Shown piece by piece: positions 1-64,000 of a stretch of DNA of 64,000 bases. The DNA comes from Candidatus Poribacteria bacterium (GTDB lineage Bacteria > Poribacteria > WGA-4E > PCPOR2b): positions 4,064,001 through 4,128,000 of the forward strand of contig OZ242351.1 in the NCBI GenBank assembly GCA_965208675.1, written 5' to 3'. Below the pieces are notes generated by a model that worked only from the letters and a program-made list of their open reading frames with translations, was not told where the DNA came from and searched no databases. Each line of letters begins with the position of its first letter. Position 1 is the first letter of the stretch. The translations under genes and the position numbers were made by a program.

Positions 1-2
1 AT

Positions 3-956
3 AATGGAGAAAATCCATCGGCCGAGATTGCTGCCTGGAAAGACGCGGCACGACTTACCATTCCCGCCAATGGACGGCGCACCGACGTTTTTCGCATCTA
101 TGTTGGACCTAAGGAAGATAGCATCTTGAACAAGGTTACGCATCCCAATGCGCCTGATGAGCCGCTTAGATTGAACAAAATTATCGACCTTGGCTTTTTG
201 TGGCCGGTCGCTTGGGCGATGCTCTGGTTGCTTCGTGGACTCAATAGTATGATTGGAAATTATGGGATTTCAATCATTCTTTTGACCTTATTTACGAAAC
301 TGGCTGCCTACCCCCTCATCCGGAAGAGCTATAAGTCGATGAAGGAGATGCAGGAACTCCAGCCCTTACTTGCAGAATTAAAGGAGAAGTATAGAGACGA
401 CCCACAGAAGTTGAATCGTGCCACAATGCGATTATACAAAGAACACGGTGTCAATCCGCTAGGAGGTTGTATTCCTTGGTTACCGCAGTTGCCAATCCTT
501 TTCGCGTTATTCACGGTTTTTGGAAACGCGGTGGAGCTTCGTGGCGCCCCTTTCTGCTTATGGATGGACGATTTGTCTGGACCTGATACCTTGTTACCGT
601 TACCCTTTACGATTCCGCTGATTTTAACTCAGATTGATGCTATTCGATTTTTACCCATCATCTACGGTGTGACTACCTTGTTACAACAAAAAATGAACGC
701 GGGGGTTACGCCTATCGCAGATAATACTCAGGCAAAGATTATGCAGTTTATTCCCTTTATATTTGTGTTTATTCTTTATAATTGGTCATCGGGGTTAATT
801 CTTTATTGGACATGTAGTAACTTTTTTGAAATTGGACGGCACCTTTTAACTCAGCGCCGGAAATCAGATGAAACCGAACCTGTCAAAACCTTAACATCAG
901 GGAAACAATCAAAGCTAACAAAAAGGAGATCTCAACTCCAAAATCGAAGATCTTAA
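3..956 (+). CDS. yidC: Membrane protein insertase YidC (5'-truncated by window edge)
   Basis: Frame open from nt 3 (…FRIYVGPK…). Motifs GNYGISIILLT, SMKEMQELQP, LYKEHGVNPLGGCIP, GLILYW. Followed by jag and mnmE. Confidence 0.95.
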   Translation, partial: NGENPSAEIAAWKDAARLTIPANGRRTDVFRIYVGPKEDSILNKVTHPNAPDEPLRLNKIIDLGFLWPVAWAMLWLLRGLNSMIGNYGISIILLTLFTKLAAYPLIRKSYKSMKEMQELQPLLAELKEKYRDDPQKLNRATMRLYKEHGVNPLGGCIPWLPQLPILFALFTVFGNAVELRGAPFCLWMDDLSGPDTLLPLPFTIPLILTQIDAIRFLPIIYGVTTLLQQKMNAGVTPIADNTQAKIMQFIPFIFVFILYNWSSGLILYWTCSNFFEIGRHLLTQRRKSDETEPVKTLTSGKQSKLTKRRSQLQNRRS

Positions 957-1012
957 TTTAATCTACTATTATTATTGGGTCTCATATTGGGGTTTCGGGA
1001 AGACAAGGTACC

Positions 1013-1645
1013 GTGCAACAATATGTTGAAACGGAAGGCAAAACTACAGAAGAGGCTTTGGAACACGCACTTGAAAAACTCGATGTTAGCCGAGAACAAG
1101 TCAGTGTAAAAGTTATCCATGAAGCCACAAAGGGAATCTTAGGATTAGGCACGAAATTAGCCAAAATTCGTGCTACCGTAAAGGGCGGTATTACCCCAAC
1201 CCCGGAATCTGTGCTGCATGAACTGTTAACCCGTATGGGAGTCGAAGCAGAGATTGAAACCCGTAACATTGACGGTAACGTTCATCTCATAGTTAGTGCT
1301 GATACGCCTGGCTTATTAATTGGAAGACATGGGCAGACACTTAATGCAATAGAATACTTGGTCAACTGTATTTTGAACAAGTCATCTCTAGTTAAGAAGA
1401 GAGTTTTTGTTGATACAGAGGGGTACCGTGAACGTCGTGAAACTCTGCTTGTTGATTTGGCTAATCGAACTGCCGCCAAGGTAAAGCAAACAAACTTGGA
1501 GATTGTCCTAAATCCGATGACACCTCAGGATCGTCGGATTGTTCACGTCGCATTACAGTCGGACAATGGCGTTGGGACTTATAGCCGTGGAGAGGGCATG
1601 CTGCGGTGCGTCGTCGTCACGCCACACGAAAACCACGACCCATGA
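1013..1645 (+). CDS. jag: Jag/KhpB (EloR) RNA-binding protein, Jag_N-KH-R3H
   Basis: N-terminal EGKTTEEAL, KH motif LIGRHGQTLNA, R3H motif DRRIVH; yidC-jag-mnmE synteny. Confidence 0.93.
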   Translation: MQQYVETEGKTTEEALEHALEKLDVSREQVSVKVIHEATKGILGLGTKLAKIRATVKGGITPTPESVLHELLTRMGVEAEIETRNIDGNVHLIVSADTPGLLIGRHGQTLNAIEYLVNCILNKSSLVKKRVFVDTEGYRERRETLLVDLANRTAAKVKQTNLEIVLNPMTPQDRRIVHVALQSDNGVGTYSRGEGMLRCVVVTPHENHDP

Positions 1646-1654
1646 CATGGGGTT

Positions 1655-3040
1655 ATGATTCTATCAGATACGATTGCTGCAATTGCAACGCCGCGAGGCG
1701 AAGGCGGCATCGGGATTGTTAGGGTTAGTGGCTCCCTTGCTGTTCCTATCGCTTGTAAGATTTTCCGGTCACCACGACATACCTCGCCAGCCCAATTTTC
1801 AACCCATACGCTAAACTATGGGCGTGTTGTCCATCCCGTTTCAAAAGCTGTAATTGATGAAGTGATGCTGGGAATTATGTTGGCACCCAAATCTTATACG
1901 GCGGAGGACGTCGTTGAGTTTAACTGCCACGGAGGAGTCATTCCATTACAGCAAGTCCTCGAATTGACCCTGCAAGCGGGAGCGCGTCTTGCAGAACCGG
2001 GAGAATTCACCAAACGCGCCTTTCTCAATGAAAGGTTGGATCTTGCTCAAGCAGAGGCAGTTGTTGATATAATTCGATCCCAAACAGAACTCAATGCCCG
2101 CGTTGCTATGGATCTGCTGAGCGGCAAGCTATCCCAAGAAGTAAACACGCTCAGTGACCGGCTTGCGGACTTGCTCGCAGAAGTCGAAGCGTCAATTGAT
2201 TTTCCTGATGAAGACCTTGATTTTATTGATTTAGAGACGGTGCGGAAATCCGCTGAAGCCGTCCTCAAAGGGTTAAATCGCTTGATGGCGACCGCGTCGG
2301 ATGGTAAAATTTTGCGAGAAGGCGCCCGCGTCGCGATTCTCGGCAAGCCAAATGTTGGGAAATCAAGCTTACTTAACGCTTTGTTGGCGCAAGAACGGGC
2401 GATTGTCACGGAAATCCCCGGCACGACTCGGGATTCAATCGAAGAGCCGCTAAACCTACGCGGCATTCCGCTTAAGTTGATTGATACCGCAGGTATACAT
2501 CAGACTGAAGATGTTGTTGAACGCCAAGGCATAGTGCGTAGCAAATCCTATTTGGACGGTGCAGATTTACTTCTAGTGATGTTTGATGCTTCTCAACCGC
2601 TAACTGAAGCAGATGGGCAATTGTTAGATGCTGTCAACCGCCGTAATGCAATTTTCGTATTAAACAAAGTAGATTTGCCCTTAGTAACGACGATCGCAAA
2701 TCTTCAGACTTATGCTCCCCAGTATTCGATAGTTCAAACTTCCGTTTTGCATGGAGACGGTATTGAAGATTTGAAAACAGCGATTGTCAAGGAAATTCTC
2801 AAGGGACGAGAAACAATAAGCGACGGGCTGATTGTCACAAATCTTCGTCACTACGAGGCATTGCACCGAGCAAAAATTACACTTGAACAGGCGCGCGATA
2901 GCTTAGTTCGGGCACAGTCACATGATCTAATCGCGGTAGACTTGCGGACTAGTTTAGATTGCCTTGGTGAGATTGTTGGCAAAATAACAACCGAAGACAT
3001 TCTAGACCGAATTTTTTCGCAATTCTGCATCGGTAAATGA
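1655..3040 (+). CDS. mnmE: tRNA modification GTPase MnmE (TrmE)
   Basis: DTIAAIATP, GKPNVGKSS, GTTRD, DTAG, NKVD and C-terminal FCIGK. Confidence 0.97.
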   Translation: MILSDTIAAIATPRGEGGIGIVRVSGSLAVPIACKIFRSPRHTSPAQFSTHTLNYGRVVHPVSKAVIDEVMLGIMLAPKSYTAEDVVEFNCHGGVIPLQQVLELTLQAGARLAEPGEFTKRAFLNERLDLAQAEAVVDIIRSQTELNARVAMDLLSGKLSQEVNTLSDRLADLLAEVEASIDFPDEDLDFIDLETVRKSAEAVLKGLNRLMATASDGKILREGARVAILGKPNVGKSSLLNALLAQERAIVTEIPGTTRDSIEEPLNLRGIPLKLIDTAGIHQTEDVVERQGIVRSKSYLDGADLLLVMFDASQPLTEADGQLLDAVNRRNAIFVLNKVDLPLVTTIANLQTYAPQYSIVQTSVLHGDGIEDLKTAIVKEILKGRETISDGLIVTNLRHYEALHRAKITLEQARDSLVRAQSHDLIAVDLRTSLDCLGEIVGKITTEDILDRIFSQFCIGK

Positions 3041-3056
3041 TATGGAGGGTGCTTAG

Positions 3057-3308
3057 ATGTTGGGACCGCAGCAGTTGTGGTGTCCTCGTTGCAAGCGGTA
3101 CGTGGACACTAAACAAAAGCAAAACAAAGCGGGGAGACATGGTAAATTAGTGAAAATTGTCACGACTTGTGGAAGATGTCGGACAACTTTAAGCAGTAAG
3201 ACAACTAGCACTCAAGTGGTTGAACAGATTCAAGCCAAAACGGTTACAGAGCAAATGCCAAGTGATTCAGTAAGGGAAGAAACTGAGAAAAACGGGGATG
3301 AATCTTGA
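3057..3308 (+). CDS. Small zinc-ribbon-like protein
   Basis: GGAGG SD upstream; CPRC…CGRC cysteine pairs; starts 16 nt after mnmE. Confidence 0.6.
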   Translation: MLGPQQLWCPRCKRYVDTKQKQNKAGRHGKLVKIVTTCGRCRTTLSSKTTSTQVVEQIQAKTVTEQMPSDSVREETEKNGDES

Positions 3309-3624
3309 CCAATCGACCACAGGCAATTGGAATTCCAAATGTGATTAGGAGGTATCAGAGGAGGTTTGGGGGTTTATTCAATCCGTACCCCGATTCAATA
3401 CCCGATTTGACTCCAGCAATACGCCGATTTTGCACCTAAGAAGGATGCAACCTAACCCGAATGCTTTTCAAATTTCGTCCTGTCGAATTTGAGATAAATT
3501 AAACATGGAACTAGTTTCGCGTGCCGACGCCAATTTTGGAACTTTGCTTACATAGTTTGGGTGAGGTAAACAATGATACGTTTTATCCTATAATTAACAA
3601 TCCGAATATCAAAGGAGATTACAG

Positions 3625-4524
3625 ATGTTAAATCGTACTTGGAAGCAGAATCAGCTATCGGTGTTGGTTATCCTGATGTTTACCGCCGCTGCCTATCCGC
3701 TTGCCTTTGCATCAACCGAGATTAAGTGGGAAAAGTCAATTGAAAAGGGAATGATGGAAGCCCAAGAATCAGGTAAACCCATTATGATGGATTTTTACAC
3801 AGAATGGTGAGGTTCCTGTAAGCGGCTGGATGCCACTACGTTTAGCGATTCAAAAGTTGTTGAACTGTCAAAAAAGTTTGTTACCTTGAAGTTGAATCCG
3901 GAGTCAAGTGATGAGCACGCTGAAGCTTACAGGACATACGGAGATGGATCAGGTGCCGTACCAACTATTGCATTCGTTGACACTGAAGGGAATCCCATCA
4001 GTGTTATCGTTGGTTACCGAGATGCAAAGCAATTTGCCGAGCTTATGGAAGGAACTCTCAAGGAGGAAGAACGGTTCCAGCAACTGAAAACTGAAATCAA
4101 AGAAAAACCAGATGCCCCGATGATTAATGCTGAAATTGCAATCATCTATGTCAAGCGGGGAAACTTTGAGAAAGGCAAACCTATCGCCGATAAGGTTCTT
4201 AAGCTAGATTCAAAGAACACCACCGGTTTGTTGCCGGAAATCCACCTCAACCTAGGATTACATTACGCAACGCATGCTGATGGTGAAAACGCGGAAGATT
4301 TTTATCGAAATGCGGAGACGCACTTTCAAACGGTCATCGAAAAGTACGCACAAAGCGCAGTTTTTGAGCAGGCTAAGTATCACCTGAGCTTAACCTATGC
4401 ACTTCAACAAAGGTATCAACAAGCAATCGAAATTCTTGTAACTTTGAGCGATTCTGAGGACGAAGACATTAAGGCAAGTGCTGCTGTTTTGTTAGATCGC
4501 ATCAAAACATTCATAAATGAGTAG
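3625..4524 (+). CDS. Exported thioredoxin-fold selenoprotein (WUGSC) with C-terminal TPR-like helices, ~299 aa
   Basis: ORFs 3625-3810 and 3886-4524 are in one frame, separated only by TGA 3808-3810. Read-through gives DFYTEW-U-GSCKRLD, the thioredoxin CxxC position. AAGGAG SD, signal peptide, cis-Pro 'VPT' motif. Confidence 0.9.
3818..3839 (+). promoter_or_regulatory. Putative bacterial SECIS hairpin
   Basis: GUAAGCGGC-UGGAU-GCCACUAC stem-loop with one bulge and one mismatch. The G-containing apical loop begins 16 nt after the UGA. Confidence 0.6.
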
Positions 4525-4544
4525 CCTGTACTAACGTCACAAAC

Positions 4545-5294
4545 CTAAGACCCCTGATGATCCCGTGTCAGTTGTGATGCGGGCGTATTGTCGTTCTGCA
4601 GCGCTTGAACTTCTGCTGGCGTTAGCATTCGGTACTTTCCAAGTGTGAGTTGCCCTAGCTTGAGGCTTCCTACCTGCACCCGTTTCAGCTCAATCACCTT
4701 GTGCCCCACTGCCTTGAACATACGGCGAATTTGCCGTTTTTTGCCTTCATGAATGACAAGTTTGAATTGAGTTGATTCTCCTTTACACCCAATTTGAACT
4801 ACAATCGCAGGCGCGGTGCAGCCGCCTACAATCTCAATCCCATCGCGCAATTGCTGAATTGCTTGTTGGCTTGGTTGACGCTCCACTTGTGCGATATAAG
4901 TTTTCTTCACTTCATGGCTAGGATGAGTCAACCGATATGCGAACGCGCCGTCATTGGTCATGAGTAGAAGCCCCGCTGTATCTAAGTCCAACCGTCCCAC
5001 CGGATAAATGTCTTGCGAAATGCCGCGCACAAGTTCCATGACAGTTGCACGGCCACGCTCATCGCTGCGGGTTGTTAGGTACCCCGCGGGTTTGTTAAGC
5101 ATCAAGTAAACCTTCTGTGGGTTTCCCTCTACCCGGCTGCCATCAAACTTAATTGTGTCCCGCCCCGCAACTATATGTCTACCGGGAACCCGGATACACT
5201 CATCGTTGACTGTTACCCGCCCCGCTTGAATGTACTTTTTCGAGTTGCGTCGAGAGGCAATGCCGCATTCAGCAAGGAATTTTTCAAGACGCAT
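4545..5294 (-). CDS. RsuA/RluB-family rRNA pseudouridine synthase with S4 domain
   Basis: MRLEKFLA…SRR S4 start, LNKPAG, catalytic GRLD, HEGKKRQIRRM. Confidence 0.92.
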   Translation of the reverse strand: MRLEKFLAECGIASRRNSKKYIQAGRVTVNDECIRVPGRHIVAGRDTIKFDGSRVEGNPQKVYLMLNKPAGYLTTRSDERGRATVMELVRGISQDIYPVGRLDLDTAGLLLMTNDGAFAYRLTHPSHEVKKTYIAQVERQPSQQAIQQLRDGIEIVGGCTAPAIVVQIGCKGESTQFKLVIHEGKKRQIRRMFKAVGHKVIELKRVQVGSLKLGQLTLGKYRMLTPAEVQALQNDNTPASQLTRDHQGS

Positions 5295-5342
5295 GGATAT
5301 GCACAAATGCCATTGAATGAATTAAGGGATTGGAGATGTTGC

Positions 5343-6017
5343 CTACCGAGTAAAGCCTAATTTATCGTGAAACTGTTCAATTCGCCAGCCATTAGCAGTA
5401 GCAATTCGGCGCAATTTCCCATCGGGATTGACGGCGACTGGATGACCGACCAGTTGAAGCTTGTGTGCGTCGGAGTAGTGGTTCCCATAGGCATAGGATT
5501 GGCTCAAGTCGAATCCGTGTTCCTTCGCAATTTGCTGGACTAAAATCGCCTTGTTTTCACCATAACAATTTCTTCCGATTCGACGACCGGTGAAATTCCC
5601 GTTTACAACTTCCAACACATTCCCAATCATCATATCCGTCTGCAAGTAATCGTGAAACAATCTGATTAAAATCTCTAGAGATCCTGATAGGATAATCACC
5701 CTTCGCCCCTCCGCCCGATGAAATTCAATGCGCTCAAAAACTCGTGGAGAGATGCTATTGATGAGACGTTCAGCAACGCAAAGCTGCGCCATTTCACAAA
5801 TGTGTTGGTAGTCTAGCCCGCGCAAATAGACTTTGTTGGCTTTCGATTCGCGCAAATTTCTAGACTTGATAAAATGGGCAGTCCAACGCAACAAGTTACC
5901 CAGCGGAATTTCACCATTCGCCAACAGGAAATTAAGGAAAACTCTCTCAGAAGAGTGATTGATGATAGTCCCATCTAAATCGAAAATGGCGCAAGTACGC
6001 ATGGAAATAACTCGCAA
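5343..6017 (-). CDS. HAD-IB family hydrolase (SerB-like)
   Basis: FDLDGT, LSGS, K, AYGNHYSD…VNPD motifs. Confidence 0.88.
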   Translation of the reverse strand: MRVISMRTCAIFDLDGTIINHSSERVFLNFLLANGEIPLGNLLRWTAHFIKSRNLRESKANKVYLRGLDYQHICEMAQLCVAERLINSISPRVFERIEFHRAEGRRVIILSGSLEILIRLFHDYLQTDMMIGNVLEVVNGNFTGRRIGRNCYGENKAILVQQIAKEHGFDLSQSYAYGNHYSDAHKLQLVGHPVAVNPDGKLRRIATANGWRIEQFHDKLGFTR

Positions 6018-6105
6018 AATAGACGCTGGGCGTTATATGATTGTGTATACGTAAATTTCTAATGCTGATGATGTGTCAGCGTTGCACCCATCAGTCTAAA
6101 GTGCA

Positions 6106-6831
6106 TTAGGCTTCTAACTGTCCCAATGCTGCTCGATAGTCTTTAACTGCTTGTCGGATGCCGACGTAAAGGGCATGAGAGATTAGATGGTGGCCGATAG
6201 AAACCTCCAACAAGCCCGGTAATTTCCGCATCCGTGGCAGATTGTCTAAATTGAGATCGTGACCGGCATTTATACCTAACCCCAAACTGGCTGCCTTTTC
6301 CGCAGATTTAGCCAACAAGTTAAACTCAGCTTCAAACTCCTGCTCAGACTCTGCCGAAGCGTAAGGGGCGGTGTACAACTCGATTCGGTCAGCGCCGACT
6401 TCCTTCGCTAATTCAATCTGGTTCAGATTTGTACCGCTGAACAAACTTACGCGAATCCCTACATCTTTCAGACGTTGAATCACCGGCCTGAGTTGCTCTC
6501 CATCTTTCGCCAAATCCCAGACATGGTGGCTTGTAACTTCTCCCGGTACGACAGGTACGAGTGTGCATTGATCGGGGCGAAGTTCCATGACCATATTGAG
6601 CAAGTCGGGTCTTGGGTCGCCTTCAATATTGTATTCAATCGTGACCATCTCAGCAATCTCGTAAACATCATTCGGCGTTATATGCCGCTTGTCTGCTCTT
6701 GGGTGAACCGTGATGCCTTGCGCACCAGCAGTGATGCAGGTCTGGACGGCTTTAGGCAAATTTGGGATATCCCCGCCTCTCGCATTTCTTAATGTCGCAA
6801 ATTTATTTACGTTTACACTCAAGTTAATCAT
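6106..6831 (-). CDS. pdxJ: Pyridoxine 5'-phosphate synthase
   Basis: LSVNVNKFATLRNARG, GITVHPRAD.RHI, NAGHDL, EVSIGH. Confidence 0.96.
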   Translation of the reverse strand: MINLSVNVNKFATLRNARGGDIPNLPKAVQTCITAGAQGITVHPRADKRHITPNDVYEIAEMVTIEYNIEGDPRPDLLNMVMELRPDQCTLVPVVPGEVTSHHVWDLAKDGEQLRPVIQRLKDVGIRVSLFSGTNLNQIELAKEVGADRIELYTAPYASAESEQEFEAEFNLLAKSAEKAASLGLGINAGHDLNLDNLPRMRKLPGLLEVSIGHHLISHALYVGIRQAVKDYRAALGQLEA

Positions 6832-6911
6832 CCTCTATTGCCTCCATCATCTCTAATCCATCCTCGGTGAATTTGGTCGTAATTTCCATAATCCCCAGAT
6901 AATTCCCCGCA

Positions 6912-8036
6912 TCACCGCAGGTACATCAGTTTGTCAATTGCCTTCAACCCTGTACCTGTGAGAATTGATACCGTTAGGTCACCTTCGCTGATAATTCCAC
7001 CCGCCGCAAATTTGTTGAATGCTCCGACGACGACGGCCGAAGTAGGTTCAACGAGGATGCCATATGCTGCAAGGACTTTAATTCCATCAACTAACTCTTC
7101 GTCGTCGACAATCGTAAATGCGCCATTTGTCTCACTGATTGCCTTCAAAATCCTTTGTGTTCGAATTGGCAACTCTGATGTAATGCCTTCGGCTAGTGTC
7201 TCTTGTGTCTGCGGAAACCGCTCAATTTGATTCTTATTTTCAGCATAAGCTTTGTAAATCGGATGGCAGGCAGCAGATTGTACGCCGAGCAAACTTGGTA
7301 ATCTGGGGATGATTTTCTGATCGTATAGCTCTCGGAACCCAATGTACAAGCCCAAGTAAATGCTTCCATATCCCACCGGACAAATGACCTGGTTGGGCGC
7401 TTTCCAACCAAGTTGTTCGACGATCTCAAAAGCAACCGTCTTTGTCCCTTCTAGGAAGAAGGGATTCCAGTTATGCGAAGCATAGTAAGTTGTTTCTGCG
7501 GTTCGAAGCACAGCTTTCGTTGTTGCCGATCGGTTTCCTTCAATCAGTTTCAACTTTGCACCGTACAGTGCAATTTGTGATAGCTTTCCTATTGATGTCG
7601 ACGCGGGGCAGTGGATGGTACAGTCGATTCCGGCGCGCGCACTGTATGCGGCTATCGCAGCGCCGGCGTTACCCGAAGAATCCTCGACGATTTTTCCTAT
7701 GCCGAGTTCTCTGATTTTAGACAATAGGACCGACGCTCCTCTATCTTTGTATGAACCCGTCGGAGAAACGAAGTCCAATTTTAGGTGATGGTTATAGGGG
7801 GATTGATTTAACGCTACAAGTGGCGTCATTCCTTCCCCGAATGAGACGACCGATGAATCATCAATGATTGGAATCGCCTCACGATAACGCCAGAGCGTGT
7901 TGTCACGCTGGGAAATTTTGTTGATTGGGAATGAAACTGCACTATTTCTTAGTTCAAGCGGTTGCCCGCAATCGCATCTGTACAGAATAGCGTCAATTGG
8001 ATATGTTTTACCGCATCGGTTGCAGAGGTATTCCAT
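6912..8036 (-). CDS. thrC: Threonine synthase-like PLP enzyme
   Basis: N-terminal CxxC…CxC, GEGMTPL, PTGSYKDRG (PLP lysine), SSGNAG, EPTSA. Confidence 0.8.
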   Translation of the reverse strand: MEYLCNRCGKTYPIDAILYRCDCGQPLELRNSAVSFPINKISQRDNTLWRYREAIPIIDDSSVVSFGEGMTPLVALNQSPYNHHLKLDFVSPTGSYKDRGASVLLSKIRELGIGKIVEDSSGNAGAAIAAYSARAGIDCTIHCPASTSIGKLSQIALYGAKLKLIEGNRSATTKAVLRTAETTYYASHNWNPFFLEGTKTVAFEIVEQLGWKAPNQVICPVGYGSIYLGLYIGFRELYDQKIIPRLPSLLGVQSAACHPIYKAYAENKNQIERFPQTQETLAEGITSELPIRTQRILKAISETNGAFTIVDDEELVDGIKVLAAYGILVEPTSAVVVGAFNKFAAGGIISEGDLTVSILTGTGLKAIDKLMYLR

Positions 8037-8094
8037 CGCAGGTTCAAATTTAGACTATTGGCTGTCCGCATTGTGCTCGCGTAGCTGCGGTGCA

Positions 8095-9213
8095 TTAAGC
8101 ATCACGCTTTTCGTTCTGAATTTGTTGTGCAGCCTCTAACAACGCGGCAGCTAGAAACTGGGGATTAACCTCATCCTTTCCGCGGAATGTCCTTACTTTC
8201 TCGCCGCGCACCTTAAGTACTGCGAGTTCTTTACCGCCTAAGTGAATTCCAGCTTCTGCATTACGCGTCTCTCCGGGGCCATTGACTTCACATCCCATGA
8301 CCGCAACCGGAATCTTGATCCCGTGAGTTTCTAATAACGCCTCTGCAGCAGCGACTATCCCTTCATAATCCGCGAGTGGATCGCCTCTTCCACAAAACGG
8401 GCACGAAACAACATCCAAAATATTATCCGCTAATCCCAATGTGCGAAGTAACTCCTTCGCCGTTAGAACTTCTTCGACGGGGTCGCCCGTTATCGAAATT
8501 CGAATTGTATCGCCAATACCCTCCAATAACAGCGTGCCGATGCCGAGCGTGGATTTGACATGTGCGCGGCGAGGCGTTCCAGCTTCTGTCACACCGAGAT
8601 GCAGTGGATACTCCACCCTTCCGGAGAGCAGCCGGTTCGCCTTTATCATTCTTCGTGGATCACTCGATTTAACGGAAATAGCGATATTCGTAAAACCGTG
8701 GTCTTCGCAAATTTTAACGTGCCGCATCGCGCTTTCGACAAGTGCTTCTGCTGTAGGCGAGGGATATTTGTCAAGCAGGTCTTTTTCCAACGATCCTTCG
8801 TTGACTCCAATGCGGATTGGGATATGCGCGGCATTCGCTGCTGAGAGCACTTGGGCGATTCGCGTTTCATTTCCGATGTTCCCAGGATTTATTCGAACTT
8901 TGGCAACATTCGCGTCAACAGCCGCGAGGGCGTACCTATAGTTGAAGTGAATATCTGCAACAATCGGTACAGAAGCGCGTTTGACGATTGTGGAGAGTGC
9001 GTTGGCATCTCTCTCTTCAGGAATCGCGACTCGCACAATTTGCGCCCCGGCTTCCACACACCGTTCGACTTGGCGTGAGGTAGCGTCTCTGTCATACGTC
9101 AGGGTAGTCGTCATCGTTTGTATCGAAATCGGATTCCCGTTACCGATTAATACGTCCCCAACATGTACTTGCCGCGTGGGTTTTCGATTGCCAATTGGTG
9201 ATAAATCTTCCAT
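8095..9213 (-). CDS. ispG: HMBPP synthase (GcpE)
   Basis: VADIHF, RINPGN, RIGVNEGSL, HLGVTEAG, GDTIRIS, CPFCGR…GCEVNGPGE. Confidence 0.96.
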   Translation of the reverse strand: MEDLSPIGNRKPTRQVHVGDVLIGNGNPISIQTMTTTLTYDRDATSRQVERCVEAGAQIVRVAIPEERDANALSTIVKRASVPIVADIHFNYRYALAAVDANVAKVRINPGNIGNETRIAQVLSAANAAHIPIRIGVNEGSLEKDLLDKYPSPTAEALVESAMRHVKICEDHGFTNIAISVKSSDPRRMIKANRLLSGRVEYPLHLGVTEAGTPRRAHVKSTLGIGTLLLEGIGDTIRISITGDPVEEVLTAKELLRTLGLADNILDVVSCPFCGRGDPLADYEGIVAAAEALLETHGIKIPVAVMGCEVNGPGETRNAEAGIHLGGKELAVLKVRGEKVRTFRGKDEVNPQFLAAALLEAAQQIQNEKRDA

Positions 9214-9371
9214 AGGTTTTTTGGCTTTTAAAATCCTTTTAGACTGAAAGATTTTGTCTCTTGCAAAACATCCCTAACCGCTAAATTAAATATAGGCAAA
9301 ATCGCTATTGTTTCGAATCAGGTGAAATTCCAGTACACTTTAAAGGCTCAATTCGTTCTAGGATAATGCGT

Positions 9372-10337
9372 TCATACGGATATCGGAATACCTTCTTGTG
9401 CCGACTGGTTTGCAGCGAGCGAAATTGCAAGGCTTTTGACAGCGTCACTATATGAGCTGAGAATTTGAGATCCATCGCATCGGAAAACAGCATCAACAAA
9501 CACTTCATCAATCCTTGGTCCAGGTGCTTGTTTGGTGACGCTTTGCCCATTTTCCTTCACCTGCACGCTGTCGGCATCCCAATGGACAATCCGGTCGTCA
9601 TACAGTATGTCTAGCACGTTGGCGTGTGACCAGTCGTTCGGATCATACGACCAAGAAGCCGTCAGCGATCCAATGGCGCCATTTTTGAAATTTAATATCA
9701 CACAATTGTTGTCGGGGCAATCTATATCCTTCAAAATGCGATTTGTCTGCACGGCATAGACTTCGTCCACTTCTCCGGCTAGATAGCGCATCATATCAAT
9801 TGTATGTGTTGTTTGCTCGACCAACTGTCCACCCGAACGACTCATCTGATGAAGCCAACTGCCTGGGGCACCGCGTCCGGTGCCGCTCCAGTATTTTCCA
9901 ACGACCATATTTACAATTTTGCCATCAAGTATATGACGCGCCAGCTGTGTCGATCCCAGGTACCTCAATTGATAGCCAACGCAGGAAATTACTCCGGCAG
10001 CAACTACTGCCTCCTCAATCTGTTTCGCAATCTCCATGTTGATTGCAACAGGTTTTTCGACAAAAAACGGAAGTTTGCGTTCGATGATATCTAGCTCAGG
10101 CTGACCATGCGCAAACACGGGTAGACTCACATAAACAGCATCAAGAGTTTCGCTTTCTAGCATTGTTATATGGTCGGTATAAGGATTCGCGTTATAGCTC
10201 GCAGCAGAACTGACAGCACGAGCTGTCTCAATGTCGCAGGTTGCAACAATCCGGACATTCTCCATGTTGGACAACTGTTGCAGGTGTCCATTCGCATTAC
10301 CGCCGCAACCGATAAAGCCAATTTTAACTTTTTCCAC
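9372..10337 (-). CDS. Gfo/Idh/MocA family oxidoreductase
   Basis: IGFIGCG Rossmann motif, EKP, GG…HTID. Start re-placed at GTG 10337 behind an AAGGGG SD. Confidence 0.9.
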   Translation of the reverse strand: MEKVKIGFIGCGGNANGHLQQLSNMENVRIVATCDIETARAVSSAASYNANPYTDHITMLESETLDAVYVSLPVFAHGQPELDIIERKLPFFVEKPVAINMEIAKQIEEAVVAAGVISCVGYQLRYLGSTQLARHILDGKIVNMVVGKYWSGTGRGAPGSWLHQMSRSGGQLVEQTTHTIDMMRYLAGEVDEVYAVQTNRILKDIDCPDNNCVILNFKNGAIGSLTASWSYDPNDWSHANVLDILYDDRIVHWDADSVQVKENGQSVTKQAPGPRIDEVFVDAVFRCDGSQILSSYSDAVKSLAISLAANQSAQEGIPISV

Positions 10338-10798
10338 TAATTTCCCCTTTGAAACGGTGTTAACCCATAGTTGTCCGGATTCGCCTATGCCTGCACAAAC
10401 AATCCTACACCACATCAGAAATTGTATCAAATTGTTACGCTGACCGTCAATGAGTTTATCCGCTCAGCCCATCAACAGATAAATTGGCATTGGGCAATAA
10501 ACCAAATCCCAAGCTGCAATCAATCCTACAATTTTAAACATGGTTGCGCCGATGGTCCGTGGTTAGGCCATAGACTAAAATACGTGGATTCCCCATATTT
10601 GCAGGAGGCGATTTGCCCGAAAAGAGGTATTATTCCACACCCATTGCTTGTGATTGAAATTGATGAAGAATTTTCCATGCACTCAAGAAATTTAGCGCCG
10701 ACTTTGAGATTCACGTTGATAAAATTTCGTTGGCTTTTGTTCTGTAGATGTTGGCCAAGAAAGACTTAATGAATTTTATCACAGGGATTACTCTTCAT

Positions 10799-10828
10799 TT
10801 GCATCTCCTTTTGCTGCTGTGGTACACT
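10799..10828 (+). promoter_or_regulatory. Putative sigma-70 promoter of the DUF3179 gene
   Basis: TTGCAT-18 nt-TACACT, 55 nt upstream of the start codon. Confidence 0.45.
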
Positions 10829-10883
10829 TTGTACGAGGGAGATGTTCACCTTTTAGTTAACAAATTGGCAAAAAGGAAAAAAT

Positions 10884-11957
10884 GTGGTTAAACAATCCAT
10901 TATATTATCAGCCACCGTGATAGTTTTACTGTTTCGTAATGTGTCAGCTTCGGAGAAAATCGGTGCGCCTGCTGCGGACAATGGATTCTCTCAAGATCAC
11001 ATCATCACAGTATTGCCCTTCGATGCAATCCCTGCAATTAAGGATCCACAGTTTGTCTCTGCACGTGAGGCAAAATTGCGAGACGATTCACCGATGATTG
11101 GAGTCAGTTTCAACGGTGAAAGCCATGCCTACTCTATCTACCTGCTTAATGGGCACGAAATTGTCAACGATGTTGTTGGCAGTGTGAAAATAGCGGCCAC
11201 TTGGTGACCACTCTGTCGAACGGCTATCGTGTATAGCCGCGAACTCGCCGGGAAAACGTATACGTTCGGAGTTTCAGGCAAACTGCTTTACGATGCACTG
11301 CTGATGTATGACCATCAAACGCGCTCCCTTTGGTCACATATCACGGGGAAAGCAGTAACAGGGCAACTCAAAGGAAAACAGTTAACAATGTTGGCTTCAA
11401 TACCGCATATCACTTGGAAAGAGTGGCGATTAAACTATCCCAACACAAAGGTACTCTCTGTTCAGTTCGATTCCCGTCGTCCGGATCGGAAAATCGAGGA
11501 GCCGATGTTCGATAGTTATGCAAATTATCGTGTTGGCCCCAATGCAGGAATAAGTTCTACACAATATAACGATAACCGTTTACCGAATAAAGCGGTCGTT
11601 ATCGGTGTGCGAGTCAATGCACGTTACAGTGCCTATCCTCTTACCGCGTTTAAGAGGAGGTCCTTTATAAACGATGTCATTGGCGGTGTACCGGTCTTAG
11701 CATTTCACGACAATGTGTCCGAGGCGACCGCCGTGTACATGCGTACACTGGAGGGGAAGATTCTCACTTTTGAGCCGCGTGGCGGACATGTTGCCACAGA
11801 TACCGCGACTGGAACGCGCTGGAATTTGGTCACCGGCAAGGCGACCGAAGGAAAACTCAAGGGTAAAACTCTTGACCAGATTCCGGCGATGAATATCTAT
11901 TGGTTTGCATGGGCACGTTACCATCCTGAAACAACCGTCTATCAATTGTCGGATTAG
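10884..11957 (+). CDS. Exported DUF3179-family selenoprotein (WUPLC), ~357 aa
   Basis: ORFs 10884-11207 and 11229-11957 are in frame across TGA 11205-11207. Read-through gives HEIVND…ATW-U-PLCRTA (the family's CPLC site). FGVSGKL, YDHQTRSLWS, YWFAW…HP motifs; signal peptide. Confidence 0.9.
11216..11242 (+). promoter_or_regulatory. Putative bacterial SECIS hairpin
   Basis: Perfect 7-bp stem CGGCUAU/AUAGCCG with loop CGUGU, extendable by UCG/CGA. The loop starts 20 nt after the UGA. Confidence 0.7.
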
Positions 11958-12071
11958 TGTGCTGTACGAATAATCAAGAGTTTAGAATGTTTGGATGGAT
12001 TTGCCAACTCCGCCGAAATGATTCGAGAAAACACCAGTGTAAATTAAAAATCTGAAGGGTATTTGTTGAAA

Positions 12072-12731
12072 ATGTTGAAACGAGGAATCGATATTGGACC
12101 TCTCTGGCGTAAGCAGCATCAAGGGGAGAAAACGAGAAAACAAAATCCCGCCATCCCACCGCCTCGTATGCTTTTCCTCCTGATTACCTGTTGCATGCCC
12201 ATCACGGAAACCTCTGATGCGGAAATTTTTCTGACACGAGTGGATTGAAAAATTTTTATTTCAATCTGCGGCACCCCCTCCCGGCGCTAACCCATCGGTA
12301 CAGTTATGGAGAGAATTACCTACCTCGGCGATGCTAGAATGATGAAGGAATTTCGATTGTTCTCACGGTTTACGGCGATGAATTACATCGCTAGACAGGT
12401 AGGTTGATATCGTCAGCTTTCATTGGCACTGGCGTGGTAATTTTCCGAGTGAAGGAAATTGTTCGCCGTAAACGCCCACTAGATAATTGACTTGGCAATC
12501 CTGCCTTTGCATCGGCGCATAAGGCTTATGCATTTGCGGCGGCAACTGTTCGGAGCGATCGATATCCTAAACCCAAATTCCATTCTACATTGGTGCTGGA
12601 TTGGCAGGCCTTTCTCGCATTCATTTGGGAGTCATTATGCTTCGGATGTTTTTGGCGGTGCAGCCGTTGGGATAGTTGCGGGCGTGTGCATCATGCATCA
12701 TCGGGCGACTTTGTTAACGTGGGAGTTTTAA
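12072..12731 (+). pseudogene. Degraded PAP2 phosphatase
   Basis: The three PAP2 motifs lie in broken frames: K.IVRRKRP (~12452), PAFASAH (SGH-like), and HYASDVFGG. Several stops and frameshifts. The 5' boundary is approximate. Confidence 0.75.
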
Positions 12732-12757
12732 CCCAAAGCAGGTTTGTTGCCTTTCAA

Positions 12758-12786
12758 TTGACAACTGGCGGCAATTGTGTTAGATT
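12758..12786 (+). promoter_or_regulatory. Sigma-70 promoter upstream of ECF operon
   Basis: TTGACA-17 nt-TAGATT with a TGn extended -10. Confidence 0.6.
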
Positions 12787-12935
12787 GACCTCGCAAAGAT
12801 GAGGAGCATTATCATTAAAGACAGAACGAAAAGTCGTAAACCTCTACAAGTTGTAACACGTTTAGAGAAAATGCCCTTTTCCTAATTGCTTTCCTAACGG
12901 TATTTTCAATTTTTTGGCAAAATGATAAACGCCTT

Positions 12936-13517
12936 ATGGACACAATGGTTGAAGATGAAATATTGGTTGCACACTTTCAAGCTGGTGGGCAAGACGCATT
13001 CGATGAACTAATGAAGCGGTACAAGCACAAAATCTTCTCCTATCTACTCAGGTCTGTCAAGAATTTTGAAGATGCTGAAGAATTGACCATAGAGGTGTTT
13101 GTCAAGGTTTACCGTGCGCTTGACGACTGGCGGCCTCAAGCGCGCTTTTCTACTTGGCTTTATCGAATCGCCTATAACCAGTCAATCGATCATCACCGCT
13201 CAAAATCACGACGAATGACATACTCACTTGATGACGAAGAACTGCCGCTTGACGAGCCAGTGGCGAATGATTTGAGAAGCAATCCCGAATGGCAAGTTGA
13301 AGAAAAAGATCGGCATCGAATTATTCGTGACGCGGTAGATCAACTTTCGCCAAACCAGAAAGCGGTCTTTATGCTGAATCGATATGACGGTTTGCAACTC
13401 AACGAAATTGCGGAAGTGCTTGGAATAGCGGAAGGCACGGTAAAAATCCACCTCCATCGGGCGATGAAAAAGCTAAAAACCGCGCTAGAACCGTTGTGGG
13501 AAAAGAATGAAATTTAA
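12936..13517 (+). CDS. ECF RNA polymerase sigma factor
   Basis: DAEELTIEVF, FSTWLYRIAYN (region 2); EIAEVLGIAEGTVKIHLHRA (region 4). Confidence 0.93.
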   Translation: MDTMVEDEILVAHFQAGGQDAFDELMKRYKHKIFSYLLRSVKNFEDAEELTIEVFVKVYRALDDWRPQARFSTWLYRIAYNQSIDHHRSKSRRMTYSLDDEELPLDEPVANDLRSNPEWQVEEKDRHRIIRDAVDQLSPNQKAVFMLNRYDGLQLNEIAEVLGIAEGTVKIHLHRAMKKLKTALEPLWEKNEI

Positions 13518-13534
13518 TCTAAGGAGCTTGTTTA

Positions 13535-14155
13535 ATGACAACGTGTAAACAACTGAAGGAATTACACACCGACTATGTTTGTGACCTCCTCGACGATGAA
13601 CGAATGAATCTCATGGAGGAACATCTTCAGCATTGCCCTTCGTGCGGACACGCGGTCGACGCATTGAAAAATGTTCTGTGTTTGACTGGTGAAGCAGGTA
13701 CGATATCAATTCCGGAGCCTATCCTCAATAATCTTGAGGTAAAGGTATACAAACGGCTTGTGGTAGAATCATCGCAATCCACACCGGTATCTTTCTTTTC
13801 GCGGATCTTCGGCGTAATTCGTTCTACTTGGAATTGGCGAATCGCGGCCGCCTGCTGTATACTGATTTTAAGTGTCCCTGTCGCTAGCATAATCTATTAC
13901 CAAAGTCGATCGGTGGTTGCGCCCCTAAGTTCAAATGACATTCAATCCCCGCAAGAACGGGTCGAACAATATAAACAACAACAGCGTCAAGCTGACTTGA
14001 ATAATGCGCTGGAGACCGTGTATCTGAGAGACGACGATTGGGCTTCGGTAGGAGCGTTTCAAAAAATGAAAGAACAGGCGAAGGGCATTCTTTGGGAATC
14101 GTTCTCGGACGAACGACGTCATCCTAGAGGCCTAACGCCAAACGACGGCATTTAG
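13535..14155 (+). CDS. Zinc-binding (ZAS) transmembrane anti-sigma factor
   Basis: HLQHCPSC (HxxxCxxC), one TM helix, directly after the ECF gene. Confidence 0.85.
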   Translation: MTTCKQLKELHTDYVCDLLDDERMNLMEEHLQHCPSCGHAVDALKNVLCLTGEAGTISIPEPILNNLEVKVYKRLVVESSQSTPVSFFSRIFGVIRSTWNWRIAAACCILILSVPVASIIYYQSRSVVAPLSSNDIQSPQERVEQYKQQQRQADLNNALETVYLRDDDWASVGAFQKMKEQAKGILWESFSDERRHPRGLTPNDGI

Positions 14156-14183
14156 TAGGTAGATCTGGTGTTACTTACCTCTT

Positions 14184-16307
14184 TTGACGGTGCGTAAGTG
14201 GGCATCAGAATTTCGACATTTTCGTCTGTGCCCCTATCGGCTGCAATCAAACTACCGGGCATTATCAATGATTTTCTCAACCAAAATGGAATTGAGCGGA
14301 ATGAGTGGCACCGCAAATAAAGTGGGTCGCCGCGTTTTGAATTTCACGCACTATGCCTTACGCCTGAAGTTGCTGGTTTGCGCCGTTTTGGCGAGCATTA
14401 TCGTCCTGAGGCCGACTCAATCACACGCCAATACAATCGCTTCGCTAATTGAAGCGAAGGAATACGATGAAGCCGCTGCAGCGCTTCAAAATATCGCCGA
14501 ATCCACGAAAAACGTTGAAAAACTTGGCGACATTTTCTATCGATTGGGTGAGATTTATTACACTTATACTCATGAATATTTGAAAGCGCTAGAGGCTTAC
14601 GACAGGGTTGTTCAACTCAGCGAAAAAGGGCTGGACGATCAGTTGCTTAGCTACATTAAGAAAGGGGATGTGTATTGTCGCTTGGGTGAATACGAGGACG
14701 CAATTTCGACATATCAGATTGTTGTCAATCAATCAATGCCGAACAATTTTGCCCATCAAACCGCTTTACAGAAGATAAGAAACATTCGGTCGGCGCGTGA
14801 GGACTTACAAAATCAACGTCGCGTAATCAGTGCTTATGAGGGAACGCCTCTGGCTGTCGAAGCTCGGTTTCAAATTGCGGAACTGTATCGCAACCTATAT
14901 CAACTGAACCAGCCGGAAAAAGCGATTTCCGAGTATGAAACCCTTCTTAAGCGGCATGGCGACACAAAACTTTCTCCTGAAGCACAGTGGCGTATTGGAA
15001 AATTGCTAAAAGATGTACTGAATCAACCGGAAAAAGCAATTGAGGCGTATAATAAAGTGGTTGAAAACTATCCATCAAGCAACTTTGCGGCGGATGCTCT
15101 CTTTCGGACCGCGTTAATCCATAATGAACAAAAGCAGTATGAACACGCCGTGCAGGTTTTTGCACAACTTGAGATGAGGTATCCCGATTTTTGGAATATG
15201 CATGCCGTCTACTATTGGATGGGGGTTGGTTATGAAAATTTACAAAATTACCATCGTTCAATTCATGCATATAGAACCTTTCTGCTCGCTTACTTGCCGA
15301 ATTTGGATGCTGCCCACTTTGGAGCTATTGGCAAATACAATCAAAACGCCTTGAAAATCGAAGCAGAATTGAATGCGAAGATCCGGCAACTCGAATCCGA
15401 CCTACCCAAAATCGAGTGGGCTAAGATTGAGAAGTATCTTTCGGAGGGGAACTACATAGCCGCACTGCGCTTGGTTCGACAATTAATCGCCTATGCACCC
15501 GATGCGGAATACTTACAACGTGCCCAGTCGAAACTCCGGTCGATTCAGAAACAAGCAGCCATCCAACAATTGCGGATGCGGATGCGGGAGAATCCTGCGT
15601 CAGATACAGTTGCTCAGACTCTATTTCGAATTGGCAAAATCCACGAACGTGGACTACAAAACTACGATAAGGCAATCATCGCATATCGTCAGTTAATTGA
15701 TGAACATCCCGACTCGCCTTGGGCTGCTGAAGCTATGTACCGAAGCGGTTTAATTTATGCCAATCAGCTTGACGACCTTCAGAATGCAATCGGACACTAC
15801 ACAACCTTGATTCGTCAATACCAGACTTCGACACATACGATTATGGCAAATTTTCAGCTTGGAAAAATCTATCATTCGCTCAACCAATACGATAAAGCTT
15901 TGAAAGCTTATCAGACAACCATCGCTTTCCCCGAGCAAGACCGGTACCTTGCCAATGGCTATAAAGATAGTTTTGCTGATAGTGCTCAGTTTCGAATTGG
16001 ACGAGTGCATTACGAAGATGGACGTTATGATGACGCTGTCTCAGCATTCAACGAATTTATTGCGAGCCGATTGCATTCCCCCCGCCGTGCGGCTGCATAC
16101 GTTTATCTCGCGCGTATCAGCGAAGATCGTGGATTGCCTGGCGAGGCATTTGAAACCTATAAACAAGCGAGGAGCCTGATAATCGAGAATACAATCCAGG
16201 CGAAAATGGTAATTGACGAAGCCAATAATCTTGGATTTCAGGGATCGGATACAAAGGCTGTCATCAAACGTCTTGACAATCTCAGTAATCGGTTGGGTAG
16301 AAAGTAG
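14184..16307 (+). CDS. Multi-TPR protein, probably exported (start uncertain)
   Basis: Many repeats of type A.F.IG..Y…KAI..Y..L…YP.S; signal-like segment LLVCAVLASIIVL…SHA. Confidence 0.85.
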   Translation: MTVRKWASEFRHFRLCPYRLQSNYRALSMIFSTKMELSGMSGTANKVGRRVLNFTHYALRLKLLVCAVLASIIVLRPTQSHANTIASLIEAKEYDEAAAALQNIAESTKNVEKLGDIFYRLGEIYYTYTHEYLKALEAYDRVVQLSEKGLDDQLLSYIKKGDVYCRLGEYEDAISTYQIVVNQSMPNNFAHQTALQKIRNIRSAREDLQNQRRVISAYEGTPLAVEARFQIAELYRNLYQLNQPEKAISEYETLLKRHGDTKLSPEAQWRIGKLLKDVLNQPEKAIEAYNKVVENYPSSNFAADALFRTALIHNEQKQYEHAVQVFAQLEMRYPDFWNMHAVYYWMGVGYENLQNYHRSIHAYRTFLLAYLPNLDAAHFGAIGKYNQNALKIEAELNAKIRQLESDLPKIEWAKIEKYLSEGNYIAALRLVRQLIAYAPDAEYLQRAQSKLRSIQKQAAIQQLRMRMRENPASDTVAQTLFRIGKIHERGLQNYDKAIIAYRQLIDEHPDSPWAAEAMYRSGLIYANQLDDLQNAIGHYTTLIRQYQTSTHTIMANFQLGKIYHSLNQYDKALKAYQTTIAFPEQDRYLANGYKDSFADSAQFRIGRVHYEDGRYDDAVSAFNEFIASRLHSPRRAAAYVYLARISEDRGLPGEAFETYKQARSLIIENTIQAKMVIDEANNLGFQGSDTKAVIKRLDNLSNRLGRK

Positions 16308-16354
16308 GCGAGTACAATAATTTATTGTGATTTTAGTTCATACGAGGAGGTACG

Positions 16355-16723
16355 ATGCCATTAACAGTTATTCGAACAGCACGCCCAAGTCCTGTTTGGC
16401 AGGAAACTTATGTTAATGTAGAAAAAGGACAGCGTTTAGTCATTGATGCCGAAGGCGCATGGTCGCCAGATTTACGGGATCGTATCGGCTGGTGTGGTGC
16501 GGATGGGGTTGCAAATACCATCGCAGGAGAAGACTATCTGTGTCCCGGTTCCAACGTTGGCGCATTGATTGCGAAGATTGGTGACGTTGTTTTTACCGTT
16601 GGTTCGCGCTACGATAATGCCGCTCCGGCTGAAGGAGTAATTTTTCTGGCGATGAACGAGAGTCCGTCCCATAACAACCAAGCAGGTACGCTGCTTGCGC
16701 AACTTATCGTTTTTGACGAGTAA
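16355..16723 (+). CDS. LecA/PA-IL-like lectin-fold protein
   Basis: 122 aa. LCPGSNVGALIAKIG and GVIFLAMNE…N.AG.L resemble PA-IL LICHDAFCGALVMKIG and GAITLIYND…NNSGSF. GAGGAGG SD. Confidence 0.65.
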   Translation: MPLTVIRTARPSPVWQETYVNVEKGQRLVIDAEGAWSPDLRDRIGWCGADGVANTIAGEDYLCPGSNVGALIAKIGDVVFTVGSRYDNAAPAEGVIFLAMNESPSHNNQAGTLLAQLIVFDE

Positions 16724-16863
16724 AAATAAACTGCATCCAAGATTCGTTGGCAACCCTTAATCATGTCACTAGCGAAATTTCGATAAAAACAATTTCTTTC
16801 TCGCATTCTTAATTTGATAGCCTTAAAACGCTCAATAGCTGATGTAGATTAGAGAAGCCGCCG

Positions 16864-17691
16864 ATGCCTTTTTTCGATCACGATGGTCTGAATTTTAATT
16901 ACCGTGACATAGGCGAAGGGGTACCCTTCTTTTTCCAGCATGGACTCGGTGGTGATGTCAACCAACCTACTGGACTTTTCAAACCCCGTACAGGAGTCCG
17001 ATTGCTGTCTTTCGACTGTCGCGGACACGGAGAAACGCGTCCACTTGGCGCTGTGGAGAAAATCGGAATAGCTGTTTTTGCTGATGATTTAGCTGCACTC
17101 ATGGATAGTCTGAGCATATCTCGTGCTGTAATTGGCGGCATCTCGATGGGAGCTGCAGTCGCGCTCAACTTCACGCTATGGTATTCGAAGCGTGTGCTTG
17201 GCCTAATCCTATCTCGTCCGGCCTGGCTGATTGGTCCCATGCAGCGAAATGCAGAAATCTATTCGCATATCGCACAGTTGATTCGCCAACACGGCCAGGA
17301 GCGTGGTTTGGAACTCTTCAAGAAATCTGAATACTACATTGAAACACTGCGCGAATCGCCAGCCGCCGCCAATTCGCTGATAGGGCAGTTTGAAACATTA
17401 CGCGCGTCGGAAACTGTGGCGAGGCTTGAACGCATTTCAAGCGACGCACCGGTTTATGACCAGCGGGAATTAGCAGCTATCGCGGTTCCTACGCTGGTGC
17501 TCGCCAACCGACGGGATCCTATCCATCCCTTCGACTATGGTGAGGTTTTGGCGCGAGAGATTCCGAAAGCGGAGTTCAAGGAATTAACGTCGAAATCTGT
17601 AAGCCAGGAACGACACGAAGCAGAAATCCAGACATTTATAGAGTCGTTTTTGTGCGACCACTTTTGCCACGCAAGGAGCGCAACATGCTAA
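16864..17691 (+). CDS. Alpha/beta hydrolase
   Basis: HGLGG, DCRGHG, GISMG nucleophile elbow, RDPIHP. Confidence 0.9.
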   Translation: MPFFDHDGLNFNYRDIGEGVPFFFQHGLGGDVNQPTGLFKPRTGVRLLSFDCRGHGETRPLGAVEKIGIAVFADDLAALMDSLSISRAVIGGISMGAAVALNFTLWYSKRVLGLILSRPAWLIGPMQRNAEIYSHIAQLIRQHGQERGLELFKKSEYYIETLRESPAAANSLIGQFETLRASETVARLERISSDAPVYDQRELAAIAVPTLVLANRRDPIHPFDYGEVLAREIPKAEFKELTSKSVSQERHEAEIQTFIESFLCDHFCHARSATC

Positions 17692-18326
17692 AGTGTTCTA
17701 CATCTCTCTGGTCGGCCGATTTGGCAAATCTAGGGTCGGAGATTAAGCGAATTGAACCATTCTCGGAGCGTTTTCATCTAGATGTGGCTGACGGGCATTA
17801 TGTAAAAAACCTGCTGTTCTTCCCAGACATGGTCAAGGCTTTGCGGAAGCTTACCAGTCTACCGTTAGAAGTACATTTAATGGCCACTGACCCCATTGGA
17901 TGGATTGAGCCTTTCGTTGAAGCGGGTGCGGACAGCATAATTTTTTGTTTAGACGCTCCCAGCGATCCGGGCGAAGTGATTGAAGCTATTAAATCTTACG
18001 GTAAAGAGGCGGGGATATCGCTGCTCATCACAGAATCCGTCGATTTGCTTGAACCATATTGGGATGACTTAGACCTCGTCACTATTGTCGGCACAGCTAT
18101 GGGAATCAAAGGTGCCTCAATGGATGCCTCAATTCCAGGTAAGATTCGACGGTGCAGAGAAATCGCTGCTGGGTGTGGGGGAAAGATAGAAATTGAAGCC
18201 GACGGCGGGATTCGACGCGAGACAGTACCCTTGATTCATGCCGCTGGTGCGGACTATATCGTACCAGGTTCGCTTATGTTCGGTGGAGATCCGCACGAAA
18301 TGCGCCAATGGCTCGCTGCGCTGTGA
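17685..18326 (+). CDS. Ribulose-phosphate 3-epimerase family protein
   Basis: SLWSADL, HLDVADGHYV, EVHLM, IEADGGI. Start at ATG 17685 after AAGGAG. Confidence 0.88.
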   Translation: MLKCSTSLWSADLANLGSEIKRIEPFSERFHLDVADGHYVKNLLFFPDMVKALRKLTSLPLEVHLMATDPIGWIEPFVEAGADSIIFCLDAPSDPGEVIEAIKSYGKEAGISLLITESVDLLEPYWDDLDLVTIVGTAMGIKGASMDASIPGKIRRCREIAAGCGGKIEIEADGGIRRETVPLIHAAGADYIVPGSLMFGGDPHEMRQWLAAL

Positions 18327-18365
18327 AAAATGGACTTTGTTGTGATTCTGTTTTACTAGCTCAGA

Positions 18366-19871
18366 TTATTGAATTACCTCAATCTCAAGTTGATTCAACG
18401 TTCGCATAACCCCTTCACCGAATTCCATCATGGAGTTTGATTCTATTTGACCGCCTGAGAGTTGAATACGATTCGCATCGGCTTGAATCTGTCCGAGTGT
18501 CGGTTCCATCGCAACCCATTCACCCACATACACCTCTGGCCAGAAATGGTAGTAGAAGGCATCACGCTGGAATACAAGCCCCATACACGCTCTGGCTGGA
18601 ATGTCAACCGAACGCGCCAACGCGATTAGCAAAACTGTGTGCTCTGTGCAATCTCCTTCCAGTGATTCTAGGGTCTGTAACGCCGATCCAAATCCAATTC
18701 TGAGGTTCTTGTCGTAAATATTGGTGTGTACCCAGCGGCACAGTTTTTTAGATGCTTTCCAAGCATCAATTTCTCCATTTACAATCTCGATCGCCTTTGC
18801 TTTAAGTGTCGGCTGATTGGATTGAATGTATACCGTAGACTTTAGGAATTCTTCAAGATCTTGACTTGCATCGGCTTGAATCGGTAGGTTTAGCACTTTT
18901 GAAGGATTAACGGCAGACACTTCGATTTCCACGGTTCCGCTGCCCGGGTGTTCATCAAGGTGCAGTTTCTGACGGCCGTTTTTTACAATTACTTCGTCCA
19001 AATTTCCACCATTGAGTCGCAACTGCGCCTTAAAATATCGGGCATTTTGAATCGGCTGTATGCCCCGAGAGAAAATCTTCGTATTGATGATGACATCTAG
19101 TTCACCGTGTTTGCCGAGCGCTGTCTCCATGTCTACTTTCGATAAAACTATCTTCATTCCCGGTATGCCGGTTTCCATACGATACGTTGTACCGTCGAGT
19201 CCTAACCAGGCAGTCGCTCTAAAGCCGCCGAAAATGTCCATCAAGTAATCAATGACAATGGCGGGCTTAGATTCTCCTCCAAATTCGACCGTATCCCCCC
19301 GAACAACTTTGACTTGCGTCTCCACGGGTCGCATAAGTTCCGTATTGAACACAGACAATGTGTATTCATCTCCGACACTGATGCCGCGTTGAAGCATCAA
19401 ATAACCGAGCGTTTCCTCAAAAATAGTATCGGGCGGAATTAATTTCTGAGACTGCGTTGTTTCTCCAGCGAGAGTGGTTTTCAAGTAGATGCTGCCATCT
19501 TTAATTTCGCCTTCAACACGTTTTTCATGTCCGGATTCCTTTGATGTCGAAATGAAGTACCGCGGAACGAAATCCATACCTACATAGTGGATTTTTGTCG
19601 TTTCCAGCTGTAACCCGGTGCCGGAACGTTTAAACTCCATCATTACATCCATGCGAGTGCGGATGGCTTCCTCGCCCCGATACTGTGATTTTTCAGTGTA
19701 GATGTGAGCATATCCAATCTTTTCGCCCATCACGGTCAAGGTTAACCAATCCTCTTGAGGAAACTGTACCATTTTTTCTGGCTCCATCGGGTCAATCTTT
19801 ACGACTTTCCCTTCGCTAATTTGAACAAATAGAACAAGCAGAAAGCAATTGAGCAAAATAATTGGTCTCAT
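18366..19871 (-). CDS. Exported transglutaminase-like domain protein
   Basis: Signal peptide; GDCTEH…LARSVDIPAR…YHFWPEVY…WVAMEPT. Confidence 0.85.
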   Translation of the reverse strand: MRPIILLNCFLLVLFVQISEGKVVKIDPMEPEKMVQFPQEDWLTLTVMGEKIGYAHIYTEKSQYRGEEAIRTRMDVMMEFKRSGTGLQLETTKIHYVGMDFVPRYFISTSKESGHEKRVEGEIKDGSIYLKTTLAGETTQSQKLIPPDTIFEETLGYLMLQRGISVGDEYTLSVFNTELMRPVETQVKVVRGDTVEFGGESKPAIVIDYLMDIFGGFRATAWLGLDGTTYRMETGIPGMKIVLSKVDMETALGKHGELDVIINTKIFSRGIQPIQNARYFKAQLRLNGGNLDEVIVKNGRQKLHLDEHPGSGTVEIEVSAVNPSKVLNLPIQADASQDLEEFLKSTVYIQSNQPTLKAKAIEIVNGEIDAWKASKKLCRWVHTNIYDKNLRIGFGSALQTLESLEGDCTEHTVLLIALARSVDIPARACMGLVFQRDAFYYHFWPEVYVGEWVAMEPTLGQIQADANRIQLSGGQIESNSMMEFGEGVMRTLNQLEIEVIQ

Positions 19872-20173
19872 GCGCTACCAATCCTTTTTTCGGGTTTTAG
19901 AGTGCACGGGTGGCTTAGGCGTTAGCTAAAATGGGGGTCATTACCAAATTCCACCCATGTAAGCAAATTTTTCGAAGGGATCGGCGTTGAAAATTCTTCA
20001 ATTTCATTGAGCTGTAGAAAAGGACGCCCTCTGAAAGGAAAGTTCAACTACGATGAAGAACTACAAAGAATTGGGTATATTTAGAAAGTAAAAAAGTAAA
20101 GAAAACTACCAAATCACAGAAAAAGCGGATGGCTACTAAACGATTTCGGCTTGCCTCATGTTTTTTCCAACAT

Positions 20174-23100
20174 TCAGTCGGCGGCCTGTTCATCAAGGGA
20201 CAGAATTGGCGAATCGGTTGGCGGCATAGGAGATTCCGGTTCTGTTCGCGGTAAAATCTCGATTTTCCTGAATTGCGATACGCCTGTTCCCGCTGGGATT
20301 AAACGCCCCATGATTACATTTTCCTTCAGTCCCTTGAGATAATCCCGTTTCCCTACAACAGTAGCTTTTGTCAGCACATTTGTAGTCTGCTGAAACGATG
20401 CGGCGGAAATGAAACTTTCTGTACTCAACGCCGCCTTAGTAATTCCTTGTAGAATTGGTTCCGCCATCGCCGGTTGTCCATCTTCACTCATGGCGTGGCG
20501 ATTGACTCGGTTGAACGTTGAACGATCTACCTCGTCATCCTCAAGGAATTCCGTACTCCCAGGGGACGTAATCCGAACCTTATTGAGCATGCGGCGAATA
20601 ATGACCTCAATATGTTTATCATTTATCCGTTCCCCTTGTGTGCGGTAAACTTCCTGCACCTCATTCACCAAATAGGATTGAACAGCTTCTTCGCCTTTGA
20701 CCTCTAATATGTCATGAGGGTTAATCGGACCGTCTGTCACGCGTTCGCCGGCTTCAACTAAATCCCCATCGTGAACGATAAGGTGTTTTCCCATCGGAAT
20801 GCGGTAAGGCCTGCTTGATACATCGGTATGCACAATCCGTAACTGCCGCATTCCACGGTTGATGCCTTCCAGCTTCACATGCCCCTCGATTTCGGCGATT
20901 ATTGCTGCATCCCTAGGACGGCGGGCTTCAAAGAGTTCAGTCACGCGAGGGAGACCGGTGACAATGTCCCGACTTTTTGCTGTTTCTCGTGGAAGCCGCG
21001 CCAAAACGGTGCCAGGAGTGACCATTTCCTCATCTGTCACGGAGAGGTGGGCTCCAGTTGGCATAAGGTAACTGGCCAAAAGTTCCTCATTGTCAGAATA
21101 GATTTCAATTCGTGGTTGATCCTCTCCCTTATATTCGATTATCACCCGTTCTGCCAATCCAGTGGCTTTATCTTCCCGCATGGTCCTGCCTTCAACAATA
21201 TCTTGAAACACTGCTTTCCCTTGATATTCTGTCAAAATCGGCACTCGATACGGATCCCATTCAAGAAGAAGTGATGGTGTCTGCTCCTCGGCATGCGGGT
21301 CGCCTTTGGTCACCCTCTGTCCTTCATCGACACATAGTCGTGCACCAATTTGCGCATCGTGACGCTCAATCACCCGTCCATTTTCATCAACAATCCGTAG
21401 TTGAGCGTTTCGAGAAAGCACAATCTTCTCAATTTCCGGCTGGCCATTGGTTGTTGATTTGTCCAAAGACGTATCATCAACCTGAACCGGATGTTCAACA
21501 AATCTGACACTGTGGTACTTGACCACACCGTCATGTCGCGCTTCAATTCGGGATTGGAAGCCACCACCGCTTACAGTTCCACCGGTGTGAAACGTCCGCA
21601 TCGTCAACTGGGTTCCGGGCTCGCCGATTGACTGCGCAGCAATAATGCCAATTGCTTCCCCCATATCGACCAACTGTCCGGTTGTCAAGTCTGTACCATA
21701 ACATAGCGCACACACGCCATGCGCAGCCTCACAAGTAAGTGCAGACCGAATGCGGAGGCTCGTTACGCCGACAGCTTCAATCTTATCCGCTATTTGACGG
21801 CTGATAAGCATATCTCTAGCAATAATGACTTCATTTGTGTTTGGATCTGAAATGTCCTCTGCAACTGTTCGGCCAGTGATGCGATCGGAGAAGGTGTCAT
21901 CTTCATCCTCGCTAGCCACCTTGGTAATGCCATTTAATGTCCCACAGTTCTTTGTGGTAATCATCATGTCTTGCGCTACGTCGACTAATTTGCGGGTCAG
22001 ATAACCACTGCTCGCGGTCTTAATCGCTGTGTCTGCCAACCCTTTTCGTGCACCGTGTGTAGAGATGAAGTATTCGAGCACGGATAATCCCTCTCGGAAA
22101 GACGATTCAATCGGTTGTTCGATGATTTCCCCGGATGGCTTGGTCATTAGTCCTCGCATGCCGCTTATCTGGCGAATCGATTCTTTTCTGGATCGGGCCC
22201 CGGAATCCACCATGATATGAACCGGATTAAATCCCTTTATCTCATCGTCACGTCCCTGTTCTAGTTCTTCGAACAATGCAGTTTCGATGTCTTCAATCAG
22301 TTGATGCCAGACATCAATGACTTTATTATATCGTTCTCCTGGGCTCATCCCGCCGCCCACATATGCCTCGTCAATCTCTGTTACTTGCGCTCGCGCTGCT
22401 TGGATAGATTCCTGTTTTTTTGATGGAACTATTAAATCTCCAATGCCAATCGAGATTCCAGCCACAGTCGCATAATGAAATCCGAGCTGTTTGAGTTCAT
22501 CAATAAATTCCACCGTACGGCGGTTTCCGAGTTCCTCAAAACAACGTGACACTAGACGTGAAAGATCTTTTCCCTGCATTTCCCAATTGATAAACGGGAT
22601 TTGCCGTTCAACTTTGGGATTGGTGAACATCAGGTCGTTTGGAATAATTTGGTTAAAAATTACCCGACCCACCGTTGTCTCAACCGGCGGTATTGCATCA
22701 TCAATGTGAAGCAGCACCGGATCGTGCAGACCCAAAATTCCACACTCATGAGCAAGAATCACTTCCTGTTGATTCTGATAGTGGCGTGGTGTTGCAATTT
22801 GACATACGCCATCTCGGTTTGCTTGAGGAATAGATTTTGTGAGGAAACTGCAACCGAGTACAACATCAAGATTGGGTACTGCCGTGGCCTCACCGTGAGC
22901 CGGCTTCAAGATGTTTCGAGTAGCCATCATGAGTAGCTTCGATTCAACCTGCGCTTCAACACTCAAAGGCACATGCACCGCCATCTGGTCTCCATCAAAG
23001 TCAGCGTTGAAGGCAGTGCAAACCAGAGGGTTGATTCGGATTGCCTTTCCTTCAACCAGTGACGGTTGAAACGCCTGAATCCCAAGGCGGTGGAGTGTCG

Positions 23101-24421
23101 GCGGGCGGTTGAGCAATACAGGATGTTCGTCAATCACCTCTTCAAGGACTTCCCACACCTCGGGAGAAACCTTTTCTGCCATATTCTTGGCACGTTTGAT
23201 AGTGTGAGCATATCCCTTTTCTTGTAGTTTTCGAATGATGAACGGCTTGAACAATTCCAGTGCCATAGCCTTGGGCAAGCCGCATTGATGTAGCTTAAGT
23301 TCGGGCCCCACAACTATGACAGATCTGCCCGAATAATCGACCCGTTTCCCGAGCAGGTTTTGGCGAAAACGTCCCACCTTACCTTTGAGCATGTCGCTCA
23401 AAGACTTCAACGGACGATTCCCCGGTCCGCGTACTACCCGACCATGCCGGCCATTGTCCAACAACGCATCAACAGCTTCTTGAAGCATTCGCTTTTCGTT
23501 CCGAATGATTACCTCTGGCGCACGCAATTCCATCAATCGTTTTAACCGATTGTTACGGTTGATTACCCGTCGGTACAAGTCATTGAGGTCGCTGGTTGCG
23601 AAACGTCCGCCGTCAAGTGCGACTAGTGGGCGTAAATCTGGTGGAATCACCGGTATTTCGGTAAGAATCATCCAATGCGGTTTGTTGCCCGATTTCAAAA
23701 AACCGAGCACCGATTTCAACCGTTTTGAAAGTTTCCGCGCTTTCTGTTTACTCCCAGTTTCGTCCAATTCAGCGCGCAGCGTTTGGGCTTCTTGCTCTAA
23801 ATCAATCCGTTCAAGCAGTTCTCGAATTGCTTCCGCCCCCATTTCAGCTCGGAAATCATACTGAGCTTTGTGTTTATTGTACTCCTCCTCTGACAGCAAC
23901 TGCTTTACCGCCAGTGGGCATTCCGAATCATTGACATCAAGCACAACGTACGCTTCAAAATAGAGTATTCGTTCAATGTCACGAAACGACAGATCCAAAA
24001 AGAGGCCGATTCGGGATGGCAGCCCTTTAAAGTACCATACATGTGAGACTGGCGCCGCCAACTGGATATATCCCATCCTTTCCCGGCGCACCTTTTGTTG
24101 AGTTACCTCAACACCGCAGCGATCACAAATCACCCCTTTATGCTTAATGCGTTTGTACTTTCCGCACGCACATTCCCAGTCCTTCTGAGGACCAAAAATC
24201 GCCTCACAAAATAAACCCTCGCGTTCCGGGCGAAACGTCCGATAGTTAATGGTTTCAGGTTTGCGAACCTCGGCGCAGTTGCACTCTCCCATCATCGGAC
24301 AAGGCCAGACTTTGCTCGCTCGTTTTTTGCAAGAAGCCTGTTTTGCCCAACTCTTAATCTGGTCTGGCGAGGCAATTCGGATGGAGATTGCATCAAAATT
24401 ATTCAAATTCTTTGTATCCAA
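20174..24421 (-). CDS. rpoC: RNA polymerase beta' subunit
   Basis: NADFDGD, Zn-binding CACG…[20 protein letters not shown] start after AAGGAG. Confidence 0.99.
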
Positions 24422-24500
24422 GGTGCTTCTCCTTATACATAGGGGTATATGGAAAGTTGCTAATTTCTCAATGCTTTAATTTCTGGGTCAATTTCTTAGC

Positions 24501-27500
24501 TCAATTCTTATCCTCCCAGTTCGTCGCATCCGCATCAAACTCAAGTTCTTCGGGGACATCTCCGATTTCCTCAAGGTCAACATCTAGGCACAAACTCTGA
24601 AGCTCCTTGACTAGCACGTTAAAGGACTCCGGTGTGCCGGGTGCCGGGGCATTTTCGCCCTTGACAATGGCCTCATATATCTTACTTCTACCGGCGACAT
24701 CATCCGATTTGATGGTCAACAACTCTTGGAGGGTGTAGGCAGCGCCATAAGCTTCCAAAGCCCAAACTTCCATCTCGCCAAATCGTTGTCCGCCTTGTTG
24801 AGCTTTTCCACCCAGTGGTTGCTGCGTCACCAAGGAGTAAGGTCCAGTGCTGCGGGCATGAATCTTATCGTCTACCAAGTGGTTCAACTTGAGAATGTAG
24901 GCATAGCCGACAGTGGTTTCCTGCTCGAAATGAGAACCGGTTCGACCGTCGAAGAGTTTTGCTTTTCCGGTTGGCGGGAGTCCTGCATCATTCAGCAATT
25001 CCTGTATCTCGTTTTCTGTGGCGCCGTCGAAAACAGGCGTTGCGATGTATAACCCTAATTTTTCAACCGCCCATCCGAGATGTGTTTCGAGAATCTGTCC
25101 GACATTCATGCGCGAGGGCACGCCCAATGGGTTTAACACAATCTCGACAGGGGTGCCATCTTCCAAATAAGGCATATCTTCCTGGGGAAGAATTTTTGCG
25201 ACTACCCCCTTGTTTCCATGCCGCCCAGCTATCTTATCGCCAACAGCAATTTTTCGCCGATTGGCAACATAGACCTTGACAAGTTTAATTACGCCCGGCT
25301 TGAGTTCGTCACCTTTGCGAATCTTCTCAATCTTCGCCTCCTTTTCCGTTGTTAAGGCTTCGACTCGACCTTTCGCCAAATAACGAATGCGGGCAATGCG
25401 TTCCATGGCTTCAGAATCCGTCACTTGAAAATCCTCAAGAGGAACACCGCTGTCAATAATTTCTTCAATAACCACATCCCCACGCTGCGCCACAATCTCT
25501 TCTTCCATATCTTCTGCTGCGGATTTCCGAAGTTCGTTAGCAAGCGTCCCGCCCAATAGTGCATTTCGAATCTCTGCATGTTCTCGCTGTTGAATTAGCG
25601 CACATTTGGACTCCCACTCTTTTTCCACTTCTTTCTCTTTGGCGGCTTCCCGAAGCTGTGCTTGACGATCCTTGTCCCTATCTCTTCGAGAGAAGACTCT
25701 GACATCAATAACTACGCCTTCAACACCCGTCCTGGCATACGTCGAGGCGTCGCGCACTTCTCCCACTTTTTCTCCGAAGATCGCGCGCAGCAGTTTCTCT
25801 TCAGGCCCGAGATCGCTTTCCCCTTTCGGAGTTACCTTCCCGACAAGTATACTGCCTTGTCTGACAATCGATCCGACTCGGATAATCCCCTCGTCGTCAA
25901 GCTGGCTAAGCGCTTCTTCAGGGAGGTTAGGAATATCACGGGTGATTTCTTCTCGCCCCATCTTTGTATCTCGTGCTTCAACTTCAAACTCATCAATGTG
26001 AATAGAGGTAAAAGTATCATCAGTCACCAGTGATTCACTGATTAAAATGGCGTCTTCAAAGTTATAGCCTTCCCACGGCATAAAGGCTACGAGTACATTG
26101 CTGCCTAGTGCAAGTTCGCCGTTATCAGTGGCTGTGCCGTCCGCGATTACCTGCCTGGCATTGACCTTTTCGCCGACATCAACACAGGGACGTTGATGGA
26201 TGCATGTCCCGCTGTTGGATCGCCTAAAGTTCATTAGGCGGTAAACATCGTAGCCCATTTCCGAAAAGGATTGTTCCCCGCCGTCAACATTAAAGGCATC
26301 TTCCGTGCGGATGATAATCTCAGATGCAGAAACGCTTTCAACAGTCCCGTCTCGCTTTGCCAAAACCACTGCGCCCGAATCTCGGGCAGCTTTGGATTCC
26401 ATGCCAGTCCCGATTCGGGGCGCTTCGGGGCTAATCAGAGGCACAGCTTGGCGCTGCATGTTACTCCCCATTAACGCCCGGTTCGCATCGTCATGTTCAA
26501 GGAATGGAATGAGCGCCGCAGATACCCCCACAATCTGCTTGGGGGACACATCTATGTAATCAATTTCTTTGGGAGATTTCCGAGGAAAATCCCCCTGATA
26601 TCGGGTGACCAACCCATCCCCAACCAGTTTGCCGCGTTTATCAAGCAATGTATTTGCTTGTGCAATCGCAAAATCATCCTCTTTGTCCGCTGTCAGATAG
26701 TCAATCTGATCCGTGGCTCGTCCTTTGACCACCTTGCGGTACGGAGTTTCCAGAAAACCGTAGGCGTTTACCCGTGCGTATGTGCTCAGCGAGACAATCA
26801 AGCCGACGGATGGCCCTTCTGGAGTCTCGATCGGACACACCCTGCCGTAGTGAGTGCGGTGAACATCGCGCACCTCAAAAGTTGCACGTTCACGGTGCAA
26901 TCCCCCCGGGCCAAGCGCGCTGAGTCGACGTTTGTGGGTCAATTCGTCTAGCGGGTTAGTCTGCTGCATAAATTGGGAGAGTTGGCTGGATCCAAAGAAA
27001 TCTTTAATTGCCGCCGCCAATGGTTTGGGGTTAATGAGATCCGTCGCGGTGACGTTTTCAAGCTCTTGGATTGTCATGCGCTCACGGGTTGCCCGCGTGA
27101 CACGCATTATACCCATCCGCACCTGGTTTTGCAGCAACTCCCCGACCGCTCGCACGCGTCGATTACCCAGGTGATCGATATCGTCGGTTACTCCATCGCC
27201 GTTTTGGAGGTCAATCAGGTATTTGAGCGCTGCTGCAATGTCTTCTTTACGCAGGGTACGCACGCCTTCATCAACCATTCCGTTGCCATTATGGTAAATG
27301 GGAAGTCCACCCAGTTTTTCGTTGAGCTTGTAACGTCCGACTCGAGATAGGTCATATCGGACTGGATCGAAGACCATCTTTTCAAAACGGTTGCGTGCGC
27401 TCTCTATTGTCGGCGGATCGCCCGGCTGGAGTTTGCGGAAAATTTCCACCAAAGCCTGATCTTGAATATGCCCAGCTTTATAATCAGATTGGCGGTCACG

Positions 27501-28418
27501 TTCTAGGGTATTCCTTAACAATCGGATTTCTTCCGCATCCTTTTCGTCCAATACTTCAACCTTATCGACTCCCGATTCTATGCATGCAGTCAGGCAATCA
27601 TTCGTCAGCTCTGTGTTGGCTTCCAACAGCACCTCTCCGGTATCCGGATTGACTACCGGGCTGGCTGTGATTCGACTTTCTAGCGCCCCAATCGTAGCGG
27701 CGTCATTCACAATTTCGTAGCTATTGACATTCGCAAATAGCTTGAGAATCTGCTCATCGGTTTCCCAACCGAGTGCGCGGAGCAGCACGGTAATGAGCAT
27801 TTTTTTGCGCCGAGCCAAACGGACATGAATCAAATCTTTGATGTCGCATTCAAACTCTATCCACTCGCCGCGATACGGGATAATCCTTGCCGTGAACAGT
27901 TTTTGCCCGCTGGTATGGGTATCTTCGCTAAAGGTTGCTCCAGGCGAACGGTGAAGTTGGCTGACAATCACCCGTTCTGCACCGTTGATTACGAATGTGC
28001 CATTTTCCGTCATTAACGGAAGTTCACCCATATAGACTTCGTTTTCTTTGATGTCAATCGTGTTCTTGTCACCAGTGTCTTTATCCTGCTCTCGAAAAAC
28101 CAAACGGACGCGAACCTTGAGCGGCACCGCGTAGGTAAATCCGCGAGATTGACATTCGTTAATATCGTATTTGGGGGAACTAAGGGTGTAATTAACATAT
28201 TCGAGGCTGGAAGTTTCGCTAAAATCCATAATTGGGAAAATTTCGCTGAAGATGGCTTGCAACCCAATATCTTCACGTTCATCGGGAGCGACGTTTCGCT
28301 GTAGGAACTTGTCGTAGGAGAACTTTTGGACCTCAATCAGGTCGGGGAGATTCATAATCTCCGGGATTTTTGCGAAGGGACGTCGGTCACGCTTACCAAA
28401 TTCGATGCGGTGGGGCAT
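24501..28418 (-). CDS. rpoB: RNA polymerase beta subunit
   Basis: [44 protein letters not shown]. Confidence 0.99.
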
Positions 28419-28491
28419 ACTTTCACCTTTATACTTAGAAGGTTAAAGGGGGATGGCGCAATGTTCAAATTGTAAACCACGCAAACCTAAT

Positions 28492-28520
28492 ATTATACAG
28501 AAAGATTTTTCCAATGTCAA
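28492..28520 (-). promoter_or_regulatory. Perfect-consensus sigma-70 promoter for rpoBC
   Basis: Minus strand TTGACA-17 nt-TATAAT, ending 73 nt upstream of the rpoB ATG. Confidence 0.85.
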
Positions 28521-28700
28521 GTTCTCTACTTAAATTTCTACACTTAAAACGAAAAAAGGTTGCCTTAAGTATAAAAAATTTTGTGCAAACTACTGATTGA
28601 TAGCTTTTTTGTCGCCGTGCGGTGGTATCAATACTAGGGTTGGGCATGACCGGATTGGGGATGCCACTGATCAACACGAACATGTTCTATCTGATTAGAC

Positions 28701-28896
28701 GTAAATCGTTGTGTTTGGCTTTAGAGTAGCGTGGTAAGACGGTGCGCGGGTAAGTAGATTAACGAACGCATTTGGCGGATTTTCAGGAACTTCAAGGGTA
28801 TTCCGCAGATAATTTTTCGATCATTTCCTTTTCATTGGCTAGGCCTTCATCTGAATGTACAGCGGTTGTTAGACAGTAAATCGCCGCCTCGCTGCA
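28701..28896. repeat. Direct repeat copy 1 (~196 bp)
   Basis: Hand alignment to 35413-35607 gives about 22 differences including one 1-nt indel (~89% identity). Confidence 0.93.
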
Positions 28897-28945
28897 AATA
28901 TGTGTAAAATGCTTGCTCCTTTTCTTCAAATTTATCGTGACGACC

Positions 28946-31900
28946 TCAATCTTCACTTTCATAGAGGTTCTCATAATAGAATACTACTGTTTTTATATCC
29001 TGCCAGTGTTTCTCCTTAAATTGAATGCGTATGGTAGAGTCGTTAATTTCTAACAACACTTCGGGGTCATCTGAGTCCCGCAGCACTCTGTACAGCGTTT
29101 TCCGAGCCTTCTTACGGCGCTTTACGTATTCCTTGTACCTTGCCGCACACTCCGGACACAGCGCCAAATATTGAGCTTCGTGTTCTTTCGGGAAATACTT
29201 TTTATTCAGAGCTTCCACAGCCTCAAAGTAATCTTCATGAGAGTTATACTTTTTGAACGGCATGGCCTGTCTACACATTTGGCATTCTATTTCGTTTATT
29301 CCCGTGGAATACTCTCCTATCAAGCGAGTTCTAGGGTCAATGCTGGCACGGGAAATTCGAATACGTCGCGCGCGGTCCTCATATCGACTTTCCTCGGCAT
29401 GGCTAAGACCGATAATGAGTAGTTCTTTCCGCCGCTCTTTGCGGCGGATATTGTCAACAATGCCTTCTAATTCGTCAAGCGATTTTCCTTGTGCCCTAAA
29501 TTCATTAGCAATTTCTGCCATCTTCTCAGCTTCGTCAGCGGAGTCGAACCCTATTTCCTGAGCACGTTCATTTAGCAGAATATATTCCGTCTCTTGTTCT
29601 CTAGCAGTCTTGCCAAATTCAACTGCTTCAAGCCACGCTTGACCCTTATCGTATTGAAAGCCTTCAAGCAGGAGTTCAACTGATGCATTACATGGACGCT
29701 CAAAAGAGGTAGAGTCCCCATTTTTCTGTGGAACCCATTTTACCTTTCTTAACTCATGCACAAGGCTACTATGTCCCCCTCTGTGCCGATGGGATTGGTT
29801 ACATTGGTACACTGCTTTCAGGTAGCTTTCTGGCAGGGAACACATCGTTAACCAGATCAACCTTGATTTTTCAGTCGTAGGATTTTCAATTAAAATCTTG
29901 CATTCCGATATTGTGTAATCTTTATTTGTCCCGGTATCCGACCTCCATTGCCCTAGAGCATTTTCAACAAGATAGTGGTATTCGGGATGTTGCCGGGGAA
30001 TCCGTTGCTCGGTAGGTTGCAGTTTAGTTTGGGTCCCAACAGCTTCCGCGAATTTCGCGAACCTTGCTAGGTCTACACCGGAGGTTTTGTATTTCAATGA
30101 AAGGGGCCACTTTCTGTCCTCCGAAACCTCGTCGATAGCTTCAAAATACGATTTCAAACCGGTGTCAAGATAGGGAGAATCCAGAAAGGTTTTTTTTGGA
30201 GATGCCCACATTCTTTTGTTGTCCGAATCCTTATCAATTTGAAGAATAGGGTAAGATGTGAACAACTTCGCTTTAGCTGAATCCGCTTCTACGAGTTTGA
30301 TGAATCTCTCCAAGTCGGCCTCTCGAGGTTTGATTAACCCACTTGTGTTTCGCGTGTATCGCTGATTCAAAATCACCTTAATCCGTTCGACTTCGTCAAC
30401 TTCACGAACGCCGATAGTTTCAAGAAACTCGTGGGCTTTTTTCTGCTGATCTTTATTTTGTCCGGATGAATAAACTCCTTTAGCAACGTAGAAAAAATAT
30501 TCCTCGTGCCCATCTTCCTCTTGAATCTGGAGCTGGGTTTCCTCCTCAAGGGCTACGACATCATTGAACAAATCTACTTCAGGCTCCGCGTCACCGTTTA
30601 GAAAGTAACATTCGCGTCCGGATCTGTGGCGACCATCGCTGCAGCGAACAATGCGAAGTGTTTCCAAACTGGTGCGATATTGTTGTCCTTCGATGTAATT
30701 CCACCTTATAGAGGAAATAAAATCATCAAGCAAGGCATAGAATCTTTGGTGCCAAATCTCCGATTTTTCCTTAAGCCATTCCATTACTAGGTTAGACTGA
30801 AGCTCTAGCACCCTAATCAAGTCTTCAATTTTCCACTCGCGGATATGCAACATGGAGAGGAAATCTTCGATTCTTTTATTTCGTCGCTGAGCATTGGTAT
30901 CTTGGACAAATCGTCCACTTCTTTCATCTCGCTTTTGCGTTAGTTGTGATGTATTGGCAACCCATAGCGGTGTAGCTTTGTCTTTTCCGAGAAGTATGGC
31001 TAGATCTTCATCCTGGATCAAACTGGATAATCCTCTTCCGCTTCGATCTTGGTAGAGTTTCGACGCGGCCTCATAATCGCCCCGTTTCGTTGGTGTTATT
31101 TTTTCATTCTGAAATTCATGAACTATGGTATCACGGAGGGGGGTATAGAACTCAGGTATTACATCCTCCTGATTTGGAAGAACCGACAGAAACTCGATTG
31201 TCAGAAAATTTCTTCCTCTCAGATACGGGAGTGACTCCTTCAGCAATTCGCATGTTAACTTCATGAGATGGAGATTAAAATCATCAGTTATTGATATTGT
31301 TTCTCTGGCCGGGTTTGTGCGGTAAGGGCCATTTAGCATGAACTTTAAGCCCGTTTTTTCTTTTGTCTTGAAGAGTACGTAGAGTGAATCATCTTCTATT
31401 GGCGAGAGTCGTTCCTGTGCATCGATCATAAAGGCAATCTCTACGGCTTTATACGGTTGATTCTCCCATTTCGGAACTTTCGATAACGCTACGTATTGAT
31501 TTTCCTGTTTTCCATCTGTAATTGTAGTGAATCGTACATTAGCATCCATCTCGTCTTCGCGTCGGTAACACGCGGAGTGATTTTCTATTTCCCAACGTAT
31601 TTCCTGAATATTCCGCGTGAACAGCAATGTGTTCAGGTCGAGTGTAGTGAGACATTCCGATATTTGCGTGTATGCTTCTTCACGCCGTACTAGTTTTTCG
31701 ACAAAATCCGGTTGTTCGGATTCGTGATTGAAGGGAAGAACAATGCGAGTTCGGGAACGTGAAAAACCATCGGGATAGGGATATTCTCTGACACGGTAAA
31801 GACCGTCTATTTGGAAGTGTTCATTGCCTGAAATGATAGTTGGTATTGCTGTGAATGCGAAAACCGACTTGAAGCCTACACCGAAACGCCCTGTTTTTAC

Positions 31901-32170
31901 GAGAACGTCTCGACTCGTGCTTTTACCGAAGTAAGTGATTGCTTCAACATTTTTCTCGGTAAAAGGTTCTCCATTGTGTTCAATCACAATGGCATTTTTG
32001 GAAAGTTTGAAGCATATTATCGTCGCCCCGTAGTCATCTGCATTCTGTAGAATCTCGTACACAAAGTGTGTAGAATCTGAGTACATAGAGACCTGTGTTT
32101 TCCGAGAGGCGGTATCTTCCCCCAATTGTTTTTCGTTATGTGCTGTTATTGCTTTGTAATCACTCGGAAT
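28946..32170 (-). CDS. Sacsin-like GHKL/HSP90-type ATPase with C-terminal Zn/HNH-like domain
   Basis: YEILQNADD, HNGEPF, GRFGVGFKSVF (GHKL boxes); C-terminal CQMC…YFEAVE…LALCPEC. The frame is open 15 codons upstream of TTG 32125 to an ATT placed 8 nt after AAGGAG. Confidence 0.8.
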   Translation of the reverse strand: MPSDYKAITAHNEKQLGEDTASRKTQVSMYSDSTHFVYEILQNADDYGATIICFKLSKNAIVIEHNGEPFTEKNVEAITYFGKSTSRDVLVKTGRFGVGFKSVFAFTAIPTIISGNEHFQIDGLYRVREYPYPDGFSRSRTRIVLPFNHESEQPDFVEKLVRREEAYTQISECLTTLDLNTLLFTRNIQEIRWEIENHSACYRREDEMDANVRFTTITDGKQENQYVALSKVPKWENQPYKAVEIAFMIDAQERLSPIEDDSLYVLFKTKEKTGLKFMLNGPYRTNPARETISITDDFNLHLMKLTCELLKESLPYLRGRNFLTIEFLSVLPNQEDVIPEFYTPLRDTIVHEFQNEKITPTKRGDYEAASKLYQDRSGRGLSSLIQDEDLAILLGKDKATPLWVANTSQLTQKRDERSGRFVQDTNAQRRNKRIEDFLSMLHIREWKIEDLIRVLELQSNLVMEWLKEKSEIWHQRFYALLDDFISSIRWNYIEGQQYRTSLETLRIVRCSDGRHRSGRECYFLNGDAEPEVDLFNDVVALEEETQLQIQEEDGHEEYFFYVAKGVYSSGQNKDQQKKAHEFLETIGVREVDEVERIKVILNQRYTRNTSGLIKPREADLERFIKLVEADSAKAKLFTSYPILQIDKDSDNKRMWASPKKTFLDSPYLDTGLKSYFEAIDEVSEDRKWPLSLKYKTSGVDLARFAKFAEAVGTQTKLQPTEQRIPRQHPEYHYLVENALGQWRSDTGTNKDYTISECKILIENPTTEKSRLIWLTMCSLPESYLKAVYQCNQSHRHRGGHSSLVHELRKVKWVPQKNGDSTSFERPCNASVELLLEGFQYDKGQAWLEAVEFGKTAREQETEYILLNERAQEIGFDSADEAEKMAEIANEFRAQGKSLDELEGIVDNIRRKERRKELLIIGLSHAEESRYEDRARRIRISRASIDPRTRLIGEYSTGINEIECQMCRQAMPFKKYNSHEDYFEAVEALNKKYFPKEHEAQYLALCPECAARYKEYVKRRKKARKTLYRVLRDSDDPEVLLEINDSTIRIQFKEKHWQDIKTVVFYYENLYESED

Positions 32171-32236
32171 GTGATCATCTCCTTGCAGGTGTCATAGACG
32201 TATTCATTGCACTTCTACAAATAAAAATCTAAATTT

Positions 32237-35200
32237 TCAGGCGTTTCTTTGCACTTCCAAAATACCATTCGCTACTGGCTCCGCGGTAATGTCGGCTTTC
32301 TCCATTGCAGATTCTAGCTCCCGAATTCGTCGATTGTAATTTGCCTTAGCTCTGTCAATCAGGGATTGCTTCATCCGACGGATGTTTTCCGAGGTCGCCT
32401 GTTGTAGTTGTTCACGTAACAGCGCAACTTGCGCCTGATGACTCGTTGATAGACTTTCTTTGCGGTAAGCAGCAAGTTCTTGAGTGCGTTGTCGATGGTC
32501 ATCGCGCGCCGCCGTCCATAGTTGCTGGTGCAAAGCTTCTAATACATCCTGCATTGGAGGTCGATTGGTTTCCTGCACATCACTATCCACCGCTTCCTCT
32601 AGTAATCGGCTAAGATGCGGCGTCAACTCGCGGGATGACGCAATCGGCTTCAGAATCATGTCTTCCTTGACACCGTGGAACTGCCACTGGTAAATTGCAA
32701 AATCGTAGCGTCCCGCGGGAACATCGTCGGTTTTCACTTTAAGAGTAGCGACGACGTTGTGTTCCTTCTCTAGCGTTAGTGCCGCTTGTTTCACTAAGGG
32801 ATGTATTGGCATAATGAATGCGGCTTTGGGATGTTGAGACGCGCCTTCTGCCGCAAACGCAACGGGTAGATGCTGATCGTCGCCCTTTAGCCAATTCTCC
32901 CACTCTCTAAAAACCGGACTCCTTTCTCTCGGAAGTTGCTGCAAATCGCTCAATAACGTACCTCTCGCGATTTCCGATAGCCGCAGCGTTTTCAGCGACC
33001 TTTCACCAAGAATGTATTCGCGCTCAGGCTCCAATCTCGATTTAAGATAGAGTGTGACGAGTCGCTGTATTGATTCTGGGGACAACCAAAAACTAGAAGC
33101 ATCTTTAACCTCTCTTTCTATTCTGTTATCAGGGAATCGGATGCCGAATAGTTCCAACTGCTGATTCTCCAGCCGCTCTTTTTCCTGTATCAGCCGAATT
33201 TGGTTGTCTGCCAACTGCTGCAACTTGGTTCCTCGTTCTGCCTCGGTCAATGTGTAATTCTCGGCGATTTCCCGGAGTTTCGTCGTGATTTCACCGAGGA
33301 TTTCTTCGCTGCCTCCCAGCGCGCTTTCGAACACACCGATCCGGAGCAGGCAGCGTTCATAGATGTCGGCATCGACGGTCCCGGGCGTAATCAGATTGAT
33401 AATTGTAACGTGATGGCTTTTTTGCCCTTTCCTATCAATCCGGCCTATCCGTTGTTCGATTTTCATCGGGTTCCACGGCAGGTCATAGTTGACAATACAG
33501 TCGCAGAACTGGTAATCCAATCCTTCGCACCCGATTTCTGAAAACAGCATGATGTCAAGAGCGTTGGTTTCTTCTTTCGACTTCTCAAAACGATCTCTCA
33601 GTTCAATTCGTTCGTCATCCGGTGTCCCGCCGTGCACCATTCCTACACGAAAACCATCCGACCCCAAGTGTTTGTAAAGATAGGCAAGCGTATGACGGAA
33701 ACTGCTAAACACCATCAACTTATTATTGGGGCGGTTTTGCCTTTCGCGTATGATTTGTCGAAGTGCTTCTAGTTTGCGATCTGGCGAGGTTATGGTTCGC
33801 ACTTTTTCATGAATTACTTCAATCTGATCTTGTATACGATTCACGGTATCTTCTTGTGGTATGGATTCCGTAGAATCCGCTTCTCCCCAAGCAAGCTCGT
33901 CGAGATGGCGGCTCAGAATCTCTTCAAGCAGTGGTTCAAGTCCGTATAGACAACTCGCGAGTTGTCGGCGGATTGTTGTCATAAGGAATTTGACATGCTG
34001 ATCGCCGTGCAACCGCCGGAATATCTCCGCTTGCGTCTCAAGCACCATTTCATGGATCTGTTCTTGGGCATCGGTTAATTCAACCTCTACCGTCTGCGGG
34101 CGGCGTATTGTGAACTCACCGATATCGCGGCGGCGAGTTCTGTTGATTATCCCTGAAAAAGTATGTAGCGCCTCTATGTCTGTGATAAGTTGGACGCGTT
34201 CGGCGTGGGTGACAGATCTGCCTGCAATTTTACTTAGAATTAGCTTAAATTCGGGATTATCGTTGAGGATGGATTGCCCCCACGGGGTTTCTGCGGCTTG
34301 CTTCAGGGCTAGCTTTGCCTGACGCAACCATCCCTGTTCCTGCGAGCGTGCGGCGTCAATCGATTGGTTGATAAATAGGTTTGGCTCCGCCATGTGATTG
34401 AAGGCTTCCTCATCTCGAATCAAATCCGGACGAAGTACGTTGAGCAGCACAAACAGGTCATGGCTGCCGAGTTGGATTGGGGTAGCGGTAAGAAAGACAG
34501 CGGCTTCCGCATGGTCACAGAAAAACCGGACCGCATCGTGATTGGCGGTGTTCTGGTTTCGGATGTGGTGCGCCTCGTCCACAATCACTAGATCGAAACG
34601 CGGCGGCGGGTCTAAATCCAATAACCCTTTTGTCCGCCGTCGTCTTTGATTCCCGTCACGACCATTAAGAAGCTCTTTGTCGAACAACGAATAAGGAAGA
34701 ATGACCTTATGATATTGCTCTGGCCACTCCCCATCCAAATTTGTCTCCTTGATGCAATGTTGCAGGAGTCGCCCGTCAAGATGAGTGAAATTTTCGTCAA
34801 ACCGTTTCATCTCCCTAAGCCACTTTTGCTCGGTAACTAGGGGACGAGGACAAATAATGAGAACAGATTTGATGTCGCGACGGGCTTGCAATTCGCGCAG
34901 AATCAACCCGGCTTCAATGGTTTTTCCGACGCCGACGCTGTCGGCGATTAGCAATCTGGGTCGGTCGGAACGGATGAATCTCAGGACAGGTCGGTATTGG
35001 TAGGGAACGAAGTCTACACGCGCCGCGTTAAGCGAATACAAAGTCGACAAACCGGGATAGCGAATCTGTAAGGCAGTCAGGTAGGCGTGAAACTGGTCGC
35101 ATGTAAGAGGTTGCGGGGCGTCGTCACGCTCGGTTTCGACTTGCAACTGAGATGCATAAAAGGTCTGAACGTCCCTGTCAACAAAAACGCCAATCCTGTC

Positions 35201-35314
35201 TTCTGGCGTTCCAGGCGTCACACTAACAACTGCACCGCGAACGGAAGGATCTGATCTCAAGATGACAATCTGACCCGGTGAGAACTCTTGCGAAGGATTT
35301 GGTCTGACATCCAT
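32237..35314 (-). CDS. SNF2/RapA-like superfamily 2 helicase
   Basis: LIADSVGVGKT, DEAH, LTATP, GCEGLDYQ, YDLPWNPMKIEQRIGRIDR. GAGG SD. Confidence 0.93.
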   Translation of the reverse strand: MDVRPNPSQEFSPGQIVILRSDPSVRGAVVSVTPGTPEDRIGVFVDRDVQTFYASQLQVETERDDAPQPLTCDQFHAYLTALQIRYPGLSTLYSLNAARVDFVPYQYRPVLRFIRSDRPRLLIADSVGVGKTIEAGLILRELQARRDIKSVLIICPRPLVTEQKWLREMKRFDENFTHLDGRLLQHCIKETNLDGEWPEQYHKVILPYSLFDKELLNGRDGNQRRRRTKGLLDLDPPPRFDLVIVDEAHHIRNQNTANHDAVRFFCDHAEAAVFLTATPIQLGSHDLFVLLNVLRPDLIRDEEAFNHMAEPNLFINQSIDAARSQEQGWLRQAKLALKQAAETPWGQSILNDNPEFKLILSKIAGRSVTHAERVQLITDIEALHTFSGIINRTRRRDIGEFTIRRPQTVEVELTDAQEQIHEMVLETQAEIFRRLHGDQHVKFLMTTIRRQLASCLYGLEPLLEEILSRHLDELAWGEADSTESIPQEDTVNRIQDQIEVIHEKVRTITSPDRKLEALRQIIRERQNRPNNKLMVFSSFRHTLAYLYKHLGSDGFRVGMVHGGTPDDERIELRDRFEKSKEETNALDIMLFSEIGCEGLDYQFCDCIVNYDLPWNPMKIEQRIGRIDRKGQKSHHVTIINLITPGTVDADIYERCLLRIGVFESALGGSEEILGEITTKLREIAENYTLTEAERGTKLQQLADNQIRLIQEKERLENQQLELFGIRFPDNRIEREVKDASSFWLSPESIQRLVTLYLKSRLEPEREYILGERSLKTLRLSEIARGTLLSDLQQLPRERSPVFREWENWLKGDDQHLPVAFAAEGASQHPKAAFIMPIHPLVKQAALTLEKEHNVVATLKVKTDDVPAGRYDFAIYQWQFHGVKEDMILKPIASSRELTPHLSRLLEEAVDSDVQETNRPPMQDVLEALHQQLWTAARDDHRQRTQELAAYRKESLSTSHQAQVALLREQLQQATSENIRRMKQSLIDRAKANYNRRIRELESAMEKADITAEPVANGILEVQRNA

Positions 35315-35412
35315 GTTTTACCTCGTCGAAAGATATTAAAGATGGCGGGATAAGCTCGCTAATCACCGTATAAGGATTATCCGAGTAGGTAAATTCCTTC
35401 ATTTGACCTGAT

Positions 35413-35607
35413 GTAAATGGTTGTGTTTGGCTTCAGCGTGGGGTTGTAAGACGGTGCGCGGGTAAGTAGATTGACATACGCGTTTGGCGGATATTCAGTA
35501 ACTTCAAGGGTATTCCGCAGGTGATTTTTCGATTTTTTCCTTTTCATTGGCGAGGCCTTCATCTGAAGGTCAGCGGTTGATAGGCAGTTAATCGCCGCCT
35601 CGCTGCA
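35413..35607. repeat. Direct repeat copy 2 (~195 bp)
   Basis: Same orientation as 28701-28896; shares exact blocks such as GTAAGACGGTGCGCGGGTAAGTAGATT and AACTTCAAGGGTATTCCGCAG. Confidence 0.93.
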
Positions 35608-35678
35608 GGTCAGAGTACGATGTTTAGTATATCACAAAATTGCTGCGAATGGAAAAAATCAGTTTTATTCGCATTTAC

Positions 35679-35717
35679 TTGACACAGGGAAAAACTGTAT
35701 GATATATTATCATACAG
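35679..35717 (+). promoter_or_regulatory. Promoter with overlapping palindromic GntR/YtrA-type operator
   Basis: TTGACA (35679)-18 nt-TATATT with TGn. Perfect inverted repeat CTGTATGATA-tat-TATCATACAG (35695-35717) covers the -10. Confidence 0.8.
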
Positions 35718-35737
35718 ACCGCACAGATGAGGTGCCG

Positions 35738-36127
35738 ATGTTTTTCCGCATTGATTATAACAGCAGCCAGCCAATTTATCAGCAGGTGATTGAGCAGATT
35801 AAGCTCACCATTGTCAATGGCGGGTTAAAGCCCGGAGAGCGCATGCCCTCTATACGCGAGTTGGCGAAAACGTTGAAGATTAATCCAACTACCGCGGCGA
35901 AAATCTACAACGAGTTGGCGCACCAAGGGGTGCTCGTACTGCGTCAAGGCCAGGGGGCATTCGTCGCCCCAAAGGTGGTTTCGCTTGCGAGTGAAGAGAT
36001 TCAACGGATTGTTTCGGAATACGCGAAGAAAATGCTGGTGGAAGGGCTGCGGTTTGGATTGACACGCGAGGAGATTGACTTAATTATTGATGCGGAGTAT
36101 CAAAGTATCAAGAAAGGGGAGCAATGA
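35738..36127 (+). CDS. GntR family (YtrA subfamily) regulator
   Basis: PIYQQVIEQI…PGERMPSIRELA…INPTT…GQGAFV with a short C-terminal domain. Start at ATG 35738 after GAGGTG. Confidence 0.93.
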   Translation: MFFRIDYNSSQPIYQQVIEQIKLTIVNGGLKPGERMPSIRELAKTLKINPTTAAKIYNELAHQGVLVLRQGQGAFVAPKVVSLASEEIQRIVSEYAKKMLVEGLRFGLTREEIDLIIDAEYQSIKKGEQ

Positions 36128-37053
36128 GCGAGAACGTCATTCAAACACACAATCTCACAAAGGACTTCGAGCGCGAAAGAGCCGTGGATTCACTGAGTTT
36201 GACGGTGCCGCAGGGCTCGGTCTTTGGATTCTTGGGGGTCAACGGTGCCGGAAAAACAACGACGGTTCGGATGATAATGGGGCATCTGCATCCCACCAAA
36301 GGAGAGGTCGAGCTACTCGGTAAGAATCCGTGGAAACATACCGAAGTTGAACGGCGTCGTGTAGCTTACGTTTCAGACAACATGCACCTGCCGGGCTGGA
36401 TGACGCCGAAGCAGGCGATACGACTCAACGCGTCTCTTTATCCTAGCTGGGACGCCGCGCTCGCGGAGCGTCTACTTTTCGATCACGATTTGAATCGATG
36501 GAAAAAATACCGGTTGTTCTCGAAAGGCGAGAAACGGCGGCTCTGCCTGCTACTTGCAATTTGCCAGAACGCCGATGTCCTAATCCTTGACGAACCCGCG
36601 TCGGGGCTAGATGTGGTTGCACGGCACAAATTCTTAGATCTCATCCTTGATCGGGTTTACGATGGACGACGAACCGTTTTCCTATCGTCGCATCTGTTGA
36701 GCGACCTAGAACGAATCGTTGACAGGCTAGTGGTTATCCATCGCGGTCGATTGCATCTGTCGGGTACGCTTGATGATTTAAAAACGGAGGTCCGAGAAAT
36801 CCGCTTGCCGGACGCAATACCCCGTGAATCGCTTGATTGCCACTTCGAAATTTTACAATATGAGTCAAATGAACAAGGGACGGTAGTCATCGTCCGAAAC
36901 TTCGACGAAGCGCGTTTTCAAGCATTTTGCCAGCAATTCAATGTGGACGAAACCGCTCAAGTTAACGGTTTCAACCTGGAAGACCTGTTTGTGAGGCTCG
37001 TCGGCACAAAAGGGAACAGAAATCGTCTGAATCGCCAAAAGCGCAAATCATAA
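36124..37053 (+). CDS. ABC transporter ATP-binding protein (YtrB-like)
   Basis: GVNGAGKT, FSKGEKRR, ILDEP, SSH, LEDLF; ATGA overlap with gntR. Confidence 0.93.
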   Translation: MSENVIQTHNLTKDFERERAVDSLSLTVPQGSVFGFLGVNGAGKTTTVRMIMGHLHPTKGEVELLGKNPWKHTEVERRRVAYVSDNMHLPGWMTPKQAIRLNASLYPSWDAALAERLLFDHDLNRWKKYRLFSKGEKRRLCLLLAICQNADVLILDEPASGLDVVARHKFLDLILDRVYDGRRTVFLSSHLLSDLERIVDRLVVIHRGRLHLSGTLDDLKTEVREIRLPDAIPRESLDCHFEILQYESNEQGTVVIVRNFDEARFQAFCQQFNVDETAQVNGFNLEDLFVRLVGTKGNRNRLNRQKRKS

Positions 37054-37169
37054 CACTCCATCGCTTAGTGTGGAGGAGGTTGCTTCCACGGAATAGGTCG
37101 GAAGGCCGACCTGCGCTATTTCAGGAATCCATTATGTCTCGCTGTCAGATGAATCAACGAGAGAAGTAT

Positions 37170-37895
37170 ATGTCCATCGAAATACTAAAAATGGACGCAC
37201 GGAAAGTCTTGCCCTACTATGCACCCGTTCTGTTACTAACCGTTGGGTACGTTCTCATTCAGGAAACGCCGTTAGCGAGTGCCGATTGGAAATTGAACTT
37301 GATAGCCTGCCTACAGGGCATGGTCATCGCTTGGGTGCTTTTCAGCGATTCGGCAGGGACTGAAGTATTTGTCTTTTCGCGCCCATTATCCCGCGTGCGG
37401 TTGTTCTTCACACGCTGGATGTTCGGGATTTCGTTTCAGTTGCTGACGATTGTCGTGGTTTTCCTCACGGTTGCCATAGGGTTACGAAGCGCAATTCAGG
37501 TGTTGATGAACTCGCCTTATCAGCCGATGGTCAAATGGTATGAACTGTCTATACTGGGTTCAATTGCACTGTATTCAATTTTGAGCTACGTAATTGTCAT
37601 GTTCCTAAAACTGCGCCATCGCGTTGTAAGTGTTCGTCTACCAACGTGGCGCGATTTCATCTGGATTGTGTTAATCTGCGTGCTCGTCGGAATGATTTTA
37701 ACTGGTCTCTTTTCAAACATTGGCCCAATACCATATCAGATGATGTCCTGGGCGCTAATGACAAAGTTAGTGTTAACGCGTTTCTTTGCAATCTCGGGAC
37801 CGATTCAAAATCAACTGATTTACGTTGTGCTCGTGACAATCGTGGGAACATTGGCATCGCTCCACTGTTATAAAAACCTTGAAATAGAGTCTTAA
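37170..37895 (+). CDS. ABC-2-type permease-like membrane protein, copy A
   Basis: About 6 hydrophobic helices; FSRPLSR..LF motif. Start MSIEILK fixed by its paralog at 40224. Confidence 0.75.
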   Translation: MSIEILKMDARKVLPYYAPVLLLTVGYVLIQETPLASADWKLNLIACLQGMVIAWVLFSDSAGTEVFVFSRPLSRVRLFFTRWMFGISFQLLTIVVVFLTVAIGLRSAIQVLMNSPYQPMVKWYELSILGSIALYSILSYVIVMFLKLRHRVVSVRLPTWRDFIWIVLICVLVGMILTGLFSNIGPIPYQMMSWALMTKLVLTRFFAISGPIQNQLIYVVLVTIVGTLASLHCYKNLEIES

Positions 37896-37912
37896 GCCGT
37901 GCCGAGGTAAGC

Positions 37913-40066
37913 GTGATGAGAAATGACAATCGAGCAAATCGGTGGGTGCTGAATGCGGCGGTGTTTGTAATATTTTTGCCGGTGCTGCTACATCCGGAAT
38001 TGATCCTGGTCATCAGACCGGGTTACATTCAAGTACTAATTGAAGGCGGTCATTGGATGGGTTTGTCGTTCGTTGCTGTCATCATAACACTCTATTTCAC
38101 AACAATCATCTTAGTTCTCTGGAAAGGTCGTCTGCGCTTAGCGGTTTTTACGGCGTTCTTCATTTTTTGTGCGCTCGCGGCCCCGTTCTTCGTGCAACTA
38201 GAAAAGGGCGCCGATTTCCCGCGTCAACTCGCATTATTTAATAGTGTAGCCGGAATAGACGTTTACTGCAACGATGTGTCTCTAGGAAAAACACCGCTCC
38301 AGTTATCGGAATCAGGATTTCACGCGAAGGTGAAACCGTGGGATACACCTCCCCGCCAAAAGATGGTTATTGGAGAGACGTTACTTGATAAGATTAAATC
38401 AAAACGTTACGAATCGGAGCTAGGATGGTTCTACATTCCTTACGACTATTTCGACAGACCTTACGAATTCAGTAGTCCGAGGTCCTTCAGTTATAACAAT
38501 GCAGTGAAATCCGACTACTGGTGGCGTTTCGAGAGAGATGGATGTACAGGACTCGCGCAAATTGGTGATATGGTCTGGTTTGCTCATAGCTTTAGACAAT
38601 ATTTTAGCATCTGGTCATCTCCGGCGTTGCAATACCCCTCCATCGATCCGTATGTGAAACATCTGCTGCACGAATTAGTAAAGTTAAACTACCAGCCTTC
38701 CCTCGAATGGAAAAGGCACGTCGCCGAATCTTCAGGTCTACTTTTCCAACATCTGTACGAGGCGGGTCAACGTGATTCACGTGTAATGCAAGCGCTTGAC
38801 GCAGTAGTTCGTGCGGAGTTCGGCATCCACGACGGAATGCTCGCGCACGAGTGGGAGGAGGTCTTGAATAAGATCGTGTTACGAGTTAGGCAGCGGTATG
38901 CGTTTCGGACGCCCTCGCTAGAATCCATGGCGATGGACTTAATCGTACAAGGCCACACGAAATTGATTGAAACCCATTTTTTCGAACGGCTTTCCCCGAG
39001 TATGTGGGAGTACGCTGCTTTGAAGAGTCAGCCACAGGCACTGTTCAAACGATTCGTTTACGAATCCCGAAACGGCGGGCAGTTTCTGGTCATGGCCGGC
39101 AACTATTCGCGTTCGGAAGCCTTGCGGCTTGTCAGACGGTATCTCCGCGATGTCAATATCTATCAATCGGCCGAGGGCTTCGCCGATACTGCAAATCTCA
39201 GTCAGCGCCGGTCTGAGGCACTAATCACCGCCGCGCAGTTGCAGAATCCGCTTGTTGAACCAGAACTACGTGATTTTGTTCTCAATCTTGTGAACGCACA
39301 TCCGAATGAGTTCGAGCGCGAACTCCGGATGTTTATTGATGCGAGGTTGAAACGCCCCCTCACCGAAGGGGAGGCTGATTCATTTGCCGAGTGGGTGGCT
39401 GAAGCGGTCCCACTTGCTGAAGACGAAAGACTAAAATTCTTGGTTCGTCTAAGTTCAACCTGCACACACCGATATGTCCGGGATATCCTCCGCCGCCATC
39501 CGACATATCAAGAGACAGTTTTACAGACGCTGACAGAAAACCCAAACCCATCGTTGGATGGCTTTCTACTCGAAACATATCAGTCTGTTTCGGGAGTTTC
39601 CCCGATTGACGTCCCACCCGCACTGCTTCGCGCCATGATACTCTGCAGTACACCGCGCATGCATGCATTCTTGGATGAAATGTGGAATGCCGGCGACAGC
39701 AACAGGATTACTCTGTTATCGGCTATGAAGTACGACGAACCGAATTACAATCCTCAACTGCATCCGTGGACAGCGCCTATCTCGCAAATCGAGGATGCCG
39801 GCATACGCCTCGCTGCGATTCCGGTGCTCGACCAAATCGACACGCCGGAATCAGCCGAAATCCTGGGAGATTGGGCGTTGAGCTCAGATGCGGCGGTCAA
39901 GCGTGAGGCGGTATTGGCACTTGCAAATTACCGCGAGCGAAGTCGCCGGGCCAAAGCGCTCTTAGCGGGTAACATCACACCGGATGATCTGATTGTCGGT
40001 CAAACAGCGTATGTTTGGGATGGAAAGGATTATGTGCCGGAGGTGGAAACGGACGAGGACGGATAA
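37913..40066 (+). CDS. Large membrane-anchored protein (N-terminal TMs, PEGA-like segment, HEAT-like C-terminus), copy A
   Basis: About 3 N-terminal TMs, GIDVYCNDVSLGKTPL, and C-terminal RLAAIPVLDQI…VKREAVLAL. Paralogous to 40894-43173. Confidence 0.75.
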   Translation: MMRNDNRANRWVLNAAVFVIFLPVLLHPELILVIRPGYIQVLIEGGHWMGLSFVAVIITLYFTTIILVLWKGRLRLAVFTAFFIFCALAAPFFVQLEKGADFPRQLALFNSVAGIDVYCNDVSLGKTPLQLSESGFHAKVKPWDTPPRQKMVIGETLLDKIKSKRYESELGWFYIPYDYFDRPYEFSSPRSFSYNNAVKSDYWWRFERDGCTGLAQIGDMVWFAHSFRQYFSIWSSPALQYPSIDPYVKHLLHELVKLNYQPSLEWKRHVAESSGLLFQHLYEAGQRDSRVMQALDAVVRAEFGIHDGMLAHEWEEVLNKIVLRVRQRYAFRTPSLESMAMDLIVQGHTKLIETHFFERLSPSMWEYAALKSQPQALFKRFVYESRNGGQFLVMAGNYSRSEALRLVRRYLRDVNIYQSAEGFADTANLSQRRSEALITAAQLQNPLVEPELRDFVLNLVNAHPNEFERELRMFIDARLKRPLTEGEADSFAEWVAEAVPLAEDERLKFLVRLSSTCTHRYVRDILRRHPTYQETVLQTLTENPNPSLDGFLLETYQSVSGVSPIDVPPALLRAMILCSTPRMHAFLDEMWNAGDSNRITLLSAMKYDEPNYNPQLHPWTAPISQIEDAGIRLAAIPVLDQIDTPESAEILGDWALSSDAAVKREAVLALANYRERSRRAKALLAGNITPDDLIVGQTAYVWDGKDYVPEVETDEDG

Positions 40067-40074
40067 CGTCAGCG

Positions 40075-40213
40075 CTTAAAGCCCTTTTTGAAACATCCTA
40101 ATCTGTCTTAGATGGAGGGCATTCTGGGGAAAATGCCTTGAATATCCGATGATTTTGACCCTCATTACGCCAGGAAGTGGTTATGCTAACTGCTTTTCAA
40201 ACATGTTCTGAAG
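40075..40213. mobile_element. Possible degenerate MITE-like remnant at the duplication junction
   Basis: Imperfect terminal inverted repeats (CTTAAAGCCCTTTTTGAAA / TTTTCAAACATGTTCTGAAG) and an internal hairpin AGGGCATT…AATGCCTT. Confidence 0.3.
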
Positions 40214-40223
40214 GAGGAGAAAA

Positions 40224-40874
40224 ATGTCCATCGAAATACTTAAAATTGACGTTAGAAAGGTCTTGCCGTACTATGCGCCTTTTCTATTGCTAACCGTTGG
40301 TTACGTTCTTTTTCGGAAAACGCCGTTGGAGAGTGAAGATGGGAAAGTATTCCTAATTGCCGGTCTGCAGGGCATGGTAGTCGCTTGGATGCTTTTCAGC
40401 GATGCTGCGGGAACCGGTGCGTTCATCTTCTCACGTCCGCTATCGCGAAAGCGGTTGTTTCTGATACGCTGGGGGTTTGGGATTTCACTTCAGTTGCTGA
40501 CGGTCGTTACCGTATTTGTTACCATTGCAATCGGATTAAGGAGTGGGGTACAGGTGCTGATGAATTCGCCGTATCAACCGCTGATCAAATGGTATGAACT
40601 GGCCGTTCTAGAGTCAATCGCACTCTATTCGATTTTGAGCTACCAGATTGCGGTATTCTTAAAACTGCGCCTGTACGTTATAAGTGCGCATCCACGAAGG
40701 TGGCGAAATCTCCTCGGAACCGGGCTGGTCGTTTTACTCTGTCTTCAATCTTTGAATACACTGGATGTGTTCAGATTCCGAGATCAAGTATTGGTCGTCT
40801 ACGCTGCGCTTGTAACAATATTGGGAACGTTGGCATCGCTCTACTGTTATCGTCACTTGGAAATCGAGGTTTAG
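40224..40874 (+). CDS. ABC-2-type permease-like membrane protein, copy B
   Basis: Shares MSIEILK, QVLMNSPYQP..KWYEL and SIALYSILSY with copy A; AGGAGG SD. Confidence 0.8.
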   Translation: MSIEILKIDVRKVLPYYAPFLLLTVGYVLFRKTPLESEDGKVFLIAGLQGMVVAWMLFSDAAGTGAFIFSRPLSRKRLFLIRWGFGISLQLLTVVTVFVTIAIGLRSGVQVLMNSPYQPLIKWYELAVLESIALYSILSYQIAVFLKLRLYVISAHPRRWRNLLGTGLVVLLCLQSLNTLDVFRFRDQVLVVYAALVTILGTLASLYCYRHLEIEV

Positions 40875-40893
40875 CTTCCCGGAGGTGAATACA

Positions 40894-43173
40894 ATGAAGA
40901 ATGACAATCGGGCAAATCGGTGGGTTCTGAATGGCATGGCATCCCTTATCCTCATACTTCTGCTACTTGCGCCTTTGTAGTTGATACTGCTCGACCAGCG
41001 GATAGGCATTGGATTACTGTTCAACATCGGAAACTGGTTTGGATTGCTAGTAATAGTCGTAACGATAGTTCTCTATGTGACGAGTTTTATCTTAGTACTC
41101 TGGAAAGGCCGTTTGCTGTTAGCGAGTATAACCTTGATGCTTACTGTGATTGCCTTGGGCATCTACATCCCGATGCTCCAAAAGAGCGGTGATTCGGGAC
41201 CGCGTCAGCTTGGAATTCGACTCGAATCAGGAGTTAAGGTGTATTGCAACGATGTATATTTGGGCGAAACGCTCCTTGAGATTTCGGATACAGAGTTTCA
41301 TCGCAAAGTGAAGCCGTGGAACACGCCGCCCCGTCAGAGGATAGTTATTGGGCAGGGGTTCCTTGAAGATATCAAAAATCATGGCGACGAAATAGCGGGC
41401 TCACAACTCCGGTGGTTCTATACGCCTTACAATTATTTCGACCAACCGGGGTTCTCTAACTACGACAATGCAGTTGCATCCGGTTACTGGTGGCGTTTCG
41501 AGAGAAATGGCTGTACGGGGTTTGCGTCAATTCAGAATATGGATTCGCGTTATTTTAGCGATGAACGACCTCTTAAAATCTGGGTCCGCCCACATTTACA
41601 GTATCCGTCCATTCAACCGCATCTGAGGCATCTGCTACACGATTTGAAACACTCAAATTACCGACCGTCCGTGGAATGGAGGGCGCATGTTGGCAGTTCC
41701 TCAAGGATGCTATTCGAACATATATATGATATAGGTTGCCGGGATTCACGGGTGATGCGGGCTCTTGAGATGGCGGTCAAAACGGGGTTTGGCATCCGCG
41801 AAGGAATGCCCGCTGAGGATTGGGACATGGTTTTGGACAAGGTAATGTCGCGAGTTAGAAATGATGCCGCATTTCACACACTATCACCAGAGACTATGGT
41901 GATGGACTTTATGAGAGCGCACAACATGGAACTCATTGAAACCAGTTTCCTTGAAGGTCTCCCTAAAATAATATTTTCACAGACTCCTCTTGGTTTTGAG
42001 GACACGTGGGTTGAATCGGTGAATGGGGGCGTAACACATCGGGTACAGTTGGAATTTAGGCTCTTGGAATACGCTGTGTTGAAAAGCTCCCCACCGGCAT
42101 TGTTCAAAAGACTCGTTTACGAATCTCGACGAGGCGAGCGGTTTCTAAACATGGTCGGTAGCTATTCTCACCTGGAAGCATTGCAGCTTGTCAGACAGTA
42201 CCTCAACAGCTTCGTTCACTCCAATCCAGTTGGTAACTTCATTAGTCCTTCGATGAAGAGCGTCTCTCGGTGGGGAGCCGTGAACCTTGTGACTGAGATG
42301 CGAAATTCGCCGTTAGAGCCAGAACTGCGCCGTTTTGTGCTTGAACAGGCGCAGGACGACCCGGAGACATCAGAGCACTATTTACGCAGTTTTATCAATG
42401 CGCGATTGGAGCGTCCCCTGACGGCGGTGGAGGCTGATTCACTCGCCGAGTGGATAGCTGAAACAGTACCTCTCCCTGAATTCGACAAATTTCAATTCTT
42501 AACACGCATAAATTCAAAACGCGTGTACCGTTATGTCCGGGACATAGCCCTGCGCCATCCGTCCTATCTACGTGATCTGGCGTATACTTTCATAACCTAC
42601 CCAAACCCCTCATTGGATCTCTTTCTCATTGAGGCATACCAAGCCGAGTCTGCGAACGTGAAATTCGGGGGATTTGCACCAATCACCACTCCCCAGAAAT
42701 ACCTCGGTAAACCACGCAACCTGAACAAGCTGATTCGAGGGATGCTGCTCATTGATACATCACGTATGCACGCCTTTTTGGAAGGAATGTGGAATTCCAA
42801 CGACGGCAACAAAATCTTGCTGCTTGAGGCGATAAAACAGGAGGCACCAAACCACTATCCTCATTTGTATCGATGGATAACGCCTATCTCGCAAATCGAG
42901 GATGCGGACACGCGCCTCGCTGCGATTTCGGTACTTGACCAAATCGACACGCCGGAATCGTCCGAAATTTTGAGGGATTGGGCGGTGGGTTCGGAGGAGG
43001 CGGTAAAGCGTGAGGCGGAACGGGCACTTGAAAATTACCGCGAGCGAAGCCGTCTGGCAAGGGAGCTTCTGGCGGGAAACGTCAAACCGGACGATCTGCT
43101 CACCGGTCAAACAGCGTATGTTTGGAATGGGGAGAAATATGTGCCGGAGGCGGCAACTTCGGGGAGTAGATGA
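40894..43173 (+). CDS. Large membrane-anchored protein, copy B, interrupted by in-frame TAG at 40978-40980
   Basis: GGAGGTG SD + ATG 40894 gives MKNDNRANRWVLN (copy A: MRNDNRANRWVLN). Codon 29 is TAG, then the same frame stays open to 43173. Confidence 0.75.
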
Positions 43174-43271
43174 GCGTTGCCTGAATCAAAGATTGAGTGT
43201 ATACCGCAAAGAACGCGATTCGGATTCATCCATGACTTTCACAGGTGTCGCAATATCCCGGTACAGCATCT

Positions 43272-43304
43272 AGAAACCGAAATTTTGGCAAAAACTCGGT
43301 TTCT
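43272..43304. terminator. Long palindrome (REP-like or bidirectional terminator) between convergent genes
   Basis: AGAAACCGA-aattttggcaaaaac-TCGGTTTCT inverted repeat with further inner pairing. Confidence 0.55.
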
Positions 43305-43328
43305 TGCCGCCATGACTGATAACTGCTC

Positions 43329-44405
43329 TCAACGACATTGCGGGTTTACAACAGCGGCTTCGTCAACTGAGATGCGGCGCGAGGCAGAATTGATACGAAC
43401 CTGTAATCCGTAAGGTATAACAAACACGGGGTCGGTATGTCCAAAGTCCATATTGGTGACAATTGGCAAATCGCTTAACCCATGTTCTACTCTGACTGTA
43501 TTGCAAAGCGCGTCGTCGTAGCTTTGAAATGTCTCTGGTGGAATCTGTCCACCGGGTCTTCCGAATAAGATACCGCCGAGCCTTTCAAGAACGCCCATCG
43601 CCGCAAGAGATCGAATAAACTCAGTAATTCGTGATGGCGGCGGCGCTTCTTCGGAGGTTTCGAGGAAAAGAACTGCGCCGTTAAGCGATTCTAACGGCGG
43701 CCAATATGGCGAGCCGCGAAGCCAGTCCAAGACTTCAAGGCACCCACCAAATAACCTCCCATTGACCTCACCGTAATCTTGATGAAATACCCAACCTGTG
43801 GGTGGATTCAGTTTTCGTTTTATCGACTGATTTTCCGGGTCAGACCAGTCCAAATGCTCGACAGTCCATTCCGTCTGGTTCGGTTCGATAAGCCCAATCG
43901 GCTGAGCGGAGAATAGCGTCTTGCGGATAGAATCAATGGTATAAGGAAACATCCCCCCATTTTCGGCGAATCCAGTCATTAACGCGGGGCCGTAGAATGA
44001 AACAAGCCCCGCCTTAAAACAGGCAGCGTGCGATATGGTTGTGTCCGAAAAGCCCATAAATATCTTTGGATTATCCCGAATGATGCCCAAATCCAAGTGT
44101 GGAAGGATGCGGATAGAATCTTCTCCGCCGATAGTAGAGAAGATTCCGTCAATTGAATCATCGGCGAAGGCAGCCGTCAAATCGTCTGCGCGCGCTTTTG
44201 GATTCTTGGAAAGCCAGTCCGGGTAGCGCAACGCGTGCTCGGTTTCGATAACGGTTACGCCAAATTCTTCCTCGAATTGCCGTTTCCCCATTTCATAGCG
44301 GTATCGGAATAATCCCGGCCCGCCCCAAGACAGTGAAATTCCGGCAACGCGACTGCCATGACGCAGCATTTGGGGCTTAATCATATCCATTACTTTTTTA
44401 ACCAA
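43329..44405 (-). CDS. S66 family peptidase (LD-carboxypeptidase/MccF-like)
   Basis: STIGGEDS, GFSDTT (Ser), LFLETSE (Glu), DFGHTDP (His). Confidence 0.92.
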   Translation of the reverse strand: MVKKVMDMIKPQMLRHGSRVAGISLSWGGPGLFRYRYEMGKRQFEEEFGVTVIETEHALRYPDWLSKNPKARADDLTAAFADDSIDGIFSTIGGEDSIRILPHLDLGIIRDNPKIFMGFSDTTISHAACFKAGLVSFYGPALMTGFAENGGMFPYTIDSIRKTLFSAQPIGLIEPNQTEWTVEHLDWSDPENQSIKRKLNPPTGWVFHQDYGEVNGRLFGGCLEVLDWLRGSPYWPPLESLNGAVLFLETSEEAPPPSRITEFIRSLAAMGVLERLGGILFGRPGGQIPPETFQSYDDALCNTVRVEHGLSDLPIVTNMDFGHTDPVFVIPYGLQVRINSASRRISVDEAAVVNPQCR

Positions 44406-44460
44406 CCATTAGACGAAATTCCCCATCGAGTTCCGAAACTGGCGTGGGCATGTCTGCTTT

Positions 44461-45117
44461 TCACGATTTTTCCCCCTCTCTTTTCCACTCTATCTTACTG
44501 TTGCACTTCGGGCACTGTCCGGTTCTTGCGCGTCGACTCAAGCGCAACCGCTTCCATTTTTGACCGCACTCACACTTCCCGCGCCATCGCGGCGGAGTGT
44601 GATCGACTTGGTGGCACCGTTTGGCTGTACATCCAATCCGCCGTGCCGCTGTTTTCCATGTATCATCGTGTCCGTGATTCGGTCCAACAATGGCATGTGC
44701 GATTTCGTGTAGAATCGTATCGACAATGCCTTCCTTTGGTGCTTTCAGGCAGAACGTGACCGAGAGCGTTATCTGCTTTGTCCTGTGGCGGCATATACCG
44801 CCGCGTGCAGGCGCGAGGTCAAATGCAAACTGCCATCCCGAGTTGAGACCGCTTTTGACTTCGTGTTCGCGGATAAGGCGCACACCCAAGGTTTCAATTT
44901 CGTGTAGCGTCATTCCAGAAATTTTTGTAGGTTTTTTAACCGTTAAGGCGTTGTATGGCACGTTCCACAGCGTTCCGTGCCGCGTTGCCACCCGTGCCTG
45001 GCGGCGTAACAGTATTTGTACGGTGCCTTGCAGAGTGTGCGTCTTATTCGTAAATGACACGATTGTCCCCGGCGGAAATTTCGCTCCCGCAAAGTCAGCT
45101 GTCACTATGCTCGTCAA
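44461..45117 (-). CDS. SprT-like zinc metalloprotease
   Basis: ILHEIAHA…GHDDTW; C-terminal CEC…CPKC Zn ribbon. Confidence 0.88.
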   Translation of the reverse strand: MTSIVTADFAGAKFPPGTIVSFTNKTHTLQGTVQILLRRQARVATRHGTLWNVPYNALTVKKPTKISGMTLHEIETLGVRLIREHEVKSGLNSGWQFAFDLAPARGGICRHRTKQITLSVTFCLKAPKEGIVDTILHEIAHAIVGPNHGHDDTWKTAARRIGCTAKRCHQVDHTPPRWRGKCECGQKWKRLRLSRRARTGQCPKCNSKIEWKREGEKS

Positions 45118-45136
45118 TCCTTTGCTCCTTGTCGCG

Positions 45137-47983
45137 CTATTTCACGATAACCATTCTCCGAGGCGGCGTTGGTTCCGGGGTGATTAACCGGTAGAAATAA
45201 GTACCTGAAGCCAACCGCTCGCCAAAATCGTTGCGGCCATCCCAGTAGGCGGCACGTGACTGTCCAATGTAATATCCCGCGCTCTTAAATCCAAGGTCAA
45301 GGTGCCGAACGAGATGCCCTGTCGGGGTGTAGATATGAATTGCGGCATCAGCATCGTTCGCCAGCTGGTACGGCATCCACGTTTCCGGATTGAACGGGTT
45401 CGGGTAATTGGCGAGCAGCGCGGTATGCCTCGGCATGATATCGTCTGGTGTCAGTTGTAATTCTGCGAACGCTCGCCGTATAGCCGCGGCGTCAATTTCG
45501 TGCTGAAACGTGCGAATTAGCCCGTCATTTGCGTCAAATACTTCGACCGTCATCCTATCGCCGACGGCAGCCACAGCGCGGAGGTTCATGTCTGCCCAGA
45601 CGGCGTGTGGTTGGTTCACGTCAACCAATTGGGTGACGCCGGTGCGTCCGTTATGAACGGCGAGTGACAAAACTTCGACCCCTTCGAACCGGGCGTGAAA
45701 AACAAACGCCCACACGCCGGCAGTCTGAGCCGGCGTCGGCGCGGCTGCGGCCATTGCCTGAGAGTTTTCCCAGGCGCGGCCGGTGAAGCTAAAAATCTTC
45801 GAGTTGTTAACATTGACAATGTAACCTTTCCCACCCTCAATGGGGAAGCCGACGCCGGAGGAATTTGCGGTGAATCCGATGAACCCTCTAACAGATGGAT
45901 TGTACTCAATGACGATTGTCGCGTCGAGTTTTTCCATGAAGGAACGTGCTGTGTAAGGTTTATCGGGCATCAAGGGTAAACTAATCATGTTCAAACCCGC
46001 GCTGAGGTGTGTGTCGAATGTGGCGGCGGTTGGCGGTGTTAAAATCAGGCTGTCCGTCCGAAATGCGAGATTCTGAATGCGTTCATCACTTTCAACACCA
46101 ACATCGGTAATTGAAAACGGTGTTTCCGAGAAGTTCGCCGCAAGGTATTCTGCGAGCGCATCCTGCTCCGTACCGGGTGCGGCAAAGGACGCTTGTCCAC
46201 CTGACTGTTCTTCCGTCATCACCGCGGGAAGGTCTACACGACTCGTATTTGGAAAATTCGGAAAGGGATAGTCGTCGCCGCCACTCGCAAGGAAATTGAG
46301 TGTGACGATGCGGAAGGATTGCTCGGTATCGACGACCAACTCACCATATTGTGCAACGATGTCTGTGGGGTTCCCATTGGCATCGGTGAGCACGAGCGAC
46401 CTGACTCTTGAACCTGCTGGTTGCGATACGTCAAAACTGAAGGCGAGTCCAGCGATTTGGGCGAATTGCCCGGGCGTCGAACCCGGCTGGGACCGAGCGA
46501 CAGCGTGTTCGATAACCGTTAGCAGTTGCCCTGCCGTGAGTGTTAATAGACTCAATTCGTTGTTGAAGCGGAGTGTATTTTCGATATCAATCTGCGAAAT
46601 CTGACCGGCAGCTTTCCCGACTAACGGGTTCCCCGGCGGCGGCAGTGTAACGCCGCCTACGGCGACGCCGATAGGCGCTCGGATGCCTCCGCCGTTTTTC
46701 AGTGAGACAACCACCGTGGGGTCAACCTGCCGTGCCGCGTACAAGTTGGCGTCAGCGCTTAAGTTGCCGAGATTCGTTTCTTCAGTGCGAACAGAAGCGC
46801 GGTTCCCATTCAGATAAACGCTCGTTTGTCCAAAAATGTTGCCATCCTTTTCGACAACCACCTTTCGGATGGCTTCGATGATTTCAACGACGTGCGGGTT
46901 TGGTTCGGCGTCACCGGTATCCACGACACCACGTTCGTCCGCAGCGAAGGCGCCGCTTACCTCAACGTCAATTGTGTTTGGTAACAGTAGGCCCGCCTCG
47001 TCAAAACCGACAACTAACCGGCCGACGTACCTATAATTGCCGTCTGTGCCGACAATTGCGACCGGTTGATTTGCTGCGGAACTGGTCAGAATCGGATAGG
47101 CGCCGCCGTGGACATCGCCGTCGCGCAGCCGATCTGTATCATCTGCCAGAAGTGTGTTAGAACCGCCAGCGATGATGATGTCAACATCGCGCAGCTGGGC
47201 TGCCATCATCTCATCAAGGCGAATTTGCTGAAGATGGCTAGCGATAATGACCTTGTTTATTCCGGTTTCCGTTAACTCATCAACGGATTCTTGGACGATT
47301 GCCGCCAATGCCGCAACATTATCCGGATCTTCAGGTGAAATCCCGACGTTTCCCGGTGAAGAAATGCTGCCGATCCGTGGCGTAGTTACACCCACAACGC
47401 CAACCCTTTCGCCCGAATGCGTCGTGATAATTGCACTTTTACTGATACTGTTCGGAATAGTGTGTGCCTCCTGCCCGGCATCAACAACAAGATTGGCAAG
47501 GTTGCTATCAAGACCGAAATCCAAGTTCGCGCTCAGAATTGGGAATGCGGTGCCGACGTATCCCCTGCCATCGTTCCGAATCAATCCTGCCAGTGCGCCG
47601 GTGCCCGCATCAAATTCGTGGTTGCCGATGCCTGATGCCATAAAGCCCATGGCATTGAGAATTAAAATATCCGCGCGTCCCGATCCTTCACGTCCCAAAA
47701 CATTGCGAAGGCTTCGATCGTTGCCTGCTGCGAAAAACGGTCCGGGGATGTAGCTATCGCCCGCTCCGATAATAACAGTGTTTTCAAACTCGGCGCTGAG
47801 TGCGTTGAGCACTGATGAAAACCGAGGGGCATTGTCGAGCGCTTCAATGCCGCCTTCCATGTCTGCCGCGTGAAGTAGTTGAAGTGTGAAGTTTTGAGAG
47901 AAGGCAGGCCTGAAGATGCCTAGAATTAAAATAATAAGAACAATGAATACAGATAGTGAAAAGAGGCGTCTCTTGCTACACAT
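45137..47983 (-). CDS. Secreted 5'-nucleotidase/metallophosphatase with FlgD/secretion-tail-like C-terminal domain
   Basis: LQLLHAADMEG, GD, GNHEFD, RTEETNLGNL.ADA, NGGGIRA, FLASGGDDY; tail NYPNPFNPETW…YWDGRN…GTYFYRL. Confidence 0.9.
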   Translation of the reverse strand: MCSKRRLFSLSVFIVLIILILGIFRPAFSQNFTLQLLHAADMEGGIEALDNAPRFSSVLNALSAEFENTVIIGAGDSYIPGPFFAAGNDRSLRNVLGREGSGRADILILNAMGFMASGIGNHEFDAGTGALAGLIRNDGRGYVGTAFPILSANLDFGLDSNLANLVVDAGQEAHTIPNSISKSAIITTHSGERVGVVGVTTPRIGSISSPGNVGISPEDPDNVAALAAIVQESVDELTETGINKVIIASHLQQIRLDEMMAAQLRDVDIIIAGGSNTLLADDTDRLRDGDVHGGAYPILTSSAANQPVAIVGTDGNYRYVGRLVVGFDEAGLLLPNTIDVEVSGAFAADERGVVDTGDAEPNPHVVEIIEAIRKVVVEKDGNIFGQTSVYLNGNRASVRTEETNLGNLSADANLYAARQVDPTVVVSLKNGGGIRAPIGVAVGGVTLPPPGNPLVGKAAGQISQIDIENTLRFNNELSLLTLTAGQLLTVIEHAVARSQPGSTPGQFAQIAGLAFSFDVSQPAGSRVRSLVLTDANGNPTDIVAQYGELVVDTEQSFRIVTLNFLASGGDDYPFPNFPNTSRVDLPAVMTEEQSGGQASFAAPGTEQDALAEYLAANFSETPFSITDVGVESDERIQNLAFRTDSLILTPPTAATFDTHLSAGLNMISLPLMPDKPYTARSFMEKLDATIVIEYNPSVRGFIGFTANSSGVGFPIEGGKGYIVNVNNSKIFSFTGRAWENSQAMAAAAPTPAQTAGVWAFVFHARFEGVEVLSLAVHNGRTGVTQLVDVNQPHAVWADMNLRAVAAVGDRMTVEVFDANDGLIRTFQHEIDAAAIRRAFAELQLTPDDIMPRHTALLANYPNPFNPETWMPYQLANDADAAIHIYTPTGHLVRHLDLGFKSAGYYIGQSRAAYWDGRNDFGERLASGTYFYRLITPEPTPPRRMVIVK

Positions 47984-48471
47984 TAATGATTCTTCCTTTA
48001 GTCATGTTGAATTAATTGTAACCTAAAATTTCGCACAGATGTAGATAAAGTTAAGTTTAAACGCGGCGTTTTCGCAAATCACGTCCATATCCTCGTAACT
48101 GTGAAAGAAATCGGAATTGTAGGAGTGCCTCAACACTGAAAATTATAACCCAAGCATTTTACATGGTGTTGTCGAATTCTAGATTTTTTTACCCAAGAAG
48201 TAATAAAAAAGAACGCCGTTCCCATCAAATTGCCCATTCGACGTTAATTTACCGCCGACAGGGGCTCAAAAAAATTGACCGGAAGGCGTTCAACATTGCT
48301 TCAATTCGTCTTCTACTAAGTGAGTTTTAAAATTTCCGTAAGATGGGTAATTAAGAGAGAATCCTGCATGATGTATTGTAGATTCGCTTATTTCACTTAA
48401 TGGATATTCGCGCGAATCTGATGATTTGAAAGGAAGTGCCGTGGAAGCGTATCGGAGTCTGATTTGGTAAG

Positions 48472-51252
48472 TTAATTTCCATCAGGTTTATCCAGCGCGA
48501 TTCGATGCACACCGCCCTCGCCAATGCCGACGTATAGCGCCGAGCCTGCAACCGCCAGCGTAGTCATATACGTGCTATACGGAGGAAACGGTTTAACAAA
48601 CACCCATGAATCCTGACCGGCGTTTGGCCGAAAAATGCCTTTTGACCCTGTTGCATAGAGTGTGTTGCCAACCAAGTGGAGATCCCAAGAATATGACCCC
48701 GGCAACCCGTGGTTGAAAGATTTCCACGTCGCACCGTGGTCTGCAGACCGTAAAACTCCCGACTCAGAATCTATGATGTAAGTAGATTTTCCCAAAACGA
48801 CTATGCTTTTAATTTCACGACTGTACACATCGCCCCGTGGGAAAGCCTCGATTTTCGACCATGTCTTGCCCTTATCATCTGACCGCATGAATTTTCCCTC
48901 GTGATAAACATAGACGTTTTCTCCTGACACTGCAAATCCGCGATCGGTTAAATTAACATAATCATCGGAGACCAACCCTATATCGGGACTGATATGCGTC
49001 CAATGCTGCTCTCCTATCTGCCATCGAAAAAGGAGGTAGTTCATTCCCGCCCCCAAAAATGCGTAGAAGGTATCATCTGAAACTTCAAGCTTGGCAACAT
49101 CGTAAATACTGTAATACTTTTTGCGCTGATTGTCTTCTATGAAAGGTGCGCGTATCGCTGTTTGCACCGGAATCCATAGATCCCGGTTATCAGCCAAACG
49201 ATATAAACTTGTGTCAATAAAGTTATCTTCACAGACTGCGAGGTAAAGTTTGCCGCCAGAAACGGCGAGCGCCCCGACATGTCCCGCAGGCAATCCCCGA
49301 TGAATTGGAGTCCATCGGTTGCCGCCGTCTACGGATTTGAAAATTCCGTCGCGAATGTGGGTCGAGGCATAGAGTGCGTTCTCAAAATATACGAGACTAT
49401 CCACCGTCGTACCGATCAGCCCGTCATTGATTGGCGTCCACGATGTTCCGCTGCCCGCCCAGCGAAATACCCCAGCGATGTTGTAGATACAAACCTCGTG
49501 TTTTGACAGTGCGACGATGTTGCCAGGGGAAATGTAGTAATTGTTCAATCCGGACGTTTCGACTGTCACCCACGACCGCCCATTATCCGTAGAACGCAGT
49601 AACTTGCCGTCGTTGAGCAAAACGTAAACTGAGTCTCTGAACGCCGTGACGCCTACGATTATGGAATCTTGGTTCGCCAATTCCCGTATCATCGGGGTCC
49701 AAGTTTCGCCTTCGTCCGTGGAACGGCGCAGATCGGTATTGTTTCCGATGACCAAGGCTTTAGGTTCAGCGACGAGAAAGCGGAATTCTGGAAGATTGGC
49801 GATTTTCGTCCACGACGTTTCATCCGTTTTTAGCCGAAAGAGGTCGTCGCCCACCTTCGCGAAGAGGGTAATTCCAACTGCCATAAGTTTGTCGGGCGGT
49901 TCCACCGGTAAACCGTCTCGAATGGCCGTCCAGGATTCGCCGTAATCATCCGAGTATGCGACGCCATCTTTTTCACGACTGATGTAGATTCGCGATCCAA
50001 TGACGCTGAACGCGCCGATTGCGATGTCATTCTTGTATCTAGGATAACTGCCCCATTGCCAGGATTCCCCTTGATTGTTTGAATAACAGAATCCCATAGA
50101 CCCGCTGGCGTATAGCAAGCCGTTTGCCTCTGTAATGCTGCTCGGATTAATAGGAGTACCTACGTTAGAACGGGTATCCACCTCGTTGTAGATTCGCGCC
50201 CATGAATCGCCGTTGTTACGCGAGCGAAAGATGGACGGCCCTACGATTGTGTAGAGTGTGCCATCAAACCCTCGAAATAGAATCTTGATTCTACCTCCGT
50301 ATGGACCGTTTGTCTGCGTCCAATCGGTGTCATTGCGCCCTATACCTGCTTCGGCAATCGTCGCTGTCGAGAAGGAGGTTCCATTCGATTGATTGCCTTT
50401 CATGCCGTCTCGCGGATTCAGATTGCCCGGTCGATTGACAAGCGCAGGGTTCGTTTTCTGTAGATGGATTATCGGCGCGTCAATAAGTTCGACCATTTGT
50501 GCCGGTTCAGGTGCGTCAAAGCTGTACGGTTCCTGAAACCGCATCATTGATCGCTGCCCCAATCCAATGCATAGCGCAACGACAAGCATTGCTGTCGCAG
50601 CAATCCACGGCAGAATTGGTTTGCCTTCTGGTGACGTTGTTGGGGATTTACGGGGCATTCGATTCATCATCTGTTGCGTGAATGTAGGCGGCAACTGGAA
50701 TGCGCCCAGTGTATGCTCCATCATCGGTATCATCTCCTTCTTTAACTGTAATCGGGCGCGATAGAGCCGATCGAGCACCGCACCGCGCGACGTGCCGATG
50801 AACCGCGCAATCTCCTCGCACGTCATCCCGCCGAGATAGTGCAGCGTCAAGACCGTGCGTTGGCTCTCCGGCAGGGCTTCCAACCCGTCACGTACCGATT
50901 GTCGGGTTTGCTGGTCAGTGTGCTTCACCCACGCCAAGGCATCCATGTGACCGCTCTCAACTTTATCGAGCGGTTGCGGTACCACCCGCCGTTTTCGATG
51001 CCACATCAAGCAGAATCGGTGCGCTATTCTGTAGAGCCAGCCGGGGAAATGCCGCCAATCCTTGAGCGTGTGGAGTTTTTGGTAAGCTCGGAGGAATGTG
51101 TCCTGCGTAATGTCTTCTGCGGTGTGGAAGTTCCCGGTTTTTCGGTAGGCGAGGGCGTGGACTGCGCCTTTATATTTATCGACCAGGAACCCGAACGCAG
51201 TATCATCGCCATCCAAAGTGCGTTGGATGAGTTCGGCATCGCTGTTAGCCAT
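48472..51252 (-). CDS. ECF sigma factor fused to TM helix and BNR/Asp-box beta-propeller
   Basis: Sigma regions 2 and 4 (AEDITQDTF, GWLYRIA, EIARFIG…RLYRAR), TM LPWIAATAMLVVALCIGL, and about 8 Sx(D/N)xGxxW boxes. Start at ATG 51252 after GGAGGG. Confidence 0.88.
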   Translation of the reverse strand: MANSDAELIQRTLDGDDTAFGFLVDKYKGAVHALAYRKTGNFHTAEDITQDTFLRAYQKLHTLKDWRHFPGWLYRIAHRFCLMWHRKRRVVPQPLDKVESGHMDALAWVKHTDQQTRQSVRDGLEALPESQRTVLTLHYLGGMTCEEIARFIGTSRGAVLDRLYRARLQLKKEMIPMMEHTLGAFQLPPTFTQQMMNRMPRKSPTTSPEGKPILPWIAATAMLVVALCIGLGQRSMMRFQEPYSFDAPEPAQMVELIDAPIIHLQKTNPALVNRPGNLNPRDGMKGNQSNGTSFSTATIAEAGIGRNDTDWTQTNGPYGGRIKILFRGFDGTLYTIVGPSIFRSRNNGDSWARIYNEVDTRSNVGTPINPSSITEANGLLYASGSMGFCYSNNQGESWQWGSYPRYKNDIAIGAFSVIGSRIYISREKDGVAYSDDYGESWTAIRDGLPVEPPDKLMAVGITLFAKVGDDLFRLKTDETSWTKIANLPEFRFLVAEPKALVIGNNTDLRRSTDEGETWTPMIRELANQDSIIVGVTAFRDSVYVLLNDGKLLRSTDNGRSWVTVETSGLNNYYISPGNIVALSKHEVCIYNIAGVFRWAGSGTSWTPINDGLIGTTVDSLVYFENALYASTHIRDGIFKSVDGGNRWTPIHRGLPAGHVGALAVSGGKLYLAVCEDNFIDTSLYRLADNRDLWIPVQTAIRAPFIEDNQRKKYYSIYDVAKLEVSDDTFYAFLGAGMNYLLFRWQIGEQHWTHISPDIGLVSDDYVNLTDRGFAVSGENVYVYHEGKFMRSDDKGKTWSKIEAFPRGDVYSREIKSIVVLGKSTYIIDSESGVLRSADHGATWKSFNHGLPGSYSWDLHLVGNTLYATGSKGIFRPNAGQDSWVFVKPFPPYSTYMTTLAVAGSALYVGIGEGGVHRIALDKPDGN

Positions 51253-51467
51253 ATTCATCCCTCCCGATGTTGTGCGGCTTAATGCGGCAATGACATCAGC
51301 CTCATTGCCTTCTACTATATTATGATGCACGTTGAGGGGAAGAGATCAGATGCTGACGTAATTATTTTGGAATAAGCGGTGGGAGAAATTGTAACGCCGT
51401 CAGCTAGATTAGGGACAGTGCGCCATGCATTGATTGTCAGGATATTCGTTTCACATCAATGGAAAGT

Positions 51468-52178
51468 TTAATGGAGTCGAAACTCGACAGATGCGGCAAT
51501 GTTATCATAAACCGGCAACAATTCCTCATACCGGTCGCCCGGACACCAGAAACTAATCTGGTATATGTTAGATACGCTGTTGACATTTCTGAAGAATACC
51601 GTCCGTTTGATTCGACTGTCATCGGCAAGTCTCATCTCAAAATAGTGAGCAGGTCTGCCGTCTTTAGAGAAGTGGCTTCCCTGCTGAGTCACTTCGAAAC
51701 TGTCCGGGGGATTAATAATGGCATTAATTTCTAAAAAGATTTCAACGTACTCTCTCGGTGACCTAATCTCAATGGTATGCTGTTTTTCGATGAAAATGTA
51801 AATTAAAGGGATCTGTTTTTCAACTGCTTCTAAAATCGTACTCGCAAAATTCTGCTCTGGAGTTAGCTGCATGAGCAGAAGGGAGACGATTGGGTTAAAT
51901 TTTCCACGCTCACCAACCGCCGCGATCCAAGCCTCTTTCCAAATCTTGTCTATCTCCCGCCGTGCTGCATTGGATATTTCCAAGACAGTCCAATCATCAA
52001 CAGGGAGGTTAGACACTCTGAATACGTACCGTTGATGCTGATACGTATCTCCGTGAAGCCCGTAAACCACGGCGGGCGGTTCTGTTTTCAATGGCGAAGG
52101 CACATCTTCTTCGTCACCGCCGCACGCGGCAAAAAAGACAGTTGTTAGCAGACTCAACAGCTTCAGAAGCTTGAACAT
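51468..52178 (-). CDS. Putative lipoprotein
   Basis: MFKLLKLLSLLTTVFFAAC lipobox; start re-placed at 52178. Confidence 0.7.
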   Translation of the reverse strand: MFKLLKLLSLLTTVFFAACGGDEEDVPSPLKTEPPAVVYGLHGDTYQHQRYVFRVSNLPVDDWTVLEISNAARREIDKIWKEAWIAAVGERGKFNPIVSLLLMQLTPEQNFASTILEAVEKQIPLIYIFIEKQHTIEIRSPREYVEIFLEINAIINPPDSFEVTQQGSHFSKDGRPAHYFEMRLADDSRIKRTVFFRNVNSVSNIYQISFWCPGDRYEELLPVYDNIAASVEFRLH

Positions 52179-52368
52179 TTTCGATTCTCCCGCGTCGAGT
52201 AAAAAAGCTTCTGCGAACATGAGCATTCTAAGCCGATTTCAAATTTGGGTCAAGCAGAAAACTTGGTCTAGTAAAGACTTGTGTGCCCTATTTACAAAGA
52301 ATATCCAGCTATGCTATTATTGCACAATCAATAAACTGGCGTTGATATTCCAGCACATGGACGGGAAA

Positions 52369-53304
52369 ATGTTACATTTGAATAATTCATCGCAAAAAAA
52401 CAATGGTGAAAGTATCGCAACGACATCGCTTCAACCGATGGGGTTCACAGACATTCTAGACTCAACGTTCAGTCTGTATCGCAACCATTTCAGATTGTAT
52501 TTGGGAATCTGTGCTTTTCCTATTTTGTTGCGCATTGCCTTTTCTGCATTCTCGGATATGTGGACAGAGGTCTTCTGTGGTATCGTGCTATCTGTTTTAT
52601 GTTATGGGCTGCTTGTGTACGCCAGCGCTCAAGCGTATTTAGGCAAGGAAATCACACTCCTCGCCGCATTTATGCAGGTCGACCACCGGTTCTGGGCATA
52701 CATGGGTTGTGCGTTGCTCTGGTGTTTGTTTGTCGGAGGAACATGTGTAAATGGAATTGCCGTTTTAATATTGTGCGTGGCTGGGGCCACTGTTTCCGTC
52801 TATGGCCTGATATCGGCGATTTTCTGCCTCGGTTTCTCGACTCCCTATTTTGGAACGTTGTGGGGATTCTGTGCACAAGCTGTTTTAGTTGAGGGAAAAT
52901 CGGTGTGGAAAGCGCTGAGACGCAGCGGCGAATTGGTGAAGGGTGCGTGGCGGCGTGTCTTTGCTTGCGTATCAGCAATTGTTCTGCTCTATTTCATGAT
53001 TGAGTTGATACTCATAACTTCCTCAACGCTCATCTTTGGTACATGGGGGATTGTGGACGAAGGCGACCTTGTGGAGATGATTCTTGACGTACAAATAGTC
53101 CAGATAATTCGTATTGTGTTGGATCTTGGGCACAGAAGTTCTGAGATCTCCCCTTTGTTGTATGCCATCCACACGGCGATTAACATCCTTACACTACCAA
53201 TTCCGGCAATCGGTTTCACGCTGCTCTATTTTGATTTACGTATTCGTAAAGAGGGGTTCGATATTGAGATGAAAATTGCGAAGGACGAAGTGAAAGAATA
53301 TTGA
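52369..53304 (+). CDS. MoxR-locus integral membrane protein, paralog 1
   Basis: LQPMGFTDILD…LYRNHF, ALRRS.ELVKG.W.R, TLLYFDLRIRKEGFDIEM. Start re-placed by comparison with paralogs. Confidence 0.8.
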   Translation: MLHLNNSSQKNNGESIATTSLQPMGFTDILDSTFSLYRNHFRLYLGICAFPILLRIAFSAFSDMWTEVFCGIVLSVLCYGLLVYASAQAYLGKEITLLAAFMQVDHRFWAYMGCALLWCLFVGGTCVNGIAVLILCVAGATVSVYGLISAIFCLGFSTPYFGTLWGFCAQAVLVEGKSVWKALRRSGELVKGAWRRVFACVSAIVLLYFMIELILITSSTLIFGTWGIVDEGDLVEMILDVQIVQIIRIVLDLGHRSSEISPLLYAIHTAINILTLPIPAIGFTLLYFDLRIRKEGFDIEMKIAKDEVKEY

Positions 53305-53385
53305 AACCCCTGAATTGGCGCACATGCGCAAAATGCAACAGAATTACCACCTCACTACATCAACTATACAGGGTGGAGAGGCTAC

Positions 53386-54270
53386 ATGGCACAATCCAAC
53401 GCAGACAGCGGTGAATCCGCCACAACGACACCGCTTCAACCGATGAGGTTCACTGACCTCTTGGATGCAGCGTTCAGCCTCTATCGGAATCACTTCGGGC
53501 TGTTTTTGGGCATATCCGCTGTTTATTGCCTGCCGCATATTGTTTTTTCTGCTTTCCCAATTTGGATGGAACTGTTATGTGATATGTTTGTGGATATTAT
53601 TTGTTCCGGTGGGCTGGTATACGCTAGTGCTGAGGCATATTTAAGACGACGCATTTCTGTCCGCGCCGCATTCAGGCGAGTGAAAGACCGGATGTGGCCC
53701 TACCTTGGAAGCACATTCCTCTATTTGTTAGTCTTGTTCGCACTGTACGGTCTATTATACGTCGGATTCGAGTTGTTAGGAATTGATAAGTTACTGTTGA
53801 ATGATGAAATAGAATTCCTCATCGTTTTCCCTATTACTGTCTCTTTTATGGCACGGTGGGGTTTCTACGCACAGACTGTTTTGGTTGAGGAAACTTCGGC
53901 GAGGGACGCTCTGAGACGAAGCAGTGAATTGGTCAAAGGCGCATGGTGGCGTGTGTTTGGTATGATGTTTGGCATAATATTGCTCTCGAACGTCATAGAA
54001 CTGGTGCTTCAAATTTCTTCGGCATTGATCTTCGCGTTGTCGGGGATTGCTGGGGAGGTGGACCTTATGGAGATGCGGGAAGTTCTGTGGCACAATCACA
54101 CAGTCGAGGGCGTTTATCATGTGTGGCACGTCATGACCTCAGCCATCGAAACGCTTACAAAGCCAATTGCATATATTGGTTTCACGCTGCTCTACTTTGA
54201 CCGACGATTTCGTAAAGAAGGGTTCGATATTGAGATGATGGTACAGAACAAGGAGGTGGGACAGTTTTGA
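53386..54270 (+). CDS. MoxR-locus integral membrane protein, paralog 2
   Basis: Same three conserved blocks as its neighbours. Confidence 0.82.
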   Translation: MAQSNADSGESATTTPLQPMRFTDLLDAAFSLYRNHFGLFLGISAVYCLPHIVFSAFPIWMELLCDMFVDIICSGGLVYASAEAYLRRRISVRAAFRRVKDRMWPYLGSTFLYLLVLFALYGLLYVGFELLGIDKLLLNDEIEFLIVFPITVSFMARWGFYAQTVLVEETSARDALRRSSELVKGAWWRVFGMMFGIILLSNVIELVLQISSALIFALSGIAGEVDLMEMREVLWHNHTVEGVYHVWHVMTSAIETLTKPIAYIGFTLLYFDRRFRKEGFDIEMMVQNKEVGQF

Positions 54271-54280
54271 TTTTTTTGAA

Positions 54281-54310
54281 TTGACCTGAAGGCACACAAT
54301 GCGATAGAAT
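54281..54310 (+). promoter_or_regulatory. Putative sigma-70 promoter
   Basis: TTGACC-18 nt-TAGAAT; a degenerate copy (TTGGCG-18-CAGAAT) lies at 53315-53344. Confidence 0.5.
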
Positions 54311-54349
54311 TACCATCTCACAACCTTATCTTCTGCACGGAGGGGAAAA

Positions 54350-55234
54350 ATGTCACAATCCGGTACAGGTAACGGTGAAACCTCGCTAACGACATCGCTC
54401 CGACCGATGGGTTTTACGGATATTCTGGATACAATATTTAACCTCTATCGCCACCATTTCCGACTATTTGTATGCATCTACACCGTCTATTTCGTTTTCA
54501 ACTTCGGGTTTAACCTGATTATAGGTTTTTTACCGTTTATGTTGCGCGGTGCCGGCGGATTGAGCGTAATGATAGCCATATCGGTGATAGGGACATTGAC
54601 TATACTTGTAGCTACGCTTTTCACTGTTGGGGGACTTATCTTTGCCAGTGCTCAGAGCTATTTGAGCAGACACATCACAGCGAGCACTGCATTCAGGCAC
54701 GTCAAACGCCGTTTCTGGCCTTTTTTGAGAGGCAATTTACTCTGGTTGTTGGTAGTCGGTGCCTTGACGGTAACCATCATCGGTATCCCGTTCGCCCTCT
54801 ATTTTGGTACACGCTGGGTTTTTTGGAGTCTAGCCGTTCTGGTGGAAGAAAACTCGGCTGTCAAAGCGTTAAGGCGAAGTAGTGAATTGGTCAAAGGTTC
54901 GTGGTGGCGTGTGTTTGGAATTATATTAGGGATTCTCCTGCTCGTTCTCATAATTCAATCAATACTTCAGTTCTCACTATTATTCGTGTTCGGAGTAACA
55001 CAGTCGACGGGTGGTGACGGAGATTTGTTGACGACATTACAGCGTATGTTCCTTCCGGAACTGACGACTTGGGCGGGCTTGGTAAGTTATGCGGTTCAAA
55101 ACTTCATCAACCATCTCGTTGCGAGTTTGATGCTCCCCATCGGGGTGATTGGTTCCACGCTGCTTTACTTCGACCAACGTATCCGGAAAGAGGGGTTCGA
55201 TATCGAGATGCGCGTGACCGACACGGCGGCGTGA
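54350..55234 (+). CDS. MoxR-locus integral membrane protein, paralog 3
   Basis: Same three conserved blocks; GGAGG SD. Confidence 0.85.
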   Translation: MSQSGTGNGETSLTTSLRPMGFTDILDTIFNLYRHHFRLFVCIYTVYFVFNFGFNLIIGFLPFMLRGAGGLSVMIAISVIGTLTILVATLFTVGGLIFASAQSYLSRHITASTAFRHVKRRFWPFLRGNLLWLLVVGALTVTIIGIPFALYFGTRWVFWSLAVLVEENSAVKALRRSSELVKGSWWRVFGIILGILLLVLIIQSILQFSLLFVFGVTQSTGGDGDLLTTLQRMFLPELTTWAGLVSYAVQNFINHLVASLMLPIGVIGSTLLYFDQRIRKEGFDIEMRVTDTAA

Positions 55235-55345
55235 GTACAGGGGAAATAGCATAGTTCAATCCGATGACGTTCTAACGTATTGAGCGAGTTTCCAATCGGA
55301 TATTCATGGTGACGATTGCCTTGACTTAGAATTTTCGGGACAGTC

Positions 55346-56050
55346 ATGAAAAAAGGGATACTGATGTGCGCGATACTCCTTTTCTCTACCACTTCTTTAC
55401 TACCGGCTGTAGTGACAGAGAAGGAACGATTCAGGCGGGAAGTGGAGGCGAACCGTACCGAGATGGTAGTTTCTTTTGAGGAATACCACGAGATTTTATC
55501 TAAATTGGACTCGCCTAACAAGCGCAGAACGGATAAACGACCGGACAGCAGGGATGACGAACCAGATGACCGGAGTATTGGTTTGTTACGGCATTTTTTA
55601 CGTAATACTCCAGGGAACGCACTGCTCTGGCTGGGATTCCTTGTGTTGGCGGGTGTTGCCTTCTTTTTTGTGCGGCAAATCCGCAGGAATCTCATCACCG
55701 AGGCGCAAGATTCGGCGGATGAATTTTCGAAGAGTGCTGTTGTGACAGAGCGGGCGGCGCTTAGCCAATCTGAAACGGCTGCCGCATCGCAAGACTTTCG
55801 GGATGCGCTCCGTTATCTCTATTTATCAGCGATTTTGCACCTTCAAGAGCGGGGTATACTCACCTACGATAAGAGCCTGACGAATCTCGAGTATCTTCAC
55901 GCGCTGCAGATGCGCGTTGAATTGCAGGACGCGCTGCGGCCGGTGATTCAGGTTTTTGACGATGTCTGGTACGGATACAAACCGTGCAACGCGGATACTA
56001 TCGAAAATTACCGAGAACTATTGCAAAAGGTGTATCTAATGAGCGTCTGA
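55346..56050 (+). CDS. DUF4129-domain membrane protein
   Basis: DALRYLY…L.E.G…DKSLTNLEY…FDDVWYG. Confidence 0.82.
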   Translation: MKKGILMCAILLFSTTSLLPAVVTEKERFRREVEANRTEMVVSFEEYHEILSKLDSPNKRRTDKRPDSRDDEPDDRSIGLLRHFLRNTPGNALLWLGFLVLAGVAFFFVRQIRRNLITEAQDSADEFSKSAVVTERAALSQSETAAASQDFRDALRYLYLSAILHLQERGILTYDKSLTNLEYLHALQMRVELQDALRPVIQVFDDVWYGYKPCNADTIENYRELLQKVYLMSV

Positions 56051-56086
56051 GTCCTCTCGTACTCTTTATCCGGAGAGTTTCAACCG

Positions 56087-57214
56087 ATGAGATTTTCCAG
56101 AATTTGCCTCCTCAGCATTGCCCTGATTGCGTTTTCCTTCATTGGGGTTTCGTGTAGTCTACTCTATCAAGGCAGCACGCTCTACCGGGTCTTGCGAGCG
56201 TTAAAATTTCGCGTTTCAAGCATCGAATCAGAGCAGCCCACTCGGCTAGATAGGGTGGACGTACTATTTCTGTGGCGGCTGCGTGAGGCCTTAGATGGGG
56301 AAGAGATCGAGAAGATACGCAACTTTGTCGAAGGCGGCGGTACACTAATTGTCGCAGGGTACCATCATGCCCTCGATTCACTGTTACTCGATTACGGAAT
56401 AGAGATTCGCCCGGCATCAAAATCGTTGGAGACCTCAAAACGACTCACGAATTTCCCCATCTTTCCGATTCGACCGGTCAGCGAAATTCACTCCAGAACC
56501 ACCTATTCCATTCGACCAATAAAACGGGATGTAGCACCGCTCTATGGGCGGGGAGAAGACTATTCAGTTGTGACATTTCGTGTGGGGAACGGACGCGCCT
56601 TTTTCCTATCCTGCCCGCATATTTTCAGCTATTTCGGACTAAAAGATGGTGGGAGCGCAACATTCGTTTACAACCTGCTGACAACACTCCCCCGCCGTGC
56701 ACGTATTGCGTTGGCTGAATACCGATACTATCCATTCCGGCCAACACAATCCGCCGACCCACCGATTCACTTGCTGTTCAAAACACCGATCGGTTTGGGT
56801 GTTGTTTATGTCGGGCTAATCGTCTTCCTGTTTTTAGTTCTCCGGGGGAAGAGATTCGGGAAGCCTCTGACGGTTGAGGAGACACACAGGCGTTTCAGTT
56901 CAGAATATGTCTTTGCCATGACCGCCCTTTATCAAAAAAGCAACACCCGATCGGCGATTTTGAAGCAAATTCGCGACGCTTTTCGAACAGACCTCGCTGC
57001 GCGGTGGGATATTAACCCGAAGTTAGAGACCGTTAGCTTCGTGGAGGAGATTGCCATACGGAAGCCGATTAATACGGACGAACTTCGAGAGCTTCTGAAA
57101 AGACTTGAGCCGCATGAAGACATATCCGAGGCACATCTTCTCTCACTCGCAAAACGCGTTGAAGCCTTTTATGATAAGGAGAAAATTGATCGTACACGTC
57201 TGATGCAGCGTTGA
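56087..57214 (+). CDS. DUF4350-domain protein
   Basis: FVEGGGTLIV, G.GR.F, TM followed by RFGKP…EYV.AM..LY; follows DUF4129. Confidence 0.75.
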   Translation: MRFSRICLLSIALIAFSFIGVSCSLLYQGSTLYRVLRALKFRVSSIESEQPTRLDRVDVLFLWRLREALDGEEIEKIRNFVEGGGTLIVAGYHHALDSLLLDYGIEIRPASKSLETSKRLTNFPIFPIRPVSEIHSRTTYSIRPIKRDVAPLYGRGEDYSVVTFRVGNGRAFFLSCPHIFSYFGLKDGGSATFVYNLLTTLPRRARIALAEYRYYPFRPTQSADPPIHLLFKTPIGLGVVYVGLIVFLFLVLRGKRFGKPLTVEETHRRFSSEYVFAMTALYQKSNTRSAILKQIRDAFRTDLAARWDINPKLETVSFVEEIAIRKPINTDELRELLKRLEPHEDISEAHLLSLAKRVEAFYDKEKIDRTRLMQR

Positions 57215-57365
57215 ATGTATTTTGTCTATATGATTAGCAGTTAAGGCTGCTTAGCGATGGTCGGGTAATCTCTCGCTTGAGCGTAATTACATACGTTGTG
57301 CTTTTAGCCTTGGCATTATAGAATTCCATGAGCGTGTGCAAATATGAACGAAAGGATCACAACTC

Positions 57366-58196
57366 GTGGCAAATGAGATAAAATCTCTATTTCGATTGTC
57401 AGCCCCGACCAAGGCGGACATAGATTCCTTTCATAATGACGGCTACATTGTGTACCCCAACATCCTTTCTGACGATGCGAGAGAAAACCTAATATCGGAA
57501 ATTACGGGATACGAGCCTGTGCAGCATTACCTCAATGCGACGGCGCCAAATTTCGTAGAACCGAGCTCGTTTTTCATTCGCCCCTGGAACGAACGCAGCT
57601 TGTATAGCGGCCGGTTGATTGATGACCCCTTCATAACGTCGTTGTTACGATTCACAATCGGTGATGATTATCATTTTTGTCATTCTGCCCTAAATATCGC
57701 ACTACGCGGCACCGGCGCGATTCCGTATCATCAAGATCACCACCATTGGAGGCATGAAAACCCAATCAACCTTGATGAACGCGACAAATATTATGTGCAG
57801 ATTTTGTATTATCCCAATGGATTCATGCTCGGCGACCGAAATCTGAAGGTTATCCCTGGTAGTCACCGTGTTGCGCCGACTGAAACCGCGACACCGGAAC
57901 GGATGTTAGCGGGCGAGTTCGACGCCGAGGCCGGACGCCGGTTAGGCGAGAAACGGCTATCGCTACCGCCCGGAAGCATGGTCTATATTAACGCCCGGAT
58001 TTTTCATGCAGTTGAGGCGAAACCGTTAAATTCGCCTCAACCTTACCGAATCTTCAATATTGACATCTTCAAGGAAGCTGGGCCTCCACACCGTTATACC
58101 CAAGAGATTCCACCAGAATGGATGGTGCGCGCCGACGCGACTCGTAAGAAACTGTTTACCCGCCAGGCGTACACCGAGGGTTGCTGGGTTTCATGA
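57366..58196 (+). CDS. Phytanoyl-CoA dioxygenase (PhyH) family 2OG-Fe(II) enzyme
   Basis: FHNDGY, HQD, VIPGSH, PGS…FHA. Confidence 0.88.
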   Translation: MANEIKSLFRLSAPTKADIDSFHNDGYIVYPNILSDDARENLISEITGYEPVQHYLNATAPNFVEPSSFFIRPWNERSLYSGRLIDDPFITSLLRFTIGDDYHFCHSALNIALRGTGAIPYHQDHHHWRHENPINLDERDKYYVQILYYPNGFMLGDRNLKVIPGSHRVAPTETATPERMLAGEFDAEAGRRLGEKRLSLPPGSMVYINARIFHAVEAKPLNSPQPYRIFNIDIFKEAGPPHRYTQEIPPEWMVRADATRKKLFTRQAYTEGCWVS

Positions 58197-58297
58197 TGCG
58201 TTAATGGGTGGGCTCTGGGAATCTATCTTTCTGATGGCTGTATTAACTGCTCTAGTAGGATAGATTACGATTGTTAGCACAGAATGTTGAGAAGAGT

Positions 58298-59068
58298 ATG
58301 GCGACGACGAGTCCCAAGGCGTTTTTGATCGATTTGGATGGTACGCTCTATTTCAAGAATGAACCCTACCCTAAGGCAGTTCAAACCGTAAGGTATTTGC
58401 GTCAGGAAGGGTATCAGATTCGATTTCTTACCAACATCACCGCCAAGACCCCGAAAATGCTGCATGGGCAGATGTGCGCTATGGGGTTTGATGTCGATGA
58501 GCGTGAAATTTTTAATGCGAGCTACGCTTGCCTCCTTTATCTGCGGTCACAACCCCGCGCCCGTTGCTACTTTATGGTGGATGATGCCGTTAAAGCGTAT
58601 TTCAAAGAGATACCGACACACAGTGATTCTCCCGATTTTGTCGTCGTTGGCGACTATGGACACAGGTTTGATTTTAACTCTTTGAATCGTGCGTTTCGGT
58701 TGTTGATGGGCGGCGCCGAACTCATTGCGCTTCAAAAATCACCGTATTGGATTTCGCCGGAAGGGATGTTCTTGGACTGCGGCGCATTTGCGGCACTTCT
58801 CGAATATGCTTCAAATAAAACAGCGACACTGATGGGCAAGCCGAGTGAGCTATTTTTCAAAATCGCACTTGATGACCTACAACTTTCCCCAAGCGAAGTC
58901 GTTGTTGTAGGCGATGATATCGCCACCGATATCTTAGGAGCTGAAAGAATGGGACTGAGAAGCGTTTTAGTTAGGACTGGAAAGTTCCATCCCAATCAGG
59001 TAGAGAATCCAACCGCAAAACCGACGTGGGAAGTTGATAGTATATCAAGTCTACTCCTGATGTTTTGA
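58298..59068 (+). CDS. HAD-IIA hydrolase (LHPP-like)
   Basis: IDLDGTL, LTN, GKP, VGDD..TDI.GA…VRTGK. Confidence 0.9.
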   Translation: MATTSPKAFLIDLDGTLYFKNEPYPKAVQTVRYLRQEGYQIRFLTNITAKTPKMLHGQMCAMGFDVDEREIFNASYACLLYLRSQPRARCYFMVDDAVKAYFKEIPTHSDSPDFVVVGDYGHRFDFNSLNRAFRLLMGGAELIALQKSPYWISPEGMFLDCGAFAALLEYASNKTATLMGKPSELFFKIALDDLQLSPSEVVVVGDDIATDILGAERMGLRSVLVRTGKFHPNQVENPTAKPTWEVDSISSLLLMF

Positions 59069-59251
59069 AGGGGATATCCGTATCCAAATAGCGGTCGGGG
59101 AACAGGGAATCAAGGCTTTTTCCGCAGATTGGCGTTGCCGATGGCAACAGTTTGGATTATTGATTTCCCGTTTCGGGAATTTGGTCTAACGGCAGGGTGT
59201 GGATGAAATACGGTTGCCGCTGATTTAATCCGGTTTCAAAATAGGAGAGGT

Positions 59252-60205
59252 ATGTCCAATTTAATTCAGAACGTCTTTGAAAAGTTGAAACAGGAAGCCC
59301 AAAAAGTGATTGTTGGGCAAGAGGAGTTGTTTGAACTGGTGGTGCTCGGATTCCTATCCGGCGGGCACGTTATGCTGGAAGGCGTTCCCGGCACCGCAAA
59401 AACGCTCGTAGCGAAAACATTGGCGATGGTGGTGTCCGGCGAATTCAGCCGCGTCCAATTCACGCCCGACCTAATGCCGTCCGACATTGTCGGAACTAGC
59501 GTGTACGATTTAGCGACGCATCAATTTAACCTCAAGCGGGGACCGGTTTTCACTAACGTTTTGCTCGCCGATGAAATCAACCGCGCCCCGGCGAAGACGC
59601 AATCGGCGCTCCTAGAATGTATGGAGGAGCGGCAGGTTAGCATTGACGGCGTCCGCCACGAACTGGCCGCACCCTTTATAGTATTGGCGACACAGAATCC
59701 CGTGGAATACGAAGGCACCTATCCACTCCCCGAAGCCCAACTAGACCGGTTTTTATTCAAACTTCGCGTCGATTACCCGGGACGGGAGGTGGAGCAACAG
59801 GTTTTGATTAACTATCACAACGGCTTTAATGCTGCGCAACTCGCTGAAGCTGGCGTTGAAGGAGTCATCGACAAAGATCTACTCGGACAATGCCAAGCAG
59901 CCGTTCAGGCGGTAACGGTTGAAGAATCTATTTTCGATTATATTGTCGGCATAGCCGAAGCGTCGCGCAGTTCTAATGACCTCATTTTGGGCGGGAGTCC
60001 GCGGGCGTCCATCTCGCTGTTGTTGGGAAGCAAAACTTACGCGGCGATGCAGGGGCGAGATTACATCTTGCCGGATGATGTCAAGCGGTTAGCCCCGCAC
60101 GTCTATCGCCATCGAATTCTTTTGAAACCGGAAGCCGAAATTGAAGGGCTATCCGCAGACGATGTGATAGATAGATTACTCGCCGAATTGGAAATCCCAC
60201 GTTAG
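59252..60205 (+). CDS. MoxR family AAA+ ATPase
   Basis: [58 protein letters not shown]. Confidence 0.96.
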
Positions 60206-60254
60206 TTGATATTCCTGGTTTAAGCCGTGGTTTAGGCAAGCGGGAGGTTACTCT

Positions 60255-61625
60255 GTGCGATTGAGCAACAAATTACTCGGCTTACTACTCGCGTCAGCGA
60301 TTCCCATTGTCCTTTACAATGTCTCTCCCAGCCTGTTGTTCGTTGATGCCGTTTATCTGGTGTTGCTATTGGTCGTCTGCGTCATCGATTACGTCAAAAC
60401 ACCGCTATTTGCAAGGGTTGAGGTGAGCCGCGAAATGAACTCCAAGTTTTCTTTGGGGGCGGAGAACGCGGTGACTCTGCGGGTTGTGAACCGTTCTCGT
60501 TACAGGTTGAGGTTGCGGCTGAAAGATGATTTTCCCCCGGCGTTTCAGTTTAATCGCGTCATCCACGAGGTTTTCATCGGTGCAGAAACCCAAGAGGTTC
60601 TAACTTACCAACTCACGCCACTGCGCCGAGGGGTTTTCCATTTTGCGGACATCCATGTACAGTGTTGGGGGATTCTTGGGCTGATTATCCGGCAGCGTCG
60701 GGTCGCGGCAGCCGCGGAAGTGAAGGTTTATCCCAATCTCCACGCCATCCGACAGTACGAGTTATTGGCAAGGCGCGGGATGCTCAGCCAACTTGGACTG
60801 AAAAATTCTAGACAGTTCGGCGAGGGAACAGAATTTGAGCGTCTGCGCGATTATGCTCCGGATGATGATACCCGCCGCGTTGACTGGAAGGCGACTTCGA
60901 GGCGCCAAAAACCGATTGTGAGGGAGTTTGAAACGGAACGGAGCCAGGACTTGGTGATTATGATGGACGCCGGTAGATTGATGGCCTCACCCATTTTAAC
61001 GGAACCAATCGAAGACCGCCAAGAGGACGCGTTCAGCCCAGAGTCAAGTCAGAAGCAGACGATGATTAAGCTCGATTATGCTATAAACACTACCCTTATG
61101 ACAACGTACGTCTCAACACTTAAAGGAGACAAAGTTGGTTTAATCGCTTTTTCAGACAGCGTTCACCGGTACCTAGACCCGAAGCCAGGAAAAAAGCAGT
61201 TCCTCGCAATGCTAGAAGCTACCTACGCCCTACAAGTTAATCCGGTCGAACCTGATTTTGAGACTGCATTCAAATTCCTAGCATCAAAACAGCGTAAACG
61301 GGCTTTAGTTATCCTTTTTACGGACATCCTAGATAAGTACGCGGCCGAAGGGTTTGTCCGTTATTCAGCGAAGCTAGCCAGACATCACCTTATCGCATGT
61401 GTAACTTTGACCGACTCCAGCATTTTTGCTCTCGCCGCGCAGAAATTGACAAATTCCAAAATCGTCTACCAAAGGGCGATTGCCGAGAAGTTATTGCAGG
61501 AGAAACATGCAACCTTGCAAATCCTTCGCAGGGGTGGTATTATCGCGGTTGATGTTCCCGCACATCAATTGACGATGACGGTGGTGAATAAATACCTGGA
61601 ACTCAAGGCGAAGTCTAAGATTTAG
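60255..61625 (+). CDS. DUF58 (VWA-like) membrane protein
   Basis: EFERLRDY.PDDD.RRVDWKAT.R, EFETERSQ, DAGRLM; follows MoxR. Confidence 0.9.
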   Translation: MRLSNKLLGLLLASAIPIVLYNVSPSLLFVDAVYLVLLLVVCVIDYVKTPLFARVEVSREMNSKFSLGAENAVTLRVVNRSRYRLRLRLKDDFPPAFQFNRVIHEVFIGAETQEVLTYQLTPLRRGVFHFADIHVQCWGILGLIIRQRRVAAAAEVKVYPNLHAIRQYELLARRGMLSQLGLKNSRQFGEGTEFERLRDYAPDDDTRRVDWKATSRRQKPIVREFETERSQDLVIMMDAGRLMASPILTEPIEDRQEDAFSPESSQKQTMIKLDYAINTTLMTTYVSTLKGDKVGLIAFSDSVHRYLDPKPGKKQFLAMLEATYALQVNPVEPDFETAFKFLASKQRKRALVILFTDILDKYAAEGFVRYSAKLARHHLIACVTLTDSSIFALAAQKLTNSKIVYQRAIAEKLLQEKHATLQILRRGGIIAVDVPAHQLTMTVVNKYLELKAKSKI

Positions 61626-61761
61626 TTCGCGTCAGCGGGTGTATCTGCCATAAAGACTTTAGCAAATAATGGTGGGGCACATTGGTATTCGGCGGATATT
61701 GATATGTGAACTACCTATGCTGGCATGGATTTAACAGCTATTCCCAAATAAGGAGATGTAA

Positions 61762-62691
61762 GTGTTTCGAGAGACTATCGGTCAATTCATTCCTGAACAG
61801 CGACCGACGCTGTATGTACCAAAAAACAAGGGGCTGAACGAATATGTGATTAATCTTCTCAGAGAAATTGGCGTCAGCGATGCAGGTGGGTTCAATCGGA
61901 CGGATCAGACCAAAGGCGCCATCGACATTGTGTCAGCCCGCGGAGAAGATGTACCCCAACGTGTCGATGATTGCATCCGACGTGGAGAAATCGCCTATGG
62001 CCTCACCGGAGACGATCTGTTTGACGAATATATGTTAGGCGCAAGTAATTCCCCACTTCGAGTCCTAAATACGTATGACTGGTTCGATTCGAGTGCTCAG
62101 TTTAATCGGCCTGCCTTGTGCCTGTTGAATCGCGAAGGATTAATTCCTAATTCTTCGCCGCCTGTGTCCATTGCCGTAAACAGGAAATATGAACGCTCAT
62201 CTTGCTTATACCTGTCGCAGCGGCTAAAATCAAGAGGAATTCAGTTCAGTGTTGCCGCATATGCTGGCGACACTGAGAACACTGTGGTAGAAGGTACTCA
62301 CGACTGGTGTGTTGAGGTCGTGTATCGCGGCGATAAATCACCAGATAGCGCGATGTCTAGAGCAGGTCTCAAAGTAGCCGAAGTTGTGCGGTTTAGCGAT
62401 ATCTCGTTGATTGGACGGAAAATCATCAATCCATGGGAGGAGGAGTACCGTAGAATTACCTCGGTTGCTGAGAACCCAACGGGTTCGTCTACTTCAAAGC
62501 TTTTAAGGGACAAAAATGAGGTTTGTAAGAAATTAGGTGAGGAATCCGCCGAGTTTGTGAGAGCATTTACGCAGGAGGCGGGAATGCCCGAAGAGTTTAA
62601 CGATGTCGTGTATGCGTTGATGGTTGCAGCAGCAAAACTACAAATTCCCTGGGCAGAAATTGAGGCGGACCTGAAATCTAGATGGAAATAA
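61762..62691 (+). CDS. Divergent ATP phosphoribosyltransferase-like (HisG) domain fused to phosphoribosyl-ATP pyrophosphatase (HisE)
   Basis: N-part: VPK, RGEDVP, GLTGDDLFDE, KY, GDTE…VEVV. C-part: GSSTSKL…KKLGEESAE…EFNDVVY.LMV…L.SR. Confidence 0.72.
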   Translation: MFRETIGQFIPEQRPTLYVPKNKGLNEYVINLLREIGVSDAGGFNRTDQTKGAIDIVSARGEDVPQRVDDCIRRGEIAYGLTGDDLFDEYMLGASNSPLRVLNTYDWFDSSAQFNRPALCLLNREGLIPNSSPPVSIAVNRKYERSSCLYLSQRLKSRGIQFSVAAYAGDTENTVVEGTHDWCVEVVYRGDKSPDSAMSRAGLKVAEVVRFSDISLIGRKIINPWEEEYRRITSVAENPTGSSTSKLLRDKNEVCKKLGEESAEFVRAFTQEAGMPEEFNDVVYALMVAAAKLQIPWAEIEADLKSRWK

Positions 62692-62903
62692 GCTGTTTGT
62701 CTATTGATTGTAACAGGAAAATACATTGTGCTGTCAGAGTTTAGCAATATCGTGCCTTGGTCTTCAGCGGCGTCTCAACTCACATCAATTGCCTCAGCGG
62801 GCGGGGCAGGTTGACTCACCTACGATGCGTTGCAAGCCGTTGTCCATCTTCGTGAAATACGTACAGCGACTGTCATTAGAGACGGTCAATCGTAAGGAGA
62901 AAT

Positions 62904-63275
62904 ATGGAATTAGGTGCATTTTCAGTAAGTCTGAATGTCAAAGATATTCAAATTTCAAAGTCTTTCTATGAGAATCTTGGATTTCAGGTTTTTGGCGGCG
63001 ATGTATCCCAGAATTGGCTGATTATGAAAAATCGTAGTTGCACAATTGGGTTGTTTCAAGGAATGTTCGATAAGAACATTCTCACATTCAATCCCGGTTG
63101 GGATGAAAACGCCTCTGAACTAGATTCATTTACTGACGTAAGGGAGCTCCAACGGCAGCTTAAGGCAAATGGCATCAAAGTGGAGACTGAAGCAGATGAA
63201 GAAACTTCAGGCCCGGCAAGTTTTGTTGTGGTTGATCCGGACGGCAACCCCATTCTTGTTGATCAACATGTGTAG
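62904..63275 (+). CDS. VOC/glyoxalase family protein
   Basis: LNVKDI..SKSFYE.LGF…DPDGNPIL; AAGGAG SD. Confidence 0.9.
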
Positions 63276-63353
63276 GCCTTTGATAGACCCTCTGTTTTGT
63301 GTCATAAATGTGAATTGTAAACGACATGAGTCAGTGGGCAGGAGAATCCGACG

Positions 63354-63947
63354 GTGTACGATACACAAACCGTGATAACAGAGCCAGATGTCACGATACG
63401 TCCATTGCGGCTTAGCGACGCCGACGCAGTCCAGCGTTACGCTTCGGATGAGCGTGTAGCCGGTACGACGACTATCCCCGAACCCTATCCCGAAGATGGG
63501 GGTGAAACATTTGTCAAGCAGGCAATGGAATCGCACGCAAATGAGGAAGCGTTCTACTTTGGCATCCTTGCTGACGGCGAACTGATTGGAGCCATTGACC
63601 TTCGTTCAATTGAAAGCGAAAAGCGTACCGTCGAATGTGGTTATGCGATTGCCGCCTCCCACTGGGGCAAGGGAATTGCCACCAAAGCCGTTGCACTCGC
63701 ACTCCGCAACGCATTTTGCGAACTCAGAGTGGATATTGTTTATGCACACTGCTTGAAGCGAAACCCCGCATCCGCGCGTGTACTCAAAAAGAATGGTTTT
63801 CGGGAAACCGGGGATTTTGCGTCTAATTTACCCAAGTTCAAGGATGAGCCATCTCGCGCATTTCAACTGACAAAGCAGGAGTGGCTCGCCAATCATTCGG
63901 CTTCGCCCGTCCAGAGACAGCAAGAAGAATTCCTCAACAACAGCTAA
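63354..63947 (+). CDS. RimJ/RimL-type GNAT acetyltransferase
   Basis: IRPL…D, GY.I…HWGKGIAT.A, N.ASARVL.K.GF. Confidence 0.9.
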   Translation: MYDTQTVITEPDVTIRPLRLSDADAVQRYASDERVAGTTTIPEPYPEDGGETFVKQAMESHANEEAFYFGILADGELIGAIDLRSIESEKRTVECGYAIAASHWGKGIATKAVALALRNAFCELRVDIVYAHCLKRNPASARVLKKNGFRETGDFASNLPKFKDEPSRAFQLTKQEWLANHSASPVQRQQEEFLNNS

Positions 63948-64000
63948 CACCATGTTTTCACTCCGACCGCGCGGTTACAATTGCAGTTCGGATTGCCGAC

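Follow-up and report, generated by a model that had tools for sequence, protein, structure and literature searches.

Two large genes, one for an SNF2 helicase and the other for a sacsin-like GHKL ATPase, lie between direct repeats immediately upstream of rpoB in the genome of a Candidatus Poribacteria bacterium (GCA_965208675.1), and the locus raises the question of what such a pair might do and how it came to be placed there. The window, i.e. the whole stretch of DNA analysed, comprises 64,000 bp (positions 4,064,001 to 4,128,000 of contig OZ242351.1). The original prediction for this locus was that of a self-contained helicase plus ATPase-nuclease defence module, gained or lost by recombination between the repeats.

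Locus layout and origin of the direct repeats

The only long open reading frames between the repeats are those of the two genes (Table 1), which are co-oriented and ordered as an operon, SNF2 first and GHKL second; the predicted arrangement, with these genes alone between two repeats of the same orientation, was thereby confirmed. The GC content is 0.43-0.45 across the GHKL gene versus 0.47-0.52 in the flanks. Since a promoter-like site lies between the left repeat and rpoB, the cassette is located upstream of rpoB's own promoter-like site. The Pfam analysis of the two cassette proteins detected no integrase, transposase or recombinase domains, as anticipated for the first two.

Table 1. Features of the cassette locus, with coordinates given in the window
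Feature	Position	Strand	Remarks
rpoB	24501-28418	-	downstream of the cassette, same strand, rpoB-rpoC
Perfect sigma-70 consensus TTGACA-17-TATAAT	28492-28520	-	upstream of rpoB, left repeat on the other side; consensus scan
Left repeat, methyltransferase 5' pseudogene fragment (assigned by homology)	28689-28914	-	begins 17 nt past the GHKL stop codon
GHKL ATPase gene (P0001), Tiamat-like, sacsin-type	28946-32125	-	1059 aa counted from TTG
C-terminal Cys4 zinc McrA-like HNH-fold domain	28949-29353	-	about residues 925-1059; model, fold and profile matches
GHKL (Bergerat-fold) ATPase module	31226-32092	-	about residues 12-300; Pfam, NCBIfam, invariant residues
SNF2 helicase/translocase gene (P0002), RapA/DrmD/DpdE clade	32237-35314	-	1025 aa
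Right methyltransferase remnant (assigned by homology)	35315-35640	-	holds the right repeat, 35401-35625; reaches the SNF2 start codon
Promoter-like site TTTCCA-18-TATACT, TG-extended	35626-35655	-	just 5' of the right remnant; consensus scan only
gntR	35699-36127	+	divergent, upstream of the cassette

The repeats, spaced by 6711-6712 bp, are 86% identical over 170 nt and 80% over a further 55 nt when aligned without gaps, and 88% identical over 199 bp by BLAST (E = 1.5e-67), far beyond chance; by BLAST, copies occur in exactly two places in the 4.89-Mb genome. An Rfam scan of positions 28000-36200 at E ≤ 1 returned only one sub-threshold match to a miRNA family, and the repeats were not assigned to a known RNA. 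Their identity was revealed by tblastn with the 321-aa methyltransferase that a related genus encodes intact (L032:4624-5589; Pfam N6_N4_Mtase, 6e-40) as query. The left repeat corresponds to about codons 1-112 of an N6/N4 DNA methyltransferase gene from which 30 internal codons are deleted (E = 7.5e-5, two HSPs), and the right remnant about codons 1-135 with the same internal deletion (E = 2e-7); the orthologous right copy in congener G003, still an open frame of 107 aa, gave E = 1.8e-28. In two congeners the right repeat is covered by frames of 107 and 99 aa, neither with a Pfam match, so the methylase identity of the repeats was established solely through the intact ortholog. Each stump derives from the 5' end of the gene, the 3' half being absent. 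The gene is intact in 14 related genomes; its decay is confined to this genus, and elsewhere it is unlinked to the SNF2-GHKL pair.

These homologies indicate that the repeats are the duplicated 5' part of a decayed resident N6/N4 DNA methyltransferase gene, not element ends, and place the cassette within that gene, between gntR and rpoB, with a piece of the 5' pseudogene part on both sides. The promoter-like site just 5' of the right remnant may have served the methylase gene originally and could, in its present position, drive the SNF2-GHKL operon. The claim that no methylase is present at the locus therefore stands for intact genes, but the repeats themselves are methylase-gene remnants. An integrative or transposable element was rejected, given the lack of integrase, transposase and recombinase and the nature of the repeats, resident-gene fragments and not termini owned by an element. 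More generally, the locus is an instance of cargo flanked by direct repeats that stem from a dead resident gene by duplication, and not from the ends of a mobile element.

The two proteins and their known relatives

The SNF2 protein contains Pfam SNF2-rel_dom (6.5e-18) and Helicase_C (3.8e-20) domains and the motifs GVGKT, DEAHH and QRIGRIDRKGQ; Pfam found in it neither a HEPN nor any other nuclease domain. It aligned end to end with one PADLOC DrmD profile (7.7e-111), and DrmD was also its best NCBIfam family. By sequence, its best PDB match was Escherichia coli RapA (HepA), and the C-terminal 375 residues fold like this protein (Foldseek E = 9.5e-8 to 4e-6, top four matches), making RapA the closest solved relative of the SNF2 protein by sequence as well as by the fold of the part that follows the helicase. 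A wide structural search (VIA-align) with the C-terminal model yielded generic helical-hairpin matches only, and the divergence of this C-terminal part showed no clear pattern of covariation with the class of partner. Altogether, these comparisons assign the SNF2 protein to the RapA/DrmD clade.

Class 1 DISARM was nonetheless rejected, with 312 bits against the DrmD equivalog cut-off of 610 and no drmA, drmB, drmC or methylase at the locus; the genome has a sole DUF1998 match, at 2.64 Mb and thus about 1.45 Mb away from the window (4.06-4.13 Mb). Hma was considered as well. According to the available parts of the sources, the system comprises HmaA with its DUF3883/NOV_C nuclease, the DUF1156 methylase HmaB and the DUF499 AAA+ ATPase HmaC (PMC8565338, PMC11232893). 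The likeness consists in an SNF2 helicase with an ATPase partner in candidate or validated defence, the PADLOC HmaA profile matching the SNF2 protein with 4.1e-41; however, Pfam detected no NOV_C, DUF1156 or DUF499 in either protein, and the partner is a GHKL and not an AAA+ ATPase, so that, judged against these descriptions, Hma was set aside.

The GHKL protein begins with a sacsin-type ATPase module (Pfam SACS, 2e-18; NCBIfam sacsin ATP-binding domain, 4.4e-24) with invariant residues E24, N28, D31, G79, G82 and G84, and its residues 13-802 match PADLOC TmtA (3.4e-52), a span that takes in the place of the central Tiamat core (DUF3684 region), where Pfam reported no family. The alignment to TmtA profiles covers the N-terminal GHL ATPase and about 790 residues of the putative core. 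The differences are that the protein is shorter (1059 aa versus profile lengths of 1063-1782) and, while Tiamat is a single-gene system, obligately paired with an SNF2 gene. Tiamat proper was excluded, the match ending at residue 802, with no PD-(D/E)xK (NOV_C/DUF3883) nuclease and an HNH-like tail instead. Comparison with PADLOC, advised in the original prediction, returned TmtA and DrmD matches; the pair belongs neither to Tiamat proper, DISARM nor Hma as described.

The suggestion that the Cys-rich tail is McrA-like was borne out. A model of the last 179 residues (pLDDT 86) has an HNH fold, with the TagI and EcoKMcrA HNH domains as top fold matches (Z 5.9; Foldseek E = 0.013, probability 0.98), and a profile search related the tail to EcoKMcrA with E = 1.5e-6. 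The shared features are a beta-beta-alpha-metal fold and a Cys4 zinc site, as in McrA-type HNH domains; C948, C951, C990 and E971 are invariant. The N-terminal domain of EcoKMcrA and TagI, a reader of modified bases, is absent from the GHKL protein. Furthermore, the HMMER alignment aligns EVHH of EcoKMcrA with EAVE, DN with AQ, and CPNCH with CPECA, which means that the HNH catalytic residues are replaced (His-His by Val-Glu, Asn by Gln and the last His by Ala). Consequently, of the predicted 'ATPase-nuclease' the GHKL ATPase and the HNH fold hold, but the nuclease is doubtful; the domain probably binds DNA or cuts it non-canonically.

The pair had been taken for no recognised system, a view overtaken by a 2026 preprint on Tiamat-like proteins with helicase neighbours. 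In its available portion, type IV of these proteins has, in place of the nuclease, an HNH-like fold without catalytic residues, and the type IV-B neighbourhood includes an adjacent helicase, often nuclease-fused, Swi/Snf being one of the SF2 helicases mentioned; the class was defined by bioinformatics only, without a phage test, and the experimental data concern only Bacillus cereus Tiamat, a protein that ends in a different nuclease and lacks a helicase partner (bioRxiv 10.64898/2026.09.30.754977). As far as that portion goes, the pair fits the 'Tiamat-like type IV' class and may correspond to the 'IV-B' neighbourhood: the HNH-like tail without catalytic residues recalls the 'Type IV-A' proteins and the adjoining helicase gene recalls 'IV-B', although the SNF2 protein has no nuclease whereas helicases of 'IV-B' are often nuclease-fused, as are homologs elsewhere with HEPN. 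In the accessible sections of a 2013 HEPN survey, a Swt1-like HEPN-SWI2/SNF2 fusion is listed and no sacsin-like partner is mentioned; the NO VEIN preprint does not mention helicase, SNF2, HNH, operon or neighbo(u)r. Our literature search found no paper testing this pair, or any close homolog, experimentally against phage. The locus offers a clean natural example, in minimal form (no HEPN, methylase or obvious nuclease), of a widespread helicase-partnered Tiamat-like pair, and the pair is a good candidate for studying the contribution of the helicase to Tiamat-type immunity and a possible role of the GHKL middle region in specificity.

Co-occurrence of the pair and variation at the rpoB-upstream site

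An SNF2 homolog (E ≤ 1e-30) was found in 11 of 41 related genomes, always with a sacsin-like gene adjoining on the same strand (11/11) and in at least three different genomic contexts. Among 80 loci sampled across many phyla, all from named genomes, 19 showed full-length GHKL homology, and 18 of these had an SNF2 homolog just upstream; at the 19th, the gene row includes another SNF2 together with a type III R-M module. SNF2 and GHKL are fused into a single reading frame at one locus, and at five loci two GHKL genes follow a single SNF2 gene. As the original prediction had it, SNF2 and GHKL are a conserved, co-inherited two-gene module. The SNF2 homologs elsewhere often possess an N-terminal Swt1-like HEPN domain (HEPN_Swt1), and the neighbours elsewhere include type III Mod and Res, Abi_C, a YhcG PD-(D/E)xK nuclease, WYL, NERD-UvrD, DUF6079, transposases and a resolvase. 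The distribution of the module is patchy and broken genes are recurrent among the relatives, which, like these neighbours, agrees with a defence context.

Within the genus, the predicted empty site with a single repeat was found in one congener, where only 600 bp with a single stump separate rpoB from gntR. Two other congeners (G001 and G003) carry the cassette, and the most distant congener has the same cassette, with both stumps, at the same site. Compared with G001, DNA similarity stops between 28598 and 32237, i.e. over the GHKL gene and the left repeat; the SNF2 sequences are 79-86% identical, the GHKL proteins about 30%. Likewise, a metagenome strain, 99.5% identical over rpoB, retains SNF2 (95%) and has an unlike sequence from 28730 to 32244. 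In both G001 and this near-identical strain, only the GHKL gene has been replaced, an allele swap. Comparison with G003 gave 80, 55 and 80% identity for the N-terminal, middle and C-terminal parts of the GHKL protein, respectively, the middle evolving fastest. Occupied, empty and allele-swapped sites are thus all present within one genus.

A search for excised junctions had also been advised; in four of 20 metagenome runs, all in the form of contigs, no contig skips the cassette. One contig in one run joins 35456 to 28748, going back by 6709 (depth 6, short side 44 nt); an excised circle or a tandem copy would give this junction, but so could the repeat of a related strain placed at the wrong copy, and the contig was not counted as evidence.

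Candidate functions of the cassette

We interpret the cassette as a two-gene SNF2-GHKL 'Tiamat-like' operon, most likely an anti-phage or anti-mobile-DNA module, lying within a decayed methyltransferase gene, and assign to this reading a probability of roughly 0.7; the defence role as such is plausible from homology and genomic context. The SNF2 protein would be an ATP-driven double-strand DNA translocase, the GHKL N-terminus an ATP-gated dimerising clamp, the fast-evolving middle region probably the sensor of the target, and the zinc-bound McrA-type HNH fold probably a DNA-binding module or non-canonical cutter. Both proteins would act together on foreign DNA, a conserved motor serving GHKL proteins that can be exchanged and that confer specificity, and recombination between the two stump copies would delete the cassette, leaving a single-copy site exactly as in one congener. 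The empty site of that congener would suit such a deletion as well as an ancestral state. Several observations count against a defence role: the Poribacteria pairs are flanked by housekeeping genes and not by defence islands, the GHKL gene studied here starts with ATT, and the pair at this locus has no recognisable active nuclease, HEPN domain or methylase, which leaves the effector step and self/non-self discrimination unaccounted for.

A more specific version of the defence reading, which we put forward as unlikely though worth stating, is the following: a conserved RapA-clade motor with interchangeable GHKL 'sensor' genes might provide cassette-exchange immunity with neither nuclease nor methylation mark, swaps occurring by homologous recombination for which the 3' end of SNF2 and a conserved flank (here the methylase stump) would be the anchors, and the phage being stopped via DNA-bound machines such as RNA polymerase, not by DNA cutting.

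It is improbable, in our estimate, that the cassette is instead a decaying, functionless passenger, the repeats an incidental duplication and the empty site of the congener ancestral. The family start codon of GHKL homologs (MPSDYKAIT...) is here ATT (32170-32168, with AAGGAG 8 nt upstream) in place of ATG, which may point to weak translation of this copy or to the onset of its decay. Among the 11 relatives, five (G001, G013, G028, G029 and G040) have one or both genes of the pair broken. The absence of cassette-skipping contigs also suits a passenger, as does the ambiguous site-by-site comparison of the single repeat copy at the empty site, whose ends follow the flanks as expected of a recombinant and whose middle is mixed. 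Against this, neither frame is interrupted in its more than 1000 codons and every ATPase motif is preserved. In the most distant congener, moreover, the same site is occupied by the same cassette with its two stumps, which makes one loss more parsimonious than three gains.

A lower probability still is given to the cassette being the remnant of a three-gene R-M-like system (methylase, SNF2 and GHKL), with the stumps as its own lost modification gene. Methylase-derived sequence abuts both cassette ends, reaching the SNF2 start codon and lying 17 nt past the GHKL stop; an N6_N4 methylase and a ResIII gene share one gene row with the pair at three proteobacterial loci (L103, L105 and L108), and methylases beside helicase-linked Tiamat genes are reported in the available portion of the preprint (bioRxiv 10.64898/2026.09.30.754977). 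Nevertheless, in the related genus the intact ortholog adjoins the gntR ortholog of the same gntR-ABC operon although no SNF2 homolog is present there; in relatives possessing both (G018, G021 and G029), the methylase ortholog and the pair are 0.2-2.3 Mb apart; a methylase adjoins the pair at none of eight related cassette loci examined; and both stumps are 5' fragments lacking the 3' half.

Finally, an RNA-polymerase recycling factor like RapA with a chaperone-like GHKL partner, serving transcription next to rpoBC, is very unlikely: the SNF2 gene is the genome's best RapA-family match, RapA leads its PDB matches by sequence (5e-31 versus 1.7e-19 for the next family) and by the fold of the C-terminal part, and the gene immediately precedes rpoB-rpoC in the same orientation, but it scores 172 bits against the curated RapA cut-off of 576, below its DrmD score, it is dispensable, polymorphic and GHKL-paired, being absent in one congener and broken in another, it never occurs beside rpoB in the related genomes outside this genus, and its homologs are HEPN-fused and located beside R-M genes.

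The SNF2-GHKL cassette upstream of rpoB

The SNF2 gene and the Tiamat-like, sacsin-type GHKL ATPase gene form a real, well-delimited cassette. After the divergent gntR, the minus strand carries SNF2, GHKL, rpoB and rpoC, and the direct repeats enclose precisely the two large genes, which the original prediction had placed and described correctly. The repeats are 88% identical over 199 bp (BLAST, E 1.5e-67), and exactly two copies exist in the whole 4.89-Mb genome. Across the GHKL gene the GC content is down to 0.43-0.45. Where homologs share an ATG as the GHKL start codon, this genome has ATT, and a good AAGGAG lies 8 nt upstream of it; the database's own gene call begins 29 codons further in (1046 aa). 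No rplKAJL genes lie ahead of rpoB in the window, and no minus-strand terminator-like site was predicted between the GHKL stop and rpoB. A palindrome, CTGTATGATA-ATA-TATCATACAG, with perfect 10-bp arms lies across the annotated start of gntR and probably serves as the GntR operator. At the matching place in the congener G001 (locus L023, about 8480-8540) lies a run of short tandem repeats, translating as ...YRPYRPYR.../...HTDHTDHTD....

Coordinates of the cassette and its flanking features in the window
Feature	Position	Strand	Remark
rpoB	28418-24501	-	gene call; followed by rpoC
Promoter-like site	28492-28520	-	sigma-70 consensus 12 of 12; ~75 nt upstream of rpoB start
Direct repeats	28689-28914 and 35401-35625		spacing 6711-6712 bp
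GHKL	32125-28946	-	gene call
GHKL ATT codon	32168-32170	-	conserved start position
SNF2	35314-32237	-	gene call
Palindrome	35695-35717		putative GntR operator
gntR	35699-36127	+	gene call; divergent from cassette

Origin of the repeats and states of the site

Two congeners keep the right-repeat sequence open as a reading frame, of 107 codons in one and 99 in the other. A search with the rpoB-upstream DNA also matched, in a related genus (G005), a site remote from rpoB at which an intact 321-aa gene, an N6_N4 DNA methyltransferase (Pfam 6e-40), adjoins an ortholog of the same gntR-ABC operon, with an insertion sequence between them. The G005 protein matched every repeat copy in tblastn: the right copies of G003 (E 1.8e-28, methyltransferase codons 1-118), G001 (E 3e-13) and the window (E 2e-7), the left copy of the window (E 7.5e-5) and the single copy of G002 (E 1.7e-4). 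G001, G002 and G003 are congeners. Both window copies share an internal deletion of 30 codons; the right remnant reaches about codon 135 and stops at the SNF2 start codon, and the left one, starting 17 nt past the GHKL stop, extends to about codon 112. Taken together, these matches, the common deletion and the remnant extents identify the direct repeats as the 5' stump, present twice, of a methyltransferase gene that was resident here and is now dead.

Of 41 related genomes, 14 have an intact ortholog of this methylase (53-80% identity), and the same search detected it in the window's genus only as a remnant, in G003. In five other genomes it does not lie within ~6 kb of gntR or rpoB. Because it is intact at gntR in G005, which has no SNF2 homolog, and lies 0.2-2.3 Mb from the pair in genomes possessing both, the methylase is a native gntR neighbour, not cargo. 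The G005 insertion sequence (L032:3396-4432, two transposase frames) occupies the same intergenic spot as the cassette in the window's genus, and this gntR-methyltransferase spot may be a recurrent insertion point. The window's genome as a whole has 17 N6_N4 methyltransferase family matches, 14 of them above cut-off, so that DNA methylases are very abundant in it.

The window aligns collinearly with G003, the most distant of the congeners at ~80% DNA identity, all the way from rpoB through the left stump, the GHKL and SNF2 genes and the right stump to gntR. The empty site with one repeat that had been anticipated among relatives was found in G002, where rpoB, a 600-bp spacer and gntR accompany one stump and no cassette, and where the left and right flanks match those of the window. 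Recombination between two stumps would be expected to yield such a site; a single loss is more parsimonious than three gains, but site-by-site comparison of the repeat copies for a deletion in G002 is ambiguous. In G001, SNF2 retains 79-86% DNA identity to that of the window and is now broken, DNA similarity is lost from ~28598 to 32237, and the GHKL protein is only ~30% identical. The swapped state, SNF2 kept and GHKL unlike, is also present in nature: contigs of metagenome run X6 match the window at 99.5% identity over 27000-28729 and 95% over 32245-36267 and continue into unlike sequence at the expected GHKL position, and in run X7 depth is ~80 over SNF2 and 0-5 over the GHKL gene.

Co-occurrence and genomic contexts of the pair

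SNF2 is present in 11 of the 41 related genomes (E<=1e-30). The GHKL family is a large one, with 859 proteins at E<=0.001 among 7999 candidates scored; the best 120 are 44-100% identical and mostly full length, and the few named ones among these are Candidatus Poribacteria. SNF2 status was judged at the best 80 GHKL loci, split by extent of homology. Co-occurrence of the homologs, expected for a self-contained module, was borne out: a sacsin-like gene lies directly downstream of SNF2, on the same strand, in all 11 relatives, and SNF2 lies just upstream at 18 of 19 full-length loci (none at one, too little upstream DNA at 0). The sole exception, L103, reads SNF2, Abi_C, N6_N4 Mod, ResIII, GHKL. 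At the 61 loci of partial homology the corresponding numbers are 10, 38 and 13. The SNF2-GHKL pair is thus a module. Its full-length loci belong to Poribacteria, Hydrogenedentota, Gemmatimonadota, Verrucomicrobiota, Cloacimonadota and Alpha- and Gammaproteobacteria, to which partial loci with SNF2 upstream add Binatia, Latescibacterota, one Lachnospiraceae genome and one Mycolicibacterium.

In one genus the pair is flanked by a DUF1932 dehydrogenase and a DUF815 ATPase, in another it follows rtcB, and no methylase lies beside it at any examined cassette locus of relatives; at least one of its genes is broken in 5 of the 11 SNF2-holding relatives. In SNF2 homologs from outside Poribacteria an additional N-terminal domain, Swt1-like HEPN or DUF2283, is frequent. 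A YhcG PD-(D/E)xK gene separates SNF2 and GHKL at two Verrucomicrobiota loci, the pair directly follows a type III Mod-Res pair at two sphingomonad loci, at five loci a single SNF2 is followed by two GHKL genes, and at one Binatia locus SNF2 and GHKL are fused into one frame. Further neighbours are WYL, NERD-UvrD, DUF6079, AAA_14/DUF4143, transposases and a resolvase.

Protein features, classification and proposed mechanism

The SNF2 protein has intact Walker A, DEAH and motif VI sequences, and a Pfam search found no nuclease domain in it. It scores best against the families DrmD (312 bits, cut-off 610), RapA (172 bits, cut-off 576) and DpdE (NCBIfam). Among solved structures, RapA is nearest in sequence (5e-31) and also gives the best fold match to the 375 C-terminal residues (Foldseek E 9.5e-8; model pLDDT 79, pTM 0.47). 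The GHKL protein has a match to the sacsin-type ATP-binding domain, and its residues 13-802 align with PADLOC TmtA profiles. No variation among homologs is seen at E24, N28 and D31 or in the glycine loop; identity to G003 is 80/55/80% (N-terminal/middle/C-terminal), the middle third evolving fastest. The last 179 residues have a predicted fold (pLDDT 86) for which the HNH domains of TagI and EcoKMcrA top both searches (Foldseek E 0.013, prob 0.98; VIA Z 5.9, modest alone, rmsd 3.4-3.5 over 94-99 residues), followed by those of Cas9, Cap5 and PtuB. EcoKMcrA is also the sole significant PDB match of the tail's profile (E 1.5e-6). The four cysteines are retained in this alignment, EVHH, DN and CPNCH of McrA being replaced by EAVE, AQ and CPECA, although the full-length alignment shows no variation at Glu971, which stands at the His position. 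These replacements indicate a predicted HNH fold without the classical active site.

Tiamat proper, DISARM, Hma and RapA each have defining features that the pair does not show. It does fit what the text of an October 2026 preprint (bioRxiv 10.64898/2026.09.30.754977) describes as Tiamat-like type IV, and is a further member of a recently catalogued, putative class; the HEPN-SWI2/SNF2 fusion was already noted in the 2013 HEPN survey. New here are local facts: the repeats derive from a methylase stump, an empty site exists, and allele replacement has affected GHKL alone.

By analogy with GHKL clamps and with the ATPase, ssDNA cleavage and weak nicking activities described for B. cereus Tiamat in the same preprint, we infer a three-step mechanism. 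The variable middle region of the GHKL protein would sense foreign nucleic acid or a phage product; ATP binding would close the protein, its zinc HNH-like domain holding DNA; the SNF2 motor would then translocate and load, spread or resolve the GHKL-DNA complex. Self DNA would be unmarked in this scheme. The killing step could be assigned in other lineages to the fused HEPN, the inserted PD-(D/E)xK gene or type III Res, and in the window's minimal form may be non-canonical HNH activity or a non-nucleolytic block.

A single 1540-aa frame (L106:4335-8957) combines HEPN_Swt1, SNF2, Helicase_C and a sacsin ATPase domain, either because the partners are naturally fused or because the locus is truncated. 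In some Poribacteria the GHKL gene is extended at its N-terminal end by ~250 aa, and this extension gives a weak Hfq/Sm-like match (Pfam Hfq 4.4e-4; L025:7185-11165 in relative G015, L041:4115-7846, and proteins P0011 and P0012), and in another genome a separate Hfq-domain gene lies upstream of the cassette (L030:18899-19504, 7.4e-7). RiboL-PSP HEPN genes two genes upstream of the cassette in two sister-genus genomes (L025:15282-15887, L027:14921-15412), one of them adjoining a ParA-like ATPase gene, possibly represent a small defence cluster.
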